64,000 nucleotides of DNA, from positions 1 to 64,000 of the forward strand of contig UYFQ01000023.1 of NCBI GenBank assembly GCA_900617105.1. Reading direction: 5' to 3'. The DNA comes from Hydrurus foetidus (lineage: Eukaryota). This document shows, in pieces, positions 1 through 64,000 of the stretch. Under the pieces are notes generated by a model. The model was given only the letters and a program-made list of their open reading frames with translations, had not been told where the DNA came from and ran no database searches. Within the stretch, counting starts at the first letter, position 1. Each line of letters opens with the position of its first letter. The position numbers and the translations under genes were made by a program.

Positions 1-71
1 AGGTTGACAGCGATCAACTCGGCAATGGCTGGCTCGTCTTCCACAATCAGGACGCGAGGGAGATGTTTCAT
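1..71 (-). CDS. phoB: Phosphate regulon response regulator, 5' fragment (runs off window edge)
   Basis: Reverse strand from ATG at 71 reads MKHLPRVLIVEDEPAIAELIAVN, a REC-domain start, directly downstream of phoU. Confidence 0.85.
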   Translation of the reverse strand, partial: MKHLPRVLIVEDEPAIAELIAVN

Positions 72-126
72 AACAGTGAAAAAGTGGTGAGGGCGGTGAA
101 GCGAACGATGGGGAGGGCCGTGAAGT

Positions 127-831
127 TCAGGCTTGAACAGCGGTTTCGATGTCTTCCATCGACGTGTGGCGCACATCGGTGCCTTTGACGATGTAAATAA
201 TCAACTCAGCGATGTTTTTGGCGTGGTCACCGATGCGCTCGATTGCCTTGGCGAGGAACAGCAAATCCAGGCTGGGCGAAATCGTGCGCGGGTCTTCCAT
301 CATGTAGGTGACGAGTTTGCGCATGAAGCCGTCGAACTCCTGGTCGATCAAATCATCTTCTTTCAGGATGGTGACGGCCACGTTGGTGTCCAGACGGGCA
401 AAACCGTCCAGCGCTTTGCGCAGCAGGCCCGAGGCCAGTTGTGCGGCCACCCGCAAATCGGATGACGGCAAGCCACGCCCGGCACCACTCTCGATGATGG
501 ACTTGACCATGCGGGCAATTTTGGTAGCCTCGTCGCCTGCACGCTCCAGGTTGGCAGTGGCTTTAGAGATCGCCATCAGCAAACGCAAATCACGGGCGGT
601 CGGTTGCCGACGGCCGATGATGTTGGACAAATCGCGGTCAATTTCGATTTCCATCGCGTTGACGCGCTGCTCAATGTCCAGCACTTGCGTCACGGTTTCC
701 AGGCTCAGGTGTGACAGCGCGTAGATCGCTTGGCCAATCTGCGATTCAACCAGCCCGCCCATCGCCATCACGCGGGAAGAAACAGCGTTGAGTTCGGCAT
801 CGAACTGGGTAGAGAGGTGTTTATCAGACAT
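127..831 (-). CDS. phoU: Phosphate signalling complex protein PhoU
   Basis: PhoU repeats (QPTARDLR, LERAGDEA, IERIGDHAKNIAE); follows pstB. Confidence 0.97.
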   Translation of the reverse strand: MSDKHLSTQFDAELNAVSSRVMAMGGLVESQIGQAIYALSHLSLETVTQVLDIEQRVNAMEIEIDRDLSNIIGRRQPTARDLRLLMAISKATANLERAGDEATKIARMVKSIIESGAGRGLPSSDLRVAAQLASGLLRKALDGFARLDTNVAVTILKEDDLIDQEFDGFMRKLVTYMMEDPRTISPSLDLLFLAKAIERIGDHAKNIAELIIYIVKGTDVRHTSMEDIETAVQA

Positions 832-868
832 GGTGTGCTCCTTCGGTGTTTATTTCAGTACTGAAGGC

Positions 869-1651
869 TTAGCCGAAACGGCCAGTGATGTAGTCTTCGG
901 TTTCTTTGCGCGTAGGCTTGAAGAACATTTGCTCTGTGGTGCCGAACTCAATCAGGTCACCCAGGTACATGTAGGCCGTGTAGTCGCTGCAACGTGCCGC
1001 TTGCTGCATGTTGTGGGTGACGATCACCACGGTGTACTCGCTCTTCAACTCGGCAATCAGCTCTTCAATTTTGGCGGTAGAAATCGGGTCCAGCGCTGAG
1101 CAAGGCTCGTCGAGCAGCAGCACTTCGGGCTTGATCGCGATGCCACGGGCAATGCACAGGCGCTGCTGTTGACCACCCGAGAGGCCAGAGCCGGTCTGTG
1201 TCAATTTGTCTTTGACTTCCGTCCACAACGCAGCTTTTCGCAAGGCCCATTCGACGCGCTCGTCCATGTCGGCGGCGTTGAGGTTCTCGAACAGCTTGAC
1301 ACCGAAAGCAACGTTGTCGTAAATCGACATCGGGAACGGCGTGGGCTTTTGGAACACCATGCCGACTTTGGCACGGATCAGCGCCACGTCTTGCTTAGAG
1401 GTCAGCAGGTTTTCACCGTCCAGCTCAATCGAACCTTCCGCGCGCTGCTCGGGGTACAGCTCGAACATGCGGTTGAAGGTGCGCAACAGCGTGGATTTGC
1501 CGCAGCCGGATGGGCCGATGAAGGCGGTTACTTTTTTCTCGGGGATTTCCAAGTTGATGCCCTTGAGGGCGTGGAACTTGCCGTAGTAGAAGTTCAGATT
1601 TTTGACTGAAATTTTGGAATCAGTCTTAGCAGGGGCGGTCATGGTGGTCAT
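869..1651 (-). CDS. pstB: Phosphate ABC transporter ATP-binding protein
   Basis: [34 protein letters not shown] and C-terminal [10 protein letters not shown]; start moved to the ATG at 1651 because the longer ORF overlaps pstA. Confidence 0.96.
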
Positions 1652-1698
1652 GGCAGTCTTGGAGGTAAGTTTGAATGGAGGCCGCGGTGTGGCACAGC

Positions 1699-2607
1699 TT
1701 ATTTCACACGGGTCACGTAGCGGGCCAAGATGTTCAGACCCAACACCGCGATGGTGATGAGGAACACGCCAGCCCAAGCCAACTGTTGCCAGTTTTCATA
1801 CGGGCTCATCGCAAACTTGAAAATAGTGACCGGCAGGCTGGCCATCGGCTCGCTGAGCGAAGATGTCCAAAACTGGTTGCTCAAAGCGGTGAACAGCAGC
1901 GGTGCTGTTTCACCCGCAATGCGGGCCACCGCCAGCAGTACACCCGTTACCACACCTGCGCGGGCAGCTCTCAAAGTGATAGCCATGATGACTTTCCACT
2001 TGGGCGTACCCAGGGCATAAGCAGCTTCACGCAGACCCGGTGGCACCAGTTGCAGCATGTTCTCGGTAGTGCGAATCACCACGGGGATCACGATCAGTGC
2101 CAGAGACACCGCACCTGCCCAGCCCGAAAAACTCTTGAAGCGCGACACGATGACAGCGTACACAAACAAGCCAATCACGATGGAAGGCGCTGACAGCAAA
2201 ATGTCGTTCACAAAGCGGGTGAGCGAGCCCAGCCAGCCTTTGAGGTCGTATTCGGCCAAGTAGATACCGGCCATCACGCCGATAGGGGTGCCCACGAAGG
2301 TGGCTAAACCGACCATTAAGAACGAGCCGTAAATCGCGTTGGCGATACCACCAGCTTCGTTCGGTGGTGGGGTGGATTCGGTCAGGGTCATCATCGTCAG
2401 GCCACCGAGGCCCAAGCGCACGGTTTCCCACAGAATCCAGGTCAGCCAAAACAGGCCAAACGCCATCGCCATCAGGCTCAGGGTCAGCGCGATCTGGTTG
2501 ACGCGCTTACGGCTGTTGTACTTGGCTTGCCGGGTGGCGTTCAGGGTTTGCCGGGCGATCAGTGAATCGCCGAAAGTTGACGTTGATGCTGAAGAAGGTG
2601 TGCTCAT
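1699..2607 (-). CDS. pstA: Phosphate ABC transporter permease PstA
   Basis: Multiple TM segments; LREAAYALG and [11 protein letters not shown] motifs. Confidence 0.96.
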
Positions 2608-3647
2608 GATTTTTTGCCTTCGCTCTTCTTGAGTTGCGAGAGCAGCACTTTGGAAAGCGAAAGCACCACAAAGGTAATGAAGAACAGCACCAGCCCGAGG
2701 TACATCAGCGCAGCTTGGTGCAGGCCTTCGCCCGCTTCAGCAAACTCGTTCGCCAATGCAGAAGTGATGCTGTTGGCCGCTTGGAACAGGCTGACCGAAT
2801 CCAGCTGGTTCATGTTGCCGATCACAAAGGTGACAGCCATCGTCTCGCCCAGTGCGCGGCCCAAGCCCAGCATGATGCCGCCGACTACACCGGCTTTGGT
2901 GTATGGCAGCACCACACGGGACATGACTTCCCAAGTGGTAGAACCCAAACCGTAGGCGGATTCTTTAAGCAAGGGTGGCGTGACTTCAAACACATCGCGC
3001 ATCACCGAAGCGATGAACGGAATAATCATGATTGCCAAGATGATGCCAGCCGACAAAATACCGATGCCCACAGGCGGGCCAGACACCAGCGTACCCAACA
3101 CAGGCACACCGGCAAACAGCTTTTGCAGCGGGCCTTGTACGTAGGTCGCCAAAATCGGCCCAAACACCAGCAAGCCCCACATACCATAGACAATAGAGGG
3201 AATGGCCGCTAGCAATTCGATAGCTGTCCCCAGAGGCTGCTTAAGCCATGCAGGGGATAACTCGGTCAAAAACAGCGCGATACCGAAGCTCACGGGCACC
3301 GCAATCAGCAGCGCGATGGCCGAGGTGGCCAGCGTACCGTAGATCATCACCAAGCCGCCGTACTCGTCCTTCACCGGATCCCAAACAGAGCTGGTCAAAA
3401 AGCCCAGCCCGTATTTGTGGATAGCAGGCCAAGCGCCCGCAACCAGTGACAACAAAATGCCAGCCAGCAAGGCCAACGTCAATAAGGCAGCGCCTTTGGC
3501 GGCCATGCCAAAGAGCTTATCGCCCAACTGGCCCAGGCCAGCGGCTTTGCGGGGAGGAGGATTGGTCATATCGCGTCTGTCGCTCCGGCTGGCAGACTTG
3601 CCAGACAGGTCGAACGGAGCCTGATTTACGGGAAGTGTAGAGGACAC
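2604..3647 (-). CDS. pstC: Phosphate ABC transporter permease PstC
   Basis: [38 protein letters not shown] start with AAGG upstream (start uncertain). Confidence 0.95.
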
Positions 3648-3680
3648 GGCTTGGGCCTTAGATGCAGGTTGTGTGCCGGT

Positions 3681-4763
3681 TTACTTGGTGGCTACGGATT
3701 TACCAGCGGCATCATGGATGTCACCCCATGATTTACCGATGATGGCTTTCACCGCGTCAGGCATGGGCACGTAGTCCAGGTCGTCAGCTACTTTGTCGCC
3801 GTTTTTGTACGCCCACTCAAAGAACTTCAGGCTGGCCGTGGCTTGCGCTGGTTTGTCTTGCACCTTGTGCATCAATATGAACGTGGCACCGGTGATAGGC
3901 CATGAATCTTTGCCGGGCTGGTTGGTCAGGATTTGGTAAAAACTCTTGGCCCAATCGGCACCTGCCGCAGCGGCTTTGAAGGCGCTGTCGTCAGGCGTGA
4001 CAAAGGTGCCTGCGCTGTTTTGCATCAGCGCGTAGGTCATTTTGTTTTGCTTCACGTACGAATACTCAACATAACCAATCGAGTTGGGCAAGCGTGAAAC
4101 GAAAGCGGCCACGCCTTCATTGCCCTTGCCACCTGCGCCCACTGGCCAGTTCACAGCGGTGCCCTCACCTACTTTGGTCTTCCACTCAGGGTTCACTTTG
4201 CTGAGGTAGTTGGTGAAGATGAAGCTGGTGCCTGAGCCATCGGCGCGGCGCACGGGGGCGATCACATCATCAGGCAGAGCCAGTGTGGGGTTCAGCGCCT
4301 TGATGGCAGGGTCGCTCCACTTGGTGATTTTGCCCAAGAAAATATCACCCAAAACAACACCATTGAGCTTGAGTTGCCCTGGTGCGATGCCTTTAATGTT
4401 GACAACAGGAATCACACCACCAATGACGGTGGGGAACTGCACCAAGCCTTTGGCTTTGAGTTCGTCGTCTTTCAAAGGTGCATCAGAAGCACCAAAATCA
4501 ACGGTTTTAGCATCGATTTGCTTGATACCTGCGCCTGAGCCTACCGATTGGTAGTTGATTTTGACACCGGTAGACTTGTTGTAGTCCGATGCCCATTTGG
4601 CGTAGAGCGGCGCGGGAAACGAGGCACCGGCACCCGTCACGTCCTGGGCCTGTGCGGTGTGCGCTGCTGCGATGCCAAAAAAGCTGATCGCGGTGGTCGC
4701 CAGAATACGGGTGAAATGGGTTTTAGGAGCGGTGCGGTTAGCGGTTTGGGTAGCGTTCTTCAT
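3681..4763 (-). CDS. pstS: Phosphate ABC transporter substrate-binding protein
   Basis: Signal peptide; GAGASFPAPLY, YQSVGSGAG, RADGSGTS; GAAAGG RBS before ATG 4763. Confidence 0.97.
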   Translation of the reverse strand: MKNATQTANRTAPKTHFTRILATTAISFFGIAAAHTAQAQDVTGAGASFPAPLYAKWASDYNKSTGVKINYQSVGSGAGIKQIDAKTVDFGASDAPLKDDELKAKGLVQFPTVIGGVIPVVNIKGIAPGQLKLNGVVLGDIFLGKITKWSDPAIKALNPTLALPDDVIAPVRRADGSGTSFIFTNYLSKVNPEWKTKVGEGTAVNWPVGAGGKGNEGVAAFVSRLPNSIGYVEYSYVKQNKMTYALMQNSAGTFVTPDDSAFKAAAAGADWAKSFYQILTNQPGKDSWPITGATFILMHKVQDKPAQATASLKFFEWAYKNGDKVADDLDYVPMPDAVKAIIGKSWGDIHDAAGKSVATK

Positions 4764-4816
4764 CAGATGACCTTTCACAGTTGAGGATGACTTGAGGGCG
4801 ACTGTAGAGAGACTTT

Positions 4817-4834
4817 ATGACAATGGCATGACAA
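4817..4834 (-). promoter_or_regulatory. Pho box upstream of pstS
   Basis: Minus strand TTGTCAT-gcca-TTGTCAT, 11-bp period, matching the PhoB consensus CTGTCAT-N4-CTGTCAY. Confidence 0.85.
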
Positions 4835-4839
4835 ATTAT

Positions 4840-4867
4840 GGTCAGTCTTGTGTCATTTTCACGTCAC
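4840..4867 (+). promoter_or_regulatory. Pho box half-site array oriented toward ppx
   Basis: GGTCAG (4840), TGTCAT (4851) and CGTCAC (4862) at an exact 11-bp period. Confidence 0.65.
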
Positions 4868-4947
4868 AAGCAGCACGTATCCTGTACGAACCTCTTTGCT
4901 AAAGCCATGAGTGCTATGCTGCCCGCCACCCCAAATACCACGCACTT

Positions 4948-6471
4948 ATGCAAAACGGAACACGCCTCGCAGCCGTCGATTTAGGCTCTAACAGCTTTCG
5001 CTTAGAGATTGGCCAGTTCGACAACGACCAAATTCACCGCGCCGAGTACTACAAAGAAATCGTGCGTCAAGGCAACGGCCTGGACGCTGACCGTAATTTG
5101 AGCCCCGAGGCGCTGCAACGCGGCTGGGAGTGTTTGGCCCGCTTTGGCGAACGTGTGAAAGGCTTCCAGCCCGCACAAGTACGCGCCGTGGCCACGCAAA
5201 CCTTGCGCGAAGCCCGCAACCGCGATGTGTTCATCACCCAAGGCCAAGCGCTGCTGGGCTTCCCGATTGACGTGATTCCTGGGCGCGAAGAAGCCCGGTT
5301 GATTTACCAAGGTGTCACCCGCCTGCTGCCCCAATCAGACGAGCGGCGCATGGTGGTGGACATTGGTGGGCGCTCCACCGAGATGATTTTGGGCCAAGGT
5401 TTTGATGCCCATGTGATGGAATCGTACCGGGTTGGCAGCGTGGCGTGGTCGATGCGCTACTTCCCGCAGGGTTTGTTCACCCCAGCGGCGTTTCAGATGG
5501 CCGAAATCGCCGCCACCGCCGTTCTCGACGAAGCCATCACCCTGTACCGCCCGGACACCTGGGACGTGGCTTATGGCTCTTCCGGCACGGTGGGCGCTGT
5601 GGCCGACGCTTTGAACGCCGCAGGTTTCCCCAAAGATGTGATTACCCAAGAAGGTCTGGATTGGCTGCGCGACAAGCTCATCAAAGCGCAATCGGTAGAC
5701 CGCCTGAAGCTTGATGGTGTCAAAGACGACCGCCGCGCCGTGATGGGTGGCGGCCTCAGCATCTTGCGGGCCCTCTTCAAACTGCTGGAAATCCCCAGCA
5801 TGCAAGCCGCTGAAGGCGCACTGCGCCAGGGCGTGCTGTACGACATGCTGGCCCGCGAAACCGATCAAACCGATCTGCGCGCCCGCACCGTTCGGCGCTT
5901 GGCCGATAAATTCGCAGCCGATGCGCCACAAGCCCAGCGCGTGGAAAAAGTGGCGTGTACCTTGCTCAGCCACCTCATGACAAATGACGGTGCGAATGGC
6001 AGCGCGACAGCCAAGCCCGGCACGCTTCAAGACCCCACCCAACACCTGAAAAAACTTGCCTGGGCCGCGCAACTGCACGAAGTAGGCAGCCACATATCGC
6101 ACAGCGAATACCACAAGCACGGCGCGTACATTCTGCAATTTGCCGATGCTCCCGGCTTTGCCACCCATGAGATGCAACGCCTGAGCCTGCTGGTGCTAGG
6201 CCACCGGGGCAAGCTGCGCAAACTGGAAGCCGATTTGGAAGACGAGGCGTTCATCCGCCAACTGCTTTGCCTGCGCCTCGCAGCCCTGCTCTGCCATGCA
6301 CGAAGTGACCCCGATTTAGCAGGCTTTAGCTTGCAACAACAAGGCGGTCAATTCATCCTGCGCTGCACCAGCGCCTGGGCGGCACAGTTTCCACAATCGG
6401 TGTATTTGCTGCGTGAAGAGTTAAGCGCGTGGCAGAAAACCGTGTGGACGCTGGATGTGCAGGTGGGGTGA
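4948..6471 (+). CDS. ppx: Exopolyphosphatase (Ppx/GppA family)
   Basis: AAVDLGSNSFR, EEARLIY, DIGGRSTE and HD-like LHEVG...HKHGAY. Confidence 0.95.
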   Translation: MQNGTRLAAVDLGSNSFRLEIGQFDNDQIHRAEYYKEIVRQGNGLDADRNLSPEALQRGWECLARFGERVKGFQPAQVRAVATQTLREARNRDVFITQGQALLGFPIDVIPGREEARLIYQGVTRLLPQSDERRMVVDIGGRSTEMILGQGFDAHVMESYRVGSVAWSMRYFPQGLFTPAAFQMAEIAATAVLDEAITLYRPDTWDVAYGSSGTVGAVADALNAAGFPKDVITQEGLDWLRDKLIKAQSVDRLKLDGVKDDRRAVMGGGLSILRALFKLLEIPSMQAAEGALRQGVLYDMLARETDQTDLRARTVRRLADKFAADAPQAQRVEKVACTLLSHLMTNDGANGSATAKPGTLQDPTQHLKKLAWAAQLHEVGSHISHSEYHKHGAYILQFADAPGFATHEMQRLSLLVLGHRGKLRKLEADLEDEAFIRQLLCLRLAALLCHARSDPDLAGFSLQQQGGQFILRCTSAWAAQFPQSVYLLREELSAWQKTVWTLDVQVG

Positions 6472-6601
6472 ACGGGCGAGTAAGCAGTATCAGCAGACAA
6501 GGGTGCTCACACGCAGCGTAAGCTGGCACTTGCTAAATCCCACCCAAAGCGTATAACGAAGTTGCCGGGGCTTTGCACCGTTCCGGGGATAAGGACACGC
6601 T

Positions 6602-6784
6602 ATGGACAGGTATATCCACCACGAGCATTTCTGGAACCGCGACCTGGGTGAGATGCTCAAAGAGGCGCTCAGCGGCGTTTGGACTTTGACGCTGGCTTTG
6701 TTCATGTTTGTGATGCTGGGCCTGCCGGTCATCATCCCCGGCTTGCTGATGTGGGTGACGCAAATCATCACGGGCTGGCCTTGA
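6602..6784 (+). CDS. Small (60 aa) hydrophobic membrane protein, hypothetical
   Basis: TAAGGA RBS; possible TTGCTA-16-TATAAC promoter at 6530-6557; long hydrophobic C-terminal half. Confidence 0.55.
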   Translation: MDRYIHHEHFWNRDLGEMLKEALSGVWTLTLALFMFVMLGLPVIIPGLLMWVTQIITGWP

Positions 6785-6795
6785 TTTGAAAAAAG

Positions 6796-6820
6796 GTACA
6801 AACGGTTTATACTGTTTACA
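6796..6820. promoter_or_regulatory. Palindromic operator overlapping the predicted -10 of the H1-like gene
   Basis: Near-palindrome AAACGGTTTATACTGTTT overlapping TATACT (6808-6813); TTGAAA at 6786. Confidence 0.5.
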
Positions 6821-6843
6821 CCTTTTAACTTTATCAAAACGCC

Positions 6844-7482
6844 ATGAACGCCACCACAGCTACAACCACTGCACCTACTCTTGACAACAAGTCCACCGCG
6901 ATGGGGGCCACCGCGGTGATTCCCGTTGTCAGCACGCCCGCCACATCTGCACCAACCAAAGTGGTCAAAGTACTCAAAGCCAAGCCCAGCCCTAAGCCTG
7001 TCGTCGCCGTCAAAGCCGTCAAGGTAGCGGTGAAAGCTGTTGTGGTGAAGCCAGCCGCTAAAGCCATCGCCAAACCCACTGCCAAGGCTGCGGGCAAAGC
7101 TGTGGAAAAAGCCGCCCAAAAATCCGCAACGAAAGCACCCGCAAAAGCCGTTAAGGCCACCAAAGTGACCAAGCCTGTCAAGCTTGCCAAACCGGTGAAA
7201 GCCTCAGCAACCGCCAGCGCTGCCAAGATTGAAAAAGCGCTGAAAGTTGAGAAAAAACCCAAGTTGGTACGTGACAGCTTTACCATCCCCAAGGCGGAAT
7301 ACGAGTTGCTGAGTGCCCTCAAAGCGCGGGCGATTCGCCTGAAGCAACCTGCCAAAAAGGGCGAATTGCTGCGTGCAGGCATCAAATTGTTGGTGGGTTT
7401 GAGCGATGGCGCTTTTCGCGCGGCGCTCTCCGCCATTCCAGCGCTGAAAACAGGTCGCCCTGCGGCTGCTCCAAAAGCTTAA
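6844..7482 (+). CDS. Histone H1-like Lys/Ala/Pro/Val-rich protein with a folded, RHH-like C-terminal domain
   Basis: Long KPAAKA/KAVK low-complexity tract followed by KLVRDSFTIPKAEY...KKGELLRAGIKLL. Confidence 0.8.
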   Translation: MNATTATTTAPTLDNKSTAMGATAVIPVVSTPATSAPTKVVKVLKAKPSPKPVVAVKAVKVAVKAVVVKPAAKAIAKPTAKAAGKAVEKAAQKSATKAPAKAVKATKVTKPVKLAKPVKASATASAAKIEKALKVEKKPKLVRDSFTIPKAEYELLSALKARAIRLKQPAKKGELLRAGIKLLVGLSDGAFRAALSAIPALKTGRPAAAPKA

Positions 7483-7946
7483 AGCAGCTCTGGTGACTGC
7501 ACGGTGACGATCACCGTTTGCCACTGATCGTCACGCAGGCGGCTGCGCAGCCACCAGACCGAGCCTTTTTTCACAGCGCATTCACTCGCCCGCAGCCCCA
7601 CCAGTTGGGCCACCGCTTCGCCCAGCGTGGGCTGGTGGCCCACCACCAGTACGGTGCCTTTGGCCGCAGGCCATTGCACCAGATCCAACAGCATTTGCGC
7701 ACCGTTCTCCGCCACAGGGGCGAGTTCGTCATGCAGCTTGAATTTACGGTCTAGCGCGAGCGCCGTTTGCTCGGTGCGGCGTGCAGGGCTGACCAGCACG
7801 CGGGCGCTTTCGGGCAACTGGCGGTCTAGCCACTGGGCCATGCGACGGGCTTGCTTTTCGCCTCTGGCGGTGAGCGTGCGGCGCAGGTCATCGCAACCGG
7901 GCACCCAGTCATCGGCTTCGGCGTGTCGCCATAAGAGCAAATCCAT
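7479..7946 (-). CDS. sixA: Histidine phosphatase SixA
   Basis: LLWRHAEA, LTARGEKQA, SPARRTEQTA and VVGHQPTL motifs. Confidence 0.9.
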   Translation of the reverse strand: MDLLLWRHAEADDWVPGCDDLRRTLTARGEKQARRMAQWLDRQLPESARVLVSPARRTEQTALALDRKFKLHDELAPVAENGAQMLLDLVQWPAAKGTVLVVGHQPTLGEAVAQLVGLRASECAVKKGSVWWLRSRLRDDQWQTVIVTVQSPELL

Positions 7947-7966
7947 AACTGATCCGTCCTTTTTAG

Positions 7967-10078
7967 TTACCTGCCCCGTCCGCGTCGCTCACCCAAAGCA
8001 CCGGCACCGCTGTAGCGGGCCATCAGCGCATCTTGTGCACCGTGCAGCACGGCTGGGGCACCTTGCAGGCTGCTGACGCGCTGGTAGTGGCCATCGGGCT
8101 GCAACACCCAAGCATCTTGGGTGTCGTACAAATAGGCGACCAAGCATTCGTCGATCACGCGCTGGCGCAGCACCGGGTCGGTGACTGGCCAGGCTAACTC
8201 GATGCGGCGCATCATGTTGCGGCTCATCCAGTCGGCACTGGACAAATACAACTCTTCGTCTTCTTCGCAGCGAAAGTAAAACACCCGTGAATGCTCTAAA
8301 AACCGGCCAATCACCGAGCGCACGCGGATGTTGTCCGTCAGACCGGGTACACCAGCGGGCAAGGTACACGCACCGCGCATGATGAGGTCGATCTTGACAC
8401 CCTGCTGCCCGGCTTTGACCAAGGCACGCACCAGCGCCTCGTCGGTCAGGGCGTTCATTTTGACGACGATGCGGGTGGATTTGCCCAAGGCTGCGGCTTC
8501 GCCCAACGCTTCCATTTTGTCCATCAGCTTGTCGTGCAACTGCGTGGGGGCGAGCAGCAATTGGCTCAACTTGGGCAATTTGCTTTGGCTGGCCAAGTGG
8601 ACGAACACATGCTCCATGTCCATCGTGAGCTGCGGGTTTGCCGTGAAGTGGCTGATGTCGGTGTACAGCCGGGCAGTAGACGGGTTGTAGTTGCCGGTGG
8701 ACAAATGCCCGTAGCGCCGCAGCGTGGTCTGGTGTCCTTTGCCTTCGCGGCGTGTGACCAAGAGCATCTTGGCGTGGGTTTTCAGACCCACCACGCCATA
8801 CACGACCTGCGCACCGATGGATTCGAGCATCTCGGCCCAGTTGATGTTGGCCTCTTCGTCAAACCTGGCTTTCAGCTCGACCACCGCGGTCACCTCTTTG
8901 CCCTGGCGCACAGCCTCTTGCAGCAAATCCATCAACACCGTGCTGCTGCCGGTGCGGTAAATGGTTTGCTTGATGGCGAGCACATTCGGGTCATGCACGG
9001 CTGCACGCAAAAAGGCCAGCACGCCGTCAAAGCTCTCAAACGGCTGGTGAATCAGCACATCGCCTTCTTTGAGGCGGTCAAAAAAGCTCTGCCCAGGGGC
9101 CAAATGCACCCCGTTGCTGGGAACGTAAGGCGTGAAGCGCAACGCGGGTGCGTCCATCAGATCGACCAATTCGCTCAGGCGCACCAAGTTCACCGGGCCG
9201 TGGACGCGGTACAGCGCCAAGTCAGGCAACTCGAATTGTTTCAACAAAAAGTTAGCCAAATGCTCCGAGCAACTGGCAGATACCTCCAGCCGCACCGCTT
9301 GGCCGTAGTGGCGGTGTTGCAGCCCTTCGCGCAAGGCGGTGAGCAAGTCATCAACGTCATCCTCATCGACATCCAGGCTGGAGTTGCGCGTGACGCGGAA
9401 CTGCGAAAACTGCCCTACATGGCGGCCCGTGAACAATTCGGCCAAATGTGCCCGAATCACGCTGGAGAGCGACACAAACAGCGTGCGTTTGCCCGACACC
9501 TTGTCGGGCAGGCGAATCATGCGCGGCAGCACGCGGGGTACTTTAACGATCGCAATATCGTTGTGACGGCCAAACGCATCAGCTCCTTCGAGGCGAACGA
9601 TGAAGTTCAGCGATTTGTTCGCCACCTGCGGAAACGGGTGCGCCGGGTCAAGGCTGACCGGGATCAACAGTGGGCGCACTTGGCGCTCGAAATACTGCTT
9701 CACCCAGCGCCGTTGCTCGTCGTTGCGCTCCCCTTGCGAAATGATGTGGATACCTTGCGCCTCGAAAGTGGGCAGCAGCAAATCGTTGTACAGCGCGTAC
9801 TGGCGGGCCACCAAATCATGGGCTGCAGCGGCCAGCGCTTCAAAGGTGGCAACCGAATACATCCCTTTGCGGTCATTGGCCTGTGCGGCAATCAGGTGAG
9901 GGGAAGCGCGGACTTCAAAAAACTCGTCCAGATTGGACGACACGATGCACAGGTAACGCAAGCGCTCCAGCAAGGGCACATCAGCGCGGTAAGCCCAGTC
10001 AAGCACCCGCTCGTTGAAGGCGAGGATGCTGTGGTCGCGGTTGAGAAGCTCAATGCTCCTCGGAAATGGCACATTCAT
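7967..10078 (-). CDS. ppk1: Polyphosphate kinase 1
   Basis: SNLDEFFEVR, AIKQTIYR, ELKARFDEEANI, KTHAK, GRFLEHSR, SSADWM. Confidence 0.97.
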   Translation of the reverse strand: MNVPFPRSIELLNRDHSILAFNERVLDWAYRADVPLLERLRYLCIVSSNLDEFFEVRASPHLIAAQANDRKGMYSVATFEALAAAAHDLVARQYALYNDLLLPTFEAQGIHIISQGERNDEQRRWVKQYFERQVRPLLIPVSLDPAHPFPQVANKSLNFIVRLEGADAFGRHNDIAIVKVPRVLPRMIRLPDKVSGKRTLFVSLSSVIRAHLAELFTGRHVGQFSQFRVTRNSSLDVDEDDVDDLLTALREGLQHRHYGQAVRLEVSASCSEHLANFLLKQFELPDLALYRVHGPVNLVRLSELVDLMDAPALRFTPYVPSNGVHLAPGQSFFDRLKEGDVLIHQPFESFDGVLAFLRAAVHDPNVLAIKQTIYRTGSSTVLMDLLQEAVRQGKEVTAVVELKARFDEEANINWAEMLESIGAQVVYGVVGLKTHAKMLLVTRREGKGHQTTLRRYGHLSTGNYNPSTARLYTDISHFTANPQLTMDMEHVFVHLASQSKLPKLSQLLLAPTQLHDKLMDKMEALGEAAALGKSTRIVVKMNALTDEALVRALVKAGQQGVKIDLIMRGACTLPAGVPGLTDNIRVRSVIGRFLEHSRVFYFRCEEDEELYLSSADWMSRNMMRRIELAWPVTDPVLRQRVIDECLVAYLYDTQDAWVLQPDGHYQRVSSLQGAPAVLHGAQDALMARYSGAGALGERRGRGR

Positions 10079-10144
10079 TCGATGTTCTACGTGTGTACGT
10101 GTAAAAAATTGGCAAAAAAATAGAATCTATTATGTGCTTCTCAA

Positions 10145-10162
10145 ATGACAGAAATGTGACAT
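10145..10162 (-). promoter_or_regulatory. Pho box upstream of ppk1
   Basis: Minus strand ATGTCAC-attt-CTGTCAT, near-consensus PhoB site about 67 bp upstream of the ppk1 ATG. Confidence 0.85.
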
Positions 10163-10199
10163 ACCCAAGCCCCAAAGCAGGCCTGGATTGACACGGACA

Positions 10200-11462
10200 A
10201 TGCAGGCTATGAACACCCTTAAAACGATCAAAAACATCCAAAACTTCAACGCCGGGCGCGATGCTGAGCGCTTGTCGCTCAAATACGCCCATATGCGGGC
10301 CGACCCTTTTGTGTTCTTGCGCGGCACCTGCCACCTGTTTTACGGCCAGCTCGCCCACATTGCAACACTGCCCACTTCACCCAGCGTCTGGGTCTGCGGC
10401 GATTTGCACCTGCAAAACTTTGGCAGTTACAAGGGCGACAACCGGCTGACCTACTTTGACATCAACGATTTCGACGAAACCGCCCTGGCCCCGGCCAGTT
10501 GGGACGTGCTGCGGTTTTTAACCAGCCTGCGCGTGGGCGCACAAACCTTGGGCATCAACCCCGATGAAGTGAACGCCCTGTGCCAGCGCTTCCTCGCCAC
10601 CTACGCCAGCGCCCTGACCTTGGGCAAAAGCCGTTGGGTGGAGCGCGACACCGCCGACGGCCCCATCGGCCAACTGCTGAGCAGCCTGCGCGTTCGCAAA
10701 CGGGTTGATTTTTTGGACAAACGCACCGAGCGCCACGGCAAACAGCGCCGGTTGCGCATCGACGGTCAAAAAGCACTCCCAGCCAGCGACAAGCAGCGCC
10801 TGAAAATCACCAGCTTCATGGATGAATTCGCCAGCCAGCAACCTAACCCCGCGTTTTTTCGCGTGCTGGACGTGGCCCGGCGAATAGCGGGCACCGGCAG
10901 CCTGGGCGTGGCACGCTATGTGGTGCTGGTTGAAGGACGCGGCTCGCCCAACAGCAACTACTTGCTTGATGTGAAACAAGCCCTGCCCTCGTCGCTGGCC
11001 GCTCACCTCGATGCCATCAAATCCCCTAAGTTGACGCAACCTCAATGGAAAAGCGAGGCCCACCGCATCGTCACCGTGCAAAGCCGCGCACAAGCCGTGC
11101 CCATGGCCTTTTTGCACCCCGTGCGAATCGGTAAAACCGCCTATGTGCTGCGCGATTTGCAGCCCGTGGAAGACCGCCTGCCCCTCAGCCGTGACAGCAT
11201 GCGCAAACCCGAGCTGCACCAAGTCATTACCACGATGGCCAACGTGCTCGCATGGTCACACCTGCGCAGCGCAGGCTTCCACGGCTCAGCCATTGCCGAC
11301 GAGCTAAGCGACTTTGGCCGCAACCTCAAATGGCCTAAAAAGCTGATGAGCGCCAGCGCCGACTGCGCCGTGCTGGTGACAAACGACTGGGTGGACTACG
11401 CGGAGGCGTTTGATGGGGGGCGTTTGAGATCAAGTCTAAAAGCTGAATATCAGCTGATTTAA
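10200..11462 (+). CDS. DUF2252-like protein (kinase-like fold), start uncertain
   Basis: PFVFLRG, CGDLHLQNFG, FDINDFDE, WDVLR, GTGSLG and DVKQA motifs. Confidence 0.8.
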   Translation: MQAMNTLKTIKNIQNFNAGRDAERLSLKYAHMRADPFVFLRGTCHLFYGQLAHIATLPTSPSVWVCGDLHLQNFGSYKGDNRLTYFDINDFDETALAPASWDVLRFLTSLRVGAQTLGINPDEVNALCQRFLATYASALTLGKSRWVERDTADGPIGQLLSSLRVRKRVDFLDKRTERHGKQRRLRIDGQKALPASDKQRLKITSFMDEFASQQPNPAFFRVLDVARRIAGTGSLGVARYVVLVEGRGSPNSNYLLDVKQALPSSLAAHLDAIKSPKLTQPQWKSEAHRIVTVQSRAQAVPMAFLHPVRIGKTAYVLRDLQPVEDRLPLSRDSMRKPELHQVITTMANVLAWSHLRSAGFHGSAIADELSDFGRNLKWPKKLMSASADCAVLVTNDWVDYAEAFDGGRLRSSLKAEYQLI

Positions 11463-11494
11463 TAAGCACAGGTAGCTATCTTTTTAAGAGCAAT
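11420..11494. repeat. Left copy of a ~75-bp direct repeat flanking vapBC; contains the GCTAT-N7-AKAGC element
   Basis: Ungapped alignment to 12303-12377 with 14 mismatches in 75 bp (manual count); overlaps the DUF2252 stop. Confidence 0.85.
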
Positions 11495-11601
11495 CACAGT
11501 ACAGCAGTGCTGGCTGTCCGAGTGAGGCAATCACAAACATGCATGCAAATTTCCGCTTTGTGTAAAATTTCCTTACTTTTAAAAATTTGAAAGCTTATTT
11601 T

Positions 11602-11871
11602 ATGATCGCTTCACTCACCAGCAAGGGGCAACTCACCCTGCCCAAAGGAATTCGTGATCTGCTCGGCTTGACCGCAGGGAGTCTGCTGGATTTCAGCGTC
11701 AATGAGCAGGGATGGCTGATGGCACGTCCGATCAACAACACGGCGCTAGGATTGGCCGGGATGTTGCACCGACCTGGGCAGATGGCCGTGTCGGTGGAGG
11801 CCATGAACGAGGCGGTACAAGCCACAGCTGCGGCGTTAAACACCACGGATGAAGCAGGCAGCACACCGTGA
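11602..11871 (+). CDS. AbrB/MazE-type antitoxin (VapB-like)
   Basis: ASLTSKGQLTLPKGIRDLLGLTAGSLLDF swapped-hairpin signature; GTGA overlap with the PIN gene. Confidence 0.88.
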   Translation: MIASLTSKGQLTLPKGIRDLLGLTAGSLLDFSVNEQGWLMARPINNTALGLAGMLHRPGQMAVSVEAMNEAVQATAAALNTTDEAGSTP

Positions 11872-12275
11872 TTGGCCTGGATACCAATGCACTGATTCGC
11901 CTGTTAACCGAAGACGATGCCGCACAGGCAGCGGCGGTGCGTGCCCGTCTGGCTCCGCTGGACGCGATAGCCGAGTCGGTGTTATTGAACGATGTGGTGT
12001 TGGTTGAAACACTGTGGACGCTGCGCCGCAGCTATGGTTTTGAGCGGGCCACGCTGCACAACTTACTTGACCGGCTGCTGTCAGCACGCACCTTTTGCTT
12101 TGAGAACCGCAACACTGTCGTTCAGGCGGCAAACCTTTATGCCCACAGCAAAGCCGATTTTTCAGATTGCTTGATCGCGGCAAAAAATGCCCACTTGGGG
12201 TGCGACACCACAGTGACTTTTGACAAAGCCATGAACAACCTGCCACAGGTAGAGCTGCTGCGAACCAAGGCATGA
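11868..12275 (+). CDS. vapC: PIN-domain toxin (VapC family)
   Basis: IGLDTNALIR, VLVETLWTL, ADFSDCLI, TVTFDK. Confidence 0.9.
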   Translation: MIGLDTNALIRLLTEDDAAQAAAVRARLAPLDAIAESVLLNDVVLVETLWTLRRSYGFERATLHNLLDRLLSARTFCFENRNTVVQAANLYAHSKADFSDCLIAAKNAHLGCDTTVTFDKAMNNLPQVELLRTKA

Positions 12276-12302
12276 CTGAACTTTCAACACGTTGATGATG
12301 TG

Positions 12303-12377
12303 GCGTTTGAAATTATGGCTAAAAGCTGAATAAATGCTTTCTGAATAAGCACAGGCAGCTATTGTTTTAAGAGCAAT
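12303..12377. repeat. Right copy of the ~75-bp direct repeat flanking vapBC
   Basis: See the left copy at 11420-11494. Confidence 0.85.
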
Positions 12378-12382
12378 TTACC

Positions 12383-13690
12383 TCAGGCCACCTCAGGCAT
12401 TAACCACCGCACCAGCTGCGCCGTCACCTCGGGGCTGCTGAGCAGTTGCATGTGGTTCATGCGGTAGATGATGCGTTGGGAGGCTTTGGCGAAAACCAAG
12501 GTGCGTGCAGCTTCATCGTGCAAACCCAGTGCGCTGCGCAGGGGCACCAAGCCGTCGCCAATCAAGCGGTCTGCGATGGCGCTGCGTTGGGCGGCTGTGG
12601 TGGCGGCCACTGTGAAGCAGGCCACGCCTTCAGGCAGGGGGACGGGGTGGCGGCTGTCGGGTTGTTTGCGGAAGCGGTCTTTGCCCACCCAATCAGCATC
12701 CGCCACATGGCCGTAGCGCAAATCGGTGATGCCGGCGCTGCGCAGTTGCACCAGCTTGGTAAACGGTTTGCTGTAGGGCGTTGCACCCAGCAACACGTCC
12801 ACCCAGTTGCCCGCACGTTCCAGGGGCGCACCGTGGTGTGGGGTGCCCAGGAAAACGATGTTTTTGAGCAGCTTGGGCCAGCGCAGGGTTGTACCTACCT
12901 CTGTGGCGCTTTGTTTGGCGCTTTGCACGGCGCTGCGCGTGACCAAACCGCCCATGCTGTGGGCTACTACGGTGATCTCGTCTAAGGGCACCGGCCAGTG
13001 CGCGACCAACTGCTCCAGTTGCGCGGACAGGCTGTGGCCGTTTTGTGAGGTGTGCAGGCCGGTGTTGTAGCGCAGGTAAACGGCGGTGTAGCCCAAGGCG
13101 GCGGCGAGGGCTTGTCCGTGATCGTGGTGATGGGTCTGATCGCCCCCCTCCCCTTGTGCGGTGCGCCACTGCAAATCGTTCATGCACAGGCCATGTACCA
13201 GCAGCACCAGCTTAGCGGTGGGTTTGAAATCTGTGGGCAGCGCTTGCCAGTTGAGGGCAACGCCACCCACGCGAAAAGTCATCGGCGTTGCCAGCGGGTT
13301 TTGGCCCTCTGCCAAACGGTCGCCCATCACGCCGTTCAGCGCGGCCAGCACGGCTTCGCGCTGGGGCGTGGCGGCTTGGCCGTCCTTGGGTTCCAGCGAC
13401 TCCAGCCAAGGCTGTAAGCCAGTTAACGCCAAGCCTACGGTTTTACCGGCCAGCTGCGTCACACCGTGGATGCTTTGGTACACCAAGCCCGTGATCCCAC
13501 CTGTCTGTTCTGGCGTTTTACCCCCTTTCGCCCCCAGCGTGCGCCACACCGACTGGTGAACACCTTCGGCGATGCGAGTGACACCTACAGTGGCCTGCGT
13601 TGCCAGCTGCGCCACACCGCGCAAGTCCGAAGCCCGCAGGTGTTTGAGGGGATTTTGAGAGATCGGTTTTGGAGGGAGGAGTGAGGTCAT
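12383..13690 (-). CDS. Alpha/beta hydrolase (PGAP1/lipase-like)
   Basis: LVHGLCM, AHSMGGLV nucleophile elbow, FLGTPHHGAPLE, GDGLVP; CAGGAGG is not upstream on this strand, so the start is moderately supported. Confidence 0.85.
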   Translation of the reverse strand: MTSLLPPKPISQNPLKHLRASDLRGVAQLATQATVGVTRIAEGVHQSVWRTLGAKGGKTPEQTGGITGLVYQSIHGVTQLAGKTVGLALTGLQPWLESLEPKDGQAATPQREAVLAALNGVMGDRLAEGQNPLATPMTFRVGGVALNWQALPTDFKPTAKLVLLVHGLCMNDLQWRTAQGEGGDQTHHHDHGQALAAALGYTAVYLRYNTGLHTSQNGHSLSAQLEQLVAHWPVPLDEITVVAHSMGGLVTRSAVQSAKQSATEVGTTLRWPKLLKNIVFLGTPHHGAPLERAGNWVDVLLGATPYSKPFTKLVQLRSAGITDLRYGHVADADWVGKDRFRKQPDSRHPVPLPEGVACFTVAATTAAQRSAIADRLIGDGLVPLRSALGLHDEAARTLVFAKASQRIIYRMNHMQLLSSPEVTAQLVRWLMPEVA

Positions 13691-13758
13691 ATCAGCCCGT
13701 TCAGGAGGAAAAATTGTCTAAGACAAATTGAATTGTGAACAACAAACCTCCGTCCTGT

Positions 13759-13884
13759 TAGGGGATATCACCTAGGGGCAATCTACAGCGCTTTGGTGGC
13801 AACTCCGATACTTTAACTTTCCATCCAAGGGTTATTACTAGAATTTCAGTGCAAAAAAGTACCTCAATTAACCCTTGGAGTATC
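13759..13884 (+). promoter_or_regulatory. Regulatory region of the polyol operon
   Basis: Near-palindrome TAGGGGATATCACCTA (13759-13774); perfect 11-bp inverted repeat (13824-13834/13869-13879); AGTGC-N5-AGTAC at 13848 and AGTAT 21 bp after AGTAC. Confidence 0.5.
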
Positions 13885-13977
13885 GCCGATACAGCTTCCT
13901 AAAACCTACGATAACAGCACCGAACAAGCGCAGTGAATGCGCTAGCGGGATTTGTCCAAAACCTCCGGAGACCTTCC

Positions 13978-15300
13978 ATGAAAATAAAAGCCTGTGCTGC
14001 CCTCGTGACCGCGATGCTCGCTACCCTCGGTACATCCACCGGTGCTTTCGCTGCAACTGATTTGGTTATTGCCACTGTAAACAACGGCCACATGATCACC
14101 ATGCAAAAGCTGACCAAGCACTTTGAAGCGGCCAATCCCGATGTCAAAGTGAAGTGGGTCACCTTGGAAGAGGGCGTGCTGCGCCAGCGCGTCACCACCG
14201 ACATCGCCACCAAGGGCGGCCAGTTTGACGTGATGACGATTGGTTTGTACGAAGCCCCCATCTGGTCGAAAAAAGGCTGGTTGCTTCCTATCTCCACAGA
14301 CGCCGCGTATGACGTGGACGACATGCTGCCCGCCATCCGCAGCGGTTTGTCCATGAACGGCAAGCTCTACGCCGCCCCGTTCTACGGCGAAAGCTCGATG
14401 ACCATGTACCGCGCTGACTTGGTCAAAGCCGCTGGCTTGACCATGCCCGCCAACCCTACGTGGACGGAAATGGCCAACATCGTCAGCAAGATTCACGACC
14501 CCGTCAAGGGCGTGTACGGCCTGTGCCTGCGTGGCAAACCCGGTTGGGGCGACAACATGGCGTTCTTGACAACCATGGTCAACGCCTACGGTGGGCAATG
14601 GTTTGACATGGCCTGGAAGCCCCAAATCGACACCAAGCCTTGGCACGATGCGATCAACCAGTACGTTGATTTGATGAAGAAATACGGCCCCCCCGGTGCC
14701 TCTGCCAACAGCTTCAACGAAAACTTGGCACTGATGAACGAAGGCAAATGCGGCGTGTGGATTGACGCCACCATTGCAGCATCTTTCGTGAGTGACCCTA
14801 AGCAGTCCAAAGTGGCTGACAAAATGGCCTTCACCCAAGCGCCTAGCGCGGTGACCGCCAAGGGCTCTAACTGGTTGTGGTCGTGGAATCTGGCTGTGCC
14901 TACCTCGTCCAAAAAACCTGAATTGGCACAAAAGTTCATCACTTGGGCGACATCCAAAGACTATGTGAACTTGGTCGCCAAAGAAGAAGGCTGGGCATCT
15001 GTGCCTACCGGCACCCGCAAATCCACCTACGCGAACCCTGAGTTCCAAAAAGTGGCCAAGTTTGCCGTGGAAGAGTTGAAAGCCATCAACAGCGCCAACC
15101 CGAACGACAGCACCTTGCCCAAGTCGCCTTACACCGGCGTGCAGTACGCAGCGATTCCTGAATTCCAAGCGATCGGTATCGCTGTGGGTCAGCAAATGAG
15201 CGCGGTTTTGGCAGGCAAAGTCACAGTGGATGCCGCACTGAAGACCGCACAGACTGCGGCCGAGCGTGAAATGACCAAGGGCGGTTACTACAAAAAGTAA
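13978..15300 (+). CDS. smoE: Polyol (sorbitol/mannitol/arabitol) ABC transporter substrate-binding protein, SmoE/MtlE-like
   Basis: ATVNNGHM, LEEGVLRQRVTTDIATKGGQFD, CLRGKPGWGDN; GGAG RBS before ATG 13978. Confidence 0.88.
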   Translation: MKIKACAALVTAMLATLGTSTGAFAATDLVIATVNNGHMITMQKLTKHFEAANPDVKVKWVTLEEGVLRQRVTTDIATKGGQFDVMTIGLYEAPIWSKKGWLLPISTDAAYDVDDMLPAIRSGLSMNGKLYAAPFYGESSMTMYRADLVKAAGLTMPANPTWTEMANIVSKIHDPVKGVYGLCLRGKPGWGDNMAFLTTMVNAYGGQWFDMAWKPQIDTKPWHDAINQYVDLMKKYGPPGASANSFNENLALMNEGKCGVWIDATIAASFVSDPKQSKVADKMAFTQAPSAVTAKGSNWLWSWNLAVPTSSKKPELAQKFITWATSKDYVNLVAKEEGWASVPTGTRKSTYANPEFQKVAKFAVEELKAINSANPNDSTLPKSPYTGVQYAAIPEFQAIGIAVGQQMSAVLAGKVTVDAALKTAQTAAEREMTKGGYYKK

Positions 15301-15408
15301 TCACAAGAAGTGAACCCTAAGTACCTCGGTACAGGGTTACTTCCGACCCACCCCCTCTTGCCATGCAGGACGGGGTGGACAGTCACGCCCCTTCACTGAA
15401 AGCCCCCC

Positions 15409-16266
15409 ATGAACCGCTTCCTTCCCCGTGCGCTGATGGCACCCAGCATCGTCATGCTGTTTCTGTGGATGATCGTTCCGCTGGTGATGACGCTGTATTT
15501 TTCCGTCGTCCACTACAACCTGATGCAACCCGGCGATAAAGCGTTCGTTGGCCTGGAAAACTTCAGTTACTTCATGACCGACCCGGATTTCTGGCCTTCG
15601 GTGATGCACACACTGCAACTGTTGGGTTCTGTGGTCGTTATCACCGTGGTGCTGGGTATTGGCCTCGCGTTGCTGGTCAACGAGCCCTTCCCTGGTCAAG
15701 GCATCGTTCGCGTGCTGTTGATTTCCCCCTTCTTTGTCATGCCCACCGTGAATGCCTTGCTGTGGAAGCACATGATGATGAACCCGATTTACGGCGTGAT
15801 GGCGCATGTGTGGCAGTTCTTTGGCCTGACACCGATCGACTGGATGACCGATTTCCCACTGATCTCCGTCATCATCATGCTGTCGTGGCAATGGCTGCCT
15901 TTTGCCTGCTTGATTTTCATCACCTCGTTGCAGTCACTTGACCGCGAGCAGATGGACGCGGCGGGCATGGACGGTGCCACCGCTTTCGACAAATTCTTCT
16001 ACCTCGTGCTGCCTCACATGGGCCGCTCCATCGCTGTCGTGGTGATGATTGAGATGATTTTCCTGCTCAGCGTGTTTGCTGAAATCTTCACCACCACCGG
16101 TGGCGGCCCAGGCAACGACAGCACCAACTTGGCGTTCTTGATCTTCAAGCAAGCGCTGATGAACTTTGACGTGGGTGTGGCTTCCGCAGGTGCGCTGTTC
16201 GCCGTGCTTTTGGCCAACATCGCCTCATTCTTCTTGGTCCGACTCGTCGGCAAGAACCTGGACTGA
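15409..16266 (+). CDS. smoF: Polyol ABC transporter permease, SmoF/MtlF-like
   Basis: TM segments; EAA-like loop DAAGMDGA; FTTTGGGPG. Confidence 0.88.
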   Translation: MNRFLPRALMAPSIVMLFLWMIVPLVMTLYFSVVHYNLMQPGDKAFVGLENFSYFMTDPDFWPSVMHTLQLLGSVVVITVVLGIGLALLVNEPFPGQGIVRVLLISPFFVMPTVNALLWKHMMMNPIYGVMAHVWQFFGLTPIDWMTDFPLISVIIMLSWQWLPFACLIFITSLQSLDREQMDAAGMDGATAFDKFFYLVLPHMGRSIAVVVMIEMIFLLSVFAEIFTTTGGGPGNDSTNLAFLIFKQALMNFDVGVASAGALFAVLLANIASFFLVRLVGKNLD

Positions 16267-16283
16267 ACCAGAGATTCACCATC

Positions 16284-17099
16284 ATGCCTAAAAAGACTCC
16301 TTTTCCCATCGTCCGCACCGTGTGTGCCTGGGGCGTGGCACTGTTCCTGTTTTTTCCGTTGTTCTGGCTCGCCATCACAGCGTTCAAAACCGAAGCCCAA
16401 GCCATCGCCGGTGATTTGTTCTTCACGCCCACGCTGCACAGCTTTATTGAAGTGCAAGAGCGCAGCAACTACGCACTCTTTGCCCTGAACTCGTTGATTA
16501 CGAGCCTGGGTTCCACCGTCCTCGGTATCTTGATTGCCGTGCCAGCCGCCTATTCGATGGCCTTCTTCCCCAGCAAGAAGACCAAAGACATCTTGCTGTG
16601 GATGCTCAGCACAAAAATGATGCCCGCCGTCGGTGCCCTGGTGCCGGTCTACGTGATGGCGCAAACCGTGGGCATGTTGGATTCGTTGACCGCCCTGGTC
16701 ATCATTTTCACCCTCTCCAACCTGCCCATCATGGTGTGGATGCTGTTCAGCGCATTCAAAGAAGTCCCTAAAGACATTCTGGAAGCCGTGCGTTTGGACG
16801 GTGCCACCGTGTGGGAAGAATTCCGCCATGTGATCTTGCCGCTGACCATGGGCGGTATCGCCTCCACCGGTCTGCTGTGCTTGGTGCTGTCGTGGAACGA
16901 AGCGTTCTGGGTGCTGAACCTGACCTCGGCCAACGCCGGTACGCTGGCTTCGCTGATCGCGTCGTACTCCAGCCCTGAAGGTTTGTTCTGGGCTAAGTTG
17001 TCGGCTGCATCGCTGCTCGCCATCGCTCCCATCATCGTTTTCGGCTGGTTCAGCCAGAAGCAACTCGTCCAAGGCTTGACCTTCGGCGCAGTCAAATAA
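16284..17099 (+). CDS. smoG: Polyol ABC transporter permease, SmoG/MtlG-like
   Basis: LEAVRLDGA, SWNEAFW, QKQLVQGLTFGAVK. Confidence 0.88.
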   Translation: MPKKTPFPIVRTVCAWGVALFLFFPLFWLAITAFKTEAQAIAGDLFFTPTLHSFIEVQERSNYALFALNSLITSLGSTVLGILIAVPAAYSMAFFPSKKTKDILLWMLSTKMMPAVGALVPVYVMAQTVGMLDSLTALVIIFTLSNLPIMVWMLFSAFKEVPKDILEAVRLDGATVWEEFRHVILPLTMGGIASTGLLCLVLSWNEAFWVLNLTSANAGTLASLIASYSSPEGLFWAKLSAASLLAIAPIIVFGWFSQKQLVQGLTFGAVK

Positions 17100-17124
17100 T
17101 TCATTCGCATTCGAGGAAAGCATC

Positions 17125-18168
17125 ATGTCGTTCTTACAACTCCGTGGCGTAGAAAAAGTGTTTGGCGAGCACCGTGTCATCAAAGGTGTCAACCTGGACA
17201 TCAACAAAAACGAATTCATCGTGTTCGTCGGCCCCTCGGGCTGTGGCAAATCCACGCTGCTGCGCATGATTGCCGGGCTAGAGACCATTGACGGCGGCTC
17301 GCTGCATGTGGATGGCCGTGACATCACCCACCTGCCGTCGTCACAGCGCGAGCTGGCGATGGTGTTCCAAAGCTATGCGCTTTACCCGCACATGACGGTG
17401 TACGACAACATGTCGTTCGCCCTCAAACTGGCCAAGGTTTCGCCCGACGAGATCAAAAAGAAAGTGGAAAGCGCGGCTGAAAAGCTCAACCTCACCGCCT
17501 ACCTCCAGCGCACGCCCAAAGAGCTGTCTGGCGGCCAGCGCCAGCGCGTTGCCATTGGCCGCGCCATTGTTCGCGCCCCCAAAATCTTTTTGTTTGACGA
17601 GCCACTCTCCAACTTGGATGCCGCTTTGCGGGGTCAAACCCGCGTTGAAATCCACAAGCTGCACCGCGCCCTGGGCGTGACCACGATTTACGTGACGCAC
17701 GATCAAGTCGAAGCCATGACCTTGGCTGACCGCGTGGTAGTGCTGCGTGATGGCACCGTGGAGCAAGTCGGTGCGCCGCTGGAGCTGTACGACAAACCCG
17801 CCAACCAGTTCGTCGCGCAGTTCATCGGTATGCCGTCGATGAACATCGTGAAAGCATCACAACTCTCGCAGTTTGGTGCCTTGGCCGGTCAAGCCGCAGG
17901 CCGCGTGCCCGCTGACGGTTTGATCGGTGTGCGCCCTGAAGGTGTGCGCGTCATGCCGCACGGCAGCGCAGGCGTGCCCGGCAAGGTGGAATTGATTGAA
18001 GCCCTGGGCGCTGACACGCTGATTCACGTGGACGTGATGGGCACGTCGATGATTTCGCGCCAAGCCGAGCGCACCACGCTGCAACTGGGCGACCCCGTGA
18101 CGCTGGCGTTCGATCTGGACACGCTGCATTGTTTTGACAAAGCGGGCCGCATGGTCTCGTTGGCTTAA
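17125..18168 (+). CDS. smoK: Sugar ABC transporter ATP-binding protein, SmoK/MtlK-like
   Basis: [31 protein letters not shown]-terminal TOBE-like region. Confidence 0.9.
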   Translation: MSFLQLRGVEKVFGEHRVIKGVNLDINKNEFIVFVGPSGCGKSTLLRMIAGLETIDGGSLHVDGRDITHLPSSQRELAMVFQSYALYPHMTVYDNMSFALKLAKVSPDEIKKKVESAAEKLNLTAYLQRTPKELSGGQRQRVAIGRAIVRAPKIFLFDEPLSNLDAALRGQTRVEIHKLHRALGVTTIYVTHDQVEAMTLADRVVVLRDGTVEQVGAPLELYDKPANQFVAQFIGMPSMNIVKASQLSQFGALAGQAAGRVPADGLIGVRPEGVRVMPHGSAGVPGKVELIEALGADTLIHVDVMGTSMISRQAERTTLQLGDPVTLAFDLDTLHCFDKAGRMVSLA

Positions 18169-18189
18169 ACAGCGAAAGAATTGACCGTC

Positions 18190-19599
18190 ATGTCCTCTTC
18201 AGAAAATTTTGTCATGCTGCACCTGGGCGTGGGCTCGTTCCACCGCGCCCACCAAGCCGTTTACATGCACCGGCTGCGCCAAACCGGCGACACCCGTTGG
18301 TCGCTTGCCGGGGGCAACACCCGGCCCGACATGCCTGAGACGATGGCGGCGCTGGCGGCCCAAGGCGGGGCGTACATGCTGGAAACCGTCACGCCGCAAA
18401 ACGTGCGCAGCTACGAGCGCATCGAGTCCATCCGCCAAATCATCCCGTATGACGCGACGCTGGCCGGTTTGATAGCCGTGGGTGCAGCGGCCAACACCCG
18501 CATCATCTCGTTCACCGTCACCGAAGCCGGGTACTACCTCGATCCGCAAGACCAGTTGGATGTCAGCGCACCTGACTTGGCAGCCGACTTGGCACGTGCC
18601 CAAAACGGCCAGCCCGGCAGCTGCATTTACGCGGCACTCACCGCCATCCTGCGTGAACGCATGAAGCGCGCTGCTGGCCCCGTCACCCTGCTGAACTGCG
18701 ACAACCTGCGCCACAACGGCGACAAGGTGCGCAAAGGGCTGCTGTCCTTCATGGGCCTGTTGAACGATGCCACCTTGCTGGCATGGGTCACAGCGAACAC
18801 CAGCTACCCGAATGCGATGGTTGACCGCATCACACCGCGCCCTGCGCCTGAGTTACGTGCTCGCGTTTCAGGCGCAACTGGCGTAGATGACGGCGCTGCC
18901 ATCATGGGCGAATCGTTCATCCAATGGGTGATTGAAGACAACTTCTGCGCGGGCCGCCCCGACTGGGAAAAAGTCGGCGTGCAAATGGTCGCGTCCGTCG
19001 CACCGTTTGAAGAAACCAAAATCCGCCTGCTCAACGCCACCCACAGCTGCATCGCTTGGGCGGGCACGCTGGCGGGCTACGCCTACATCCACGAAGGCAC
19101 GCACGACGCACGCATCCGTCAAATGGCGTTTGATTACGTCACCACCGACGTGATGCCCTGCCTGGACTCACCCGCTGCACCCTGCCCGCTCGATTTGGCA
19201 GCCTACCGCGACACCGTGCTTGACCGTTTTGGCAACCCCGCCATCCAAGACACCAACCAGCGCGTAGCCGCTGACGGCTTCAGCAAAATCCCTGGCTTTA
19301 TCGCCCCGACGGTGCGTGAATGCTTGGCCGGTGGCCGCAGCATAGATGCCGTCGCCATACTGCCCGCGCTCTTTTTGGCGTTCTTGCAGCGCTGGCACCG
19401 GGGCGAGCTGTCTTACGCCTACCAGGACCAAGCAATGGATACGGATATGGCCCACGCCATGTGCGATGCCACCGATCCGGTGCTCGCCTTGGCCAGCCAT
19501 GCGGTGTTTTGGGGTGAGTTAGCTGGAGACGCACGCTTGGTGGTGGCACTGCGCCGCGCAGCAAACCGTGTCACAAAATTTGAAAAGGAAGTTAAATGA
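18190..19599 (+). CDS. Mannitol dehydrogenase family polyol dehydrogenase, probably D-arabinitol 4-dehydrogenase (DalD-like)
   Basis: HLGVGSFHRAHQA, TVTEAGY, CDNLRHNG, MVDRITP, KIRLLNATH; operon includes xylulokinase. Confidence 0.85.
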   Translation: MSSSENFVMLHLGVGSFHRAHQAVYMHRLRQTGDTRWSLAGGNTRPDMPETMAALAAQGGAYMLETVTPQNVRSYERIESIRQIIPYDATLAGLIAVGAAANTRIISFTVTEAGYYLDPQDQLDVSAPDLAADLARAQNGQPGSCIYAALTAILRERMKRAAGPVTLLNCDNLRHNGDKVRKGLLSFMGLLNDATLLAWVTANTSYPNAMVDRITPRPAPELRARVSGATGVDDGAAIMGESFIQWVIEDNFCAGRPDWEKVGVQMVASVAPFEETKIRLLNATHSCIAWAGTLAGYAYIHEGTHDARIRQMAFDYVTTDVMPCLDSPAAPCPLDLAAYRDTVLDRFGNPAIQDTNQRVAADGFSKIPGFIAPTVRECLAGGRSIDAVAILPALFLAFLQRWHRGELSYAYQDQAMDTDMAHAMCDATDPVLALASHAVFWGELAGDARLVVALRRAANRVTKFEKEVK

Positions 19600-20381
19600 A
19601 CCAACATCTTAAAAACCAACATGCACTGTTGACCGGCACCGCTGGCGGCATTGGCCTAGCCGCTGTCAAGGCATTCCTGCTAGAAGGTGCGCGTTGCACC
19701 GCCGTCGATTTAGCGCCTATACCATCGAAAGAACTGCAAGCGCTGATGGCACAGTATCCTGATCACCTGCACTACGTGGGTGCTGATGTCTCACAAATTA
19801 ATAGCATCAACAGCATGGTCAGTGGGGCCAGGGAACGCTTTGGCACCATCACCACTTTGCTGAACAACGCTGCCGTTTTCAGCCTGGGGAATTTGCTGGA
19901 GATTGACGAGCGCCAGTACCAGCGCATTTTTGATGTCAACGTCAAAGGCATGTTCTTTGTGATGCAAGCGGTGCTCAAGCAAATGGTGGCAGACGGTTGC
20001 AAAGGCAGCGTCACCAACCTCGCCTCGCAAGCCGGTCGTCGGGGTGAAGCCTTGGTGGCCCACTACTGCGCCAGCAAAGCCGCCGTTATCAGCTACACCC
20101 AGTCAGCCGCATTGGCGATGGCATCGCACGGTATCCGCGTCAACGGCATTTCCCCTGGAGTGATTGACACGCCGATGTGGAAAGACGTAGACGCGCAGTT
20201 TGCCAAAGCTGAAGGCTTGGTGATTGGTGAAAAAAAGAAAGCCGTGGGCTTGGCCGTGCCGCTGGGGCACATGGGTACGCCCGAAGACGTGGCCCGCGCG
20301 GCCGTGTTTTTGGCGAGCGCAAACGCCTCCTACATCACCGCCCAAACGCTGAATGTGGACGGCGGGAATGTGATGAGTTAG
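19596..20381 (+). CDS. SDR-family sorbitol (L-iditol 2-) dehydrogenase-like
   Basis: TGTAGGIG, NNAAVF, ASQAGRRGEALV, YCASK, NVDGG. Confidence 0.85.
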   Translation: MNQHLKNQHALLTGTAGGIGLAAVKAFLLEGARCTAVDLAPIPSKELQALMAQYPDHLHYVGADVSQINSINSMVSGARERFGTITTLLNNAAVFSLGNLLEIDERQYQRIFDVNVKGMFFVMQAVLKQMVADGCKGSVTNLASQAGRRGEALVAHYCASKAAVISYTQSAALAMASHGIRVNGISPGVIDTPMWKDVDAQFAKAEGLVIGEKKKAVGLAVPLGHMGTPEDVARAAVFLASANASYITAQTLNVDGGNVMS

Positions 20382-20432
20382 GGTGATGCGTTAACGTCAA
20401 GCCTTCATTGATTCCAAACCCGAGGAGACCCC

Positions 20433-21359
20433 ATGGCCAGCCCGCGTCAACGTGTCCGTGAACCCGAGCTAGAGCACGACTTTGGGCGCGACCCGACTTT
20501 AGGCTACCAACCCCGTGAAGTGCATGGCAGCCTGCGCTACCTGGAGCACGGTATCCCCACACCCTTGGTGCGCTGGCACCAGCACGAAGAGTACGAGCTA
20601 CACTTGATCGTCGAGACGCGTGGCAAGCTGTTTGTAGGCGACTACATTGGGCACTTTGAACCAGGTAATCTGGTACTGACAGGCTCTCGTCTGCCCCACA
20701 ACTGGGTCACCAGCGACGGCCCCGCCGAGGGTGTCGCGCTGCGGGACATGGTGCTGCAATTTTTAGATGCACCCTTGCGCCGTGCTTGCGAAGGCCTGGG
20801 TGAATTGCAAGCCGTGCTGCCGCTGCTAGAGCGTGCCCGCCACGGCATTGAGTTTTTTGACATGAGCGAGTCCACCCGAGGGCACCTGGAACGCATCAAA
20901 AACAGCCACGGACTCACCCGTTTTGGTGAATTTTTGATGCTGCTCGATAAGCTGGCCAATTGCACCGATTACCGGCTGCTCTCCACCGTGCAGATGCAGA
21001 GTTTTGACGACGATGCCTCGCTCGCCAAAATCAGCGGCATCGTGAGCTTCTTGACCGACCACAGTGCCGAGCAGTTCACGATGGCGGACGTGTCAGCCCG
21101 CGCCAGCATGAGCGAAAGCCAGTTTTCACGCTACTTCCGCCGCGCCACAGGCAACACCTTCACCGATTTCGTCAACCACCTGCGCATCAACCGCGCCTGC
21201 CAGATGCTGATGGAAACCGACCGCTACATCAACAACGTCTGCTACGACGTGGGTTTTAACAATGTGGCCAATTTCAACCGCCGCTTCATGCAGATCAAAG
21301 GCATGACACCCAAAGACTTCAGGCGCCAAGCCGAAGCCCGCTTTGGTGCCAAAGCCTGA
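20433..21359 (+). CDS. AraC-family regulator (Pseudomonas MtlR-like)
   Basis: Cupin WHQHEEYELHLI; C-terminal double HTH, VGFNNVANFNRRF. Confidence 0.88.
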   Translation: MASPRQRVREPELEHDFGRDPTLGYQPREVHGSLRYLEHGIPTPLVRWHQHEEYELHLIVETRGKLFVGDYIGHFEPGNLVLTGSRLPHNWVTSDGPAEGVALRDMVLQFLDAPLRRACEGLGELQAVLPLLERARHGIEFFDMSESTRGHLERIKNSHGLTRFGEFLMLLDKLANCTDYRLLSTVQMQSFDDDASLAKISGIVSFLTDHSAEQFTMADVSARASMSESQFSRYFRRATGNTFTDFVNHLRINRACQMLMETDRYINNVCYDVGFNNVANFNRRFMQIKGMTPKDFRRQAEARFGAKA

Positions 21360-21407
21360 CGACTTGCCCCCTCTCAACCCCCCCTAAACCCAGCTCTCTA
21401 TCAATTC

Positions 21408-22874
21408 ATGTACCTCGGACTCGATTTAGGCACCTCAGAACTCAAAGCCCTGCTGCTCGCAGACGACCACCGCGTCATCACCGTTGCCCACGCCGCGCTG
21501 ATGGTGCATAAACCGCAACCCCAGTGGTCAGAGCAAGACCCGCACAGCTGGTGGGTGGCACTGGAATCGGTAATGAACCAGCTCGCGGCCAGCCACCGCA
21601 CGGCACTCAGCGCCGTGCGGGCCATCGGCCTCTCGGGCCAGATGCACGGCGCGGTACTGCTGGATGCCCACAACACCGTCTTGCGCCCCGCCATCCTGTG
21701 GAACGATGGCCGCAGCGGTGCCGCCTGTGCGGCGTTGACCCTGGCCGTACCTGACGTGGCACAGATCACCGGCAACCTCGCCATGCCCGGCTTCACCGCG
21801 CCCAAACTCTGGTGGCTGCGTGAGAACGAGCCTGACATTTTCAAACGCACTGCCCGCGTGCTGCTGCCCAAAGATTACCTGCGCCTGCTGCTGACCGGTG
21901 AAGCCGTCACCGACTGCTCAGACGCCTCGGGCACGCTGTGGCTGGACGTGGGGGCGCGGCGCTGGTCGGAGCCCTTGCTGGCAGCCTGCGGTTTGGACGA
22001 ATCGCACATGCCGCGTCTGGTGGAGGGCAGCGAAGTGGCGGCGGGCGTGTCTACAGCCATCGCCACCCGCTGGGGCTTGCGGGCGGGCCTGCCCGTAGCT
22101 GGTGGTGGGGGTGACAACGCGGCCAGCGCTGTGGGCATGGGCGTAGTCTCGCCGGGGCAAGGTTTTGTCTCGCTGGGCACGTCTGGCGTGGTGTTTTTGG
22201 CGACGGACAGCTTTCGACCCAACCCGGCCCAAGCCGTCCATGCGTTTTGCCACGCCCTGCCCCAGCGTTGGCACCAAATGTCGGTGATGCTGTCAGCCGC
22301 CAGTGCCGTCAGTTGGGCGACCAAGCTGCTGCGCTTTGACAACGAAGCCACCTTGCTGCAAGCCGCCGCCACGCTGTCAGCCTGCGAACGCGCCCAAGCA
22401 CCGTTGTTTTTGCCCTACCTCTCGGGTGAGCGCTCGCCGCACAACAATCCCCAAGCCCAAGGCGTGCTGTTTGGCTTGACCCACGCACACGGTGCCGTTG
22501 CAATGGCCTATGCGGTGGTGGAAGGCATCAACTTTGGCCTGTGTGACGGCTGGCAAACGCTGGCGACGGATCAACCTGTCCGCGCGTTATCGGTGGTGGG
22601 TGGCGGTGCCCGTAGCGCGTGGTGGTCACAAGAATTGGCCAACACCCTGGGTGTGCCGCTCGTCTCGCAAGAGGGTGGTGCCACGGGAGGTGCTTTAGGT
22701 GCGGCACGTTTGGCATGGTTGGCGGATGGCGGTACAGAGGCAGAGGTCTGCCAGAGCCCACCTGTGGCTAAGCGCTTTGAGCCTGCGGTGTCGGGTACAA
22801 CGCATGACGCACAGACGTTGCGCTATCAGCGGTTCAAGGCGCTGTACACCACCTTGCGCAGCAGCTTTGCTTGA
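21408..22874 (+). CDS. xylB: Xylulokinase
   Basis: LGLDLGTS, GLSGQMHGAV, ILWNDGR, GGGDNAASA, PYLSGERSP. Confidence 0.93.
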   Translation: MYLGLDLGTSELKALLLADDHRVITVAHAALMVHKPQPQWSEQDPHSWWVALESVMNQLAASHRTALSAVRAIGLSGQMHGAVLLDAHNTVLRPAILWNDGRSGAACAALTLAVPDVAQITGNLAMPGFTAPKLWWLRENEPDIFKRTARVLLPKDYLRLLLTGEAVTDCSDASGTLWLDVGARRWSEPLLAACGLDESHMPRLVEGSEVAAGVSTAIATRWGLRAGLPVAGGGGDNAASAVGMGVVSPGQGFVSLGTSGVVFLATDSFRPNPAQAVHAFCHALPQRWHQMSVMLSAASAVSWATKLLRFDNEATLLQAAATLSACERAQAPLFLPYLSGERSPHNNPQAQGVLFGLTHAHGAVAMAYAVVEGINFGLCDGWQTLATDQPVRALSVVGGGARSAWWSQELANTLGVPLVSQEGGATGGALGAARLAWLADGGTEAEVCQSPPVAKRFEPAVSGTTHDAQTLRYQRFKALYTTLRSSFA

Positions 22875-23027
22875 CATTTGTCAAACTTCATGCCAATCAA
22901 GGTGACTTTAAAACGTGAATATTCACCAAAGAAAACATCACTCAAATCACAAAAATTGCCCTGTTACTGCTTACAGTAGAGCCCATAACCAGAAACACTG
23001 CTCAGGGAATTTTTAACGCTCAGGGAA

Positions 23028-23072
23028 GTTGCCACACAGAACCGCAAACAAGGGTCGGTGGCAACATTTTTC
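23028..23072 (+). terminator. Stem-loop followed by a T-run between convergent xylB and uppP
   Basis: GTTGCCAC (23028-23035) pairs with GTGGCAAC (23058-23065), followed by ATTTTT. Confidence 0.55.
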
Positions 23073-23099
23073 ATTCAACGCCAGACGCTTCAGGGTTTC

Positions 23100-23924
23100 T
23101 CAACCCGACCAGTCCACCCACCCCGTCCAGGCGGTGGCCAAGACGACCAAACCAAACGCGATGCGGTACCACGCAAAGGGTACAAAATTGTTGCTCGCAA
23201 TATAGCGCAGCAGCCATTTCACGCACAGCCACGCGCTGACGAACGAAAACACCAGCCCTACCAAGAACATAGGGGCATCCGCTATTGAAAGAATAGCACG
23301 TTCTTTATACAGGCTGTACACACCTGCGCCAATCAGCGTAGGAATCGCCAAAAAGAACGAGAAATCAGTGGCCGCCTTGCGCGACAAGCCCAGCAGCATG
23401 CCACCGATGATGGTGGCACCACTGCGGCTGGTGCCGGGCACCATCGCCAGGCACTGCACCAAGCCGACTTTGAGCGCGTCCAGCGGTGTCATCGCATCCA
23501 CATCGTGGATGCGGGTGGCCGTGACCGGGCGGCGCTCTGCCCACAAAATGATGATGCCACCCAAGATGAAGGTGCTGGCCACCACCACCGGAGTGAACAA
23601 ATGCGCTTTGATGGCCTTGCCAAACAACAGCCCCAAAATCACCGCTGGGATGAAGCCAATCAGCACGTTCAGCGCAAAGCGCTGTGCTTGGGGTTTGGTG
23701 GGCAAATCACGTAGGGTTTGGGCGATTTTTTGCCAGTACACGAGGATCACGGCGAAGATCGCACCGGTCTGGATGGCGATGTCAAAAACTTTGGCCTTGT
23801 CGTCGTGCATCCCCAAAAGCGAACCCGTCAAAATCAGGTGTCCAGTCGATGAAATAGGCAAAAACTCGGTCAACCCTTCGACGATGCCCATGATGGCCGC
23901 TTTGGCCAGTAACAACATATCCAT
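23100..23924 (-). CDS. uppP: Undecaprenyl-diphosphate phosphatase
   Basis: [18 protein letters not shown] and [18 protein letters not shown] before ATG 23924. Confidence 0.96.
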
Positions 23925-24013
23925 ACGCACTCCCAATTAAAGTGAGGGAATTATCACTGCCCGCTTTAGCGGCTGTTGTCAGGCTAGGATCACAGCCCGA
24001 CCGTTTTACAAGT

Positions 24014-24868
24014 TCACGGCTGCCAGGGGTTGTGCGGCAGGTGGATGCGCCGGTACAGGGCTTGCAGCTCACCACTTTGGCGCAGCTTGAGCAAGGTGGT
24101 CGTGACCACGCCATCCACAAAGTCCCCACGCGGGCCACGGGGGCGGAAGAACACGTCTTCGAAGTCCCCATAGTTGGCTCGCACGATGTTGGTGATGTTG
24201 AGCTGTTTGAGCACCGTGTCAGCTTCTTCTTGCGCCCACAAAAAGGCATCCAAACGACCCGCCTCCACTTTGCGCAAAGCACTCTCCAGCGATGTGAACT
24301 GCTCCACCGGAAAACCCCAATCAAAGCCAGGGGCTTCGATCAGCAATTTGGCTTTGCCTTTGGCAAAATTTCGCGCAATCAAAGCACGCGTTAGTGGTTT
24401 TTTTTTGTTACTGTAAAGCACAAAATTAGCGGTTCCAAATGAGGTCGTGCTGTATTGGTAGGGCAGTTTTTCATCGCTACCCATGCGCAAGCGCAACGTA
24501 GGCAAACCTAAATCTGCTACTCCCTGGGCTACATCTTCTGTTACCCGCAAGACCGGGGCAACGCTGACCAAAAAACGACCCGTTGGATAGTGCTTGGCCA
24601 TGGCCTGCACCAAGTCAATCAAGCTGCCATCGGTGGGCGAATTTACCAAGCCAGGAAGCAGCATGGCCTCGACCCGAATATCGGGGTCGTCAACCGCAAT
24701 GCTCGACTTCACGGGTGCTGACGCGGGTGCGATCCCCGCAGGAGCGACTGCGGTGGTCACTGGCTCCTCTTGCCTCGAGCAACCGCTCAGCCACAGAGCC
24801 GCGCCCGCCAGCAGCCACTGACGCCGAACCACGTCTTCAGGCTGTATGCCGTAGGTGTTGCAATTCAT
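24014..24868 (-). CDS. Periplasmic solute-binding (family 3-like) lipoprotein with twin-Arg signal
   Basis: RRQWLLAGAALWLSGC signal/lipobox; LRKVEAGRLDAF; LLKLRQSGELQALY. Confidence 0.75.
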   Translation of the reverse strand: MNCNTYGIQPEDVVRRQWLLAGAALWLSGCSRQEEPVTTAVAPAGIAPASAPVKSSIAVDDPDIRVEAMLLPGLVNSPTDGSLIDLVQAMAKHYPTGRFLVSVAPVLRVTEDVAQGVADLGLPTLRLRMGSDEKLPYQYSTTSFGTANFVLYSNKKKPLTRALIARNFAKGKAKLLIEAPGFDWGFPVEQFTSLESALRKVEAGRLDAFLWAQEEADTVLKQLNITNIVRANYGDFEDVFFRPRGPRGDFVDGVVTTTLLKLRQSGELQALYRRIHLPHNPWQP

Positions 24869-24904
24869 GCTCGTTGCCTCCTGTCAATGCCTTAACGCCA
24901 TCAT

Positions 24905-26581
24905 TTAACGCGGCGCATCGTGCCGCTGCACACTCATCGGTGAAGCAGGTCGTGTGGACTCACTGTCTACCGATTGCCCGTCGGGGAACTTGGCCATTTG
25001 GCGCTTGGCCCAATCCAGATTGTTGATTAAAAAATCTACCAACACGGGGTCAAAATGGCTGCCGCTCCCGGCTTGTATGAACGCGACCACCTGCGCCATT
25101 GGCCACGATTCTTTGTAGCTGCGCTTGTTGACCAAGGCATCAAACACATCAACCAAAGCCACAATGCGGGCAAAGATGTGGATGGCCTCGCCCTTGAGGC
25201 CATTCGGGTAGCCCGTACCGTCGTACTTTTCGTGGTGCTGCCCCGCAATCACCGCTGCAGCTTGGAACAACGGGCGGCTGGAGCGGGCAAAGATGTTTTG
25301 TCCGATTTCGGCATGGCGCTTCATGTGCGCCCATTCCTCAGCGTCCAGCCCGCCCTTTTTCAACAAAATGCTGTCAGGGATGGCGACTTTGCCGATGTCA
25401 TGCATGGGTGACGCCATGTAAAGCAGCTGACATTCGTCTTCACTCAGACCCATCGCTTCGCCCAGCATCGAGGCCAGATGCGCCACCCGCTTGACATGGT
25501 TGGCGGTGTCGCCCGATCGGGTTTCCACCACATCGCCCAAGGTGGCGATGATGTCGATTTGCGTGTCGGCGATTTCGCGGTCAAGGTAGAGGTTGTCAAA
25601 CGCGATCGAGATGTTTTTCGAGAATACATCTATCAGCTTGAAATCCAAGGCATCAGCACCGGCCACACCATCCAGGTAAATCAGGTTGGTGATACCGCGC
25701 TTGGTGGGAAAGTAACCGACAAACACATTGCCCTGTACCAGGGTGTGCCGGGCTGCCATGCATGCATTGAGCGACTGCACCACCTCGGGAGATAACTCAG
25801 GCTCAGCCTCAGCTGACCCGTTGGTATCGCGTTGGTCAAATCGGCCAGCACGGGCCAATACTTCAAAGCCAGTCGCGGTTTGCACTACCGTCACTCCATT
25901 TGCCGCACTCGAACCGTCCGCATGGCTTGCACGCACCACCATGGTTTGACGAATCGGCATCAGCAAAGCGCTCAGCTGGTGCAGCAAGCCACGGGCAAAA
26001 ATGCGCAACGATCGCTGCTCAAACAGATTGGCTGAAGCCTCAATCACCAGCTCTAGGCCATCGCGGTAGCGCTCTAGCTGCTGACGTGAGCGTTTCAGGG
26101 TGACGATATCGTCATAAGCGCGCAGGGCAGCCAAGGTACACGAATACAGCTTATCGGCTGTGGCGTGCGTTTTGTTCATGTACTCGTTGATCTCAAAATC
26201 TCTGATCACTTCTCGCTCAGGGGCAATGCCAGGCTGGCCTGTGCGCAGCACGATGCGCATATCACGGTTGCCCAGGTCATTGCGAATGTGGTTAACCAAA
26301 TCCAGCCCGGCGGTATCGCGTTCCATGACCACATCAATATAGGCCAGAGCGATGCCCGAATGACCGGCGGCATCGGCATCCGCATGTTGGGCCAGCAACT
26401 CGCGCGCATGGGCATCGCTGTAGGCGATCAAAAACTCGATGGGGCGCTCAAGGTAGACAAAATCGCTGAGTGCCAACCGGGTGATAGAAGTCATCTCTGG
26501 CTCATCATCCACCACCAACACACGCCAGGGCTCACCGACAACTTTTGGCACTTCAGCCGATTCTGAACGCTTTTTGAACAT
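24905..26581 (-). CDS. Response regulator with HD-GYP cyclic-di-GMP phosphodiesterase domain
   Basis: REC (VVDDEP, IDVVME, LRTGQPG); HDIGK, HHEKYDGTGYP, VDVFDAL. Confidence 0.92.
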   Translation of the reverse strand: MFKKRSESAEVPKVVGEPWRVLVVDDEPEMTSITRLALSDFVYLERPIEFLIAYSDAHARELLAQHADADAAGHSGIALAYIDVVMERDTAGLDLVNHIRNDLGNRDMRIVLRTGQPGIAPEREVIRDFEINEYMNKTHATADKLYSCTLAALRAYDDIVTLKRSRQQLERYRDGLELVIEASANLFEQRSLRIFARGLLHQLSALLMPIRQTMVVRASHADGSSAANGVTVVQTATGFEVLARAGRFDQRDTNGSAEAEPELSPEVVQSLNACMAARHTLVQGNVFVGYFPTKRGITNLIYLDGVAGADALDFKLIDVFSKNISIAFDNLYLDREIADTQIDIIATLGDVVETRSGDTANHVKRVAHLASMLGEAMGLSEDECQLLYMASPMHDIGKVAIPDSILLKKGGLDAEEWAHMKRHAEIGQNIFARSSRPLFQAAAVIAGQHHEKYDGTGYPNGLKGEAIHIFARIVALVDVFDALVNKRSYKESWPMAQVVAFIQAGSGSHFDPVLVDFLINNLDWAKRQMAKFPDGQSVDSESTRPASPMSVQRHDAPR

Positions 26582-26617
26582 CAAATCCGTCTCCTGTGTA
26601 GCCTTAGATTGTCGATG

Positions 26618-28144
26618 CTATTGCTGAGGCTGTGTAGCTTGAATCACTTGTGGAGCCTGCACGGTGAAGGTCGTGCCGCCTCCTAAAACCGTTTTGAGTG
26701 AAATAGTGCCTTGCAACTGCTGCGTGACCAAATTCGACACGATGTGCATCCCCAAACCACTGCCCCCCGCTTGCCGGTTGGTGGTGTAAAACGGGGCGTA
26801 CACCTGACGCGCCACGTCATCGGCCATGCCTTTGCCGTTGTCACTGAAACTGAGCACCACCTGCCCCGCACTGACCCCCACGCTGATGTCGATACACGGG
26901 TCAGGCTGATCTGCTGTGAACGCATGGATGATGGCGTTGTTAATCAGGTTCGAGAGTATCTGCGCCCAAGCTCCTGGGAAACTGGTCAACACCAACAGCG
27001 GATCGCACACCAAGACCGTGTTGACCCGCGCTTTACGCAGCAAAGGCCGGTGCGTGAGCAAAATGTCTTCCAAGTACTGGTTGAAATTGAACTGCCGCAT
27101 GGCATCACTGCCTTGGTCTACCGCCACCAGCTTGAAGCTACGCACCAGTGCTGCCGCTTTTTCTAAGCTCAAAAAGATTGAGCGTGCCAACTCTTTGGAA
27201 TCGACTAAAAACTGCTCGAACTCCGGCTCTTCCAACTCGCCCGCACGAAATTTCGCATCTAACTTTTCTACCATGTACTTGAAGTGCGACGTGCCCGTCA
27301 AACTCAAGCCGACAGGCGTATTGATTTCGTGCGCAATGCCTGCCACCAAGCCGTTCAGGGATTTTTCAGACTGGAGCAGGCTCTCTTGCGTGGCTTGCAG
27401 CTGGGCGGTGCGTTGCAGCACTTGGGATTCCAGATTATGGTTAAGGGCATCCAGCGCGTTCACCGTGCTCGTCACCTCAGCTGCCAAACTGTTGATAGCG
27501 TGTGAAATCGTGTCCAGCTCATCACGATCTTCACGCAGCACCCGCTTGACAGGCAAAGGGCTGAGCATTGGCAATTTCGGATCTATGCCGGACGCGACAT
27601 TGGCAATGCGCAGCAACGGCGTGGACAGCATCCGTTTGAAAAACAGGTTCACCAGAAAAATCAACAGCGCCGTTTTCAGCAGCGCCGCAGCCGCCGTCAG
27701 CAGTACCCCTGTCATCAAACGGCGCACTACCACATCGCCGTTGGAGTGCAATTCAAGCCAACCCAGGTCTTCGGTGCGCCCCAGAACCTTGTATTCCAAA
27801 CGCATGCGGCTGGTGTAACCCCCAGGCAGGGTGGTATTGAGGTTATCGGTCGGCTCAGCCATGGTTTTGAGCACTTGCCCATTCGGCCCCATCACCGACA
27901 CCCGGCTGACGCTGGGCAGGTTCAAAATACCTTCCAGCGTGGTGTTGATCTGCGCTTGGTCAAAATTCCACAGCGCCAAGCTCACACTTTGGCCAAACGT
28001 GCCGTGCAACAACCCCAGCTCAGTCACCACATCTTGCCGCACCTCGATGTACTCCACGGCAATCTGGACGGCAAAAATAAGCACCGTCACCCCCAGATAA
28101 ACCGACAGCACCCGTTTGAGCAACCGGCGAGAAAGAGACTTCAC
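26618..28144 (-). CDS. Membrane sensor histidine kinase
   Basis: Two TM segments, HAMP-like region, AHEINTP H-box, NLINNA, DNGKG, GGSGLG; GTG start overlaps the upstream stop (GTGA). Confidence 0.9.
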   Translation of the reverse strand: MKSLSRRLLKRVLSVYLGVTVLIFAVQIAVEYIEVRQDVVTELGLLHGTFGQSVSLALWNFDQAQINTTLEGILNLPSVSRVSVMGPNGQVLKTMAEPTDNLNTTLPGGYTSRMRLEYKVLGRTEDLGWLELHSNGDVVVRRLMTGVLLTAAAALLKTALLIFLVNLFFKRMLSTPLLRIANVASGIDPKLPMLSPLPVKRVLREDRDELDTISHAINSLAAEVTSTVNALDALNHNLESQVLQRTAQLQATQESLLQSEKSLNGLVAGIAHEINTPVGLSLTGTSHFKYMVEKLDAKFRAGELEEPEFEQFLVDSKELARSIFLSLEKAAALVRSFKLVAVDQGSDAMRQFNFNQYLEDILLTHRPLLRKARVNTVLVCDPLLVLTSFPGAWAQILSNLINNAIIHAFTADQPDPCIDISVGVSAGQVVLSFSDNGKGMADDVARQVYAPFYTTNRQAGGSGLGMHIVSNLVTQQLQGTISLKTVLGGGTTFTVQAPQVIQATQPQQ

Positions 28145-28812
28145 AGCCGCTGCCGCAAAGCACGCAGCGCACTGCCAACGGTGGTCAGCACGGGCAAGCC
28201 GCTGGCGGCTTCGCACAGTGACTTGGCGCGGGCCATGCTGAACTGGGCCAGCGCGATATGGCTGCAACCCTGTGCCGCCAAAGCACGGGCTTGGGTGGCG
28301 ATCAGGCGGTCATGGCGGTCGGTGTCGCCTTCGTTCAAAGCTGCCAGCGCCCCTTCGGCCAAAGCAAGTACCAACGGGAAGCCCGCCGGAAACTCTGGCG
28401 GCATGGATTGCAGCGTAGAAGGAAAAGTGGCAATCAAGCCCAATTTACCAGCGCTGCCAGCTACGCTTTCAATAGCAAGAACCGCTTCAGCCACCATCGC
28501 CTCGTTGGGTTTGAGCACCGGCATGGCCGCGTGGGTGCGGGCTACGGCCTCGATACACGGCCCAAAGGCTGAGCAGGTGAACAAAATGCCCTGCGCCCCG
28601 GTATCTACCGCGTACTGGGCGAGCCGTGCGAAACGCTCGAACATGGCCGCATCCAGCCCTACCCCGCCCTGCGCCACAGTACCCGCCAAGTCCGCAGACA
28701 GGCTGTCGTCCAGCAGGTTCATCACCTGCGCTTGCGGCCAGTCTTGGGCAAAGGCTTGGTTAATAGGCGCGACGGAGTGGGCCAGGGCGTGGATTAAGGC
28801 AATGCGGGGCAT
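28141..28812 (-). CDS. Asp/Glu/hydantoin racemase family protein
   Basis: NLLDDSL, ILFTCSAFG, PVLKPNEAM, LAQFSMA. Confidence 0.8.
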   Translation of the reverse strand: MPRIALIHALAHSVAPINQAFAQDWPQAQVMNLLDDSLSADLAGTVAQGGVGLDAAMFERFARLAQYAVDTGAQGILFTCSAFGPCIEAVARTHAAMPVLKPNEAMVAEAVLAIESVAGSAGKLGLIATFPSTLQSMPPEFPAGFPLVLALAEGALAALNEGDTDRHDRLIATQARALAAQGCSHIALAQFSMARAKSLCEAASGLPVLTTVGSALRALRQRL

Positions 28813-28904
28813 GAAAATCTCCGAAATTTTCAGCCATTATCAGCTCGACAGGCTGTCCAAAACCGCGTCTAACGCCACGTGCAGCGCGGTGGCGATCTCG
28901 CTCA

Positions 28905-29001
28905 ACCGGTCGTCCTTCATTTCCTGCATCTCACGCCAGAAAAAGGCTTTTCGTCGCAAGTGGCTCGCACCCAGCGCTCTGCACAGGCACAGTCACGTCA
29001 T
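28905..29001 (+). promoter_or_regulatory. Putative LytTR-dependent promoter of the DUF2306-like operon
   Basis: TTTCGTCGCA (28949) and GGCACAGTCACGTCAT (28986) repeat the architecture and 37-bp offset seen at 33134/33171. Confidence 0.65.
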
Positions 29002-29029
29002 ACGCCACCCATGACGAAAACCTAGCACC

Positions 29030-29443
29030 ATGCAACTCACGCCCCTTATCGCCGTCCACATGACCGCAGCCTTGCTCGCTATCGCCACTGGCCCTGTTGC
29101 CCTTTGGGCGCGCAAAGGGGCGACACAGCGGCCCAAACTGCACCGGGCGTTTGGCTATGCCTGGGTCACACTGATGATCGTGGCAGCGACCTCCGCCATC
29201 TTCATTCGGGATTACGGTTTGCCCAATATCATGGGCTACACGCCTATCCACCTGCTGATACCACTCACATTTTCGAGTTTGTTCAGATCATTTCAAGCGC
29301 TGGCACGCGGACAGATTGCGCGGCACAAGTTCTTTATGCAAGGGCTGTATATCGGGGCTTGTATCGTGGCCGGAATATTCACACTGCTGCCTAACCGCTA
29401 CTTGGGTGGCCTGCTGTGGCACAACCTACTGAACCTCGTTTAA
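29030..29443 (+). CDS. DUF2306-like four-TM membrane protein
   Basis: Conserved His residues (IAVH, LHRAFG, PIHLL, ARHK) and FTLLPNR. Confidence 0.75.
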   Translation: MQLTPLIAVHMTAALLAIATGPVALWARKGATQRPKLHRAFGYAWVTLMIVAATSAIFIRDYGLPNIMGYTPIHLLIPLTFSSLFRSFQALARGQIARHKFFMQGLYIGACIVAGIFTLLPNRYLGGLLWHNLLNLV

Positions 29444-29499
29444 TCCCTTGTTATTTTGGCCATTCTTATCCTTTTAATACCGTTTACTGGAGAACCTTC

Positions 29500-30036
29500 A
29501 TGCTCATGCAAATCATCAGCCACACCCCCACCTGGGTTTTCATCCTCTTCGCGGCACTGCTCGCATTGGGGGCTTCTCAGCTCAAATCACGCACTGCCTC
29601 ACTCAAGCGCATCACGATCATGCCCGTCGCTATGCTGGGCCTGGCTTTGTCGGGTGTGGTTTCCGCCTTCGGCAAAACCAATGGCAGCGCCGCCGTGCTG
29701 AGTTGGGCTATGGGAGCCGTCGTGATGGGTCTGTGTTTGTTTTCACGCCCGGCGCCCCAGGGCACCCGGTATGACGCGGCCAGCAAGCTGTTCACCCTGC
29801 CGGGCAGCGTGGTGCCGATGGTGCTGATTTTGGGTATCTTTTTCACCAAATACGTGGTTGGTGCAAGCTTGGGATTTCACCCCGAGCTAGCCCAAAACAC
29901 CGGCTTCGCGCTGGGTGTTAGCGGGTTGTATGGTGTCTTCAGTGGAATTTTTGCTGCGCGGGCGGCACAGCTGTGGCGGCTGGCTGGGCAGCAGATGCAT
30001 TGGGTAGCTGGCGTGGCGCAGCGTGACCCTTGGTGA
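29500..30036 (+). CDS. Conserved membrane protein (DUF6622-like)
   Basis: HTPTWVFILF start, LPGSVVPM, FFTKY; GGAGAA RBS before ATG 29500. Confidence 0.65.
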   Translation: MLMQIISHTPTWVFILFAALLALGASQLKSRTASLKRITIMPVAMLGLALSGVVSAFGKTNGSAAVLSWAMGAVVMGLCLFSRPAPQGTRYDAASKLFTLPGSVVPMVLILGIFFTKYVVGASLGFHPELAQNTGFALGVSGLYGVFSGIFAARAAQLWRLAGQQMHWVAGVAQRDPW

Positions 30037-30083
30037 ATGCCCGTGCCAGCACGCCCCACCGACTCCATACTCAGGACAACCCG

Positions 30084-31148
30084 ATGAAACCTGTCATTCA
30101 CTCACTTATCAATAGCATTACACGCTTACCTGCATTGCTGTACAGCCTCATGGCACTTTCAGCCGCACAAGCAGCTACGGGCCTGGATGTCATCAACGCC
30201 ACCCCCACTGCCGGGCCGATCACCGTGTTCTACCCCAGCGACAGCGCTGCGGCACCCGTTCAACGCGGCTCGACGACCTTGGACATGGCGTGGCAAGGTG
30301 CCCCCAAAGCGGGCAATCAACGGCTGATTGTGCTGTCCCACGGCTCAGGCGGCTCGCCGTGGGCGCTGAGTGACTTAGCGAACGAGCTGGTAGCCAAGGG
30401 GTTCATCGTCGCCAGCCCTGAGCACGCAGGCGATAACTGGCACGACCACAGCAAAGTTGGCCCCGAGAGCTGGAAGCTGCGTCCGCTGGAAATCACGCAC
30501 GCCATTGATGCGATAGCCGCCGACACCCGTTTTGCAGCTTTGTTTGACGCCCAGCGTGTCGGCGTTTGGGGCATGTCAGCGGGCGGACACACCGCGCTGA
30601 CGCTGGCCGGTGGACGCTGGTCGCCTGCCAAGTTGCTGGCGCATTGCGAAGCGCATTTGGCCGATGACTTTGTCGCCTGCACAGGGGGTGTCACCGAACT
30701 CACGGGCAGTGGCTGGGATGGCCTTAAAAAAGCCATCGCCATGCCGATCATCCGCTGGCATCTGCGTGGTGACGAAACGTTCTACGGCCACATTGACCCC
30801 CGCATCAAAGCCATCGTTGCAGGCGTGCCATTTGCGGCGGACTTTGACTTCAGCACGCTAGCCAAACCAGTGGCGCCGCTGGGCTTGATCCGCACCGGGC
30901 AAGACCGCTGGCTGGTGCCGCAGTTCCACATTAACCCGGTGACCGCCGCCTGCCAGCCGTCCCAAAGCTGTGAAATCGTGGGCGATTTGCCATTGGCGGG
31001 GCACGGTGCGCTGCTGTCCCCACTGCCTAACGGCTTGCCTGAGCGCTTTCAACGCCTGCTGGACGACCCACCGGGGTTTGAGCGCAGCCAGTTGCCTGCG
31101 CTACATGCGCGCACTGCGGTGTTTTTTCAGAAGCATTTGCTGCCTTGA
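30084..31148 (+). CDS. Secreted alpha/beta hydrolase (dienelactone hydrolase/PAF-AH-like)
   Basis: Signal peptide; LSHGSGG, GMSAGG nucleophile elbow, DPRIKA, AGH. Confidence 0.85.
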   Translation: MKPVIHSLINSITRLPALLYSLMALSAAQAATGLDVINATPTAGPITVFYPSDSAAAPVQRGSTTLDMAWQGAPKAGNQRLIVLSHGSGGSPWALSDLANELVAKGFIVASPEHAGDNWHDHSKVGPESWKLRPLEITHAIDAIAADTRFAALFDAQRVGVWGMSAGGHTALTLAGGRWSPAKLLAHCEAHLADDFVACTGGVTELTGSGWDGLKKAIAMPIIRWHLRGDETFYGHIDPRIKAIVAGVPFAADFDFSTLAKPVAPLGLIRTGQDRWLVPQFHINPVTAACQPSQSCEIVGDLPLAGHGALLSPLPNGLPERFQRLLDDPPGFERSQLPALHARTAVFFQKHLLP

Positions 31149-31176
31149 CGCACGCAGGCGTAGGAGAGGCTGCGTC

Positions 31177-31203
31177 GCTACTTGGCTACTTGGCTACTTG
31201 GCT
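31177..31203. repeat. Tandem 8-bp repeat (GCTACTTG)x3 at the rloB stop
   Basis: GCTACTTG at 31177, 31185 and 31193, then GCT. Confidence 0.9.
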
Positions 31204-31793
31204 GGCTGCACCACGCCCAATGCCTCAAACCGAGCGATCAACTCGTGCAGTCGGGTGCTGGGGTTCTTTTCGTTATCGTCCAAGGCTTGCTGCCAAACGT
31301 CAGCAGCGCGGCGACGGGCCTCTGGCAACCTGGGCAGCAACTGATCGAACAGGCTTTTCGCAGCGCCTTTGTCGTAGCCCTGCATACCGGATTGCAGGCG
31401 CAGTTCTTTGACCATGCTCTTGGGGGCATAGGGGCTGCGGGAGTTCTTGAAGTGCAGGTACAGCCAAAACTCATAGCAAGGGTAGGACGCGATGACTGTG
31501 ATTTTGGTCGTGTGGGCAGAAGCAGTTTGCATCGCTTCGTCAAAGCGTTCATGGCTATCACGGTCGATGGCGCAGTACACATGGTCATACTTGGATTTAC
31601 GCTTCACCGCCTCGGCCACGATGTCCTGCGGGGCAGTGCTTCCGCAATGCACGATTTCAACGTCTGCATAAGCGCGAAAGTGCCGCGCTGCGTCGTTGAG
31701 GTAGTCCAGGCACGATTTGGTGTCTTCGCACAGCACCAGGATGCGCGGCTGCGGCTTGAACCGGGGTTTGGGTCTGGCAAACGAGTGCGCCAC
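31194..31793 (-). CDS. RloB family (TOPRIM-fold) protein
   Basis: ILVLCED, VYCAIDRD, SYPCYEFWLYLHF and C-terminal NPST. Confidence 0.88.
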   Translation of the reverse strand: MAHSFARPKPRFKPQPRILVLCEDTKSCLDYLNDAARHFRAYADVEIVHCGSTAPQDIVAEAVKRKSKYDHVYCAIDRDSHERFDEAMQTASAHTTKITVIASYPCYEFWLYLHFKNSRSPYAPKSMVKELRLQSGMQGYDKGAAKSLFDQLLPRLPEARRRAADVWQQALDDNEKNPSTRLHELIARFEALGVVQPAK

Positions 31794-31796
31794 GGA

Positions 31797-33014
31797 TCAA
31801 GCCTTCTTCACAAAGGGCAAGCCCCGGTAGCGGCCTTCAAAGTAACGCTTTTCAATGTCCTCGCCTTCACGCCCTTCAAAGTCATGGATGGAGCGAAGCT
31901 GCGTCGCACCGTTCACGTCCCGCTCGGTAATCCAAATTTGATCGCGGCGCAGCAGCTTGGCATCCATGAGGTGGGTGTCGTGGGTGGTGAAGATGAGTTG
32001 CGTGGGGATGGGGTTGTTGATGTGCTTGGCGACCAGAGCGGCGACGATCATGGGGTGGAGGCTGCTGTCGAGTTCGTCAACGATCAAAATGTAAACAGAT
32101 CTACTGCTTTTATCTTTCACAAACCAAGGTAACCAAAATCCAATCAAGTTTTTTGTACCTTCTGACTCATCGTCAAAGTTGATTTCTGTTTGCCCTAACG
32201 CAGAACCATGCATCAATCGCATTTGATTCGGAGGTCCGTCCAACTTAGCTGTCGGTATCGACTCATCGATTTGAATTTTTGATACAGGAATGTCAATTTC
32301 ACTCAAAAATCCTGCTACAGCTGGCCCAATACGTTCGTTTTGCTTGATCAATTTTTGAACCGAATGAACTGACTTACGCATTCCATGCAGAAGAACATCC
32401 GAGCCCAACATTAGCCATTCCAGCGGAATGCTCAACTGCGACAGCTCCTCATTGCTGTTCGCTACAGCTTGCGCTAAAAATAAAACACTGGGGGGTGTCA
32501 ATTTTCGCCAAATCTCAAAAACATCACGGCCACCTTCAAGCCTATCGCCAAAAACATACCTGTCACCATCGACCGTATGTTGTCGGTCGTACAACAAGGT
32601 TTCTTTGCCTTTGGGGAAACAAACCAAACGCTCTTTCATAATTCGCTCCGCCGTTGCCGACAGCTCAAACAAGTATCGAACTCGGTGGTGAATGAAATGA
32701 ACCTCAAATACGCTAGGTTGATCGGCAAGCAAAGGATCAAAGCCGAAGGGCACGACTGGTAAAGGGATTGCACCGTCATTTGGGCTGCGAAATGCAATGT
32801 CGTACACCGCTTCCATCGCCTTCAGCAAATTACTCTTCCCCGAAGCATTCGGCCCGTACACCACGGCCACCTTCAGCAAATCTGGGAACTTCTCGCCGTC
32901 AAGCTCAGGCTTGAACACGTTTTCGCGCTTACGCAAGCGCGGCGCAGCCACCATTGAGAGGGTTTGGCGTTCTCGGAAGGAGCGGAAGTTGGAAACTGAG
33001 AATTCAATCAACAT
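31797..33014 (-). CDS. ABC/AAA_21-type ATPase (RloA/AbiL-like)
   Basis: FSVSNFRSF, YGPNASGKSN, ESEGTK, IVDELDSSLHP, FTTHD, RRDQIW, YFEGRY. Confidence 0.9.
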   Translation of the reverse strand: MLIEFSVSNFRSFRERQTLSMVAAPRLRKRENVFKPELDGEKFPDLLKVAVVYGPNASGKSNLLKAMEAVYDIAFRSPNDGAIPLPVVPFGFDPLLADQPSVFEVHFIHHRVRYLFELSATAERIMKERLVCFPKGKETLLYDRQHTVDGDRYVFGDRLEGGRDVFEIWRKLTPPSVLFLAQAVANSNEELSQLSIPLEWLMLGSDVLLHGMRKSVHSVQKLIKQNERIGPAVAGFLSEIDIPVSKIQIDESIPTAKLDGPPNQMRLMHGSALGQTEINFDDESEGTKNLIGFWLPWFVKDKSSRSVYILIVDELDSSLHPMIVAALVAKHINNPIPTQLIFTTHDTHLMDAKLLRRDQIWITERDVNGATQLRSIHDFEGREGEDIEKRYFEGRYRGLPFVKKA

Positions 33015-33108
33015 GTCAAAAATCCGTATCTGCATTCATCATTTGACTCAGATTTTGAACGAATTTTTTGGCAACTGCAATTTTTTTGCAAATCAGAGAA
33101 ATCTACTT

Positions 33109-33186
33109 TGCATTTCGTACCCTGTTTTCTGCATTTCGTCGCATGGCGCTGGTGCAAAGGTTTGCGTGCTGGCAAAGTCACTTCAT
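33109..33186 (+). promoter_or_regulatory. LytTR-type direct-repeat operator and promoter
   Basis: TGCATTTCGT at 33109 and 33130 (21-bp period), then GGCAAAGTCACTTCAT at 33171. Confidence 0.75.
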
Positions 33187-33219
33187 TGCCAAACACCCTG
33201 AACCCTAAAATTACACGCT

Positions 33220-33516
33220 ATGCCTACTCCCCTCACCCCCGAAGAAATCGACCGCCTTGCCCGCAAACGTGCCGGAGCCAAGATGGGTTGGTACATCCAT
33301 GCTGCGGTTTTTGTATTGGTCAACCTGTTTATCTTTGCCTTCTCAGAGTACGCTTTTGGCAGTCGCCACTGGTCAATCAAACCCTTCCTGGGCTGGGGCT
33401 TAGGCTTGGCGCTGCATGGAATTTCGGTGTTTTGGATGGGCAAAGGCAGTGCCTTTCGAGAAAGCTTGGTCGAAAATGAGCGCGAACGGCTGCGTCGTCA
33501 AAATGAGCTGCGTTGA
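33220..33516 (+). CDS. 2TM-domain protein
   Basis: ARKRAGAKMGWYIHAAVFVLVN and WGLGLALHG. Confidence 0.8.
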   Translation: MPTPLTPEEIDRLARKRAGAKMGWYIHAAVFVLVNLFIFAFSEYAFGSRHWSIKPFLGWGLGLALHGISVFWMGKGSAFRESLVENERERLRRQNELR

Positions 33517-33525
33517 GTACACACC

Positions 33526-34620
33526 ATGAAAATTGACTGGGCTGATCTGCTGCGGCATTACCTGCAAGTGCTGGCGTTTGCGTTGGCAGTTTCGGCCATC
33601 CTATTCGCACTGTCGCCTGAGCACCCCTATGAACACCAGCTGGTGTACTCGCTGTGCATTGCCACGGCGAACTGGGCCATCATTGATTTTGGGCGTTTTG
33701 CACTGAACCCGAACCCTGACACAGGCTGGCCCGAAGGCTGGCGCTGGTTTGCGTTGGTGGCGCTCGGCATTGCGGGGGGCTGGGCCGGGGGAACGTGGGC
33801 GGCTGACCAGTGGTTTGGCTGGTCGTCATGGGATCGAAACCCTGGCAAGATTCGCAGTGACTGGATCATTACCCTGGTGGCAGGCACCATCGCCAGTTAC
33901 TTTTTTTACAGCCGTGGCAAAGCCAGCTACCTGTTGGCACAAATGACCGCCGCCCAACGGGACACCGCAGAAGCCCGCCGGCAAGCGACAGAGGCACAGT
34001 TGAAGCTGCTGCAAGCCCAGCTGAACCCCCACATGCTCTTCAACACCTTGGCGAATCTGCGGGTGCTGATGGGCATGAACCCCACGGCGGCACAAGACAT
34101 GCTTGACCGCATGATTGCCTACCTGCGTGCCACGCTCAGCGCCTCTCGCGCCACTGCGCATTCACTGCATGTGGAGTTTGAGCGCTTGGACGATTACCTG
34201 GCCCTGATGGCCATCCGCATGGGGCCACGCCTCACCTACACGCTGGCGCTGCCGCCCAATTTACGCGAGATTCCCGTGCCGACGCTGTTGCTGCAACCCC
34301 TTGTAGAAAACAGCATTCAGCATGGACTGGAGCCCAAGGTGACGGGCGGGCACATCACGGTGCGGGCCAGCCGCACAGACACGCAACTCAGGCTGGAAGT
34401 GACCGACACCGGCGTGGGTATGGCAAAGAACATGACCACTGGCGCTGTGATGGACTCACAGGCACTCACCACCAGCGGCTTTGGCTTGACCCAGGTGCGC
34501 GAACGTTTGTTGAGCGCTTACGGTACGCAAGGTACTCTTGAATTCACAGCTGATAAAGCTGGTGGAATAAGCTGCTTTATCGTTTTCCCCATCACTCATC
34601 CCGCCCCCTCAACACCATGA
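33526..34620 (+). CDS. LytS/YehU-type sensor histidine kinase
   Basis: N-terminal TM segments; LQAQLNPHMLFNTL, LQPLVENSIQHG, DTGVG, GFGLTQVRERL. Confidence 0.92.
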   Translation: MKIDWADLLRHYLQVLAFALAVSAILFALSPEHPYEHQLVYSLCIATANWAIIDFGRFALNPNPDTGWPEGWRWFALVALGIAGGWAGGTWAADQWFGWSSWDRNPGKIRSDWIITLVAGTIASYFFYSRGKASYLLAQMTAAQRDTAEARRQATEAQLKLLQAQLNPHMLFNTLANLRVLMGMNPTAAQDMLDRMIAYLRATLSASRATAHSLHVEFERLDDYLALMAIRMGPRLTYTLALPPNLREIPVPTLLLQPLVENSIQHGLEPKVTGGHITVRASRTDTQLRLEVTDTGVGMAKNMTTGAVMDSQALTTSGFGLTQVRERLLSAYGTQGTLEFTADKAGGISCFIVFPITHPAPSTP

Positions 34621-35477
34621 ATGCCACCGCCCTGATCGCTGAAGACGAACCCCTTCTGGCGCTTGCCTTGCAGGCCGAATTGGCCCGCGCTTGGCCCGGT
34701 TTGCAGGTGCTGGCCACTGTGGGGGATGGCTTGTCTGCAGTAGAGCAAGCCTTGGCACTGAAGCCGCAGGTGCTGTTTTTTGACATCCGCATGCCGGGCT
34801 TGAGTGGCCTAGAAGCAGCGGCTGAGTTGGCCGATGCGTGGGATGAGAAGACACCCTTCCCGGTTTTGATCTTTGTCACGGCTTACGACGAGTACGCGGT
34901 GCAAGCGTTTGAGGTGCAGGCGGTGGATTACGTTCTCAAGCCCGTCCAAGCCGCAAGACTGCAAAAAACAGTTTCAAAAGTGCAGTTAAAGCTGAAAGAA
35001 CGGGCAACAGCAGCTATTAATTCAGGATCGAATTCAGGCGTTAGTTTGGGCATTGATGCCGCATTGCCAGACAGCCTGAGCCACACCGTAGCGCAGCTGC
35101 GCCATCTGCTGAACACGGCCACTTCGCCTGCATCAGCCACCACAGCCTTACCGCCGCTCAAAGTCATCCAAGCCAGCGTGGGCAACCAAATTCGCATGGT
35201 GCCGGTGGACGAGGTGCTGGCGTTCGAGGCGGCTGACAAGTACGTGAGGGTGCTGACGGCACAGCGCGAGTATTTGATACGCACCCCCCTGAAAGAGCTG
35301 CTGCCCCAGCTTGACGCGCAGACGTTTTGGCAGATCCACCGAGGCACAGTGGTGCGTGCTGAAGCGATTGAAGCCATAACGCGTGACGAGATGGGTAAAC
35401 AGCTTGTGAGCCTGCGCGGGTGCGGCGAAAAATGGCTGGTGAGTCGGCTTTACGCCCACCTGTTCAAACCGATGTGA
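34617..35477 (+). CDS. LytTR-family response regulator
   Basis: IAEDEP, FDIRMPG, FVTAYD, LKP; FWQIHRGTVV, VSR. Confidence 0.93.
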   Translation: MNATALIAEDEPLLALALQAELARAWPGLQVLATVGDGLSAVEQALALKPQVLFFDIRMPGLSGLEAAAELADAWDEKTPFPVLIFVTAYDEYAVQAFEVQAVDYVLKPVQAARLQKTVSKVQLKLKERATAAINSGSNSGVSLGIDAALPDSLSHTVAQLRHLLNTATSPASATTALPPLKVIQASVGNQIRMVPVDEVLAFEAADKYVRVLTAQREYLIRTPLKELLPQLDAQTFWQIHRGTVVRAEAIEAITRDEMGKQLVSLRGCGEKWLVSRLYAHLFKPM

Positions 35478-35499
35478 ACCGCCTTTAGCGGTGGCTACC

Positions 35500-35988
35500 T
35501 TAATGGCCAAAGCCATGATGATGACCATGCCCGCCATAGTCACCCCTGTAGTACCCACCACCGTACCCCAATCCACCGCCCCAACTGCGGTACACCGGCG
35601 CAGGGGCGTACACCACGGGCTGACGCACCACAGGGTAAGGCGAGCCGTAATACGGTAGTGAAGGCTGTGCGTAGACCTGTTGCGGATACACCGTGGCTGG
35701 GTAGTACGCCGCCTGGGGCTGCACATACACCGGTTGAGGTTGCAGGTACACCGGCGCGGGGCGTCCATAGACCTGGGCTGGCTGGGTGTACACCACCTGG
35801 GGGGCATACACCCGCTGTGGGTTGACCCGCCCGACAGGCACACCCACAGATACACCCAAGGGCACACCCGGCAAGCCGACACCCACTGACCAACTGACAT
35901 TGCCAGCCTGGGCTGAGGGCGTGGCAGCCAAGGCCACCAAACCAGCAGCAAGCGTTGCGGCGGCAATAAAGCGAGAGGTGAACTTCAT
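35500..35988 (-). CDS. Exported Pro/Val/Tyr/Gln-rich low-complexity protein
   Basis: AGGAG RBS, signal peptide ending SAQA, VSWSVGVG, PVYVQP repeats and a Gly/His-rich tail. Confidence 0.75.
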   Translation of the reverse strand: MKFTSRFIAAATLAAGLVALAATPSAQAGNVSWSVGVGLPGVPLGVSVGVPVGRVNPQRVYAPQVVYTQPAQVYGRPAPVYLQPQPVYVQPQAAYYPATVYPQQVYAQPSLPYYGSPYPVVRQPVVYAPAPVYRSWGGGLGYGGGYYRGDYGGHGHHHGFGH

Positions 35989-36243
35989 ACGGTGCTCCTG
36001 GGTACAGGCAACCACTGAGGTGCCATAGGTTTACAACGCGGCACCAGCGCTTGCGATGACTTCCGTGAACGATAAAAAAAGGAAATATTTAGTAACTAGG
36101 GCGGTCACGCATAACATGGGAAGCCAAATTAACGTGTTGCTTGTCACATTCAGCCCCTATATTTATGGGTTATCAGCGATTGACTTGCCTTCTTGGTCTG
36201 TATTCCCTCTGCTGTACCTCCTCTGTATTCCAAATATCCGCCT

Positions 36244-36783
36244 ATGCAAGCCCTAGACATCATCCACTTCTGGTTCAAAGAACTCAGTGAAAAGCAACGG
36301 TTCATTAAAGATGCGGAACTTGATGCTGCGATGCGCACGCGGTTCGGCGCCACATTGCAGGGGGCTTCCCTTGGTGAATTGTTTTTGTGGCGCAGCACCC
36401 CCATTGGCCGCTTGGCTGAAATCATCGTGCTCGACCAGTTTTCACGCCACATCTACCGTGACACCCCTGGCGCATTTGCACAAGATGCCCAAGCCCTCGC
36501 CTTGGCACAGGAGTTGGTCGCCCGAGGTCAAGATGAATGGCTGGAAGCCCCCATGCGGGCCTTTGTTTACATGCCTTACATGCACAGCGAATCGCTGGTG
36601 ATCCATGAGCAGGCAGTACGCCATTTTTCACAAAAAGGCTTAGAGAACTCGCTGGCGTTTGAACATCGGCACAAAGCCATCATCGAGCGCTTTGGACACT
36701 ACCCCCACCGCAACGCGATCTTGGGGCGCACATCCACAGCGGAAGAGCTGGAATTTTTGAAGCAGCCAGGAACGTCGTTTTAA
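36244..36783 (+). CDS. DUF924 family protein
   Basis: IIHFWF, IIVLDQFSR, YMPYMHSE, ERFGHYPHRN. Confidence 0.88.
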   Translation: MQALDIIHFWFKELSEKQRFIKDAELDAAMRTRFGATLQGASLGELFLWRSTPIGRLAEIIVLDQFSRHIYRDTPGAFAQDAQALALAQELVARGQDEWLEAPMRAFVYMPYMHSESLVIHEQAVRHFSQKGLENSLAFEHRHKAIIERFGHYPHRNAILGRTSTAEELEFLKQPGTSF

Positions 36784-36790
36784 GACGCTC

Positions 36791-36816
36791 CCGCTTCAGG
36801 CGGGCTGATGAAGCGG
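36791..36816. terminator. Hairpin between convergent genes
   Basis: CCGCTTCA...TGAAGCGG inverted repeat. Confidence 0.5.
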
Positions 36817-36824
36817 ATACACCG

Positions 36825-37790
36825 TCACACCTTGTAAGGCAGCGTCACCCGCAGCAACTGCGCTGGCATGGCTGCGTTGTCCGCATCCGTCACCAGCGTC
36901 AGCACCAGCGAGTTGTCCTCTGCCACTTCAGTGACCACGCCTTCCACCTTCGGCCCACCTTGGAGCCAATGCATCTGGCGCAACTTGCCTTCTGGCCCTA
37001 CCACACCGACCGCTGAGCCTGCACAAGGGCCGTCTTTGGGGTTGCGGCGGTTGTTTTCAGCCACGGCGCAAAACGCCCACCCGCCACCGGGCAAAGCGGC
37101 ACCGTCGGTCAAGTTGAGCGGTACGCCGTCAATATCCCCCAGCACAACAGGACGGATGGATTTGGCAGGTGGTGCTTTGGGGCTTTGGCCCACCAGCCAC
37201 GGGGCCAGCAAAGCCCAGTCGTAAGTGATGCAGGCATTGCGCGGATGGTGCGCGTTGCCCCTGTTGCCGCGCTGCAACAGCCGCAACTCACCGCTGGCGA
37301 GGAAAACGCCTTCAATGTTCAGGTCGTCCAAACGCTTTCTGAGCGGGTCGTACAGGGCGGCCAGGTTGATGTGCGCCAAGCGCTCGGTCACACCACCTTG
37401 AGCGTCCAGTGCGATCAGCACGCCGGTTTCGCGCTTCATGTTGGCCCCCGAGGGCAGCGCCAGCAGCGCGCCATGCGGGCAGCCGGGCAGCGGGGGTAAG
37501 GCACACAGGGTTTCCAAATCGGGTTTGGCGAGTCGGCGTTTCATGGGGTCGTGCGGCAAATTACCCTCGAACAGGCGCACCAGTGAGATTGGCGCAGCAG
37601 GCTGGTCAGCAGTGACAGGCTCTTCAGACACCAGCCCCATGTTGAATTCGCCATCCGCCACCACGAACAAGCGGCCTTTGACGCGGGTCAAACCGCTGGC
37701 AGCACTTAAGTGCGCCAAACCACGAGGGTGCAGACTGGGGTCAACGGACAAATCACGGAGGATTTCAGGAATGAGTTCTGTATTAAGCAT
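36825..37790 (-). CDS. Conserved hypothetical protein, beta-propeller-like
   Basis: HLSAASGL, KPDLE, LNIEG, LLQRGN and KVEG acidic motifs; function not recognised. Confidence 0.65.
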   Translation of the reverse strand: MLNTELIPEILRDLSVDPSLHPRGLAHLSAASGLTRVKGRLFVVADGEFNMGLVSEEPVTADQPAAPISLVRLFEGNLPHDPMKRRLAKPDLETLCALPPLPGCPHGALLALPSGANMKRETGVLIALDAQGGVTERLAHINLAALYDPLRKRLDDLNIEGVFLASGELRLLQRGNRGNAHHPRNACITYDWALLAPWLVGQSPKAPPAKSIRPVVLGDIDGVPLNLTDGAALPGGGWAFCAVAENNRRNPKDGPCAGSAVGVVGPEGKLRQMHWLQGGPKVEGVVTEVAEDNSLVLTLVTDADNAAMPAQLLRVTLPYKV

Positions 37791-37851
37791 GGGGCGATTT
37801 TCACCTACGCGCGGACGGGAGCCTGCTCAAGCGCACCTCTAAAATACAGCC

Positions 37852-38048
37852 ATGAGTTCCCTTACCCCCCCTACCCCAGCCGTTGACAAGACCGAAGCCC
37901 TTAAACAAGGCAATTTTCAGAGCAACTTTTTGCGCCAAATCATCGAGAACGATCTGGCCCAAGGCAGCTACGCCACCCGCCACTGGGGTGGCACGCCCGG
38001 TGACGCAGCACACCACCAAGCCGGGGCCATCGACCCGGCAGCCATCCG

Positions 38049-38100
<52 letters not shown>

Positions 38101-39729
38101 AGCATTTGCCTGAATTTTGGTTTGGCCCGCGATTACGGCGGCGTCTGCCACATGCGTTTTGACGACACCAACCCCGAGAAGGAAGACCAAGAGTACGTGG
38201 ACTCGATCCTCGACGCGGTGCAGTGGTTGGGCTTCGACTGGGATGCCCACGACACCAGCCACCTTTACCAAGCCAGTGATTACTTTGACTTCATGTACCG
38301 TGCAGCCGAGTACCTGATCGAAGCTGGCCACGCCTACGTGGACGAGCAAAGCGCCGAAGCCATGCGTGCCAACCGGGGTGACTTTGGTAGGCCCGGTATC
38401 GAAAGCCCATTCCGTAGCCGTACCCCGGCTGAAAATTTGCAGCGTTTTCGTGAGATGGCGAAAGCCCAGCATGCGGATGGCGCTATGGTTTTACGCGCCA
38501 AAATCGACATGGCGGCCCCCAACATCAACCTGCGTGACCCGGCCATCTACCGCATCCGCCGCGCCACGCACCACAACACGGGCGATACCTGGTGTATCTA
38601 CCCGATGTACACCTTCGCCCACCCGATCGAAGACGCGCTGGAAAACATCACCCACAGCATCTGCACGCTCGAATTTGAAGACCAACGCCCGTTTTACGAC
38701 TGGCTCTTGGCCCGTCTGGCAGAAGGTGGCCTCATCAACACCCCTCCGCCCCGCCAGTACGAATTCGCCCGGCTGAACCTCACCTACGTCATCACCAGCA
38801 AACGCAAGTTGGCGCAACTGGTGAACGAAAAACACGTCAGTGGCTGGGACGACCCCCGCCTGCCCACCATCGTGGGCCTGCGCCGTCGCGGCTACACGCC
38901 CGAGGCCATCCAGCTGTTTGCCGAGCGCATTGGTGTGAGCAAAGCCGACAGCTGGATCGACTACAGCACGCTCGAAGGTGCCCTGCGCGACACGCTGGAT
39001 ACCGTGGTGCCCCGCGCCATGGCCGTGCTTGACCCGGTGAAACTCGTCATCACCAACTGGGAAGCCCTGCACGGTGCCGACTGTCTGGACGATTGCAGCG
39101 CCCCCATCCACCCCCATCCGCACGCTGACCACCCCGAGCACGCAGGCCGCCGCACGTTCAAATTCGGCCAAGCGCTGTGGATTGAGCGCAGCGACTATGA
39201 AGACGTGCCGCCCAAAGGCTACAACCGGCTGTACCCCCCTCAAACCGGCGCAGACGGCAGCACCAAGCCCGGCAACACCGTGCGCCTGAAATATGGCCAC
39301 GTTATCCGCTGCACCGGTGCGGTAAAGGATTCGAACGGCCACATCACCGAAGTTCACGCTGAGCTGATCCCCGACACCAAAAGCGGCACGCCGGGTGCGG
39401 ACGCGATCAAGGTCAAGGGTGTCATCACCTGGGTGGCAGTGGCCGATGCCGTACCGGCTGAAGTGCGTTTGTACGACCGCCTGTTCACCGATGCCTACCC
39501 CGATGCCGGTGGCAAAGAGTTTTTAGCGTCCATCAACCCGAACAGCCTGAAAACCACCACCGCCTACGTGGAACCCGCGCTGGGCGCAGGTGGGGCGATA
39601 GCCGCCAAAGCGGATGACAAGTTCCAGTTTGAGCGCCACGGCTACTTCGTGGCAGATCGGCTTGACTGCACAGCGGACAAGTTGGTGTTCAACCGGGTGA
39701 CGGGGTTGAAGGACAGTTGGGGCAAGTGA
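37852..39729 (+). CDS. glnS: Glutamine--tRNA ligase
   Basis: TRFPPEPNGYLHIGHAKS, THSICTLEFED, SKRKL, GWDDPR, FQFERHGYF. Confidence 0.97.
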
Positions 39730-39808
39730 GCACCTTGAGGGTGTAAGAGAACGTGCTGCTCAAGCGACAAAGCTGTGCCACCACTTCTCTCACTCCCAAG
39801 GATTCGCC

Positions 39809-40561
39809 ATGAATGCTCCTCATTCGATAGCTACCATCGCTTTATTGACCTGCTGTACAGCTGTATTCAGTGCTGAAACAGCCTGCAAAACCAACTCCAC
39901 AGCCGCCATCACCCCGGTGATTGAGCTGTACACCTCGGAAGGGTGCAGCTCTTGTCCACCGGCAGACAAATGGCTTTCTACGCTGAAAGACCCTGCAACC
40001 CAAGGCAAAGCTGTGGTGCAGGCATTTCACGTCGCTTACTGGGATTACATCGGTTGGATTGACCGCTTCGCCAGCCCGGCCAACACCGCCCGCCAAAAGC
40101 AAATTGCCAGTTGGAACAAGCTGAGCAGCATCTACACACCGCAGCTGGTGCGCAACGGGGCGGATTGGCGAGACTATGAGCGTGCCATCGGCAAAAATGA
40201 CACCAGCACCTCCAACACCGAACCCAGCCGCGCCAGCATCCACCTGCAACGCAACGCGGCTGAAACCTTTGAAGCCACCGTCACCCCCACCGACAAATCA
40301 GGCAACTGGTCAGCCTACTGGAGTGTGACGGAGCACGGCCACAGCTCCAAAGTCAAAGCGGGTGAAAATGCGGGTGAGCTGCTGAAGCACGATTTTGTGG
40401 TGCGCCAGTACGTACCGGTGGGGGATTACCAAGGCACGCAAACGCTCAAATTCAACACCATAGCCGGCACGCCTGAGCATGCCCGGCAGGTGAATTTGGT
40501 GGTGTTTGACGGTAAAACGGGCAAGACGCTGCAAGCGCTGAGCTTGTCTTGCCAGGGTTAA
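39809..40561 (+). CDS. Secreted thioredoxin-like protein (DUF1223-like)
   Basis: ELYTSEGCSSCPPAD, FHVAYWDYIGW, YTPQ, GENAG. Confidence 0.85.
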   Translation: MNAPHSIATIALLTCCTAVFSAETACKTNSTAAITPVIELYTSEGCSSCPPADKWLSTLKDPATQGKAVVQAFHVAYWDYIGWIDRFASPANTARQKQIASWNKLSSIYTPQLVRNGADWRDYERAIGKNDTSTSNTEPSRASIHLQRNAAETFEATVTPTDKSGNWSAYWSVTEHGHSSKVKAGENAGELLKHDFVVRQYVPVGDYQGTQTLKFNTIAGTPEHARQVNLVVFDGKTGKTLQALSLSCQG

Positions 40562-40582
40562 CGCAGGTATTTATGCAGGTCG

Positions 40583-43256
<2,674 letters not shown>

Positions 43257-43285
43257 GTTAAAAATCTGCGTCTAAACTGCCCGTC

Positions 43286-43825
43286 ATGTCCTTGTCCCAC
43301 GCTGTACTCACCTCGCTCATCGAAAAATCGTCTTCAGGCTTTGAGCTAGCGCGGCGGTTTGACAAATCCATTGGCTATTTCTGGCACGCCACGCACCAGC
43401 AGATTTACCGCGAATTGGCCCGCATGGAAGCGGCGGGCTGGATTGCCTCCGCCGCAGCGCCCGACGCCGGTAAAACCCGCAAACGCGAATACACCGTGCT
43501 GCCCGCTGGCCGCACCGAGCTGGCCCGCTGGGCCGGCCAGCCCACCCCTCCGCATGACCTGCGCGACGAATTCACCGTGCGGCTTCGTGCCGATGCCGCT
43601 TTAGGCGATGTGGATTTGCGCAATGAACTGGCGCAGCGCATCGCCGCGCACCAAGACAAACTGGCTCACTACCAGCGCATCGAACAGCGCGACTTCCCAG
43701 CGAGCCAGCCCCTGTCCCGCCACGCCCGCATCCAGCACATGATTTTGAAACGCGGGATTTTGTTCGAGCAAGCCAATATCGGGTGGTCGCAGGAGATGCT
43801 GCTGGCGTTGGCGAGTGCGGATTAA
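43286..43825 (+). CDS. PadR-family transcriptional regulator
   Basis: SGFELARRF, FWHATHQQIYREL, RKREYTV..AGRTEL. Confidence 0.92.
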   Translation: MSLSHAVLTSLIEKSSSGFELARRFDKSIGYFWHATHQQIYRELARMEAAGWIASAAAPDAGKTRKREYTVLPAGRTELARWAGQPTPPHDLRDEFTVRLRADAALGDVDLRNELAQRIAAHQDKLAHYQRIEQRDFPASQPLSRHARIQHMILKRGILFEQANIGWSQEMLLALASAD

Positions 43826-43864
43826 GCTATATATTCAATAGCAAACTTTGCTTATATAGCATGC
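43826..43864 (+). repeat. Intergenic copy of the 39-bp GCTAT-N7-ATAGC-N7-GC-N11-GC element
   Basis: GCTAT atattca ATAGC aaacttt GCTTATATAGCATGC. Confidence 0.8.
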
Positions 43865-44114
43865 TACCAAGGTAGGTTTTTCTGAAGAACCTGTTTTGAG
43901 CATTAAAAACCTTATTTGGCGTGGTTTACAGGGTTTTCAGTGGTTTTTCAGTCATTTTTTATAATTTTGTATTTACGATAAATATGCATTCTTATGAAAA
44001 ATGAAATTTGCGTATTTATTTTGTGTACAAAATTACCCGGCAACTTGCTGGACAACTTGTTTAAAACATACTTTAAAATATAAGTGTCAAAACCAATTGC
44101 CAGGAGTTGCCGCT

Positions 44115-44363
44115 ATGTCGCAAATCACTTTGTATCTGGACGATGCCACGCAGGCATTGGTGGAGCATGCCGCGCAGGCCCACGGCCTGTCTAAAAGCCG
44201 CTGGGTGGCGGACATCATTCGGAAATACGCTGCGCATGAGTGGACGCAAGATTGCTTGGCCTTGGCTGGGCGGTTTGCTGACTTTCCACTGCGTGAAGAC
44301 AATCCTTTCAGCACCGCGCCCCCTGGTTTTCAGCCCGTGGATGCCGTGCGTGTTGGGTTTTAA
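44115..44363 (+). CDS. RHH/CopG-type antitoxin
   Basis: CAGGAG RBS; QITLYLDD...GLSKSRWVADII; lies upstream of a PIN gene. Confidence 0.85.
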   Translation: MSQITLYLDDATQALVEHAAQAHGLSKSRWVADIIRKYAAHEWTQDCLALAGRFADFPLREDNPFSTAPPGFQPVDAVRVGF

Positions 44364-44372
44364 AAACGCACC

Positions 44373-44783
44373 ATGCTGATTCTCGATAGCAACACCATCA
44401 GCTACTACTTCCGAGGCGATCCGCAGGTGGTGCCGCGCTTGCAAGCGCTGCGTCCTGCTGACCTTGGCGTACCAGCCATTGTGGAATACGAGCTGCGGTA
44501 TGGCTTGCTGCGCCTGCCCGCCATCGCCGCAGCCCCCCGGTTGGCTGCGTTGACGCAGCTTCTGCTGCCCATGCAGCTTTTACAGTTTGACAGTGAGTGC
44601 GCAGCACATGCCGCCCGTATCCGTATCGAACTGGAGACTGTGGGCACACCGATTGGCCCACACGACACGTTGATCGCCGCCACGGCACTGCGCTATCAGG
44701 CGACGCTGGTCACACGCAATGTGCGGGAGTTTTCCCGCGTACCTGGCTTGCAGTGGTTGAATTGGCACGAGTTGCCAAGTTAA
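44373..44783 (+). CDS. vapC: PIN-domain toxin (VapC family)
   Basis: ILDSNTI, VEYELRYG, IGPHDTLIAATA, LVTRNVREF. Confidence 0.93.
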   Translation: MLILDSNTISYYFRGDPQVVPRLQALRPADLGVPAIVEYELRYGLLRLPAIAAAPRLAALTQLLLPMQLLQFDSECAAHAARIRIELETVGTPIGPHDTLIAATALRYQATLVTRNVREFSRVPGLQWLNWHELPS

Positions 44784-44862
44784 CTGTCATCAGAGACTGA
44801 TTTTGAGCAAGGGAAGCTGCTTTACACTGCAACAAAAAAGTTTAAGGGGGAATGTAGGAATC

Positions 44863-45795
44863 ATGGGATCAAGACAGACACTTTACGAAGTTCTTCAAAT
44901 TGCACCGGGTGCGGGCAAAGCAGAGATTCAGTCGGCCTATCGGCATCAAGCCAATGCACTCGAAGAAAAGCGCGGCAGCATGAACTCAGATGAGTTCACA
45001 AACTGCATGCAAATGTTACGACTGGCTTTGAGCACCTTGACCGATCCGGTATCTCGACTTGGTTATGACGCCAAACTGACAGCCAACTCTGCGCCCTACA
45101 AGAGTTCAGGCGATTTACTGACACTTGTTCCACTCGAAAAGGCTGCGGTAGAGGCTGCGAACGAAACGCGTGCGGATGCGTTGTCCATGCGCGCAGATGC
45201 CCTTTCACTGCGTGCTGATGCCCTGCTGTTAAGGGGCACGCACGATGCGGCACCAACCCGATCAGACCGCCTGCTGAAAACCGCAGCGAAAGGTACGTTG
45301 AATGGGCTGGAGTACTTTATTCGGGTCATCGTTTTTCTAGTGCTCATGGGAATTACTGTGTTTCTCCTTGGAAAATGCACGACGGGCGGATCGTCTGCCT
45401 CTCGCGCTAAAGAAATCACCAGTGCGCAAGAAAAAACGGTTTTGCAGGAATACTTTCAAACCTATGGCGTGCGCCCAGCCAACATGGCGGAGCTTGAGTT
45501 ATTGGAGGCTGAACGTCGTCGCTCAGAAAATGGAGCGCGATCCAAAGTGCAGGATATTGACAAAGCTGAGCGTGAGGCTCAAAGGTTTGAGCAAGAATCA
45601 CGCAAACGGGCTGACGAGGTCAGTCGAGCGCTGCATAGGGCAGAAGAAAAGGCCGAATTTGATCAAAGACGCGATGCACAGGAGTTGCAGGCGAAAGAGG
45701 ATCGAGAGCGAAACCGGGCAGAGCGGGAACGCAACGCTGAAGCAAACCGGATAGAGCGGGAGCGGCAAGGTTGGCGAGACATCATGCGTCGATGA
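44863..45795 (+). CDS. Membrane protein with N-terminal J-like domain (no HPD), one TM and a charged coiled-coil
   Basis: TLYEVLQI..A..AEIQSAYR...ALSTLTDPVSRLGYD; TM FIRVIVFLVLMGITVFLLG; E/R/K-rich tail. Confidence 0.75.
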   Translation: MGSRQTLYEVLQIAPGAGKAEIQSAYRHQANALEEKRGSMNSDEFTNCMQMLRLALSTLTDPVSRLGYDAKLTANSAPYKSSGDLLTLVPLEKAAVEAANETRADALSMRADALSLRADALLLRGTHDAAPTRSDRLLKTAAKGTLNGLEYFIRVIVFLVLMGITVFLLGKCTTGGSSASRAKEITSAQEKTVLQEYFQTYGVRPANMAELELLEAERRRSENGARSKVQDIDKAEREAQRFEQESRKRADEVSRALHRAEEKAEFDQRRDAQELQAKEDRERNRAERERNAEANRIERERQGWRDIMRR

Positions 45796-46166
45796 ACGTG
45801 CTGCGCATGTGCCATCCATCTCAAACACTGCGCTGTTGGCTGCTGGCTTGTTTCATCATTCTGGCTGCAGCATGCTCACGTTCGCCGCAGCCAGTTGCAG
45901 AGAACTTCGTCGGCCAATGGCAATCATCTCGCATGGCCTCACGACCGGTTCATTTGCATGCCAATGGTGAATGGGAAATTAAATCTGAGGATGGGCATGT
46001 CATGCAATATGGTGTCTGGAAGATTCAAGGCAAACGCATGATCTGGACAGTCCGGATCAATGGCCGCATTGACCACGATGAAAACACCATCGTGTCATTT
46101 CGTAAAAATGAATTTGAGCTCACAGAACAGGATGGATCTGTTACCAAGTTCCAACGCATTGACTAA
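45792..46166 (+). CDS. Small lipoprotein, lipocalin-like beta-barrel
   Basis: ATGA overlap with the upstream stop; lipobox LAAAC; FVGQW, GVWKI, alternating beta pattern. Confidence 0.7.
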   Translation: MNVLRMCHPSQTLRCWLLACFIILAAACSRSPQPVAENFVGQWQSSRMASRPVHLHANGEWEIKSEDGHVMQYGVWKIQGKRMIWTVRINGRIDHDENTIVSFRKNEFELTEQDGSVTKFQRID

Positions 46167-46177
46167 GCAGGCATGCT

Positions 46178-47134
46178 GTGAACCACTATGACATGCTTGA
46201 AGTCAGCCCCAAGGCAAGTCCTGAGGTGATTCGTGCGGCTTACAAGAGTTTGATGCAACGCTTTCATCCTGACCGCAACCCTGGGGATCGGTTTGCGGCT
46301 GAGCGCACTTCACATATTGCTATTGCCTATGGTGTCCTGTCTGATGCGGCGCGACGTGCCGACTACGATGCCAGCTTAAGTCGTATTCATGAGAAGGTTT
46401 CAGTTCCGCATCAGGACTTGCGCAGCAAGCCTGAAACCTTCAGTACTGGCCCTTCGATAAAGCGCACTTTGCCCCCTGCAAGACACATGGCTGGCGACAA
46501 CCGATCAGCGCGCTGGAAAGGTCTTTTCATGGTGCTAGCTGCTTGCCTAGCCGCAGGGATTTGGCTGGCATCTTCACACACGAAAACGGTGGAACCCGTA
46601 TCAGAATTGGCCATGATTCGCCGGTCAATCACATCTGAGGCAACACCTGAATCTGAAAAATCTGACCTGTACGCCCGAAAACAGGAGATTCTCTCGTTTC
46701 ATCCGGGACTACAGCTCGCTGAATCAGCGGCACGCTCGGAAGACATGGCATGGCGCACCGTATCCCTTTTGCGCACCCCTTTGGTGGTAGAAATCAACGG
46801 TCACAACAACCCAGGTAAGCCGGTTGCCAAACTGACCATTCCCAGAATCAGTCTTCTGGTGGGTACGTTTGATGCGACCAACTTGGTGGCGCATATGGAA
46901 AAACACAGGCAACGTATCGTTGACGATTTATCGGCTGTCTTAGCCAACACGGCCCTCCATCGGCTTACTGAGCAAGGTACAGATAAACGCCTTGAAAACA
47001 TGATTCGCAAATCCGTTTCACAAAGTCTGGAATACCCAGAATTCAAAGCCTACCCGACAACCTACTTTGAATCCCCGGGACGCTATGGTGTGGTGGAGGT
47101 TCTGTTGCCTGACAATTTCAGCCTACAGCCCTGA
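46178..47134 (+). CDS. J-domain (HPD) membrane protein with FliL-like C-terminal domain
   Basis: NHYDMLEV...IRAAYKSLMQRFHPDRN...AYGVLSDAARRADYD; one TM; C-terminus HRQRIVDDL...GVVEVLLPDNFSLQ. Confidence 0.8.
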   Translation: MNHYDMLEVSPKASPEVIRAAYKSLMQRFHPDRNPGDRFAAERTSHIAIAYGVLSDAARRADYDASLSRIHEKVSVPHQDLRSKPETFSTGPSIKRTLPPARHMAGDNRSARWKGLFMVLAACLAAGIWLASSHTKTVEPVSELAMIRRSITSEATPESEKSDLYARKQEILSFHPGLQLAESAARSEDMAWRTVSLLRTPLVVEINGHNNPGKPVAKLTIPRISLLVGTFDATNLVAHMEKHRQRIVDDLSAVLANTALHRLTEQGTDKRLENMIRKSVSQSLEYPEFKAYPTTYFESPGRYGVVEVLLPDNFSLQP

Positions 47135-47145
47135 CCCCTCAAACA

Positions 47146-47940
47146 CTAAAACTGCGGCACCTTGCTCGCCTTCGTCTCCACCGGGTTCGCCGCCAGCCAA
47201 TTCGCCGGGTAGGCCCGCATGAATTCGCGGGCTTTTTCATAGCGCACGCTCAGCCATGCGTCGTAAGCGCCTTCGTTCAACACGGCCACCATGCGCTTTT
47301 CGCTGCCGGGTTGCTGGTAGCGGTGCATCAGGGCGTGGCTGTTGGCGTTCACGGTCAGAAGAGTGAAGCTGGTGATGGTTTCGCCGGTGGCACCCGTCCA
47401 GCTTTCCCACAAACCCGCCACGCCCATCGGTTTGCCGTCGATGCGGGAAATGCGTGTAGGCACGGCTTTGCCGCTGCGCCAGTCGTCCTCGTAGAACGCC
47501 ATCATCGGCACGATGCAGCGCCGCCCACCGAGCCACGCATCGCGAAAATTGTTGGATGTAGAAACGATTTCTGAGCGGGCGTTCACCAGTTTGGTCGAGC
47601 GCAGCTTGGCGTCGGAGGCAGACTTCACCCACGGAGGCACGAACCCCCATTGACCGGTGACCAGCTCGCGTTGAACGGCTGGAGCTGCGGATGGCACCGC
47701 AGGTGCGTTGTCATTTTCAGCAGGTGCTTCGTTGTTTTCCGCAGGTGCTTCATCGGTTTGAGGCGGTGAATCAAGCACGACAGCGACAGGCTCAGCGGCT
47801 GCTTCAACGGCTAATTTACGGATAAACACGCCGGGTTTGCGCGGCCACATGTCGCGTGCCTCGTCCGCGCTGAGCGGCTCGACGTTGAAGGCATCGGCAT
47901 AGAGGGCGGTGTTTTGCAGGGTTTCGTAATGGGTACTCAT
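47146..47940 (-). CDS. SRAP (SOS response-associated peptidase/YedK) family protein, atypical active site
   Basis: WGFVP, NARSE, RRCIVP..FYE, AGLWE, SFTLLT, KRM. Confidence 0.85.
   Translation of the reverse strand: MSTHYETLQNTALYADAFNVEPLSADEARDMWPRKPGVFIRKLAVEAAAEPVAVVLDSPPQTDEAPAENNEAPAENDNAPAVPSAAPAVQRELVTGQWGFVPPWVKSASDAKLRSTKLVNARSEIVSTSNNFRDAWLGGRRCIVPMMAFYEDDWRSGKAVPTRISRIDGKPMGVAGLWESWTGATGETITSFTLLTVNANSHALMHRYQQPGSEKRMVAVLNEGAYDAWLSVRYEKAREFMRAYPANWLAANPVETKASKVPQF
47699..47761. repeat. Three 21-bp in-frame tandem units inside the SRAP gene
   Basis: GCAGGTGC at 47699, 47720 and 47741; encodes QTDEAPA-ENNEAPA-ENDNAPA. Confidence 0.85.
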
Positions 47941-47986
47941 GCGGCGATGCTAACCGCACCTGTGAAGCCATCAATTTAAGTTATAG

Positions 47987-48005
47987 AATGCGAATTAATC
48001 TCATT
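47987..48005. promoter_or_regulatory. Fur box upstream of the iron-binding protein gene
   Basis: AATGCGAATTAATCTCATT, a 19-bp near-palindrome resembling AATGAGAATnATTCTCATT. Confidence 0.75.
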
Positions 48006-48032
48006 TGCATTATTTAACTGGAGAGAACCCGT

Positions 48033-49091
48033 ATGAAGAAAACCCAAGCCCGTGCCCTCGCCCTGAACGCCGTCGCCGCCCTGTTGGCCGCGTCTGCCCT
48101 GCCCGCCACTGCGCAAGAGCAGGTGCTCAACATCTATTCGGCACGCCATTACCCAGGAGACACGCAGCTCTACGGTGCATTCACCCAAGCCACAGGGATC
48201 AAAATCAACCGGGTAGACGCTGACGACGCAGGCATTTTGCAGCGCTTGAAGGCCGAGGGCAGTGCCTCCCCGGCGGACGTGATTTTGCTGGTGGACGCTT
48301 CCCGGCTGTGGCGTGCCGAGGTGGATGGCTTGTTTGCACCGGTCAAATCCAAAGTACTGAACGCCGCCATTCCTGAGCAGTTGCGCGGCAAGAGCGATGC
48401 CGATGGCACGCCGTGGTTTGGCTTCAGCACCCGCGCCCGCGTGGTGGTGTATGACAAAGCCCGCGTCAAACGAGAGGATGTGGACACCTATGAAGAACTG
48501 GGAGAAGCTAAAAACAAAGGCTTGGTGTGTACCCGCTCAGGCTCGCACCCCTATAACCTGAGCTTGTTTGGCGCGGTCACAGAACACATCGGTGCGCCTG
48601 CGGCTGAAAGCTGGCTCAAAGGCATGGTCAGCAACATGGCACGCACGCCCAAGGGTGGCGACACCGACCAAATCAAGGCCGTGGCCGCCGGGGAATGCGG
48701 CATTGCACTGACCAACACCTACTACCTCGCCCGCCTGATGCGCAGCGAAAAGCCCGAAGACAAGGCGGTCATGTCCAAAATTGACGTGGTGTTCCCCAAC
48801 CAAGCGACTTGGGGCACCCACATGAACATCGCCGGTGGTGCGATGGCCAAACACGCCAAAAATCCTGCCAACGCGGTGAAGTTTTTGGAATACTTGGCCA
48901 GCAAAGAGGCGCAAGATTACTTTGCCAATGGCAACAACGAATGGCCTGCGGTCAAAGGCGTTGTGCTCAACAACCCGGCGCTGCAAAGCATGTCGGGCGG
49001 CAGCTTTAAATCAGAAACCATCCCGATCAGCGTGGTGGGCATGAACCAGGTCAAAGTGCAGCAAATGCTTGACCGCGTGGGCTACAAGTAA
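48033..49091 (+). CDS. Fe3+ ABC transporter substrate-binding protein (FutA/FbpA-like)
   Basis: Signal peptide; YSARHY, SPADV, RSGSHPYN, NTYY, NNEWP. Confidence 0.92.
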   Translation: MKKTQARALALNAVAALLAASALPATAQEQVLNIYSARHYPGDTQLYGAFTQATGIKINRVDADDAGILQRLKAEGSASPADVILLVDASRLWRAEVDGLFAPVKSKVLNAAIPEQLRGKSDADGTPWFGFSTRARVVVYDKARVKREDVDTYEELGEAKNKGLVCTRSGSHPYNLSLFGAVTEHIGAPAAESWLKGMVSNMARTPKGGDTDQIKAVAAGECGIALTNTYYLARLMRSEKPEDKAVMSKIDVVFPNQATWGTHMNIAGGAMAKHAKNPANAVKFLEYLASKEAQDYFANGNNEWPAVKGVVLNNPALQSMSGGSFKSETIPISVVGMNQVKVQQMLDRVGYK

Positions 49092-49125
49092 GCGATGAGG
49101 CCTGTGCGCACGCTGCACTTTATTT

Positions 49126-49164
49126 GCTATAAATATGATAGCTGCAACCGAATATATACAGGTC
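49126..49164 (+). repeat. Intergenic copy of the 39-bp element
   Basis: GCTAT aaatatg ATAGC tgcaacc GAATATATACAGGTC (second block degenerate). Confidence 0.75.
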
Positions 49165-49239
49165 TTAAAAGCCCGATTTGAGGGTTAAAAACAGGCTTTT
49201 CAGCACATTTTTGATCTGCTTTTGGCTTGTTGTACCCGT

Positions 49240-50910
49240 TCATGCCGCCGTTTTCGCGTTCAACGCCCGGCTGAGCAAGATCACCGGTATCAAGCCTACC
49301 GCCACCAGCGCCAGTGACGGCAGGGCCGCTTCGCCCAAGCGCTCGTCTTTGGCCAACTGGTAGGCCACCACGGCCAGGGTGTCGTGGTTGAAAGGGCGCA
49401 GCACCAAGGTGGCAGGCAGCTCTTTCATCACATCGACAAACACCAGCAATGCGGCCACGACCGTAGAGCGGTGCAACAAAGGCCGATGAACCCGCCACAG
49501 CAAACCAAAGCCCGTGACCCCCAGCGTGCGGGCTGCATCGTCCATGCTGACAGGCACGCGGGCATAGCCACTTTGCACGGTGTGCAGTGCCACCGAACTG
49601 AAACGCACCAAATAAGCCCACACCACGCCCATCACCGTGGTCGTCATCAAGCTACCGATGCCCCACTCGGGCTTGGTGGCTTGCAACCAAGCCAAGGGCA
49701 TCAGCAAGCCCACCACGATCACAGCCCCTGGCACCGCGTAACCCATACCGGCCACCTGCACCACCCCCAAGGTCAACAGAGACGGCGCACGGCGCACCCC
49801 AAAAGCCATGCCCAGGGCCGCGACGGTAGCCAGCACGGCGGTGATGGCGGCCAGCTTGAAGCTGTTGATGCTCCACGCCAAAAAGTCCCCCCAGGGCAGC
49901 GGTGTCTCGGCACTGCCCCAGGCGTCAAGCAGGGGGCGCAACATGCACAGCACCGGCAACACAAACCCCAGCAGCACCGGCACTGCACACAGCCACTGCG
50001 CCAAGAATGCTGACCGGCCATGCAGCAACACGGGCCGCGCCTCGGCACTGCCGGCCCGCTGGCCTTTGGCAGCGCTGAAGCGCAGGCGGCGGCGCGAGTG
50101 GCGTTCCAGCTTCAGCAACACCGCCACCAACAGCAGCAGCAGCGTCGCCAACTGGGCGGCGGCAAGGGGGCTTTCCAGTACCAGCCATGCTTTGTAAATA
50201 CCAGCGGTGAAGGTTTGAATCCCAAAGTAGCTGGAAACACCGTAGTCCGCCAGCGTTTCCATCAGCGCCAACGCCATGCCCGCCACGATGGCGGGGCGGG
50301 CCAGTGGCAAGGCGATGGCGACGATGCGCCGCCGCAGCGGTGCCCCCAGCAGCCGTGCGGCCTCCATCAAATGAGCGGCGCGCTCCGTCAGTGCCGCCCT
50401 TGCCAGCAAATACACATAGGGGTACAGCGTGAAAATGAACACCAAAGCCGCCCCCCCCACGCTGCGCACTTCAGGCAAGACCCGGCCTTGCACGCCTAAG
50501 GCGCTGCGGATCAGCGTTTGTGCTGGGCCACTGAACTGCAAAAAATCGGTGTAAGCATAGGCCACCACATAGGCAGGCATCGCGAGTGGCAACAGCAACG
50601 CCCACTCAAAAACTTGCCGTCCTTTGAAATCAAACAGCGTCACCGCGCACGCCGTGCTGGCACCAATAGCGGTCACACCCAAAGCCACCGCCACACACAG
50701 CAACACAGTCGTACCTGCGTACTGCGGCAGCACCGTGCTGGCAAGTTCGTTCAAAAGTTGTCCGCTCGCCGCATCCCATTGCAGTACGGCGACCAGCAGA
50801 CACAGCACTGGCAAAGCGATCATCAACGCAACCCCCAGCAGGGGCAACGCAGTGAGTTGAAGGCGTGCCGCCGTGAAGCGATACCGAGGGAATGTGAACA
50901 AAGGGGGCAT
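49240..50910 (-). CDS. Fe3+ ABC transporter permease (FbpB/FutB-like)
   Basis: LPLAMPAYVVAYAY, MEAARLLG, MDDAARTLG, MKELPAT; start moved to ATG 50910 to avoid overlap with the divergent gene. Confidence 0.9.
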   Translation of the reverse strand: MPPLFTFPRYRFTAARLQLTALPLLGVALMIALPVLCLLVAVLQWDAASGQLLNELASTVLPQYAGTTVLLCVAVALGVTAIGASTACAVTLFDFKGRQVFEWALLLPLAMPAYVVAYAYTDFLQFSGPAQTLIRSALGVQGRVLPEVRSVGGAALVFIFTLYPYVYLLARAALTERAAHLMEAARLLGAPLRRRIVAIALPLARPAIVAGMALALMETLADYGVSSYFGIQTFTAGIYKAWLVLESPLAAAQLATLLLLLVAVLLKLERHSRRRLRFSAAKGQRAGSAEARPVLLHGRSAFLAQWLCAVPVLLGFVLPVLCMLRPLLDAWGSAETPLPWGDFLAWSINSFKLAAITAVLATVAALGMAFGVRRAPSLLTLGVVQVAGMGYAVPGAVIVVGLLMPLAWLQATKPEWGIGSLMTTTVMGVVWAYLVRFSSVALHTVQSGYARVPVSMDDAARTLGVTGFGLLWRVHRPLLHRSTVVAALLVFVDVMKELPATLVLRPFNHDTLAVVAYQLAKDERLGEAALPSLALVAVGLIPVILLSRALNAKTAA

Positions 50911-50920
50911 GCCTGTATAT

Positions 50921-50970
50921 GAATGCGCAATAGGAATGCGGAATGAGAATGTAGAACGTGAATGAGAATT
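50921..50970. promoter_or_regulatory. GAATG(A/C)G hexamer array in the divergent permease/ATPase promoter; possible Fur-binding region
   Basis: GAATGCG..GAATGCGGAATGAGAATG..GAATGAGAAT within an 82-bp intergenic region. Confidence 0.45.
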
Positions 50971-50992
50971 GTAAGCATCTACAATTTCAGGC

Positions 50993-52066
50993 ATGTACCT
51001 CGAACTCCAGCAGCTCAGCGCCCATTACCCCAACCGCCCTCGCCCTTCGGTCGATCAGGTGTCATTTGGCTTGCAGGCCGGGCAAATTGGTGTGCTGATT
51101 GGCCCCTCGGGCTGCGGCAAAACCACGCTGTTGCGGGCTGTGGCGGGACTGGAAGCCGTCAGCGGAGGGCGTATCGCGCTGGACGGTGTGACCGTCAGCA
51201 CCCCACAAGCGTCTTTGCCGCCAGAAAACCGACGCATCGGCATGGTGTTCCAAGATTACGCGCTGTTTCCGCACTTGGACGTGGGGCAAAACGTGGGTTT
51301 TGGCATCCACCACTGGCCCACGGCCAAGCGCCGCGCCCGTGTCGGCGAGGTGCTGGATTTGGTCGGCTTGGGCGATATCCGCCGTCACCATCCCCATGAA
51401 CTTTCAGGCGGTCAGCAGCAGCGCGTGGCGCTGGCCCGTGCTCTGGCACCGCAGCCGCAACTGCTGCTGCTCGACGAGCCGTTTTCTAATCTGGACGTTG
51501 ACTTGCGCGAACGCTTGGCCCATGAGGTGCGCAGCATCTTGAAAGCCGCCGGTGCCACGGCGTTATTTGTGACCCACGACCAGCTGGAAGCCTTTGCCAT
51601 TGGCGACGTGATCGGTGTGATGCACGAAGGCCATTTGCACCAGTGGGCCGATGCCTACACGCTCTACCACCGCCCAGCCACACGCTTTGTGGCGGATTTC
51701 ATTGGCCACGGCGTGTTCACCCAGGCGCAAGTGGCTGTACACGCAGAAAACGGCACCGTCCACAAGCACGTCGTCACCCCGTTAGGTGAGCTGCATGACA
51801 TCAGCGTGGCGGAGCTGGCTCGGCTGCCGGTGGGCCAGTGCGATGTGCTGCTGCGGGCTGACGACATCGTGCATGACGATACCTCGCCGGTGCTGGCGCA
51901 AATTGTGCGAAAAGCCTTCCGGGGCAATGAGTTTCTCTACACCCTCAAGCTCAAGACCGGTGAAACCGTGATGGCCCATGTGCCCAGCCACCACGACCAT
52001 AAGCTGGGTGAGTGGATAGGCATCCGCCCTGAGGTAGACCATGTGGTGACGTTTCCTTCGGCGTAG
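50993..52066 (+). CDS. Fe3+ ABC transporter ATP-binding protein (FbpC-like)
   Basis: [29 protein letters not shown]. Confidence 0.9.
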   Translation: MYLELQQLSAHYPNRPRPSVDQVSFGLQAGQIGVLIGPSGCGKTTLLRAVAGLEAVSGGRIALDGVTVSTPQASLPPENRRIGMVFQDYALFPHLDVGQNVGFGIHHWPTAKRRARVGEVLDLVGLGDIRRHHPHELSGGQQQRVALARALAPQPQLLLLDEPFSNLDVDLRERLAHEVRSILKAAGATALFVTHDQLEAFAIGDVIGVMHEGHLHQWADAYTLYHRPATRFVADFIGHGVFTQAQVAVHAENGTVHKHVVTPLGELHDISVAELARLPVGQCDVLLRADDIVHDDTSPVLAQIVRKAFRGNEFLYTLKLKTGETVMAHVPSHHDHKLGEWIGIRPEVDHVVTFPSA

Positions 52067-52122
52067 GCATTCGGCGTAATCCCCTGTCTCTTAACCCCTG
52101 TCAATACGGTATGCTGCCCGCC

Positions 52123-53862
52123 ATGCACACTGAAAACTTCATTCCCGGCAAAGATGCCTCGCTCGAATCCACCATCAACACCATGCAGGCCAAGCTCCAG
52201 GCACGCGGGTTTCACATCGAGGAGCGCAGTTGGTTGAACCCCGTGGATGGCATCTGGTCGGTGCATATCCGTGACCGCGATTGCCCGCTGCTGTTCACCA
52301 ACGGCAAAGGTGCCACCCGCTTGGCCTGCTTGGCCAGCGCCTTGGGCGAGTTTTTTGAACGCCTCTCGACCAACTATTTCTGGACACACTATTACCTTGG
52401 CCCCGAGATCGCTGAGCGTGAGTATGTGCATTACCCGCAAGAGAAGTGGTTCCAGCCCAATGAGGATGGCAGCTGGCCAGCGGATTTGCTGAACGATGAT
52501 TTGCACAAGTTCTACAACCCAGAGAGCAACATCGACGCGAGCAATTTGATCGAGTTCAACTCGGGCAACGCAGACCGTGGCATTTGTGCCATCCCCTACA
52601 CCCGCCAGCGCGATGGCACGGTAGCCTACATCCCCGTCAACATCATTGGCAACCTGTACGTCAGCAACGGCATGTCGGCGGGCAACACCCAGGCCGAAGC
52701 CCGCACGCAGGCGCTTTCCGAAATTTTTGAGCGCAACATCAAAGGCCGCATCATCAGCGAAGGCCTGTGCTTGCCCGATGTGCCCGATGCCGTGATCGCC
52801 CGCTACCCGCGCATTGCCGCCGGTATCAAAGGCTTGCGCGATGCCGGTTTTGGCATTCTGGTGAAAGACGCTTCGCTGGGCGGCAAGTACCCGGTGATGA
52901 ACGTCACCCTGCTGAACCCCCACGACCAAGGCTGCTTTGCCAGCTTTGGCGCACACCCCCGGTTTGAAGTGGCTCTGGAACGCGCCCTCACCGAATTGCT
53001 GCAAGGCCGCGCTTTGGACGCGCTTGGCGGCTTCCCGCCTCCTGGCTTTGACCTCGAAGAAACGGCCAGCTCGACCAACATCGAAATCCATTTCGTGGAT
53101 TCCAGTGGTGTTATCCATTGGAAATTTTTGGGCGATGAGCCTGATTTCCCGTTTGCAGACTGGAACTTCAGCACCACCACCGCCGAAGATTACGCCTGGG
53201 CGGTTGACCGCTTGCACAAAGACGGCAGCGACATCTACATCGCCGATTTCACCCACCTGGGCGTTTACGCCTGCCGGATTTTGGTGCCCGGCAAGTCTGA
53301 GATTTACCCCGTTGACGACCTCGATTTCGAGAACAACAGCGTGGGCAACGCCATCCGCGAAGCCATTTTGAACCTGCCTGATCTGGACGACGAAGAGTGC
53401 TCAGACCTGCTGGACACCTTGAACGAATCCGCCCTGGCTGACCAACGCCCAGTCGCCGCCGTGATTGGCATGGCCGCCGATGCCGGTTCGTTCTGGAGCG
53501 ATTTGCGCGTGGGGGAACTCAAAACACTGTTGGCCCTGGCCATCGGAGACGAAGCCGCCACGCTGGAAGGCTGCGAGTGGATCAAGCATTTTGACCAGCT
53601 CAACCCCCAGCGCCGCAGCGTCTACGCCTGCATCGAAACCATCATCAACTTGGCCGACATCGGCGACAGCGGGCCTTACATGGACGCGCTGCGCCAGTTG
53701 TACGGTGCCGGTGCTGTAGAACAGGCCCACGCGCTCATCATGCAGACCGACAGGTTCATGGGCATCTCAGCCCCCGGCTTGATGCTGGAAGGCTGTGAGA
53801 TGCACCAAAAGCTGCTGCAAGCGTATGACAAGGTGCATGCGCGGATTGGCTTTTCGTCCTGA
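52123..53862 (+). CDS. ycaO: YcaO-family protein
   Basis: IPGKDASLE, TNGKG, SALGEFFER, SNGMSAGN, LERALTELLQGR. Confidence 0.9.
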   Translation: MHTENFIPGKDASLESTINTMQAKLQARGFHIEERSWLNPVDGIWSVHIRDRDCPLLFTNGKGATRLACLASALGEFFERLSTNYFWTHYYLGPEIAEREYVHYPQEKWFQPNEDGSWPADLLNDDLHKFYNPESNIDASNLIEFNSGNADRGICAIPYTRQRDGTVAYIPVNIIGNLYVSNGMSAGNTQAEARTQALSEIFERNIKGRIISEGLCLPDVPDAVIARYPRIAAGIKGLRDAGFGILVKDASLGGKYPVMNVTLLNPHDQGCFASFGAHPRFEVALERALTELLQGRALDALGGFPPPGFDLEETASSTNIEIHFVDSSGVIHWKFLGDEPDFPFADWNFSTTTAEDYAWAVDRLHKDGSDIYIADFTHLGVYACRILVPGKSEIYPVDDLDFENNSVGNAIREAILNLPDLDDEECSDLLDTLNESALADQRPVAAVIGMAADAGSFWSDLRVGELKTLLALAIGDEAATLEGCEWIKHFDQLNPQRRSVYACIETIINLADIGDSGPYMDALRQLYGAGAVEQAHALIMQTDRFMGISAPGLMLEGCEMHQKLLQAYDKVHARIGFSS

Positions 53863-53892
53863 TTTTTATACGGGCTTTTATACGGATTTTCT

Positions 53893-55044
53893 ATGTTGCG
53901 CAGACAGTTTTTGAACAGCTTGCCACCTCTCATGGCTTTGGGCACAGCCGCTACGGTGGGCTTCCCGGTGGCGGCACAAAACGGACGTGAGGGCGAGTTC
54001 TACAGCTTTGCCAGTACGGCAGCCATGACGGGCCCACTGGCCAGCTTTGGCACGGGCATGAAGCAAGGTGTGGATGCGGCCTTTGCGCAAGCCAATGCAC
54101 GCGGCGGTGTCAATGGCCGCAAATTGCGCTTTGATGTGCTGGACGATGCTTATGTGCCTGCCCGCAGCGTAGAAAACATCAAAAAAATCTTGGTCGATGC
54201 CGATGTACTGGGCCTTATCAGCTGTGTAGGCACGCCCAATAACGCCGCGATTAACCCACTGATTGAATCCACCTCACTGGTTCATTTGGCGCCCATGACC
54301 GGCGCCACCAGCTTGCGGCGGCCCGATTCACGCAATGTGTTCCATGTGCGCGCCAGCTACAAAGATGAAACCCGGCGCTTGATCCAAAATTTGGTCGGCA
54401 TGGGCATTCGCAACTTGGCCATCGTGTACCTTGACAACGCTTATGGCAAAGAGGTGTTGGGCGATGTCACACTGGCACTGGAAGAAGCGGGCATCAAAAC
54501 CGTGGCACAAGTGGCCCTGGCGACCGATGGTAAAAACGTCGATGCCGTCGTGGCCAACGTGTTGGCCGCAAAACCTGCGGCGGTGCTGCTCGGTACGGCG
54601 GGTGCTGCCACAACTGGCGTTGTCGCGGCCCTGCGCAAGGGCTCAAGCCTGATTCCGATTGCCGGGATCAGCCCCGCACTGACGCCAGAAGGCATCAAGC
54701 AATTGGGTGAATCCGCCAAGGGCATTGCCCTCACGATGGTCTTCCCTGACCCCGCACGTGCCAAATCTCAACTCGTGCGTGAATACCAAACCTCCATGAA
54801 GAGCCATGGCAGTGATAACTTCACGCCAGCCGGGCTTGAAGGCTACGTCAGCGGACGTGTCATGGTGGAGGCTTTGCAGCGCGGTGGCAAAGACACCAAC
54901 CGCGACAAAATTCGTATCGCCATTGCCGGTATTCGCAATTTCGATCTGGGTGGTTTTGTCATTGACTACGCCAGCAAACCCTATGTGGGCTCCAAGTTTG
55001 TTGATTTGGGTATTTTGTCCGCCGACGGACGTATGCGCGGCTAA
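53893..55044 (+). CDS. Branched-chain-amino-acid-type periplasmic binding protein with twin-Arg signal
   Basis: MLRRQFL; GGVNGRKL..LDDAY; VFHVRASY. Confidence 0.85.
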   Translation: MLRRQFLNSLPPLMALGTAATVGFPVAAQNGREGEFYSFASTAAMTGPLASFGTGMKQGVDAAFAQANARGGVNGRKLRFDVLDDAYVPARSVENIKKILVDADVLGLISCVGTPNNAAINPLIESTSLVHLAPMTGATSLRRPDSRNVFHVRASYKDETRRLIQNLVGMGIRNLAIVYLDNAYGKEVLGDVTLALEEAGIKTVAQVALATDGKNVDAVVANVLAAKPAAVLLGTAGAATTGVVAALRKGSSLIPIAGISPALTPEGIKQLGESAKGIALTMVFPDPARAKSQLVREYQTSMKSHGSDNFTPAGLEGYVSGRVMVEALQRGGKDTNRDKIRIAIAGIRNFDLGGFVIDYASKPYVGSKFVDLGILSADGRMRG

Positions 55045-55056
55045 GCTACTCACAGG

Positions 55057-55563
55057 ATGAAAAGCCTGCGATCCGTGCTACGTGGCCTGTTCACGGTACT
55101 GCTGGCACTGCTTTTACTCTTTGAAGAGTGGGGCTGGGAGCCGCTGGCACGGGCACTGACCCGACTGGCCAAGTTACCGCTGTGGGCCAAGCTGGAAAAC
55201 CGCATAAAAGGCCTGTCACGTTGGGCTGCTTTGCTGGTGTTTGGTATCCCTGTGGTGGCGCTGCTGCCTATCAAACTGCTGGCGATTTACCTGTTCAGCA
55301 GCGGGCACAAGCTGCTGGGTTTGGTTCTACTGCTAGGGGCCAAGCTGCTGGGCACCGCCATCGTCGCCCGCCTGTTCCAACTGACCCAGCCTGCGCTGAT
55401 GCAGTTTGAACTGTTCGCTCGCTGGTATCCACGCTGGAAAGATTGGAAAGATTGTGTTATCACCCAAATCCGCGCTTCTGCGGTGTGGCGGCTGGGGCGA
55501 AACACCAAAGCACGGGTTCATCGTCTGAAAAAACAGGTGCGTGCGTGGTGGAAGTCAACGTAA
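55057..55563 (+). CDS. Conserved hypothetical membrane protein
   Basis: CAGGA RBS; LLFEEWGWEPL and three hydrophobic segments. Confidence 0.7.
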   Translation: MKSLRSVLRGLFTVLLALLLLFEEWGWEPLARALTRLAKLPLWAKLENRIKGLSRWAALLVFGIPVVALLPIKLLAIYLFSSGHKLLGLVLLLGAKLLGTAIVARLFQLTQPALMQFELFARWYPRWKDWKDCVITQIRASAVWRLGRNTKARVHRLKKQVRAWWKST

Positions 55564-55702
55564 CTGCTTTTGTCCAGGCAACCTGCTTACTGACTTCAAT
55601 TACCCAGTAGAAACCCTCCCGAACTGTTCGTGCCGTCGAGGTTACGATAGTGGATTAAAAGAACGGTCGTTCTATTTTTCAAAGCTTCACGGAGAAGGCA
55701 CC

Positions 55703-57325
55703 ATGAAATCACATTATTTACTGACCGCTGTAGCGGCAGCCTCATTGCTGGCCGCGTGCGGCGGTGGCAGTTCATCGGGCAACCTGGGTACGGTGGACAA
55801 CAGTGCAAACCCCGCACGCGGTGCCCTTTTGCAAAATCCACCACCCCGCATCACCTCGCTCACGGCCGCTGACTTGACAACCAGCCTCAAAGCCAGCACT
55901 ACCGGCCAAGGCCTGTTGGCGGTGGCCGGTACGCCCACCTGCGGTGTGGATGTGCAGTACATCAAATACGGCACTGTCGGTGGTGCTGGCGAAGCCACCG
56001 ATGCCTCTGGCGTGCTGATGACCCCCTCGGGTGCTGCCGGTTGCACCGGTGCCCGCCCTGTGGTGCTGTACGCCCATGGCACCACCATCACAAAAAGCTA
56101 CAACCTCGCCAACCTGAGCGACAGCACCAACGCCGCCTACGGCGAAGCCATTTTGATTGCCGCCATGTACGCGGCACAAGGCTTCATCGTGGTAGCCCCC
56201 AACTATGCAGGCTACGACAGCTCCAAGCTCAGCTACACGCCGTACCTGAATGCCGATCAATCGTCCAAAGACATGATGGACGCATTGACCGCTGCCCGCA
56301 AAGCCCTGCCCGGCCTGCTGCAACCCGTGCAAGACAGCGGCAAACTGTTCATCACCGGCTACTCGCAAGGCGGCCACGTTGCCATGGCCACGCACAAAGC
56401 CATGCAAGCGGCGGGGCAAACCGTCACCGCAAGCGCACCGATGTCTGGCCCTTACGCTTTATCCGCCTTTGCCGACGCTATTTTTTACGGCAATGTGAAC
56501 CTAGGCTCCACCCTGTTTTCGCCCTTGCAAGTCAACAGCTACCAAAAAGCGTATGGCAATATCTACAGCAGCCTGACGGACATTTACGAACCAGCTTACG
56601 CCACCGGCATCGATACCTTGCTGCCCACCGACACGCCTTACGCCACCCTGCTGACACAAGGCAAGTTACCGCAAACCGCCCTGTTCAGCAGCACACCACC
56701 CACGGCCCCCGCAGGCGCACCGGCGGTACTGCAAGCAACGCTCAACGCGGTAACACCGCCCACCACGCCCGCAGCACAGGCTCCTTTGTTCGCCCTTGGC
56801 TTTGGTGCCAGCAATTTGATAACAAACAAAGCCCGCCTCGGCTATTTGCTGGACGCTATCGCCAACCCTGATGGTGCAGTGCCCACTGTCACTACCGGTG
56901 CTCAAGCGACTACCCCAGCTAACACTTTGCGTATCGCCGCCAAGAAAAACGACTTGCGCAACTGGACACCCAACCGCCCCTTGCTGTTGTGCGGTGGTGT
57001 CAATGACCCTACCGTGTTCTACAGCGTCAACACCCAGCTGATGCAAGGTTTCTGGACTTCGCCCTCCCCCGCCGCGCCTGCTGCGGGTCTGCTACAAGTG
57101 CTGAATGTGGATTCCACCCCAACCAGCGCCAGCGACCCGTTTGCCGCCGCCAAAGTAGGCTTTAAGCAAGCAGTGACCGCCACCGCCACCGCAGCTGTGA
57201 CAGCAGGTGCAAAAGACAGTGGTGCTGCCGCTGTCACCCAGGCTTACCACGGCGGACTGGTGCCACCTTTCTGCAATGCCGCAGCACGTGGTTTCTTCCA
57301 GCAAGTGCTGGCAGCGAACCTGTAA
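55703..57325 (+). CDS. Secreted lipase/esterase lipoprotein (alpha/beta hydrolase)
   Basis: GGAGAAGG RBS; lipobox LAAC; YAHGT, APNYAGY, GYSQGG, DPTV, YHG. Confidence 0.85.
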   Translation: MKSHYLLTAVAAASLLAACGGGSSSGNLGTVDNSANPARGALLQNPPPRITSLTAADLTTSLKASTTGQGLLAVAGTPTCGVDVQYIKYGTVGGAGEATDASGVLMTPSGAAGCTGARPVVLYAHGTTITKSYNLANLSDSTNAAYGEAILIAAMYAAQGFIVVAPNYAGYDSSKLSYTPYLNADQSSKDMMDALTAARKALPGLLQPVQDSGKLFITGYSQGGHVAMATHKAMQAAGQTVTASAPMSGPYALSAFADAIFYGNVNLGSTLFSPLQVNSYQKAYGNIYSSLTDIYEPAYATGIDTLLPTDTPYATLLTQGKLPQTALFSSTPPTAPAGAPAVLQATLNAVTPPTTPAAQAPLFALGFGASNLITNKARLGYLLDAIANPDGAVPTVTTGAQATTPANTLRIAAKKNDLRNWTPNRPLLLCGGVNDPTVFYSVNTQLMQGFWTSPSPAAPAAGLLQVLNVDSTPTSASDPFAAAKVGFKQAVTATATAAVTAGAKDSGAAAVTQAYHGGLVPPFCNAAARGFFQQVLAANL

Positions 57326-57354
57326 CTCTGAAAAACCAACCAGGAGCATTAACC

Positions 57355-58056
57355 ATGAAAACTCAACACCTGTTGGCCATTTCTACGGTGGTGGGCGCAT
57401 TCGCAGCCCTCACCAGCAGCGCCGTGCTGGCACAGCAAAACACCTTCAAACTGGGCTATGCGCAAGTGCTACCCAATTCCAGTTCCAGTGATGTGTCAGG
57501 CCCATTCACACCATCCGGTCTCAGTTTGGAAGTTCGCAACAAATCCACGCCGATATTTGGTTTTGTGCGCCAAATCAACGACACCTGGGATGTGGAATTC
57601 GCACTCGGTGCTCCCCCTACCCACGATGTCGGTCTCAAGGTCAACAACGCGGCACTGCCAGGCAGTGCGCAAGCCCTGAACGGCCAAGTCGGTGCCCGCG
57701 TGCGTCAAGTAGCCCCCACGCTGTTTGCAAATTACAAGTTTCTGGACAAAAGCAGCGCATGGCGGCCCTTCATCGGCGTGGGTATCAACTACACCAAGTT
57801 TGACAAAGCCGACTCGATGGCTGCCGGCAACACGCTGAACGGGGGAGCCACATCGCTGTCACTGGAAGACTCCATAGGCTTGGCCTTGCAAGCAGGTGTG
57901 ACTTACCGCATCGACAACCAATGGTCTCTGTCAGCATCGGTCGCCACAGCGCAAGTCAAAACCAAGCTGACCACCAACACCTACGGCATCCAGCGCACCG
58001 CAGACATCACTTTCAAACCCACGGTGTTTGCGCTGTCGGTGGGGTATTCGTTCTGA
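57355..58056 (+). CDS. ompW: OmpW-family outer membrane protein
   Basis: Signal peptide; APTLFANY, RPFIGVGINYT, terminal VGYSF. Confidence 0.88.
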   Translation: MKTQHLLAISTVVGAFAALTSSAVLAQQNTFKLGYAQVLPNSSSSDVSGPFTPSGLSLEVRNKSTPIFGFVRQINDTWDVEFALGAPPTHDVGLKVNNAALPGSAQALNGQVGARVRQVAPTLFANYKFLDKSSAWRPFIGVGINYTKFDKADSMAAGNTLNGGATSLSLEDSIGLALQAGVTYRIDNQWSLSASVATAQVKTKLTTNTYGIQRTADITFKPTVFALSVGYSF

Positions 58057-58083
58057 GTGTTTTGAATTAGCGCCCCCTTAAGC

Positions 58084-58117
58084 AAAAAGGCCTGGAGTTC
58101 AAATCCAGGCCTTTTTT
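58084..58117. terminator. Bidirectional intrinsic terminator
   Basis: AAAAAGGCCTGGA-gttcaaa-TCCAGGCCTTTTTT. Confidence 0.9.
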
Positions 58118-58171
58118 ACGTTCAATCCAACCACTTACGCGCATTGCGCTACTGTTAAATCTGGGTCCACT

Positions 58172-58900
58172 TTAGTCCCGCCCTGCTTCAATAATTTTTT
58201 CAACCAACAACTTCGGGTTGCTGAAACAAATTTCATGGCTTCCCGTGCATTCCACCAGACGAAACAGCCCCAAACGCTCGGACAAACGGGGATGCCACGG
58301 CATGCTGTGTGGCATGGCGGTGTCTTGCTGGGCGTTGAGGTAGCTTTTGCCAATTTGCAGGGCCGCCAAGGGGGAAGCCAGCCTGATAGCCTCGGTGAAC
58401 GTGTTGTACGGTTGTGGGTTCAGCAGCGCAAAGGTGCTTGCCGCTAATTCAGCATCCGCATCGTTGATAAAGCCTTCTCGCCAAATCGGGTATGGCAGCA
58501 TCACCGCATGACCGTTAGCAGCAGCAATGCTGTCGAACAAGGCTCTGTAGTGCGGCGGTACCATGTCGTTCAGACACTCGCCATCAAGTGGTACAAACGC
58601 ATTGTGGTAGACCAAACGGGCCAAGCGCTGAGGCACCGCATTGGCTGCAAAGCTGATGGCCATGCCACCATAGCTGTGCCCTACCAAGCGCACGTTGCGC
58701 AAGTCATGCTCATTCAAAAAATCAACCAGCGATTGGCCCGCTTGCGTCAAACCGATGGTCGCACGGTCATCGCCAGGGCGGTTTCCTGCCAGCGTGGGGC
58801 AATGGACGGTGTGACCCATCGCACGAAGGTATTCGGCCACAGGCTCCATCAACGCGCCGGTATGCCATGCCCCGTGAACCAAAACGTAGGTATCTGCCAT
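58172..58900 (-). CDS. Alpha/beta hydrolase (methylesterase/salicylate esterase-like)
   Basis: VLVHGAWH, GHSYGG, GSHE; CAGGAGA RBS. Confidence 0.87.
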   Translation of the reverse strand: MADTYVLVHGAWHTGALMEPVAEYLRAMGHTVHCPTLAGNRPGDDRATIGLTQAGQSLVDFLNEHDLRNVRLVGHSYGGMAISFAANAVPQRLARLVYHNAFVPLDGECLNDMVPPHYRALFDSIAAANGHAVMLPYPIWREGFINDADAELAASTFALLNPQPYNTFTEAIRLASPLAALQIGKSYLNAQQDTAMPHSMPWHPRLSERLGLFRLVECTGSHEICFSNPKLLVEKIIEAGRD

Positions 58901-59040
58901 GAGTGTCTCCTGATAACAGCGGCCCTGCCGATAAGCAAGGCTCTGAGGAGGAGATTACGGGCTCTCAATCTGCACAATGGCGCATACAGGACAAGGCAAT
59001 GGCCGATAACCGCCATGCCGGCAACATCACCCCTACCCCG

Positions 59041-60021
59041 TTAGCCGAGGCGTTCCTTGCGCCAACGCGCTGGTGTCGTCCCTATCGCCCGCTGAAATTC
59101 ACGGACAAAGTGGGAAGCATCAGCATAACCACAGCGGCAGCCTACTTCGGCGATGCTCACCAGAGTCAATCGGGGTTGTGCTAACAAACTGACAGCACGC
59201 GCCATGCGGTGACGGCGCAGCGTGCTTGCAAATGTGGTGTGCTGCGTGGCATAACTGCGGTGCAAAGTACGCACCGATACACCAAGCTCCTGCGCGACAG
59301 CGTCAGCCGCCAACCCAGCGCAATCAAGCTGGGCCAGCAAAACCGACTCTGCACGCTCAACAATACTCTTGTTTGCTGCAGACTTAGCCACAGCGACAAC
59401 AGGCTCCAAAGCCGCTGCCAGCGTGGCCCCCAACTGATCTGACAACAGGGCTTGTGGATAGGCTAAGGCCAGCGCAGGATCACCGCCCAATTGCAGGCAC
59501 AACGCGGAGAGAGATTGACCCCAACCTCGATCACGAAACACAACACGCGGTGCAGCAGCATCCAAATGGGTGAGCCATTGACCAACCCAGGCCCGTGACA
59601 TTTGCACTGACAGGCAAGCCACATCTTGGGGGAAATGGAGTTCATAAGCATGGGCTGAGTCCACCAGCACCGCATCGCCGGGCCGCAGTTGTGCGAGGTG
59701 CCCGCCTTGACGCACATGCCAAGTGCTGTGCAACTGGGTAATCAGGTAAAACGGATGCTGCTGACCCCGCGCAATGCCACTTGGTGTGCGGTAGACATCC
59801 TGGGTTGAGGCAATGACTTGATTGAACGTGAGGGACGCCATCCCCACACTGGTCAAAGCGCCCTCAAAGGCAAAGCCATCTCGGGAGCTGCAATCCATTT
59901 CTAAAAAAGCTTCACAAATTGCACCTACCCAGTAATCAAGGCGACGCTCAGCACCCACCGATTGGGTAGACCAAGTACGTACCCATGGCGAAGGTTCAGC
60001 GGAAATTGCGGCCTTGTGCAT
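59041..60021 (-). CDS. AraC-family regulator (FeaR-like N-terminal domain)
   Basis: WSTQSV..RRLDYW; VSVRTLHR; CGYADASHFVREF. Confidence 0.87.
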   Translation of the reverse strand: MHKAAISAEPSPWVRTWSTQSVGAERRLDYWVGAICEAFLEMDCSSRDGFAFEGALTSVGMASLTFNQVIASTQDVYRTPSGIARGQQHPFYLITQLHSTWHVRQGGHLAQLRPGDAVLVDSAHAYELHFPQDVACLSVQMSRAWVGQWLTHLDAAAPRVVFRDRGWGQSLSALCLQLGGDPALALAYPQALLSDQLGATLAAALEPVVAVAKSAANKSIVERAESVLLAQLDCAGLAADAVAQELGVSVRTLHRSYATQHTTFASTLRRHRMARAVSLLAQPRLTLVSIAEVGCRCGYADASHFVREFQRAIGTTPARWRKERLG

Positions 60022-60117
60022 AGGCCGCAATTTACCGTGTGTACTGCGAAGTTGACAAGCGGGTCAACCGCAAGTGGGGCAAGGTGCGAAGTTTGAACTT
60101 CGGCCTTAACGTGAAAG

Positions 60118-63100
60118 TTAAGCCACCAATTGCGCGTGCATCTCTTGCACCGAAATCACATCCAGCTTGTCCAGGTACTTCATGCCTTCCACCGCAGCCT
60201 CAGCACCTGCAATCGTGGTGAAAGTCGTGACCCGTGCCAAAAGCGACGAGGTACGGATTTGACGTGAATCAGCAATCGCGTTACGGCGCTCTTCCACAGT
60301 GTTGATGACCAGCACAATCTCGTTGTTCTTGATCATGTCCACCACGTGCGGGCGGCCTTCGGTGACCTTGTTCACGGTCTTGCAAGGGATGCCCGCAGCG
60401 GTAATGGCCGCAGCCGTGCCTTTGGTGGCAACCACTTCAAAATTCATAGCAGTCAACGCTCGTGCTACTTCAACAGCACGTGGTTTGTCGTTGTTTTTGA
60501 CGGTCAAGAAGGCTTTGCCCGACGATGTGCCATCCGCCTTATTGGGCTGAGGCAATTTCGTGCCTGCACCCAGTTGGGATTTGACGAAAGCCTCACCAAA
60601 GGTCTTACCCACGCCCATCACCTCACCGGTGGATTTCATCTCAGGCCCGAGGATGGTGTCCACGCCAGGGAACTTGACGAACGGGAACACCGCTTCTTTG
60701 ACGCTGAAATACGGAGGATTCACCTCAGCCGTGATGCCTTGCGAGGCCAGCGTCTGACCGACCATGCAGCGTGCCGCCACCTTGGCCAACTGCACGCCGG
60801 TCGCCTTGCTGACGAAGGGCACGGTACGCGATGCGCGGGGGTTGACCTCCAGCACATAAATCACGTCTTTGCCATCGCGGTTTTGAATGGCGAACTGCAC
60901 GTTCATCAAGCCCACCACGTTCAAAGCCTGGGCCATTGCGGCGGTCTGGCGTTTGATTTCAGTGACTGTTTCAGCGGACAGCGAATACGGTGGCAGCGAG
61001 CAGGCTGAATCGCCACTGTGGACGCCCGCTTGCTCGATGTGCTCCATCACGCCGCCGATGAAGGTTTTGCCTTCCACGTCACGCACACAGTCCACATCAG
61101 ACTCGATCGCGTCGTTCAAGAAGCGGTCAAGCAGCACCGGGGAATCGTGCGATACCTTGACGGCTTCGCGCATGTAGCGCTCCAGGTCACGCTGCTCATG
61201 GACGATTTCCATCGCGCGGCCACCCAGCACGTAGCTGGGGCGCACCACCAGCGGGTAGCCCAGGGAAGAGGCTTTCTCCAGAGCTTCCGGCTCGGTGCGG
61301 GCCGTGGCGTTGGGCGGCTGCTTGAGGCCTAGCTCGCGCAACAAGGTCGAGAAGCGTTCGCGGTCTTCGGCAGCGTCGATCATGTCCGGGCTGGTGCCGA
61401 TGATGGGCACGCCGTTGGCTTCCAGGTCGAGCGCGAGCTTGAGGGGCGTTTGACCGCCGTACTGCACGATCACGCCGAGTGGTTTTTCTTTGTCCACGAT
61501 TTCCAGCACGTCTTCGAGCGTCAATGGCTCAAAGTACAGGCGGTCGCTGGTGTCGTAGTCGGTAGAAACCGTCTCAGGGTTGCAGTTGACCATGATGGTC
61601 TCGTAGCCGTCTTCGCGCATGGCGAGCGCGGCATGGACGCAGCAGTAGTCGAACTCGATGCCCTGCCCGATGCGGTTCGGGCCACCGCCCAGCACCATGA
61701 TTTTTTTGTTGTTGCTGGGTGCAGCTTCGCACTCACCACCCGCAAATCCGTCGCCGTGGCCTTCGTATGTGGAGTACATGTAGGCGGTGTTGGTGGCGAA
61801 TTCGGCGGCGCAGGTGTCCACGCGCTTGTAGACCGGACGCACACCCAAGGCTTTGCGGGCATTGCGCACAGCGGTGTCGCTGGTTTTGAGCAACTTGGCC
61901 AAGCGGCGGTCAGAGAAACCTTTTTTCTTCAAGGCGCGCAACGTGGTGGCGTTCAGTGCAGCCAGCGCTTGATCGCCCTTCTCGACAGCCAGTTGGTCCA
62001 TTTCCAACTCTAGCTTGATGATTTGCTCGATCTGCACCAAGAACCATTTGTCGATCTTGGTGATGTCGTACACCTCGTCCAGCGTCCAGCCGGAGGCAAA
62101 GGCATCACCCACGTACCAAATGCGGTCAGGGCCAGGCGCACCCAGTTCTTTTTCCAGCACTTCGCGGTCTTGGGTTTTTTCGTTCATACCGTCCACGCCG
62201 ACTTCCAGGCCGCGCAGGGCTTTTTGGAACGACTCTTGGAAGGTACGGCCCATCGCCATCACTTCACCAACCGACTTCATTTGCGTGGTCAGACGCGAAT
62301 CGGCAGTGGGGAATTTCTCAAACGCAAAACGTGGAATCTTGGTGACCACGTAGTCGATGCTGGGCTCGAAACTGGCCGGTGTAGCACCGCCCGTGATGTC
62401 GTTGCGCAACTCGTCCAGCGTATAGCCAATCGCCAACTTGGCCGCGACCTTGGCAATCGGAAAGCCCGTGGCTTTAGAGGCCAGCGCAGAAGAACGCGAC
62501 ACACGCGGGTTCATCTCAATCACTACCATGCGACCATCGACCGGGTTGATGGAGAACTGCACGTTAGAACCGCCGGTGTCAACGCCAATTTCACGCAACA
62601 CTGCCAGCGAGGCATTGCGCAGGATTTGGTATTCCTTGTCGGTCAGTGTTTGCGCTGGGGCCACGGTGATCGAGTCACCGGTGTGGACGCCCATCGGGTC
62701 TAGATTTTCAATCGAGCACACGATGATGCAGTTGTCCGCTTTGTCGCGCACCACTTCCATCTCGTACTCTTTCCAACCCAAGAGCGACTCTTCAATCAGC
62801 AACTCGTTGGTGGGTGAGGCTTCCAAGCCACGCTTGCAAATCGTCTCGAATTCCTCGGCGTTGTAGGCGATACCACCGCCCGTGCCACCCAAAGTGAAGC
62901 TGGGGCGAATGACGGTGGGGAAGCCCAAGGTTTTTTGCACAACCCAGGCTTCGTCCATCGTGTGCGCAATACCAGAGCGGGCTGAACCCAGACCGATTTT
63001 GGTCATCGCGTCTTTGAACTTCAGGCGGTCTTCGGCTTTGTCGATGGCCTCAGGCGTGGCACCGATCAGCTCAACCTTGTACTTTTCCAGCACGCCGTGG

Positions 63101-63411
63101 TGCCACAAATCCAACGCGCAATTGAGCGCCGTTTGGCCGCCCATCGTGGGCAGGATGGCATCAGGCTTTTCTTTGGCGATGATTTTTTCAACCGTCTGCC
63201 AAGTGATCGGCTCGATGTAGGTCACATCCGCCGTGGCCGGGTCGGTCATGATCGTCGCAGGGTTGCTGTTGATCAAAATGACTTTGTAACCCTCTTCGCG
63301 CAAGGCTTTGCAGGCTTGCACGCCGGAGTAGTCGAACTCACAGGCTTGGCCGATGATGATCGGGCCTGCGCCGATGATGAGGATGGATTTAAGGTCGGTA
63401 CGTTTAGGCAT
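60118..63411 (-). CDS. carB: Carbamoyl-phosphate synthase large subunit
   Basis: [30 protein letters not shown]; duplicated ATP-grasp domains; C-terminal MGS-like domain. Confidence 0.98.
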
Positions 63412-63852
63412 TTACTTCGTTTCTTTCTTCATTTCGTCGTACAGGCTTTGCAGCTTTGCAATATCGCCATCAGCACTGGTCATTTCTAAATCATTGGCTT
63501 TTGCGCTGGCTACATGCGCGATGTCAAACGAGCGTTTGTCTGGCTTATGGCCTTTGCTTACTGAAAACCGCCAGAGATCAGCAGCAAGATTCGCCTCTAT
63601 CGTGCGGATTTCATAATTTTCAAATTGGATTAATACATTGGCCAAAGCATCAAACCTTGGTGATTCTGAAGCAGGCACACCGCGTAAAACCTCATAACGA
63701 ACCAACGGCGTTATGGCCAACATCACGTCTGGGTCAGTCAAAAGACTATTGATTCGCTGTATTGCAGCAGTCTTTGTTGCTGGATCAGATGTACCAGCAT
63801 GGTCAAAGGCTTGAATAATCAAATTAGTATCTAACAGCACACCACGCTTCAT
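63412..63852 (-). CDS. PIN-domain protein
   Basis: LLDTNLI, VRYEVLRG, FDIAHVA, TSADGD; AT-richer than carB. Confidence 0.85.
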   Translation of the reverse strand: MKRGVLLDTNLIIQAFDHAGTSDPATKTAAIQRINSLLTDPDVMLAITPLVRYEVLRGVPASESPRFDALANVLIQFENYEIRTIEANLAADLWRFSVSKGHKPDKRSFDIAHVASAKANDLEMTSADGDIAKLQSLYDEMKKETK

Positions 63853-64000
63853 ACCACTGCACCGTTGTCATTAATCAACGCCAACAGACGCTGCTTGGCC
63901 GACTCTTGAGATTCAGGAGACATGCGCTCGCGCTTTAAGACATTCACATCAACACCAAAGCCTTCACGCAGCACGTCAATCAAGGCTTGCTTATTAGGTG
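63849..64000 (-). CDS. 3' end of a hypothetical ORF translationally coupled to the PIN gene (runs off window)
   Basis: Open frame ...PNKQALIDVLREGFGVDVNVLKRERMSPESQESAKQRLLALINDNGAVV*; ATGA overlap with the PIN start. Confidence 0.6.
   Translation of the reverse strand, partial: PNKQALIDVLREGFGVDVNVLKRERMSPESQESAKQRLLALINDNGAVV

Follow-up and report, generated by a model that had tools for sequence, protein, structure and literature searches.

Three co-oriented genes were identified in the window, meaning here the whole 64,000-nucleotide stretch of DNA that was analysed (Table 1). Genes 1 and 2 overlap by an ATGA (45792–45795) and 11 bp (46167–46177) separate genes 2 and 3, confirming the tight coupling reported in a preliminary description of this DNA. 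The three represent a conserved, unnamed two- or three-gene set found in some Burkholderiales, consisting of two predicted single-pass membrane proteins and an optional predicted lipoprotein. The generic J-domain aside, none of the proteins matched a named family above a curated cut-off, in agreement with the preliminary description, which had recognised no named system. One public contig, possibly the source of the window, covered the whole three-gene stretch at flat depth with zero differences, and parts of all three genes were also present in a soil sample from a second study, differing at few positions (e.g. 21/877 bases). This demonstrates that the stretch is no assembly artefact.

Table 1 Features of the three-gene set and their positions in the window.
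Feature	Position	Strand	Description
Gene 1	44863..45795	+	310 aa; J-fold lacking HPD, heptad repeat and one TM, followed by a conserved motif and a long charged helix
Gene 1 pseudo-J domain (residues 7–76)	44881..45090	+	J-fold, no HPD
Gene 1 threefold RA(D/E)A(L/M/I) heptad repeat	45169..45231	+	Directly before TM; three copies in 88/127 aligned members
Gene 1 predicted TM helix (152–170)	45316..45372	+	One hydrophobic peak in 126/127 members
Gene 1 most conserved post-TM motif, E..LQEY.Q..GVRP...E	45427..45498	+	Weak likeness to alpha1-C/loop of type IV pilins and GspG
Gene 1 continuous charged helix (208–309)	45484..45789	+	Predicted periplasmic stalk; AlphaFold model, block pLDDT 91–98
Gene 2	45792..46166	+	124 aa; optional predicted lipoprotein (Cys28), likely a lipocalin-like beta barrel
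Gene 3	46178..47134	+	318 aa, GTG start; J-domain with HPD and a linker, then one TM, a helical hairpin and a FliL/SPFH-fold domain
Gene 3 HPD motif (30–32)	46265..46273	+	HPD in 73/73 aligned members and in all 37 genome loci found via gene 1
Gene 3 predicted TM helix (115–133)	46520..46576	+	Hydrophobic segment
Gene 3 helical hairpin (140–192)	46595..46753	+	Reduced or absent in many relatives
Gene 3 FliL-C-like domain (191–317)	46748..47128	+	AlphaFold model, profile and fold searches

A search for the conserved neighbourhood, as the preliminary description had suggested, located gene 3 after gene 1 in 37/44 genome loci, the remaining seven ending at contig ends. Genes 1 and 3 occurred in the same 13 of 401 sampled genomes of the family (a count that omits three weak family-level gene 3 matches, E 2e-4 to 7e-4) and were adjacent in 12. 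Among metagenome gene 3 loci with room upstream, gene 1 was present there in 31/35 and absent in 4/35. Gene order and strand recurred at ~30–50% identity over many different chromosomal sites, and the linkage of genes 1 and 3 is far above chance. Cultured, non-pathogenic bacteria carrying the pair include Rhodoferax ferrireducens BE313, Rhodoferax sp. OV413 and Roseateles strains. The identity matrices of the two genes were correlated (Spearman 0.62 over 55 pairs), which we did not take as co-evolution because shared ancestry accounts for it. No gene 1–gene 3 fusion was found among 150 representatives, no fourth gene recurred (every other ORF cluster spanned at most 7 of ~70 loci) and a promoter/terminator scan gave no signal above shuffles.

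Gene 2 was present in 20/37 complete genome loci, requiring at least 10 gains or losses on a tree built in a quick version. Docking of a rod on an outer-membrane lipoprotein, two elements that the preliminary description had included, therefore cannot be core. Genus labels were scattered across this tree. Eight more distant genomes carried gene 1 without gene 3: three had genes 1 and 2 (two of these genomes being essentially single-contig), three had tandem gene 1 triplets and two had gene 1 alone. Together with the four metagenome loci lacking an upstream gene 1, this shows that either protein can occur with the other missing from its surroundings, which argues against a fixed three-part machine. 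One order-level match (G542, E 2.7e-4) had no J-fold and was discarded as spurious. The deep search of a 1.8-billion library was run with gene 1, so remote relatives of the gene 3 domain were less well covered.

The gene 1 product scored slightly below the cut-off of the Pfam DnaJ family (E 7e-6, 26.5 versus 27.8 bits) and Foldseek matched its model to J-domains only (top rows, E 1e-3). HPD occurred in 0/108 and 0/123 of its relatives; by sequence, gene 1 is a pseudo-J protein. The heptad repeat preceding the TM helix, possibly a self-association helix, was missing from distant relatives. A reduced form of the post-TM motif, Y/F....G..P/A/V, was found in 133/150 representatives, and the core gave no significant PDB or Pfam match. 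The predicted tail helix comprised 102 residues, of which 48% were E/R/K and just 14% L/I/V/M/F. It resembles a single charged helix more closely than it does a classical coiled coil. Hence the J-like N terminus without HPD and the single TM helix of the preliminary description were upheld, whereas its coiled coil of ~120 residues was replaced by a charged helix of ~100.

By fold, gene 3 is a class C J-protein, with a J-fold and HPD between helices II and III (Pfam DnaJ, E 5.8e-18; Z ~10 against J-domain structures), and the canonical HPD J-domain and single TM helix described previously were both recovered. The DnaK-facing basic residues of DnaJ are R22, K26, R27, K48 and K51 (PMC8215388). 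Basic residues of helix II were kept in gene 3 (R/K at 19, 23 and 28), including the equivalents of R22 and K26; the R27 position was Ser in 73/73 members. Helix III departed from DnaJ, with Ala in 60/73 members where the host DnaJ has Phe and no Lys (or other basic residue) at the K48 and K51 equivalents, such that stimulation of DnaK may be weak or conditional. The C-terminal domain, whose likeness to FliL had been noted from its residue pattern, was supported as FliL-like by profile searches and by its model, which matched Helicobacter pylori FliL-C (7sgn) in Foldseek (E 2.6e-5, TM(target) 0.76) and VIA-align (Z 10.2, rmsd 2.7, 101/101 residues aligned, 13–17% identity). Vibrio FliL (Z 8.8) and SPFH proteins (Z 5.0–5.8) followed. 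No Pfam family was matched by more gene 3 members than FliL (9/69, all weak, best E 0.0035); the gene 3 protein of the window itself had no match to PF03748 and the family as a whole fell below the Pfam cut-off.

The small beta-rich lipoprotein previously ascribed to gene 2 was borne out by its lipobox Cys, invariant in 47/47 aligned members (for example LAAC or LGGC; one member of 47 has Asp at +2), alongside an invariant GxW. Three distant relatives lacked the Cys. Gene 2 had no significant PDB or Pfam match; its best indications were TIGR03066 (E 1.4e-7, score 31.6 against a cut-off of 93.25) and placement in lipocalin-like clusters of the ESM Atlas at 0.88–0.90. It is probably a lipocalin-like lipoprotein.

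With regard to genomic context, no dedicated Hsp70 was found beside the module among 104 neighbours, and the only full-length Hsp70s common to 5/5 genomes checked were the two usual ones, making DnaK the default partner. None of these 104 neighbours was a flagellar gene. fliF was detected in 27/43 module genomes, the other 16 having none above cut-off (most being incomplete MAGs). One complete genome carried an intact pair, yet no fliF, fliL, motA or flagellin, demonstrating that the pair is not a flagellar part, and a flagellated control genome encoded its own FliL elsewhere. With neither motA nor fliF in this complete genome, the module does not imply the ion-driven stators mentioned in the preliminary description. 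Neighbours were mostly varied housekeeping genes at many insertion sites, and the proximity to defence islands raised earlier was not observed. PADLOC matches at E ≤ 1e-20 came from six of 120 neighbour proteins, of which just the AbiE pair at a single locus resembled true defence; context thus gave no help to the phage-sensor role proposed earlier. The three proteins themselves had no match in PADLOC 2.0.0 except one low-complexity match (E 0.009). Searches of plasmids, phages and viral contigs did not turn up the module. In the window its GC3 was 0.50–0.52 versus 0.74–0.76; a drop greater than 0.1 occurred in only 7/42 other loci. Toxin-antitoxin genes adjoined the module in the window and in four other loci.

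We tentatively propose, at a probability of roughly 0.3, that the set is a flagellum-independent inner-membrane module that recruits DnaK, with a FliL-type ring and a pseudo-J partner deciding where and when the J-domain acts. This builds on the results above, namely the predicted folds, the presence of HPD in one J-fold and its absence from the other, the linkage of the two genes and their independence from flagella. As the FliL-type fold is predicted even in a genome without flagella, the set likely connects events outside the inner membrane to the main chaperone of the cell; we infer both this Hsp70 link and the trans-envelope span, as the preliminary description did. In an N-in/C-out topology, for which the positive-inside bias of genes 1 and 3 was mild (64/127 and 37/73 aligned members), gene 3 would contribute an active J-domain on the inner side and, on the outer side, a FliL-type domain for which a ring is predicted; gene 1 would act as the pseudo-J partner of gene 3 and provide the stalk. 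The gene 3 domains may self-assemble like SPFH domains and like FliL, whose rings have 9–10 members, encircling or clamping the post-TM segment of gene 1, although a shared FliL fold does not by itself establish ring formation. FliL rings surround the MotB linker (PMC8794807), stimulation of Hsp70 requires HPD (PMC8215388) and Pam18 and Pam16 form a J/pseudo-J complex (PMC2695266, PMC13254874). On the cytoplasmic side, the two J-folds may pair as Pam16 does with Pam18, positioning or damping DnaK stimulation. Pull or binding on the ~15-nm stalk, whether or not the gene 2 lipoprotein takes part, would alter this pairing, and DnaK would then assemble, remodel or clear a membrane complex. Counting against this mechanism, inhibition of Pam18 by Pam16 in yeast is reported as not critical (PMC13254874). 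A bolder version, which we regard as unlikely, would make the set a new class of envelope machine, in which a FliL-type ring no longer tied to the flagellum grips a membrane-anchored helix of 15 nm and periplasmic tension or binding activates Hsp70 by a J/pseudo-J switch; it would be, in logic, a bacterial counterpart of Pam18–Pam16 and the first non-flagellar job of a FliL fold.

Several other explanations were weighed. Gene 1, with gene 2, could form a core envelope unit in which the J-fold serves interactions that do not depend on Hsp70. Gene 3 would then be a later paralogous add-on that only chaperones assembly or turnover of the unit, and cross-membrane signalling would play no part. The distant genomes with genes 1 and 2 or with gene 1 triplets or singles fit this, and the gene 1 J profile rated gene 3 J-domains (48–50 bits) slightly above host DnaJ (42–45 bits), which fits a shared origin but does not prove it. 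Within the sampled family, however, gene 1 never occurred without gene 3 (13/13), and a pure assembly chaperone has no obvious need of a conserved periplasmic FliL fold; we regard this explanation as unlikely. Quite unlikely, in our judgement, is that the module serves a type IV pilus or type II secretion machine, with gene 1 as an uncleaved pilin-like protein and the FliL-fold ring and J-domain bringing DnaK to the pilus base. For the TM helix and motif of gene 1, hhalign gave an in-register alignment to GspG across 61 columns (E 0.0015, probability 17%) and another to type IVa pilins (E 0.0017, probability 16%; gene 3 control 0.2%), and Neisseria pilins made up 4/10 PDB rows (E 0.7–4), but these scores are weak, the comparison was picked after a match had been seen and an unrelated enzyme ranked better in the PDB search. 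Having ~150 residues before its TM helix, gene 1 lacks the prepilin cleavage site G/F-x-x-x-E, and it has no conserved Glu5. Pilin and GspG genes occurred in 5/5 genomes checked, and one genome has genes 1 and 2 within an MSHA-type operon, flanked by the gene of an ExeA-like ATPase and by mshL. We rejected an obligatory link to MSHA, as 0/16 other mshL-region stretches carried module genes and MshL exceeded its cut-off in only 14/55 genomes.

An anti-phage sensor or entry-blocking module would account for the patchy spread through the family, the many insertion sites and scattered genus labels, as well as the low GC3 of the window and the adjoining toxin-antitoxin genes. We consider it distinctly improbable given the PADLOC results and the single AbiE pair nearby, the lack of an effector domain, the few other loci with lowered GC3 and the absence from plasmids, phages and viral contigs. 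FliL being the closest fold and fliF occurring in most module genomes, gene 3 might also be a specialised flagellar FliL paralogue that tunes stators like MotF, and one FliL paralogue is known to have a role of its own (PMC9541039). This is very improbable and largely refuted by the complete non-flagellated genome that keeps the pair, in line with the genomes without detectable fliF, the absence of flagellar neighbours and the separate FliL of the flagellated control. J-domain and TM proteins are common, yet chance adjacency of three unrelated genes is refuted by the recurrence of their order and strand at many divergent loci.

The weight of the module comes from its architecture and linkage, not from demonstrated function. 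A 2026 review states that the relevance of pseudo-JDPs has not yet been elucidated and calls the Pam16–Pam18 mechanism enigmatic (PMC13254874). Both the role of FliL and the purpose of pseudo-J proteins are open questions. The module places a predicted FliL fold in a non-flagellar setting and makes a two-gene bacterial J/pseudo-J pair available in cultured hosts. If the proposed coupling across the membrane is true, it would represent a new route from envelope cues to Hsp70.

Our literature searches returned no description of the gene 1–gene 3 module, including J-domains with FliL or pilin-like proteins, although the tables of Barriot et al. 2020 (cited in PMC8215388) could list such proteins as J-plus-TM. 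Within the parts covered of a large JDP survey (PMC10410713), the text names no FliL or SPFH and one supplement no FliL, PF03748, Band_7 or Comamonadaceae. Gene 2 resembles TIGR03066 and lipocalin-like lipoproteins in its N-terminal GxW motif, ~100-residue beta-rich body and lipobox; it falls far below the TIGR03066 cut-off and is a distinct family that goes with gene 1. DjlA is anchored at its N terminus and carries its J-domain at the C terminus, and the DjlA model matched just 30 J-domain residues. Like the membrane-anchored class C J-proteins DjlA and DjlB/DjlC (the latter with HscC) of Gram-negative bacteria (PMC8215388), gene 3 has a J-domain with a predicted membrane anchor. The genes for the tail-anchored DjlB/C lie close to that of a dedicated Hsp70 (PMC8215388), whereas no Hsp70 gene adjoins the gene 1–gene 3 module. 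Mitochondrial Pam18/Tim14 and Pam16/Tim16 likewise combine an HPD membrane J-protein with an HPD-less J-like partner (PMC2695266, PMC13254874), by analogy only. No sequence or fold match to Pam16/18 was present among the matches listed, and no translocase gene recurs among the neighbours, though attachment in trans is possible. The J-domain of Pam18 is C-terminal, whereas the J-folds of genes 1 and 3 are N-terminal, and a large part of each of these two proteins is predicted to be periplasmic. SPFH scaffolds (HflK/C, stomatin, erlin) are membrane-anchored ring scaffolds (PMC8794807) whose fold is related to the gene 3 domain, a weaker match than FliL; gene 3 has a J-domain attached, and its domain is not followed by a coiled coil of the SPFH type, the long helix being on gene 1 instead. 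Compared to FliL, gene 3 lies outside flagellar clusters, occurs without motA or fliF and adds an N-terminal HPD J-domain and a helical hairpin, and the loop that precedes its last strands is longer, yet it shares with FliL (PF03748) and paralogues such as MotF a single TM helix followed by the FliL-C fold.

The three tightly coupled ORFs of the preliminary description were borne out in the window (genes 1 and 2 overlap at ATGA, and 11 bp separate genes 2 and 3): gene 1 (HPD-less J-fold protein), gene 2 (small predicted lipoprotein) and gene 3 (HPD J-domain/FliL-like protein). A single public contig covers this stretch at flat depth and closely similar versions of parts of each gene occur in a second study's DNA, so we regard the DNA here as sound. 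A Comamonadaceae-like host is indicated by the flanking genes and nearest relatives. The GC3 of the three genes (0.50–0.52 versus 0.74–0.76 for padR and glnS) suggests that this copy of the module (gene 1 plus gene 3, with or without gene 2) was gained fairly recently; in 42 other module loci the mean GC3 gap was only 0.04. A SRAP gene lies convergently downstream of the set, and the vapBC-like pair upstream, on the same strand as gene 1, was not conserved beside the module elsewhere.

Coordinates of the three genes, neighbouring features and loci in relatives (L-numbers)
Feature	Location	Strand	Remarks
Gene 1	window 44863-45795	+	
Gene 2	window 45792-46166		
Gene 3	window 46178-47134		
vapBC-like toxin-antitoxin pair	window 44115-44783	+	RHH-like and PIN genes (PIN E 3e-20); upstream, 79 bp before gene 1 starts
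Flavoprotein reductase-like ORF	window 40583-43162	-	859 aa, family assigned by eye; additional C-terminal domain, ~150 residues; adjoins PadR regulator
Solo gene 3	L026:5734-6639; L019:1572-2477		downstream of response regulator/PAS/PP2C-like signalling cluster (ORF reading)
Solo gene 3	L033:2028-4997		two upstream ORFs, PIN-like and membrane restriction-endonuclease-like (by eye); these without PADLOC match at 1e-20
LiaI/LiaF-like membrane genes after module	L115:8431-9590; L114:8369-8797; L100:8302-9342		weak; single, Roseateles-like clade
Gene 1 + gene 2	L149:5824-7351		between ExeA-like ATPase and mshL, MSHA-type operon, one genome
Three tandem divergent gene 1 paralogues	L143:6694-8948; L144:7216-9469; L145:4649-6914		three related genomes; genes 2 and 3 absent; few kb from pilin-like genes, ~15 kb from mshL-like secretin

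The gene 1 model (pLDDT 85) runs from an N-terminal domain of four helices, whose top structural matches were J-domains, through a repeat helix, one TM and a short helix to a long charged helix. HPD occurred in 0/108 first relatives and 0/123 relatives including the J-fold (among 150 listed representatives), in agreement with the J-like N-terminus without HPD originally claimed. The TM and E/R/K-rich tail also held, the tail being modelled as a single unbroken helix of 102 residues rather than ~120 (~15 nm if straight, by arithmetic from its length). A threefold RA(D/E)A(L/M/I) repeat follows the J-fold in 88/127 members, and the best-conserved motif ends the short helix after the TM. Among 1.84 billion proteins this compact family forms 175 clusters (50% identity), and its source annotations are generic or evidently automatic (hypothetical, J-domain-containing, CbpA, FlhF). 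Two relatives, P0234 and P0247, join the TM/motif segment to unrelated Pfam-less domains (~400 and ~350 residues) standing where the tail or J-fold would be. Genome G757, with genes 1 and 2 and no gene 3, encodes two more HPD-less J-fold proteins (L197, L201); pseudo-J proteins may be commoner in its lineage.

The canonical J-domain of gene 3 was confirmed, with HPD in 73/73 aligned members (the metagenome copies came from a scan that itself partly selected for HPD) and in all 37 genome copies reached via gene 1; one metagenome copy outside the alignment has HLD. Helix II retains its basic face, and helix III is without the Phe and Lys residues found in host DnaJ. Four views concurred on the proposed FliL-like C-terminus: FliL was the top PDB sequence match (E 0.04), the Pfam family matched by most members (9/69, weak), the top ESM Atlas clusters (0.82–0.83, a lead only) and, for the confident model, a Foldseek match (H. 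pylori FliL-C, E 2.6e-5). Structural alignment of the domain with H. pylori FliL-C gave Z 10.2 (rmsd 2.7, 101/101 residues), with Vibrio FliL Z 8.8 and with SPFH proteins Z 5.0–5.8. All 10 longer proteins retrieved by its profile carried a J-domain. All aligned gene 2 members (47/47) share the lipobox Cys as well as a GxW motif, consistent with the suggested lipoprotein. Asp at +2 occurred once among the 47; under the E. coli sorting rule such rarity would favour an outer-membrane destination. A lipocalin-like barrel is suggested by weak matches, and three distant relatives without the Cys appear signal-anchored.

Scanning 49/64 parts of the genome collection gave 44 loci through gene 1. Gene 3 lay directly downstream in 37, and in the remaining seven the contig ends within 703 bases of gene 1. 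Across an even family sample (401 genomes including the centre genome, ≤10 candidates scored per genome), both profiles matched strongly in the same 13 genomes, once each, adjacently in 12 and on two separate contigs in one. The conserved neighbourhood anticipated earlier applies to genes 1 and 3, with gene 2 optional (20/37 loci); its distribution takes 14 changes on a quick tree, of which well-supported branches force at least 10, and is no more clustered than in shuffles. Pairing is not universal, since genes 1 and 3 each also occur without the other: among 401 order-level genomes, two carried gene 1 alone, three carried genes 1 and 2 with no gene 3 found and three carried tandem gene 1 triplets, while gene 1 was absent at 4/35 metagenome loci of gene 3 whose upstream sequence was long enough to hold it. 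As a phylum-level sample (401 genomes) yielded gene 1 only in two genomes already seen, the family looks confined to Burkholderiales among the genomes searched. No copy was found in plasmids (gene 3 domain) or in phage records and viral contigs (gene 1 core).

We infer at every step, and tentatively (probability roughly 0.3), an inner-membrane complex coupling the state of the gene 1 stalk, its long helix, to DnaK recruitment. Outside, a ring of gene 3 FliL-like domains would surround the stalk base; inside, the J-folds of both proteins would pair, and DnaK recruitment would depend on the stalk's state. FliL-C rings surround the MotB linker, a ring habit in common with SPFH (PMC8794807), and Hsp70 stimulation requires HPD (PMC8215388). 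DnaK is the likely partner, as only the two usual full-length Hsp70s were common to five genomes checked. Gene 3 might instead be an assembly-chaperone add-on, which we consider somewhat less probable than this complex. A pilus link, suggested by a weak-scoring alignment to type IV pilins and GspG (L..Y....G..P.....L..L) across the TM and motif of gene 1 and by the one MSHA-type insertion, stays an unlikely rival, given no prepilin cleavage site in gene 1 and genes 1 or 2 in 0/16 other mshL-region stretches.

Most of the 104 neighbour proteins scanned have diverse housekeeping functions; no Hsp70 and no flagellar gene occurs among them, and no fourth gene recurs beside the module. LiaI/LiaF-like families are associated with cell-wall stress. 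The suggested proximity to defence islands did not emerge: PADLOC matches (E ≤ 1e-20) occurred in 6/120 neighbours, one AbiE pair being plausible and the others, as we read them, housekeeping homologues, and a defence role seems slightly less probable still than a pilus link. A flagellar role is very improbable; fliF was above cut-off in 27/43 module genomes, but the complete chromosome of Comamonadaceae bacterium AAW has an intact pair and no fliF, FliL, MotA or flagellin, so that, at least there, the FliL fold is not a flagellar part. A Rhodoferax control genome had all four, its ordinary FliL on a separate contig from the module. Chance adjacency is negligible, and the remaining probability belongs to roles we have not thought of.

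That the architecture matches no named system was upheld, a generic J-domain being the only curated family passing the cut-off. A literature search covering few subscription papers found no description of the module, nor did a term search of one large J-protein survey and its supplement. The parts are known folds, but taken together they do not qualify as a FliL, pilin or known-defence family; we rate the gene 1–gene 3 architecture as categorically new and its function as putative. Pam18 complexes with HPD-less Pam16, reducing Pam18 activity in vitro by a logic still unresolved (PMC2695266, PMC13254874); the likeness of Pam16–Pam18 to the gene 1–gene 3 pair is one of analogy only.
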